16,038 bases of DNA from Gemmatimonadaceae bacterium (lineage in GTDB: Bacteria > Gemmatimonadota > Gemmatimonadetes > Gemmatimonadales > Gemmatimonadaceae), in contig JBBDYC010000013.1 of assembly GCA_040901985.1 (NCBI GenBank), forward strand, positions 1-16,038. The letters run 5' to 3'. This document shows, in pieces, positions 1 to 16,038 of the stretch. Numbering within the stretch: the first letter of the stretch is position 1; each line of letters opens with the position of its first letter. A program made the position numbers and the translations under genes. The notes beneath the pieces were generated by a model. That model was not told the origin of the DNA, did not search any database, and saw only the letters and a list, made by a program, of their open reading frames with translations.

Positions 1-53
1 CCAGGACTCTCCTGATCCAGAGTCAGGCGTGTTGCCAGTTACACCAAGGGGCA
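1..53 (-). tRNA. tRNA-Gln (anticodon CTG), 3' part cut off by window edge
   Basis: Reverse complement TGCCCCTTGGTGTAACTGGCAACACGCCTGACTCTGGATCAGGAGAGTCCTGG: D-arm GTGT..ACAC, anticodon stem CCTGA/TCAGG with loop CT-CTG-GA, start of T-arm. Confidence 0.93.
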
Positions 54-84
54 GTGTGGTCGCCCCGCGGGCAGCCAGACACGA

Positions 85-113
85 ATTTTACGCGGCACCG
101 GACCCCCGGGCAA
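85..113 (-). promoter_or_regulatory. sigma70-type promoter of tRNA-Gln
   Basis: Minus strand TTGCCC (113-108), 17-nt spacer, TAAAAT (90-85), about 30 nt upstream of the tRNA 5' end. Confidence 0.75.
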
Positions 114-115
114 CC

Positions 116-2404
116 CTATCGGCCAATCCGGTCCACCCGGGTTCCGACCAGGACGTAGAGCGCACCGTCCGGTCCCACGCCGAGTCCGGTGATCGGGTCG
201 CCGAGCAGGGCAAAGGCGTATGGCGTCCACCCCGCCTGCGCATCGAGCCGATAGATCCACCCGTGGACGTAGTCGGCAAAGAAGTAGTCGTCCCTGTACT
301 CCGGCCCGAAGAGGTCCACGGCCGGCGCGTAGAACGTCCCGCCGACCACCGCCAATCCGTCAAAGAGCGTCGGACTCCCGCTGTGCTTATACGCGAGGAG
401 CGGCGCATCGTACGCACTGATATCCGTGGGGCCTTCGGTGGCCGGCCACCCGAAGTCCGCGCCTGGGCGCCCGACGTTGATTTCCTCCCACGTGTTCTGC
501 CCGACGTCGTTGATGTGCATCCGACCCGTCGCCGGGTGGATGTCAAACGTGAACGGATTGCGTAGCCCGCGCGCCCAGATTGCCCGGTTTACGCCGCTCG
601 TCTCGCCGTAGAAGGGGTTGTCCGGCGGAATTGTCCCGTTCCGGTTGAACCGGAGCATCTTGCCGAACGGCGTCGTCAGGAGGGGCGCGTTGGAGGCGAT
701 CGCCGCATCGCCGACCGCGACGTACAGCTTCCCGTCCACGCCAAAGCGCATCGCGCCGCCATTGTGGCGACCCCCATCGGGCAACTCGGGAAGGGCCACC
801 AGCACCACCTCGCTCCCCGCGACGGCAACATCGCCATCGGCCGTGAAGCGGCTGATCCGATTGTGCGCGCCGCCTACGGTGCTGGTGTGATAGACGTACA
901 CCCACCCGGTGATCTCGAAGTCGGGATCGAAGGCGATGCCGAGCAGGCCACGCTCACCGCTCCCGTCCACCGGCAGTGTGAGGAATGGCTCGGCGAGCAG
1001 CACACCGGCCTTCACCACGCGCAGCGCGCCGAACTGCTCGGTGACGAAGAGTCGGCCGTCGGGCGCAAAGGCCATCGCCGTCGGCGTGGATCCCATCCCG
1101 CTCACGAACGTGGTGCGCGTGAAACCCTCCGGGAGCGCCACCGTACCACCGAAGGTGACCGTCGCCGCCGCCCACGGCGACCAATTGCCTGCCGCGTCCC
1201 CGGCACGCGCGCGTACCACGTGGGCGCCGGAGGCGTAGGCAGCAGTGTTTGGGACCGTCGCCTCAAAGGGCGCGCTGGTGTCGAACGCGAGGAACTCGCC
1301 GTCCACCGAGAACTCCACGACCGTCACCCCCACGTCGTCGGTGGCCGTCGCAGTCAGGTTCACGGCGCCGGTGAGGTCGAGCGCGCCGTCGGCCGGCGTG
1401 ACGAGCGTGATGCTGGGTGCGAGCACGTCGCCGGTCCCCGCCGCCTGCACGGTGACCTCCACGACCTCCGAGAGCCGCGCCGCGCCATCATCGTCGGTCG
1501 CCCGCGCCGTGAGCGCGCGTGGGCCGGTACCGCTCGGCACCCAGCTCGCGCTGAAGGGCTCGGCGGCCAGGGTGTCCACCGGCAGGCCATCTACGAAGAA
1601 CTCGACGCGCACCACCGACCCGTCGCCGTCCGCGGCGGCAGCCGTGATCATCACCGCAGTCCCAGCGGTCACAATCGCACCGGCCACGGGCGCCGTGATC
1701 TCGACGGTGGGCGCCGCGTTCGCCGCGCCAATCGAATCGAACGTGGCCGTCAGCGTCAGCGCCGTCGTGGGCACCACGACCGTCCGCACGACCTCGCCGC
1801 CGTCGGACCACGAGGCGAACGAAAAGGCGGCCGAGCCCGATTCCTGCGGATCCACCGCGCCAATCACGCGCTCCATTCCGACGATCGCGTTTTCGGTGTA
1901 CGGCGTGGTGCGGGGCTGGCCGTCGAGCGTCAGCTGGAGCCCTGACGGCTCACTGGCAAGCGTGAGTGTGGTGAGCTGCGGATGGATGTCCACGAAGGTG
2001 GTGTCGGCAAGCCCTCCGGCGTCCACGGCGCGCGCGTAGAGTCGCAGGAACACGTCGTGATCCTCGTGGCCGGCCCGCCCGATAACGATCTGACCCACTG
2101 CGCCTGTCGTCGGCGGCAGGTACGGATGCACGTGCGCCGCGTGATGCAGGATCACCCACCACGAGAGGGCTTCCGGGGCGAGCACGCCCTCCTCGGCGTC
2201 GGTCGCGGCAATCGCCACGTCAATCACCATCCCACCGGCGAAGGTGACACCGACGGCAGGCGCGCTGATCACCACTTCAGGGGCGACGTTCGGCCCCGCA
2301 CTCGACGGCCCGTCATCACAGGCGGTCGCGCCGAACCCGACCAGGACCGCCGCGGCGATCCACCGACGCCCGTGGGGGTAGGCGTAAAAGGCGCGCAAGG
2401 CCAT
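116..2404 (-). CDS. Putative lipoprotein: Ig-like repeats plus C-terminal PQQ-dependent sugar (glucose/sorbosone) dehydrogenase beta-propeller
   Basis: Signal peptide ending FGATAC; repeated AP-x-V/I-x-I/L-xx-P Ig-like modules with D-x-D-G/D-D-V-G motifs; C-terminal GSDH motifs PTAMAFAPDGRLFVTEQ, GERGLLGIAFDPDF, HNGGAMRFGVDGKLYVAVGD, GLRNPF, NDVGQNTWEEIN, DFGWP. ATG 2404 chosen as start. Confidence 0.88.
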   Translation of the reverse strand: MALRAFYAYPHGRRWIAAAVLVGFGATACDDGPSSAGPNVAPEVVISAPAVGVTFAGGMVIDVAIAATDAEEGVLAPEALSWWVILHHAAHVHPYLPPTTGAVGQIVIGRAGHEDHDVFLRLYARAVDAGGLADTTFVDIHPQLTTLTLASEPSGLQLTLDGQPRTTPYTENAIVGMERVIGAVDPQESGSAAFSFASWSDGGEVVRTVVVPTTALTLTATFDSIGAANAAPTVEITAPVAGAIVTAGTAVMITAAAADGDGSVVRVEFFVDGLPVDTLAAEPFSASWVPSGTGPRALTARATDDDGAARLSEVVEVTVQAAGTGDVLAPSITLVTPADGALDLTGAVNLTATATDDVGVTVVEFSVDGEFLAFDTSAPFEATVPNTAAYASGAHVVRARAGDAAGNWSPWAAATVTFGGTVALPEGFTRTTFVSGMGSTPTAMAFAPDGRLFVTEQFGALRVVKAGVLLAEPFLTLPVDGSGERGLLGIAFDPDFEITGWVYVYHTSTVGGAHNRISRFTADGDVAVAGSEVVLVALPELPDGGRHNGGAMRFGVDGKLYVAVGDAAIASNAPLLTTPFGKMLRFNRNGTIPPDNPFYGETSGVNRAIWARGLRNPFTFDIHPATGRMHINDVGQNTWEEINVGRPGADFGWPATEGPTDISAYDAPLLAYKHSGSPTLFDGLAVVGGTFYAPAVDLFGPEYRDDYFFADYVHGWIYRLDAQAGWTPYAFALLGDPITGLGVGPDGALYVLVGTRVDRIGR

Positions 2405-2511
2405 CTGCGGAAGATAGCCCCGGGGCGGTATCCGCCAGAGGTGTCTCGGCCCAGTGAAGCACACTATACTTCTCTCCGCCCCGCGCGTCCCTACTTCAGC
2501 ACTGTTGTCCG

Positions 2512-3810
2512 ATGACCCTGTTGAACACCCGCCACTCGATTCGCGCCCGGCGCCTGATCGCCGTGTTCGCCGTCACGCTGGCCGCCGGCGTCGCCTGCTC
2601 CGACTCCGGCGAGCCGACGGCGGTGGTCGAGGTCCAGATCGTCACGCTGCCCAACAACCAGTCGTTGACGGGCCTCGTCCCGGGCACGACGCGCCAGATG
2701 CTCGGGGTGCCGGTCAACAAGCGCGGCAACTTCGTGGACAAGCCGGTGACGTGGACGTCGTCCAATGCCGCCAGGGTCTCGATTGACGCGACCGGCCTCG
2801 CCACGGCGGTAGCCGGCGGCACGGCATACATTCGCGCCACGGTTGCCGGACTAACCGACTCCGTCGCGTTCAATGTCCGCTTCCCGGTCGGGAGCGTCAC
2901 CATTGATCCGGCCACGCTGACCCTCAATCGAGAGGGCTCGGCGGTGCTGACGGCGACGGTCCTCGACACGGAAGGCACGCCGGTGACCAATCGGCCGGTC
3001 ACCTGGTCCAGCTCCGACGAGACGATTGCCACGGTGAGCGCCACGGGCGTGGTCATTGCCTCCGCGGTCAACGAGGGGCCGGCGACGATCACGGCGAGCG
3101 CCTCCAATGCGACTGACGGAGGAGGGGTCGTGACCGGCACCGCCTCGGTCACGGTCGCCGGCGCGCCGGTCGTGCACACGGTCACGGTGACCGGGGGCTC
3201 CGGCTTCCGCGGCAACACCGGGACGGTCCAGTTGACCGCGACGCCCACCTCCGGCTCGGGCAATCTCGTCCCGGGGACGACCATCACCTGGGCATCGAGC
3301 GACGTCGGCGTCGCGACCGTTGATGCGACCGGCCTCGTCACCTTCCAAGGCGCCACGGACACGCTGCGCATCACCGCGACGGCGATTGGACAGGGCGCGT
3401 CGGCCTCAGACATCGAGGGCGGTGCGGACTTCCGCGTCGCCGTCCACCTGATGAACGACGACAGCCTCGCCGTTCCCACGATCGTCGCCGGCCAGTCCTA
3501 CGACTACGCGGTGGCCGGCGGCGCGGCCGACTCCGTCCAGATCACGACGTTCGCAGGGACGGCCGGCGACGTGGACCTCTACCTCTTTGCGCCCGGGGTC
3601 ACGAACACCACGGCCAACAACGCCGGCGGCACGCAGGCGGTCGCCGGGAACGGCTTCAATGGCTGGATGTGTAGGCCCTGGGAGATCGGCAGCGCCGAGG
3701 AGTGTCGGCGCGTGCTGTCCACGTCGGGGTGGTACCGCGTCCGGCTCTACGCGTACTCCGTGACGGGCGACGTCGAGGGACTGACGATTCGGATGCGCGT
3801 CATCCCCTGA
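2512..3810 (+). CDS. Lipoprotein with three Big_2-type Ig-like domains and a C-terminal PPC (pre-peptidase C-terminal) domain
   Basis: Lipobox LAAGVAC; three repeats of V/I-TW-x-SS...A-x-V/I-x-ATG-L/V; C-terminal GDVDLYL...CRPW..G..EEC...GWYRVRLYAYS. Confidence 0.85.
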   Translation: MTLLNTRHSIRARRLIAVFAVTLAAGVACSDSGEPTAVVEVQIVTLPNNQSLTGLVPGTTRQMLGVPVNKRGNFVDKPVTWTSSNAARVSIDATGLATAVAGGTAYIRATVAGLTDSVAFNVRFPVGSVTIDPATLTLNREGSAVLTATVLDTEGTPVTNRPVTWSSSDETIATVSATGVVIASAVNEGPATITASASNATDGGGVVTGTASVTVAGAPVVHTVTVTGGSGFRGNTGTVQLTATPTSGSGNLVPGTTITWASSDVGVATVDATGLVTFQGATDTLRITATAIGQGASASDIEGGADFRVAVHLMNDDSLAVPTIVAGQSYDYAVAGGAADSVQITTFAGTAGDVDLYLFAPGVTNTTANNAGGTQAVAGNGFNGWMCRPWEIGSAEECRRVLSTSGWYRVRLYAYSVTGDVEGLTIRMRVIP

Positions 3811-3833
3811 GGGGCGCCGCCGAGTCACCGCCA

Positions 3834-4118
3834 ATGACCGACCTCCGTTACCCGATCGGACCTTACGTCCGCCCAGTCACCAACTCGGCCGGCGAACGCG
3901 CCGGGCGGATTGCCACGATCGCCGGGCTCCGCGCGGCGCTCCGCGCCGCGGTCCACGGCCTCTCCGACGCACAGCTCGACACGCCGCACCGTCCCGGCGG
4001 GTGGACGGTGCGTCAGCTCGTGCACCACGTCGCCGACTCGCACACGGCGAACTACGCCTGGCACAGTCTGCACCACACGGCGCACGTCACCGCGCTGCGC
4101 TCGCGCGAGGGCTGGTAG
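3834..4118 (+). pseudogene. YfiT/BstA-like (DinB superfamily) thiol transferase/metal-dependent hydrolase, shortened to 94 aa by an in-frame internal deletion (pseudogene or mini-protein)
   Basis: MTDLRYPIG, LSDAQLDTPHRPGGWTVRQLVHHVADSH and YAWHSLHHTAHV are YfiT family motifs, but HVADSH is joined almost directly to YAWH. Confidence 0.75.
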
Positions 4119-4153
4119 CGCCCGAACGGTTGCGACGGGTCCACGAACGCCGA

Positions 4154-4180
4154 ACGCCGCGAACCGGTGGTCCGCGGCGT
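4154..4180 (-). terminator. Hairpin between convergent yfiT-like gene and tRNA-Ala transcript; probable terminator
   Basis: Minus strand ACGCCGCGGACC-ACC-GGTTCGCGGCGT forms a 12-bp stem with one G-U pair; the U-tail is weak. Confidence 0.5.
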
Positions 4181-4181
4181 C

Positions 4182-4292
4182 TGATTTAGCTGGTCCCTAC
4201 GCCAAACAGTGTGCCTCGCGCGCCGTCATTGGAACTCTCCGTCCTACCGAACGGCGGCGGGCAACTTCTGTCCTGCGAGGGAACCAGCATCA
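4182..4292 (-). ncRNA. Candidate structured RNA (long imperfect hairpin) in the tRNA-Ala 3' trailer
   Basis: Nested helices GCTGGT(T)CCCT/AGGGACCAGC, CGC/GCG, GGACAG/CTGTTT, TGCC/GGCA, CGCCGT/ACGGCG; G-U pairs favour the minus strand. Confidence 0.4.
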
Positions 4293-4299
4293 TTCCAAG

Positions 4300-4372
4300 T
4301 GGAGCTGAGGGGGATCGAACCCCTGACCTCTGCAGTGCGATTGCAGCGCTCTCCCAGCTGAGCTACAGCCCC
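4300..4372 (-). tRNA. tRNA-Ala (anticodon CGC), CCA not encoded
   Basis: GGGGCTGTAGCTCAGCTGGGAGAGCGCTGCAATCGCACTGCAGAGGTCAGGGGTTCGATCCCCCTCAGCTCCA: G3:U70 Ala identity pair, anticodon stem CTGCA/TGCAG, TTCGA T-loop; followed by CTT rather than CCA. Confidence 0.97.
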
Positions 4373-4410
4373 GCATTACGTTCCGGTCAGGTCCGGCAAG
4401 TCCCACTCTT

Positions 4411-4419
4411 ACGATAACA
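4411..4419 (-). promoter_or_regulatory. Possible extended -10 promoter of tRNA-Ala
   Basis: Minus strand TG-T-TATCGT, about 40 nt upstream of the tRNA 5' end. Confidence 0.4.
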
Positions 4420-4585
4420 TACGCAGGACGAGCAGGAATAGTTCCGGTCACGCACACGGCCCCGCCTGATGGGACTTGGCGGGGCCGCCGATGCGGATAA
4501 TTATAGCGGCACCGTGCGTGCCGCGCCACCCCCCGGCAGAGACTAGATTCTCCCGAGTGACCGATCGGCGCCTAGATTATGCGCC

Positions 4586-5509
4586 GTGTCCCTCTCCATC
4601 CGCTTCCTCGGCACCTCCGCCTCGCGTCCCACCGTGGAACGCGGGGTGTCGGCGTTGGCGCTCGTGCGCGAGGGCGAGACGATGCTCTTCGACTGCGGCG
4701 AGGGCACCCAGCGCCAGATGATGCGCTGGGGGGTCGGCTTCACGCTCGAGGACATCTTCTTCACGCATTTCCACACCGACCACTTCCTCGGCGTGCTCGG
4801 CCTGCTGAAGACCCTCTCGCTGCAGGCGCGCGAGGCGCCGCTCCGCGTCTGGGGCCCGCGCGGCGCCACGGCAATCTTCAAGCGCGCCGAGGGCCTCGGT
4901 GCCGAGAAGCTGACCTTCCCGCTCCAGGTCACCGAACTTGAGCCGGGCGCGGTGATCAAGCGCAAGGAATACGAGATCCGTCCGTTCGCGGTCGAGCATC
5001 GCCACGGCTCCGCGCTGGGTTACGTCCTCGCCGAGTACGAGCGGCTGGGTCGGTTCGACCCCGACCGCGCGCGCGCCCTCGGCATTCCGGAGGGGCCGCT
5101 CTGGGGCCGCATCCACAAGGGCGAGTCGGTGACCCTCGACGACGGCCGGGTGATCGAGGCCAAGGAGCTGGTGGGGCCGACGCGCAGCGGCCGCACGGTG
5201 GCGATCGCCGGCGACACCCGCCCCTGCGCGGCGACGATCGAGGCCGCCGCGGGCGCAGACCTGCTCGTCCACGAGGCGACCTTCGGCGACGAGGACGCGG
5301 CCCGTGCCGCCGAGACGATGCATTCGACGGCGCGCGAGGCGGCGCAGGTGGCGCGGATGGCAGGCGTGCGCACCCTCGCGCTCACACACTTCTCGGCGCG
5401 CTACGCGCGCGACACCGCCGACCTCGCCCGCGAGGCAGGGGAGGAGTTCAAGGGCGAGCTGGTGCTGGCGCGGGACGGCCTCGAGCTCGAGGTCCCCTAC
5501 AGGGCCTGA
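4586..5509 (+). CDS. rnz: Ribonuclease Z
   Basis: FLGTSASRPT..R, LFDCGEGTQRQ, THFHTDH (HxHxDH), exosite GIPEGPLWG, GDTRP, HEATF, HST, THFSARY. Confidence 0.96.
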   Translation: MSLSIRFLGTSASRPTVERGVSALALVREGETMLFDCGEGTQRQMMRWGVGFTLEDIFFTHFHTDHFLGVLGLLKTLSLQAREAPLRVWGPRGATAIFKRAEGLGAEKLTFPLQVTELEPGAVIKRKEYEIRPFAVEHRHGSALGYVLAEYERLGRFDPDRARALGIPEGPLWGRIHKGESVTLDDGRVIEAKELVGPTRSGRTVAIAGDTRPCAATIEAAAGADLLVHEATFGDEDAARAAETMHSTAREAAQVARMAGVRTLALTHFSARYARDTADLAREAGEEFKGELVLARDGLELEVPYRA

Positions 5510-5919
5510 CGCCCACCAATGCCGGCGTCAATCTCGTGCCAGTGGCTCACGCGCGGCTCGCCCCGCTGCCAGCAGTAGTACACGAGCCGTCCGTCCCGTT
5601 CGCCGGGAAAGTCGAGCAGCCCCGTCTCCATACTCTTCACCTCGACGCCGAGCGAGGTCAGTTCGGCGACGAACCCCTGGATGTCGCGCGCCGCGCGCTG
5701 GACCTCGCGCGCCAGCCGCTCGGCCTCCGGGTCGGTCCGCTGGGCCGTGCTGCGGAGCGAGGCGACCTCAAACCGGCTGACCAGGTCCTGCCAGGTGGCG
5801 TAGTGCTCCACGAGGTCGTCCACGATCCGGCGGATGAGCGGGAGCGCCTTGTTGGCGCGCTCGGGCGTCCAGTTCGGGTCGGCCGTGCCGATGGCACCAC
5901 GCGGCGGGGATTCGGGCAT
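5497..5919 (-). CDS. DUF2203 family protein
   Basis: WTPERANKALPLI...GVEVK...GLLDFPG...VYYCWQRGE..VSHWH...G..GRQ matches my recollection of DUF2203; GAGGA SD upstream of ATG 5919. Confidence 0.82.
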   Translation of the reverse strand: MPESPPRGAIGTADPNWTPERANKALPLIRRIVDDLVEHYATWQDLVSRFEVASLRSTAQRTDPEAERLAREVQRAARDIQGFVAELTSLGVEVKSMETGLLDFPGERDGRLVYYCWQRGEPRVSHWHEIDAGIGGRQAL

Positions 5920-5924
5920 CGCGG

Positions 5925-7148
5925 TCAGTTCCTCGGGCGGGCCGGCGGGATCCGTCGCGGCGTGGTGATCACGCGCCCGGGGGACGCGGCGAGATGGAGC
6001 CGCAGCGCGCCTGGCGGCGTCCGCGGACGCGAGACAATCCGCGTGTCGGACGAATAGAGCGCGGCCGCGTTGAAGGCGCGCGTGAGCGCCGCCTGCGTCC
6101 CCGGCGCGACGAGGCTGTCGTCCGCCCACATCACGCGGAGCACCGGCGCGGGGACGGACCCGAGCCGCCACTCCGTCCCGCCGGCATCGCGAAGGGCGAA
6201 CGAGACGCGCGCGGTGGGGCCATCGGCGGGACGGGCGACGACCGTGTACTCGCCGTGCGGCCAATGGCGCTCGCCCAGCTCGGCCTCGATCGGGTGCCCC
6301 TCGCGCACGCCGTCCCACCACGTGGGCGGCTCCAGCGGGATCGGGGTGAGCTCGTGCGAGACGCCGGGATACCGCGACCCCGACTGCACGACCGTGAAGC
6401 GGACGCGCGGCGCGCGGTCGTAGACGCCGAGGATGAAGCTCCGTGGATCGAAGCTCAGCCGGTCGAGCTCCGCCAGGATCTCCTCGTTCCCGTCCGCCGC
6501 ACGGCGCAGGGAATCGCGGATGGCGCGCCACTCCGCGCTCGCCTCCATCGTGACGCGGCGCGCGACCGGCGCCCCGAAGAGCGCGTCGAGGGACGACTGC
6601 ACGCCGCTGCGGAGGTCGAGCACGCCGCGCCGCGCGCCGTGCGACGATGTCCCGCCGACGACGTCAACGTCCGTCCGGTACTCGTAGGAGACCCACGGCC
6701 CGAGGACGTCGAGCACGAGCACCTCGGCGCTGGCGATCGTCCGCGGGTTCTCGCTCCCCTGCTCGATCGGACTGAGCGGCCGCTCGTCGGGATTCGCCGC
6801 GGCGTACGACCGGGCGAGCAGGCGCATCAGCGTGTCGGCAAAGAGCACCATCGAATCGCCGTTGATCAGGTCGCGCTTGAAGAGGCGCTGGCCGACATAC
6901 ACCGCGTCGTAGAACGAGTGGTCGTCGTCGGCCACATAGAGCTCGGTGAAGCGCCCGCCGATGTCGGCGAGCACCATCGGCGCGCCGCGGACGCGGATCC
7001 CGTTGTCGTCGGAACGGATCCAGAAGACCGAATCGGCCGCGGCGACGATGAACTCGGCCGGCGGCGCGGGCGCCGGGGGCGTGACCCGCTCGCACGCGGC
7101 GAGCAGTGCCGGAATCACCGGAATGAGGAAGAGTGACGCGGGCCGCAT
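5925..7148 (-). CDS. Hypothetical lipoprotein (407 aa)
   Basis: Hydrophobic signal with lipobox LLAAC, globular composition and tight packing between neighbours; no recognisable domain. Confidence 0.78.
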   Translation of the reverse strand: MRPASLFLIPVIPALLAACERVTPPAPAPPAEFIVAAADSVFWIRSDDNGIRVRGAPMVLADIGGRFTELYVADDDHSFYDAVYVGQRLFKRDLINGDSMVLFADTLMRLLARSYAAANPDERPLSPIEQGSENPRTIASAEVLVLDVLGPWVSYEYRTDVDVVGGTSSHGARRGVLDLRSGVQSSLDALFGAPVARRVTMEASAEWRAIRDSLRRAADGNEEILAELDRLSFDPRSFILGVYDRAPRVRFTVVQSGSRYPGVSHELTPIPLEPPTWWDGVREGHPIEAELGERHWPHGEYTVVARPADGPTARVSFALRDAGGTEWRLGSVPAPVLRVMWADDSLVAPGTQAALTRAFNAAALYSSDTRIVSRPRTPPGALRLHLAASPGRVITTPRRIPPARPRN

Positions 7149-7164
7149 CGCCGGAATATAGCCG

Positions 7165-8367
7165 CTACGCGCGCGCGACCTCGCGGACGGCCGCGAGCAG
7201 CCGCGCGACCTCGTCCGCCGTCGTGTAGCAGGCCGCGCCGGCGCGCACCAGTCCCTCGTCGGCCAGCCCGAGCCGCGCGACAATCGTCGAGGCGTAGAAG
7301 TCGCCGTTGCTCACGAAGACCGCGCGTTCGGCAAGGCGCCGCGCCACCTCGGCGCTCGGCGTGCCGGCGACGGTGAAGCTGACCGTCGGCGTCCGCGGCT
7401 GGTCCGGGTCGGGACCGTAGCGCCTCACGCCCTTGATCTCGCCGAGTCCGTCCCAGAGCTGCCGGAGCAGCGCGCTGCCCTCGCGATGCAGCCGGTCGAA
7501 GGCCGAGACGAGTCGCTTGCGCCGCGTCTCGCCAAGCCCGAGTGACGCGAGGAAGTCCACCGCGGCGCCGGCCCCGACGATCCCCTCGTGATTCTGGGTG
7601 CCGGTCTCGAGACGGTCGGGCGCCTCGTTGGGCGCGGGGTCGAGCTTGGGCACGTCGAGGCCGGCGAGGAGCCGCTCGCGCCCGTAGAGCACGCCGACGT
7701 GCGGTCCGTAGAACTTGTAGGCCGAGCAGCCGAGGAAGTCGCAGTCCATCGCCCGCACGTCCACGAGGGCGTGCGGCGCGTAGTGCACCGCGTCCACGAA
7801 GACGAGCGCTCCCACCGCGCGCGCGAGGCGCGCCGCCGCCGCGACATCGGTGATGGTGCCGATGGCGTTCGACCCCGCGCCGATCGCAAGAAGCCGCGTT
7901 CGCGGCGTCAGGGCGCGCTCCAGCGACGCCCAGTCGAGCTGGCCGCGGTCGAGGTGCACGTCGGCGCTGCGGATCGTCACGCCGCGCTCGCGCTCGAGCG
8001 CGCGCCACGGCGCCACGTTCGCGTGGTGGTCGAGGTCGGTGATGACGATCTCGTCGCCCGGCCCCCAGGCGCGCCCCAGCGCCCGCGCGAGGTGGAACGT
8101 CCCGGTGGTCATATTGTTGGCAAAGACGATCTCACGCGGCGACGCATTGAGCAGGTCGGCCAGCGCCCCACGCGCCGCGCGCAGCATCGCGTCGGTCTCG
8201 ACACTGGTCGGATAGACCCAATGCGTGTTGGCGTTGTGGTGCAGGAGATAGTCGGCCATCGCGTCCACCACCGACTGCGGGACCTGCGTGCCCCCCGGGC
8301 CGTCGAAGTAGGCGATCGGGAGCCCGTTGTGCCGTCGCTCCAGCGCCGGGAACCGCGACCGGATCAC
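7165..8367 (-). CDS. Cysteine desulfurase-like protein (class V PLP enzyme, VC1184-like subfamily)
   Basis: IRSRFPAL, YFDGPGGTQVP, LDHHANVAPW, VDAVHYAPH, CSAYKFYGPH (PLP lysine), ETGTQNHEG; GTG start overlaps upstream TGA (GTGA). Confidence 0.9.
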   Translation of the reverse strand: MIRSRFPALERRHNGLPIAYFDGPGGTQVPQSVVDAMADYLLHHNANTHWVYPTSVETDAMLRAARGALADLLNASPREIVFANNMTTGTFHLARALGRAWGPGDEIVITDLDHHANVAPWRALERERGVTIRSADVHLDRGQLDWASLERALTPRTRLLAIGAGSNAIGTITDVAAAARLARAVGALVFVDAVHYAPHALVDVRAMDCDFLGCSAYKFYGPHVGVLYGRERLLAGLDVPKLDPAPNEAPDRLETGTQNHEGIVGAGAAVDFLASLGLGETRRKRLVSAFDRLHREGSALLRQLWDGLGEIKGVRRYGPDPDQPRTPTVSFTVAGTPSAEVARRLAERAVFVSNGDFYASTIVARLGLADEGLVRAGAACYTTADEVARLLAAVREVARA

Positions 8368-9281
8368 GACGCCGGTCCCGCGCCCCGGGCCACCGCGGCG
8401 AGTTCCACCTCGGCGCGCCGCTCGATCCACTTCACGATCTCCACGTGGTCCGCCTCGTCGCCCAGCGCGCGGTGCGCGTCGCGGAAGAGCCGCGCCGTGA
8501 GCTCGAGATTCGGCGCGTCGAGGCCCTGCTCGGCTGCCAGCTGCGCGGCGATCCGCGCGTCCTTGGCGAGGAGGGCGAGGCGAAACGTGCGCGGGAACGC
8601 GCGCGTGAGCACCCGCGCCGGAAAGAGATGCTCGCTGGTGTTGGACCGGCCGCTCGACGCATTGATCACCTCGAGCGCGAGCGCCGGCGTCACGCCGGCG
8701 TTCTGCAGGGCGATCAGCCCCTCGGTGAGCGCGGCAATGTGCTGGGCGAGCAGCGCATTGTTCACCGCCTTCACGGCGTGGCCGGCGCCCACCGGGCCGC
8801 AGTGCACGATCCGCTGGCCGAAGGCGGCGAGCGCCGGGCGGACCTTGTCGAGCAGCCGGCCGTCGCCGCCGACCATCACCGTGAGCGTCCCCGCCTCGGC
8901 GCCCGCCGTGCCCCCCGAGACCGGCGCGTCGAGGAACCCGATGCCCGCCTCGGCGAGGCGCTCCGCAATTCGTCGCGAGGTCGCCGGGTCGCCCGAGGTG
9001 CAGTCCACGAGGACGCTCCCCCTCGACATCGTCGCGAGCAGCCCGTCGGCGCCCTCAAGGATGCCCTCGACGTCGGCCGAGACCGGAAAGCAGGTGATGA
9101 CCACGTCGGCGCCGCGCGCGGCCTCGGCCGGCGTCAGCGCCTGCTTGGCGCCGTGCGCGGCGGCAAACACCGCTGCGCGCGAGGCGGTGCGGTTCCAGAC
9201 GCGCAGCCCGAACGGGCCGGCGGCGAGGTGCCGGGCCATCGGGCGGCCGATGGCGCCTAGGCCAAGGAAGGAGACCTTCAC
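8364..9281 (-). CDS. NAD(P)-dependent beta-hydroxyacid dehydrogenase (3-hydroxyisobutyrate/tartronate semialdehyde reductase family)
   Basis: FLGLGAIGRPMA Rossmann motif, WNRT, FLDAPVSGG, GTLTVMVGG, catalytic Lys in GHAVKAVNN; GTG start inferred. Confidence 0.92.
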   Translation of the reverse strand: MKVSFLGLGAIGRPMARHLAAGPFGLRVWNRTASRAAVFAAAHGAKQALTPAEAARGADVVITCFPVSADVEGILEGADGLLATMSRGSVLVDCTSGDPATSRRIAERLAEAGIGFLDAPVSGGTAGAEAGTLTVMVGGDGRLLDKVRPALAAFGQRIVHCGPVGAGHAVKAVNNALLAQHIAALTEGLIALQNAGVTPALALEVINASSGRSNTSEHLFPARVLTRAFPRTFRLALLAKDARIAAQLAAEQGLDAPNLELTARLFRDAHRALGDEADHVEIVKWIERRAEVELAAVARGAGPAS

Positions 9282-9284
9282 TAC

Positions 9285-9312
9285 AGGTGGGAGGTGTGAG
9301 GGGGAGGTGTGA
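9285..9312 (+). repeat. Short purine-rich tandem repeat (AGGTGKG-like units; GGGAGGTGTGA twice)
   Basis: aggtggg aggtgtg aggggg aggtgtg a; exact 11-mer at 9289-9299 and 9302-9312. Confidence 0.6.
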
Positions 9313-9380
9313 ATGGACTGCCCCGGTGAAAACTTTACTGGGGTCTGGTCGGGCGCCAGTCGGGGACTGAGATTCCCTGG

Positions 9381-9623
9381 ATGCGGCTCGAGGTCCTCGT
9401 TGACGGAATGCTGGCAGTGCACGCCAGGCACGCGCTCTTTACGGCGCTGGGGGCCGTGAGCGGGCTTGTGCGGGCCGAGGTGGAGTTGGGGCGCGTGGAG
9501 GTCGAACTCGCGCCGGAGGCCGCTCGCGAGGCGGTGGAGGCCGGCGTGCGGGCTGCCGCCGAGGGCCTCGGGTTCCGGGTCACCGCGGTGCGGGCACTCC
9601 CACGCGCGCTGCCGACGCTCTGA
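9381..9623 (+). CDS. Heavy-metal-associated (HMA/CopZ)-fold small protein lacking CxxC
   Basis: L-x-VDGM-LAVHA..ALFTALGAVSGLVRAEVELGRVEV...VRAAAEGLGFRV follows the HMA beta-alpha-beta-beta-alpha-beta pattern. Confidence 0.68.
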   Translation: MRLEVLVDGMLAVHARHALFTALGAVSGLVRAEVELGRVEVELAPEAAREAVEAGVRAAAEGLGFRVTAVRALPRALPTL

Positions 9624-9630
9624 CCGGACG

Positions 9631-9671
9631 CACAAAACGCCGAGCGATGCCCTTCACCTCATCGCCCGGCG
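9631..9671 (-). terminator. Rho-independent terminator
   Basis: Minus strand CGCCGGGCGATG-loop-CATCGCTCGGCG followed by TTTTGTG. Confidence 0.78.
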
Positions 9672-9792
9672 CTCCGTGTGTTCGGTTCCCTTCGGTTGTG
9701 CCGACTTGAGCGGACAGGGGGCCGGCCGGCCCCCCACCAGCACCGACCCGCACCCCGCTGTCGCTCAAAATCGGTCGTACATCCCTTCAGAC
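9631..9792 (-). ncRNA. Candidate ECF-sigma-dependent small RNA (~160 nt)
   Basis: Bounded by a promoter motif (9795-9825) and a terminator (9631-9671); internal long hairpin 9701-9774; no convincing ORF. Confidence 0.5.
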
Positions 9793-9794
9793 AC

Positions 9795-9825
9795 GGCCTA
9801 CGGCCAAAGGGTTTCCCGGGTTTCG
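9795..9825 (-). promoter_or_regulatory. ECF sigma-type promoter, copy B
   Basis: CGAAACCCGGGAAACCCTTTGGCCGTAGGCC = GAAAC-N17-CGTA; 23/31 identical to copy A. Confidence 0.62.
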
Positions 9826-9859
9826 CCGGGGCCGACCGGCCGGCCCTGCCGCATCCCCC

Positions 9860-12388
9860 TCAAAGCGAGAACCAGTACGACGCCTTGATCAGAAAGGTGT
9901 TGTCGGCGCGCGTATCGAACAGGTCGCGGAAGTCGCGGAGTGGCGAGAACGAGCCGCCGTCGCGCGTGTCCTGGCGGCCCTGCTGCCAGACGAGGAAGAT
10001 CACCGACCCCGGCCGATACTCCCACCGCAGCACGCTGTTGGAGCGAAACTGCTTGAAGTTGAAATCGTCCGGTGTCACCGCGCCGTACGGCGTGAAGCGG
10101 TCATCGTAGTCGGCGGCGCGCGGATCGGCGAGCTGCCGCAGGTTCGAGTAGTCGCCGCTCGTGGTGAACGGCTGGGCGTAGAGCTGGAACGACAGCGTCG
10201 GCGTCATCGTGTAGTCAATGCGCGTCGTCAGCGAGGTCGTCTGCTGCTCGAGCCGGGCGAAGGTGTACGCCGTGCCCCCGCCATCGGGGAAGTTCCCGTA
10301 CCACTGCGAGTCGTACGTGCCCTTGTTGTGGTTCACCCCGATGCTCGCCTGGACGCTGCTGGCGACCCGGAAGCGGACCTGCGGCGACACCCCGAACTCG
10401 GTCGAACCCCCGGCGCCGGGGAGCATATGCCAGCTGTCCCAGACGAAGGTCACCGGCGTGCGGCTGTCCGTCTCGAATCCGAACCAGACGTTCTGGCGGA
10501 AGGTGCGGCGCACCGCCGGCCCACCGCGCGAGGCGCGGTCGTCGTAGTTCTCGCCGATCCCGTTGATGTTGTACCCGGTCGAGAACCACCACTGATTGGC
10601 GAGCTGGCCATTGAGGTTGATGTTCCCGCCCGAGTTGAGCTTCAGGCCCTCGGTGCTCCACTCGTTCCACTGGTTGAAGTTCACGGAGAGCTGGCGATAC
10701 AGCGCATTCGGCGTCCGCAGCTGCAGGCCCATCCAGTTGCCATTGGTCAGGAGGTCGGCGCGATTCATAAAGCCGGCGTCGTTGACCTCGTAGCCGGCGC
10801 TGGTGCGCGTGGCGCCGACGTTGAAGCGGGTGATGCCGCCGCCGGTCTTGCCGAGACTGACGTTGACCCGGCTCCCGGAGAGCGACGTCGCCGAGCTGTC
10901 CACCCGCCACTTGGAGTCGGGGCGCTGGAAGAAGTGCGCCGAGCTCGTCTGGGTGCGCAGGATGCTCGCCTCGCTCCCCGCGACGCGCGACCCGACTGCC
11001 GACCCGCTCAGCTGGAAGTTGTTGTTCCAGAAGCGGTGACGGGCGTCCACGCCAAGCGCGTAGGCGTTCTCCCGCAGGAAGTCGCGGGTGTCGGCGTCGA
11101 GCGCCCGGTTGGTCGCGGTGAACATCATCCCGACGCCGGAGGCGCCGTTCCGCAGGTCCTGCTGCAGCCGCGTGACGAGGTAATTCGTCTGCGGCTCGAT
11201 GGTGGCGCCGCCGGCGCCCAGCTCGCGCTGGGTGATGGCGTTGAGGAAGCCGACGTTGAGTCCACCCGCGGTGCGGCCGGTGATCTTGGCGGCGCCGAGG
11301 ATGGTGCTGTTCTTCGCGTTGTCCTGGTCGTAGTACTGGCCGCTCAGCTGCGGCGCGCGACCGACGCGGCGTGAGTAGAACAGGTTGTTGGCGAACGAGA
11401 AGGTGCCGGCGCCCTCGAGGAAGAAGGGGCGGCGCTCCTCGAAGAACTGCTCGAAGGCGGAGAGGTTGAGCACGGCCGGGTCGGCCTCGACCTGCCCGAA
11501 GTCCGGGTTGACGGTGCCGTCGAGCGTGAGGTTGGACGTGATGCCGTACTTCACGTCGGCGCCGAGCGTGAAGGTCTGTTGCCGCTCAAAGGTCGTGCCC
11601 GTGGGCCGCGCCGCATTCGTGGCCACGGAGTACGGCAGGACCTCCAGCCGCCGTGGCGAGGCGATCCCGGCGAAACCGCTGACCTCGCCCCACTGCGACA
11701 CGAATCCAGTGCGCGACCGGCGATACACCGGCCAGGAGATCCGCTCATTGTGGCGTGCGACGTCGCGCCAGATCGCGAAGCCGAACGTGTGTTCCTCGGC
11801 CGCCGGGAACCGGAGCTGGTTGAACGGAATCCGGTACTCGGCGGTCCACCCGTCCGCGTCCACGGCGGTCGCGACCTCCCAGACGCCGTCCCACGAGAGG
11901 TCCTCGTTGCCGTCGTTGGAGATGTAGACGTCGCGCTTCACGCCCATCGGATTGACCGTGAAGCGGAAGCCGGTGCGCTTGTCGTTATAGGCATCCACCA
12001 TCACGTGGATGTAGTCGGACTGCGTCCGCGCGTCGCGGCGCGAGAGGAACGACATCACCGAATCGGGCGCCGGGTCGTAGGCGCGGACGAAGACATAGAG
12101 GTACTTGGCGTCATAGCCGACGCGCGCCTCGGTGCGGTAGCGCGCGTCGGCGTCCTCGACCGGCTCGTGCTGCCGGAACTGGGTAATCGGCGGTGCGAGG
12201 CGCCAGATCTCGTCGTCGGCCTTGCCGTCCAGCACCGGCGCCACATCAGCGCGCGCCGCCGTGGCGCCGCGCGCGGTCGGCAACGGGATCACCACCGGGT
12301 CGGGGGGCATCACCAGCGGGCCCACGCGTGGCGGGGCGGCGGGACCGGCGGCAACGACTGTCTGGAATGCGAGAGCGAGAATCAACAT
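9860..12388 (-). CDS. CBM9-like (DOMON-type) N-terminal domain plus DUF5916 probable outer-membrane beta-barrel
   Basis: PVLDGKADDEIW, YLYVFVRAYD, DLSWDGVWE, WTAEYRIPF; TVNPDFGQVEAD, FFEERRPFFLEG, FYSRRVG; C-terminal amphipathic strand FLIKASYWFSL. Confidence 0.88.
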   Translation of the reverse strand: MLILALAFQTVVAAGPAAPPRVGPLVMPPDPVVIPLPTARGATAARADVAPVLDGKADDEIWRLAPPITQFRQHEPVEDADARYRTEARVGYDAKYLYVFVRAYDPAPDSVMSFLSRRDARTQSDYIHVMVDAYNDKRTGFRFTVNPMGVKRDVYISNDGNEDLSWDGVWEVATAVDADGWTAEYRIPFNQLRFPAAEEHTFGFAIWRDVARHNERISWPVYRRSRTGFVSQWGEVSGFAGIASPRRLEVLPYSVATNAARPTGTTFERQQTFTLGADVKYGITSNLTLDGTVNPDFGQVEADPAVLNLSAFEQFFEERRPFFLEGAGTFSFANNLFYSRRVGRAPQLSGQYYDQDNAKNSTILGAAKITGRTAGGLNVGFLNAITQRELGAGGATIEPQTNYLVTRLQQDLRNGASGVGMMFTATNRALDADTRDFLRENAYALGVDARHRFWNNNFQLSGSAVGSRVAGSEASILRTQTSSAHFFQRPDSKWRVDSSATSLSGSRVNVSLGKTGGGITRFNVGATRTSAGYEVNDAGFMNRADLLTNGNWMGLQLRTPNALYRQLSVNFNQWNEWSTEGLKLNSGGNINLNGQLANQWWFSTGYNINGIGENYDDRASRGGPAVRRTFRQNVWFGFETDSRTPVTFVWDSWHMLPGAGGSTEFGVSPQVRFRVASSVQASIGVNHNKGTYDSQWYGNFPDGGGTAYTFARLEQQTTSLTTRIDYTMTPTLSFQLYAQPFTTSGDYSNLRQLADPRAADYDDRFTPYGAVTPDDFNFKQFRSNSVLRWEYRPGSVIFLVWQQGRQDTRDGGSFSPLRDFRDLFDTRADNTFLIKASYWFSL

Positions 12389-12444
12389 AAAGCGTCCTGG
12401 TGCGATTGCCGGTGGGGCGGCCGTCGGGTGGAACCACGTGCGCA

Positions 12445-12475
12445 GGCCTACGCCTGTCGGGGGTCACGGGTTTCG
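12445..12475 (-). promoter_or_regulatory. ECF sigma-type promoter, copy A, upstream of the DUF5916 gene
   Basis: CGAAACCCGTGACCCCCGACAGGCGTAGGCC = GAAAC-N17-CGTA, about 55 nt upstream of ATG 12388. Confidence 0.65.
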
Positions 12476-12625
12476 ACAGTCCATTGGACGGAATCGTTGC
12501 TTGAAACCTTCCCCGCGCCTGTTCGCGCTCCGGTTGTCCCATTAGTTTCGTGCTGTCCAACCACTCGACACGCTCGCCCGACAAGCGTCGGCGCGAACGC
12601 GTCCCGCCACGGAATCGAGGCCCGA

Positions 12626-14047
12626 ATGACGCCAGACCAGCGCGACCTCGAGCGGACGGAAAGCGTGGCCGCACTCCTCGCGCCGGACCTCCTCGACCTC
12701 CTCGAGTCCGCACCGCAGTCCATCGCCGCCGAGACCGACGAGCTCCATCCGGCCGACCTCGCCGACGTCGCCGAGCGGATGCCGCGCGACCAAGTCCCGC
12801 GCTTCCTCGCCGCGCTCCCCGCCGCGCGCGCCGCCAACGTGCTCGAACACCTCGACGAGGATATCCGCGCCGAGATCCTCGAGGGGATGGACCCCGAACA
12901 GGCGGCCGCCCTCCTCGCGCGGATGACCCCCGACGAGCGCGCCGACGCGCTCGACGAGATGGACGAGGAGACCGCCGAGGAGATCCTCGAGGCGATCCCG
13001 GAGCGCGAGCGGGCCGAGACCGAGCGGCTCCTCCAGTACGAGCCGGACACCGCCGGCGGGCTGATGACGACCGAGTTCGTCTCGGTCGCCGAGACGCAGA
13101 CGGTGGAGGAATCGCTGGCGGCGGTGCGGGCCATTGCGCGCGCGGGCCGGCGCGAGGCGATGAACACCATCTACACGGTGGACGCGCGGGGCGTCCTGAC
13201 CGGCGTGCTCTCGCTGCGCGAGCTCCTCGCCGCCCCGGAAGGGAGCCGCCTCGCCGACCTCGCCTGGGCCGAGATCGTCACCGTGGAGGCCACGGCCGAC
13301 CGCGAGACCGTCGCCCAGCTGACCTCCAACTACGACCTCGTCGCCGTCCCCGTGGTGGACGACGAGCGCCGACTCCTCGGCGTGGTCACGGTGGACGACG
13401 TCATTGACGTCATCCAGGAGGAGCAGACCGAGGACGCGCAGAAGTTCGGCGGAATGGCCGCGCTCGACGAACCCTACCTGCAGGTCGGCTTCCTCGACCT
13501 GCTGCGCAAGCGGACGCCCTGGCTCCTCGTCCTCTTCGTCGGCCAGATGTTCACCGCGGCGGCGATGGGCTTCTTCGAGGACGCCATCACGAGCGCGGTG
13601 GTGCTCTCGCTCTTCATCCCCCTGATCATCAGCTCGGGCGGCAACTCGGGATCGCAGGCAACGTCGCTGATCATCCGCGCGATGGCACTGCAGGAGCTCG
13701 GCGCGCGCGACTGGCGGCGGGTGATGGTCCGCGAGCTCGGCGCCGGCCTCGTGCTTGGCCTCGTCCTCGGCCTCGTCGGCATCCTGCGGATCGTGCTCTG
13801 GGAGCAGATGGGCTTCTATCCGTTTGGGGAGCATTACCTGTTGCTGGCGGCGACGATCGGCGCAACGGTGGTAGGCGTGGTGCTGTTCGGGACGCTGACC
13901 GGGGCGATGCTCCCCTTCGTGTTGCGGCGGCTGGGGTTCGACCCGGCGAGCGCGTCGGCGCCGCTGGTGGCGACGCTGGTGGACGTCACCGGCGTGGTCC
14001 TCTACTTCTCGGTGGCCCTGCTGATCCTGCGCGGCACGCTCTTGTGA
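12626..14047 (+). CDS. mgtE: Magnesium transporter MgtE
   Basis: Acidic N-domain (HPADLAD), TAGGLMTTEF CBS pair, GVVTVDDVIDV, R.PWL, PLIISSGGNSGSQ, DPASASAPLVATLVDVTG; GAGG SD before ATG 12626. Confidence 0.96.
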   Translation: MTPDQRDLERTESVAALLAPDLLDLLESAPQSIAAETDELHPADLADVAERMPRDQVPRFLAALPAARAANVLEHLDEDIRAEILEGMDPEQAAALLARMTPDERADALDEMDEETAEEILEAIPERERAETERLLQYEPDTAGGLMTTEFVSVAETQTVEESLAAVRAIARAGRREAMNTIYTVDARGVLTGVLSLRELLAAPEGSRLADLAWAEIVTVEATADRETVAQLTSNYDLVAVPVVDDERRLLGVVTVDDVIDVIQEEQTEDAQKFGGMAALDEPYLQVGFLDLLRKRTPWLLVLFVGQMFTAAAMGFFEDAITSAVVLSLFIPLIISSGGNSGSQATSLIIRAMALQELGARDWRRVMVRELGAGLVLGLVLGLVGILRIVLWEQMGFYPFGEHYLLLAATIGATVVGVVLFGTLTGAMLPFVLRRLGFDPASASAPLVATLVDVTGVVLYFSVALLILRGTLL

Positions 14048-14946
14048 GCGCCGAGCGGCGCGCGTCCGGCCTCATCCTGATTGCGGCGAGCGGGTATGCG
14101 ATGCTCGCGATCGGGACCGGCCTCGCGGCGCGCGACGGCGTCTCGCTGCCGACCCTGATGGCGTGGCGCTACGCGCTGGCGGCGCCGTTGCTCGCGCTGA
14201 TTGCCGGGGCAGCGGCCTTTCGCGTGCCGTGGCGGCGCGCGCTGCCATTGCTCGTCCTCGGCGGTGGCGGACAGTCGCTCGTGACGTGGCTCTCGCTCTC
14301 GGCCCTCGAGTGGCTCCCCGCCGCGGCGCTCGGGTTCCTCTTCTATACCTATCCGGCCTGGGTCGCAATCTTCGCGGCGGTGACAGGCCTTGAGCGCCTC
14401 ACCGCGCTCCGGGTCGGAGCGCTCGCGGTGGCCCTGGTGGGGATTACGCTGATGGTCGGGCTGCCGTGGGCAAGCACCCTGCCCCTCGAGGGCGTCCTGC
14501 GGGCGCTCGGCAGCGCGGTCGTCTATGCGCTCTACATCCCGATGATCCATCGGCTGCGCGGACCGCTCGACGCCGCCGCGGCCTCGACCTGGATCATCGG
14601 CGGCGCGGCGATCGTCTTCGTCCTGATGGCAACCCTCTCCGCCTCCGCCGGCGGCTTCGTCGCGAATATGACGCCCCGCACCTGGGGGATCGCAATCTTC
14701 CTCGCCGGATTCAGCACGGTGGTGGCCTTCATCACCTTCCTGCACGGCCTGGCGGTGCTCGGCGCGGTGCGCACGGCCATACTTTCCACGACGGAACCGT
14801 TCTGGACCGCCGTGCTCGCCGCGCTCCTGCTGGCGCAACCGATCGGCCCGACGACCATCGCCGGCGGACTCTGCATCGTCGGCGCCATCGTGCTCCTCCA
14901 ACGTTCGACCCCGGCGCCGAGCGTGGACGCCCCCGCCCCGACCTGA
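14044..14946 (+). CDS. EamA/DMT family transporter (paralog 1)
   Basis: About 10 hydrophobic segments; WRYALAA, FLFYTYPAWVA, GLERL, LGAVRTAILSTTEPF; GTGA overlap with mgtE stop. Confidence 0.9.
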   Translation: MSAERRASGLILIAASGYAMLAIGTGLAARDGVSLPTLMAWRYALAAPLLALIAGAAAFRVPWRRALPLLVLGGGGQSLVTWLSLSALEWLPAAALGFLFYTYPAWVAIFAAVTGLERLTALRVGALAVALVGITLMVGLPWASTLPLEGVLRALGSAVVYALYIPMIHRLRGPLDAAAASTWIIGGAAIVFVLMATLSASAGGFVANMTPRTWGIAIFLAGFSTVVAFITFLHGLAVLGAVRTAILSTTEPFWTAVLAALLLAQPIGPTTIAGGLCIVGAIVLLQRSTPAPSVDAPAPT

Positions 14947-15869
14947 TGACCGAGCCCGCCGTCCGATCACCCGCCGACCGATCGCCCGCCGACCTCGGCC
15001 AACTCGCGCCGGGCACCTTCTACACGCTCCTCGCCGCCGCGGGGTTCGCCGCCGTCAGCATCTTCACCTCGGTCGCGCTGGCGAGCGGCCTCACGCTGGC
15101 GACCGTGCTGGCGTGGCGCTACGTGCTCGCCGCGGTGGTGCTCACCACCTTTGTCGGGGCGCGGAAGTACAAGCGGATTCCGCCGCGCGAGATGTGGCGC
15201 TTCGTGACCATCGGCGGATTCGGCCAGGCGCTGCTCGTCTATCTCGCGCTCTCGTCGCTGCGCTACATCCCGGCGGGGACGCTGGCCTTCCTGTTCTACA
15301 CGTATCCCTCGTGGGTCGCGCTGGTGCAGGCGGTGCGCGGCGCCGAGCGGCTCGACCTGCGGCGCGCGGCGGCGCTGGCGCTGTCGTTCGGCGGGATCGC
15401 GGTGATGGTGGGGATGCCGGGCGCGACGGCCGTTGACTGGCGCGGCGTCGCCCTCGCCTTATCGGCGGCGATGGTCTACGGCGCCTACATCCCGGTGATG
15501 CGCGTCCTGCAGAAGGACCATCCGGTGGCGCCCACCTCGGCCTACTCGAAGATCGGCGCCGCGCTCGCCTTCCTCGTGCTCGCGGTGGCCGACCGCAGCT
15601 TCACCTACCAGATCGAGCCGGCGATCTGGGGCGTGATTGTCGCGCTGGTGATTGTCAGCACGGTGCTGCCGAGCGTCTTCTTCCTGATGGGGCTGATTCG
15701 TCTTGGCCCGGTGCGGACGGCGATCGTCTCGACGGTCGAGCCGTTCCTCACGGCGGTGCTCGGCGTGATCGTGCTCGCGCAGCCGCTCACGCTGCCCACG
15801 GTGCTGGGCGGGGCGTTGATCGTCGGCGCCGTGGTGCTGCTCCAGTTCAGGCGCGATCGCGTGGCCTGA
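14946..15869 (+). CDS. EamA/DMT family transporter (paralog 2)
   Basis: WRYVLAA, FLFYTYPSWVA, GAERL, LGPVRTAIVSTVEPF; TGATG overlap with paralog 1. Confidence 0.9.
   Translation: MTEPAVRSPADRSPADLGQLAPGTFYTLLAAAGFAAVSIFTSVALASGLTLATVLAWRYVLAAVVLTTFVGARKYKRIPPREMWRFVTIGGFGQALLVYLALSSLRYIPAGTLAFLFYTYPSWVALVQAVRGAERLDLRRAAALALSFGGIAVMVGMPGATAVDWRGVALALSAAMVYGAYIPVMRVLQKDHPVAPTSAYSKIGAALAFLVLAVADRSFTYQIEPAIWGVIVALVIVSTVLPSVFFLMGLIRLGPVRTAIVSTVEPFLTAVLGVIVLAQPLTLPTVLGGALIVGAVVLLQFRRDRVA
14964..14993 (+). repeat. 15-bp tandem duplication encoding RSPAD-RSPAD
   Basis: cgatcacccgccgac / cgatcgcccgccgac, one mismatch. Confidence 0.7.
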
Positions 15870-16038
15870 CCGTCCTCGGTTTCACTGCGCGCGTTCCTTA
15901 GTCGTTGCGCGCGGGTCGGGTGGCGGGGGGCGCCCAGTCTCTCGCGCGATGGCTCGCCGCGCGGCCCGCACCGCTGAGCGTGACAAGGGAGGGGGGCGGT
16001 CGCACGGCGAAGGGGCCTACGCCGTAGCAAGAGACCGC

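Follow-up and report, generated by a model that had tools for sequence, protein, structure and literature searches.

A predicted small RNA with two ECF-type promoter motifs downstream of a DUF5916 gene in Gemmatimonadaceae, and its candidate pairing with the start of lpxD

The stretch of DNA analysed here (the window, 16,038 nucleotides from a Gemmatimonadaceae bacterium) carries on its minus strand a gene for a protein with CBM9-like and DUF5916 domains, followed by intergenic DNA in which the features described below are located (Table 1). Judged by its sequence, the DUF5916 protein would be an exported or outer-membrane protein; a search of the PDB with it returned no relative, an atlas look-up likewise did not settle its location, and a literature search found no paper naming DUF5916. 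On the far side of the intergenic DNA lies a convergent open reading frame, which we take by eye to be HMA-like.

Table 1. Features of the DUF5916 locus and of the predicted small RNA, in window coordinates.
Feature	Position	Strand	Remarks
Predicted promoter class b, DUF5916 gene	12472..12500	-	-35 GCAAC 12500-12496, -10 TGTCGAA 12478-12472; predicted +1 12465
Predicted promoter class a, copy A, DUF5916 gene	12449..12474	-	GAAAC-N17-CGTA; predicted +1 about 12443; conservation partial
C-rich site in DUF5916 leader, complementary to the loop	12407..12423	-	core 12417-12407, about -29 to -19 from start codon
CBM9-like and DUF5916 protein, 842 aa	9860..12388	-	PF19313 and PF06452
Predicted promoter class a, copy B, RNA	9799..9824	-	GAAAC 9824-9820, CGTA 9802-9799; predicted +1 9792
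Predicted promoter class b, RNA, nested	9787..9815	-	GAAAC 9815-9811, TGTCTGA 9793-9787; predicted +1 9780
Predicted small RNA	9631..9792	-	162 nt from promoter a, 150 nt from promoter b; folding z -4.86
Hairpin 1, long interrupted stem	9701..9774	-	found in all three genera
Invariant apical loop GCUGGUGGGGG, 11 nt, G-rich, predicted seed	9731..9741	-	15/15 orthology-picked and 20/20 model-picked loci
Hairpin 2, conserved loop GUGAAGGG at 9657-9650	9631..9680	-	strongly covarying; genus g1 only
Convergent 80-aa ORF	9381..9623	+	conserved in relatives; no Pfam match; between RNA and downstream oxidoreductase

An earlier note on this DNA had described two minus-strand 31-mers (12475-12445 and 9825-9795) as a duplicated ECF-type promoter flanking the DUF5916 gene, the second copy of which would drive an unannotated sRNA. 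Both 31-mers are where the note placed them, agree at 23 of 31 positions and have a gap of 17 nt between GAAAC and CGTA. Copy A is upstream of the DUF5916 gene, where we likewise predict an ECF-type promoter, and copy B begins 34 nt beyond the stop codon (CDS 12388-9860), close to the 35 nt given earlier. The idea of a duplication did not survive, as the two copies have only their promoter cores in common in relatives; of 12 orthologous upstream regions inspected, 5 have a degenerate copy A or none (L005, L009, L010, L012 and L013).

The genome-wide motif scan that the note had proposed found GAAAC-Nn-CGTA 11 times with n = 16 and 15 times with n = 17, while every other spacer length between 10 and 25 gave 1-9 matches (median 3). 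Of the 15 matches with n = 17, 10 fall between genes and 9 have a start on the same strand no more than 200 nt away; in a comparison with 2.0 Mb of a second genome (G016), 9 of 13 such promoters were retained at the orthologue, including those of an outer-membrane efflux protein, a ShlB-type barrel, GrpE and the gene after a SigW-like sigma factor. By its behaviour across the genome, GAAAC-N16/17-CGTA is a real promoter motif, enriched before genes and conserved like that of a SigW regulon. Its -35 GAAAC and -10 CGTA are those described for SigW-type promoters of B. subtilis (PMC5758882), whereas the candidate sigma factor scores below the SigW cut-off (best NCBIfam match SigW, 153.5 versus 209 bits). 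The note had also suggested looking upstream of ECF sigma genes: the motif stands before the neighbouring gene, whose product looks anti-sigma-like by eye, instead of before the SigW-like sigma gene itself.

While the SigW-like class (promoter a) proposed in the note stands, a second ECF-type motif, AAC-N17-TGTC (promoter b), had been missed; it is nested with each class-a copy. Unlike the B. subtilis promoters, promoter b has a -10 (TGTCNAA and variants) that is no SigW element, though the T-tract after its -35 resembles the tract described there (PMC5758882). Before the DUF5916 gene, class b is present in 40 of 41 orthologous leaders, has the top score in the genome and has a YR step at the predicted +1 in 34 of 42; it is the better conserved of the gene's two predicted promoters. 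Before the RNA, the class-a motif of copy B occurs in 60 of 70 loci against a background of 0.75%, and at least one of the two motifs in 68 of 70 (backgrounds 0.75% and 0.2%), a count for which the class-b regular expression was tuned on the same loci. YR steps coincide with the predicted +1 of promoter a in 48 of 59 loci and of promoter b in 36 of 37.

Downstream of these promoters, the window sequence folds into two hairpins with free ends. In the alignment fold, 94% of cells are paired and 14 pairs show changes on both sides; none of 500 shuffles scored as high, and slid controls were 33-47% paired. The fold of hairpin 1 holds across genera, and in hairpin 2, 10 of 14 pairs are changed on both sides. 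Hairpin 2 is the probable 3' end of the RNA and possibly also the terminator of the convergent gene. Of the U-tailed terminator described earlier, the 3' hairpin (19 bp) is present while the U-tail is weak, with only four U's, partly paired; a terminator scan did not call this hairpin, and the U-tract is missing in most of 16 folded loci of the window's genus (g1). Loci of genus g24 have a clear U-tailed terminator after the RNA. The stem closing the invariant loop is itself invariant, and the apical position of this predicted seed loop is conserved, though the minimum-energy fold closes part of it by two extra pairs (4.4 kcal/mol to open). GAAGG repeats lie in unpaired parts, mostly linkers. 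A small-peptide reading was rejected, as there is no conserved start and the promoter-to-core distances are spread over each of the three reading frames. The element is likely a small RNA.

We found the element in 39 of 54 genomes of genus g1, in one copy each (one match weak). A search of 400 family genomes recovered its core in 35, of which 33 belong to g1 and the two sister genera g17 and g24. Within these three genera it always occupies the same syntenic place, so that the intergenic conservation and synteny asked about in the earlier note hold. A search of 150 genomes of the family and 150 of the phylum for remote homologues (model R2) found none outside the three genera. Matches set aside as non-syntenic are three Gemmatimonadota-labelled loci (L174, L225 and L255), single ones in g12 and g154, and a second one in G129. 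A scan of 185,579 species gave 110 matches, of which those outside Gemmatimonadota were discarded, having neither the synteny nor promoter a; two of these have a class-b-like motif by chance. A 14-nt pattern searched over 301 phylum genomes proved too noisy, with 30 inspected loci unrelated and mostly coding matches. Long GC-rich intergenic hairpins are common in these genomes, and the element might be a mere terminator accompanied by chance or relic promoter motifs, with no functional RNA at all. We regard this as hardly credible: the loop is invariant at loci chosen by protein orthology, each genome has a single copy, and the promoter motifs are far over background, with YR steps at the predicted starts.

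The DUF5916 gene is missing at 16 of 64 informative RNA loci, and one genome (G116) has the RNA with no match to the gene anywhere. The RNA promoter or promoters are retained at all 16, which argues for an independent gene rather than a 3' UTR. Conservation, covariation, synteny and promoter statistics agree on predicted ECF-type promoters before both the DUF5916 gene and the RNA, and so support the core of the note's proposal; the RNA, though, is not tied to the gene. It is very improbable that the element acts in cis, either as a leader or attenuator of the NAD-dependent oxidoreductase, which lies 3' of the RNA on the same strand at almost every locus (at a distance of 100-270 nt in many g17 and g24 loci), or as a 3' UTR folding back on the DUF5916 leader, to which it is complementary within one mRNA in g1. 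The oxidoreductase of g1 lies beyond a convergent gene and a long hairpin, a U-tailed terminator follows the RNA in g24, and the element keeps its own promoter or promoters where DUF5916 is gone, as in the 16 loci and G116.

The suggestion that the RNA is possibly undescribed held up in Rfam 15, where only a tRNA passes the gathering threshold in the window (the best overlap is mir-1207, 24.3 versus 90 bits) and nothing reaches threshold in six homologous loci. Known classes were considered in turn. There is no genome-wide 6S match, and two hairpins with free ends differ from the closed rod of 6S RNA; the SRP RNA is located elsewhere (C16); and a CsrB/RsmZ-type sponge was rejected, as there is no match to PF02599 (CsrA) and the GAAGG repeats sit mostly in linkers. 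No match to PF17209 (Hfq) or PF04352 (ProQ) was found in the 99.97% complete genome; with neither chaperone found and a weak U-tail, the Hfq/ProQ-dependent class was set aside too. Like envelope sRNAs, the element has a conserved ECF-type promoter upstream and a conserved seed complementary to mRNAs of envelope genes, its predicted targets. A literature search for small or non-coding RNAs in Gemmatimonadota found no paper on one.

The earlier note had paired the sRNA with an outer-membrane gene. The best cross-genus target, lpxD, encodes no outer-membrane protein, and for the DUF5916 protein that location is only presumed. The lpxD gene, with which the lipid A run begins, is the third in the order bamA-skp-lpxD-lpxC/fabZ-lpxA-Gfo-lpxB-DUF374-lpxK and, besides DUF5916, the only one with a helix of at least 9 bp to the loop in both compared genomes. 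CCCACC occurs at the lpxD start in 29 of 35 RNA-bearing and 1 of 30 RNA-less genomes (background 3.3-4.5%; parts of the count are 16/20 versus 1/20 and, held out, 8/9 versus 0/9). All RNA-bearing genera fall on the same side of a single branch (SH-aLRT 88), so the correlation amounts to about one gain and two co-losses. Among RNA-less genomes of the same genus, 5 of 6 are without CCCACC at lpxD, 4 of them having a purine-rich SD instead; exceptions are G440, with an lpxD site and no RNA found, and G616, with the RNA and no lpxD site. The site lies within a hairpin loop in 24 of 29 cases versus 40 of 102 controls, the stems being rewritten between genera; in the window genome, CCCCACC forms the loop of a small hairpin at -14 to -4.

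How specific the pairing is can be judged from several controls. When the loop was shuffled 300 times, 40 of the shuffles bound the lpxD windows equally well, and 118 of 495 loop permutations contain the same hexamer, so the letter order of the loop is weakly tested. A genome-wide search for a broad regulon gave no excess of conserved 8-bp sites (13 versus 3-17 in 30 shuffles), and one conserved 10-bp site is also given by 11 of 60 shuffles. A hexamer screen found 13 conserved pairs against 3.3 expected, a lead only, since control words also exceed expectation (7/3.2, 12/8.4 and 8/3.1); C-rich words are generally enriched before starts. The G016 comparison covered 2.0 of 3.1 Mb with genes from a simple caller of our own, and targets may have been missed. 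With shuffle controls that are not significant, the loop might instead bind a protein or a non-mRNA partner, the mRNA matches reflecting C-rich starts. The 3' end of tRNA-Tyr (as in 3' fragments) can form an uninterrupted run of 9 Watson-Crick pairs with the loop, GAAGG words are repeated in unpaired parts, and the closing stem is invariant beyond the need of mRNA pairing alone. We consider this reading doubtful: opening the tRNA-Tyr site, which is hidden in the acceptor stem, would cost 11.7 kcal/mol, CsrA was not found in the genome, the element has no 6S match, and this reading would not account for an lpxD site whose presence follows that of the RNA inside a single genus and which persists although its hairpins are rewritten.

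The second candidate target is the DUF5916 leader, which ranks first among 2,271 genes with a 16-mer loop (1-29 over 21 variants) and whose site is the best conserved of 951 orthologue pairs. It is present in 28 of 28 g1 loci (identity at least 65%) and in 0 of 14 from g17 and g24; the leaders of 23 homologues in RNA-less genera, some of them syntenic, all lack it. According to the computed energies, RNA binding makes the ribosome site of DUF5916 easier to open in 19 of 28 loci (mean change -1.2 kcal/mol), an effect within one standard deviation of the controls (250 genes, mean -0.26, 44%, s.d. 2.0) and absent in the window's own leader (+0.7). This eased opening, the hairpins over the SD or start codon in both targets and the absence of any conserved ECF promoter found before the lpx operon would suit activation, in which the loop opens the start hairpins of lpxD and DUF5916 and replaces induction of lpxD by sigma-E, since RpoE of E. 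coli raises rather than lowers lpxD (PMC4651636), which also counts against repression. Activation nevertheless appears unlikely, given the size of the opening effect and an lpxD site 2-14 nt from the start codon in g1 and g17, inside the ribosome footprint.

We favor a trans-acting, ECF-driven sRNA whose loop pairs with C-rich mRNA starts without a chaperone and likely blocks lpxD translation, at roughly even odds (about 0.5). We infer the direction, repression, from the position of the site only. On this model, the SigW-like ECF (encoded in the G000 C11:39013 region) would read promoter a, promoter b would be read by ECFs of a second clade (C4:71899, C8:251740 and C8:97355), and the RNA would be made as a 150-162 nt transcript under envelope stress. 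Its loop would kiss the CCCCACC hairpin loop and keep the ribosome off lpxD; LpxD would fall and, via the tightly packed lpxC/fabZ-lpxA-lpxB-lpxK, lipid A output probably as well, while upstream bamA and skp would be spared. In the window's genus, the co-induced DUF5916 mRNA would have become a second target, giving a feed-forward loop of either sign. The full proposal, that this is an undescribed Gemmatimonadaceae sRNA family, served by two ECF sigma factors, whose G-loop kisses the lpxD C-loop and uncouples lipid A from bamA-skp within one operon without an RNA chaperone, falls a little short of an even bet. If it is true, an sRNA would act directly on a core enzyme of lipid A synthesis, the polarity of its pairing would be the reverse of that in the known C-loop sRNAs, and a neighbouring co-induced gene would have been recruited later as a second target. 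RNA regulation in this phylum is almost uncharted. With its promoters, start sites, seed and two specific targets predicted, the RNA is directly testable.

The closest parallels come from several lineages. FoxI of Fusobacterium nucleatum, controlled by an ECF sigma-E, represses envelope-protein mRNAs by seed pairing at ribosome sites (PMC9546586); it shares with our element an ECF-type promoter, a deep-branching Gram-negative host without Hfq and seed pairing (predicted here), but the present element has promoters of two nested classes, its seed is a G-rich loop, and its predicted target is an enzyme of lipid A synthesis in place of porins and adhesins. MicA, RybB and MicL-SlrA of E. coli are likewise the non-coding arm of an envelope-stress regulon (PMC4651636), whereas they are Hfq-dependent and our element has no Rfam match. 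RybB alters LPS through WaaR in E. coli; the parts of that review drawn on here name no sRNA acting on lpxD and leave the effect of hfq on Salmonella lpxA/lpxD as a question (PMC4651636). If the lpxD pairing holds, it would answer whether a specific sRNA acts on lpxA/lpxD (PMC4651636), extend the non-coding arm of envelope stress to another chaperone-less phylum and provide a G-loop/C-loop mirror of the mechanism of 6C and sX13. These RNAs, of Mycobacterium tuberculosis (PMC6486639) and Xanthomonas (PMC3771888), combine a stable stem and an apical loop with a G-C-rich seed acting on mRNA starts without Hfq. Their loops are C-rich and pair with G-rich mRNA motifs, whereas the G-rich loop here would pair with C-rich sites and the element has one seed hairpin and predicted ECF promoters; it is alike in its proposed working and no member of their group.

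The two minus-strand 31-mers that flank the DUF5916 gene lie where the earlier note had placed them and have 23 of 31 positions in common; copy A precedes the gene, which encodes a CBM9-like/DUF5916 protein, and copy B precedes a predicted small RNA. They belong to contig C13 of a 2.64 Mb genome of 69% GC (G000), in which the gene order is mgtE (divergent), the DUF5916 gene, the RNA element, a convergent 80-aa ORF and an NAD-dependent oxidoreductase. The SigW-like motif recognized in both copies (promoter a, GAAAC-N16/17-CGTA) agrees with B. subtilis SigW elements as given in the available part of PMC5758882, and the proposed genome-wide scan of GAAAC-Nn-CGTA upheld its spacing, with maxima at n=16 (11 matches) and n=17 (15 matches) and 1-9 matches at other spacers. 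Nine of the 15 n=17 matches stand directly ahead of a gene, and promoter a is retained at the orthologue in a second genome, G016, in 9 of 13 cases (1,176 orthologue pairs compared). Pfam names among these nine genes include an outer-membrane efflux protein, a ShlB-type barrel, GrpE and a DUF4097 protein, and one of the nine follows directly after an ECF gene whose best NCBIfam match is SigW, with a score below the cut-off. At this SigW-like ECF locus (L033) promoter a sits between the ECF gene and the next gene, not upstream of the ECF, and is conserved in G016; by eye, the next gene carries an anti-sigma-like HxxxCxxC. At grpE, one of the nine genes, the motif is present and conserved in both genomes.

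Comparison of orthologous loci revealed a second motif, (G/C)AAC-N17-TGTC.(A/G)A (promoter b), nested with both 31-mer copies. The DUF5916 gene has this motif as its conserved promoter: it occurs in 40/41 leaders belonging to RNA loci and ahead of 19 of the 24 DUF5916 homologues checked. For promoter b, the predicted +1 coincides with a pyrimidine-purine step in 34/42 gene leaders and 36/37 RNA loci; for promoter a it does so in 48/59 cases. Similar motifs lie upstream of three ECF genes of G000; the products of these three are the candidate readers of promoter b, and the SigW-like ECF is the candidate for promoter a.

The element downstream of the DUF5916 gene is real and conserved and, judged by comparative sequence analysis, is very probably a new small-RNA family, in keeping with the unannotated sRNA that the earlier note had proposed there; we put the probability that it is a functional RNA at roughly 0.9. 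Two hairpins are predicted for the 163-nt stretch (z -4.86), and the G-rich loop of hairpin 1, counted as 11 nt because its closing pair varies (U-G, C-G, U-A), is identical in 15/15 loci chosen by protein orthology alone. In a 14-sequence alignment 94% of cells are paired and 14 of 32 pairs have changed on both sides, a pairing/covariation signal that is far above every shuffle and slid control and comes mostly from hairpin 2. Short words recur in the unpaired linkers, and in the genus of this genome (g1) hairpin 2 has a conserved loop of its own. The element has no Rfam match. Across the whole G000 genome (99.97% complete) 6S RNA (RF00013) gave no match, though a diverged 6S may exist, and Hfq, ProQ and CsrA were not found in this genome.

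With a first search model (R1), 39 of the 54 genomes of genus g1 yielded the RNA, each once and one of them weakly, and a 19-nt core is present in 35 of 400 family genomes. A second model (R2), built from 46 sequences, was run on 150 genomes of the family and 150 of the phylum and matched only in g1 and two sister genera, g17 and g24. The core pattern occurs in 12/14 g24 and 11/14 g17 genomes, where loop invariance is partly circular because the loci were chosen by that pattern. A quick tree built from 41 DUF5916 proteins puts the RNA-bearing loci on one side of one branch (support 88), which makes a single origin likely. The well-assembled g1 genomes that lack the RNA (G001, G121, G302, G428, G439, G440) are small (1.8-2.3 Mb), which suggests loss during genome reduction.

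Across 70 distinct syntenic loci, the RNA is preceded by the DUF5916 gene in 47, directly by mgtE or EamA in 16 and by a remnant in 1, 6 being too short; in genome G116 the RNA and both promoters occur without any DUF5916 match. Promoter a is found in 60 of these loci, a class-b-like motif in 67 and at least one of them in 68. The two promoters are in tandem at g17 loci; g24 loci have a single hybrid promoter ahead of the hairpin and a U-tailed terminator behind it. Two loci from which the DUF5916 gene is gone (L124, L129) keep a remnant like its class-b promoter between mgtE and the RNA promoter. Lineage-specific short tandem repeats form long intergenic hairpins after the DUF5916 stop (L006-L008, L010, L023, L138, L285-L292) and are a source of spurious miRNA-family matches.

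Coordinates of features (window positions, or contigs of G000 where a C number is given)
Feature	Position	Remark
Copy A	12475-12445 (-)	
DUF5916 gene	9860..12388 (-)	
Copy B	9825-9795 (-)	
RNA element	9631..9792 (-)	starts predicted at 9792 and 9780
Hairpin 1 loop	9731..9741	
Linker words	9681-9700	ACCGAAGG/GAAGG; L004, L009, L012
Hairpin 2	9631..9680	
Hairpin 2 loop	9650-9659	GUGAAGGG; L004, L009, L012
Short DinB-like ORF	3834-4118	94 aa, may be truncated
ECF genes, b-like motif	C4:71899, C8:251740, C8:97355	
SigW-like ECF locus	C11:39013-41360	
grpE	C16:11935-12558	
tRNA-Tyr	C4:129559-129642	
Six further C-rich starts	C7:44583, C2:150330, C19:92964, C16:22310, C1:159504, C1:154184	

Of the 2,271 start regions scored, the DUF5916 leader gives the strongest computed pairing with the loop, at -32.5 kcal/mol against a mean of -20.5 (s.d. 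3.1); it ranks 1-29 across 21 seed/window variants and is the first conserved match of 951 orthologue pairs. Its C-rich site, CCCC(C)ACCGG, occurs in 28/28 leaders with protein identity of at least 65%, in 0/14 g17/g24 leaders (proteins 47-58% identical), two of which are still within the top 5.2% by pairing energy, and in none of the leaders of 23 homologues in RNA-less genera, a distribution that marks the leader as a genus-specific predicted target; L014 and L139, whose starts are ambiguous, were omitted from the leader counts. In 27/28 leaders a hairpin covering the GGA ahead of the start overlaps the site, and computed loop binding modestly eases ribosome-site opening, an effect inside the control spread.

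Since the loop is unchanged in loci without the DUF5916 gene, some other partner is needed, and lpxD is the sole other gene with a helix of at least 9 bp in both G000 and G016. Counted as the hexamer CCCACC within a 47-nt interval of fixed position at the lpxD start, the site is present in 16/20 RNA-bearing versus 1/20 RNA-less genomes, and in 8/9 versus 0/9 of a held-out set. Totals including seven discovery genomes are 29/35 versus 1/30, against a background of 3.3-4.5% of genes, with few independent events behind the correlation; no lpxD gene was matched in G436 and G061. The site is missing in 5/6 RNA-less g1 genomes, four of which have a purine-rich SD in its place; G440 retains it, and in G616 the RNA occurs but the site is missing. 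Folding places the site inside a hairpin loop in 24/29 cases versus 40/102 control genes, on stems that differ in sequence between genera. The predicted G000 duplex spans -12 to -4 (-17.7 kcal/mol). Weighing against lpxD as a target are the small number of independent events, genome G616 and the frequency with which shuffled G-rich loops did as well as the real loop, 40/300 cases in one control and 118/495 in a second.

The RNA probably pairs with both mRNAs, and these target predictions are specific and testable. Under envelope stress one or both ECFs would be freed and the RNA made; its G-rich loop would then make a kissing contact with the C-rich loop of the lpxD start region, preventing initiation. 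In its gene run lpxD comes after bamA and skp and ahead of lpxC/fabZ, lpxA, lpxB and lpxK; lipid A flux would drop while BamA and Skp go on, and in genus g1 the RNA would additionally bind the co-induced DUF5916 mRNA. We give this repressive model even odds. As far as the available parts of the sources go, the RNA would act like FoxI (PMC9546586) and the E. coli RpoE sRNAs (PMC4651636, PMC6358824), and resembles 6C (PMC6486639) and sX13 (PMC3771888) mechanically with the polarity reversed; it belongs to none of these, nor to RNAIII-coa. A literature search covering mainly non-subscription journals and main texts turned up neither this RNA nor an lpxD-pairing sRNA; tables listing predicted RNAs or ECF promoter motifs, in subscription journals or supplements, may affect its novelty.

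In tRNA-Tyr the 5' end is identical to the loop core and 9 nt at the 3' end are complementary to the loop; CCA is not encoded. CCCACC or CCCCAC is conserved before the start of six more genes in G000 and G016, candidate targets with weak statistics, several of which have export-signal-like N-termini by eye. From -35 to 0 of ATG starts in both genomes, no hexamers are more over-represented than TAGATT, TAGCTT, TAACTT and TATCTT, which suggests many leaderless or short-leader promoters.
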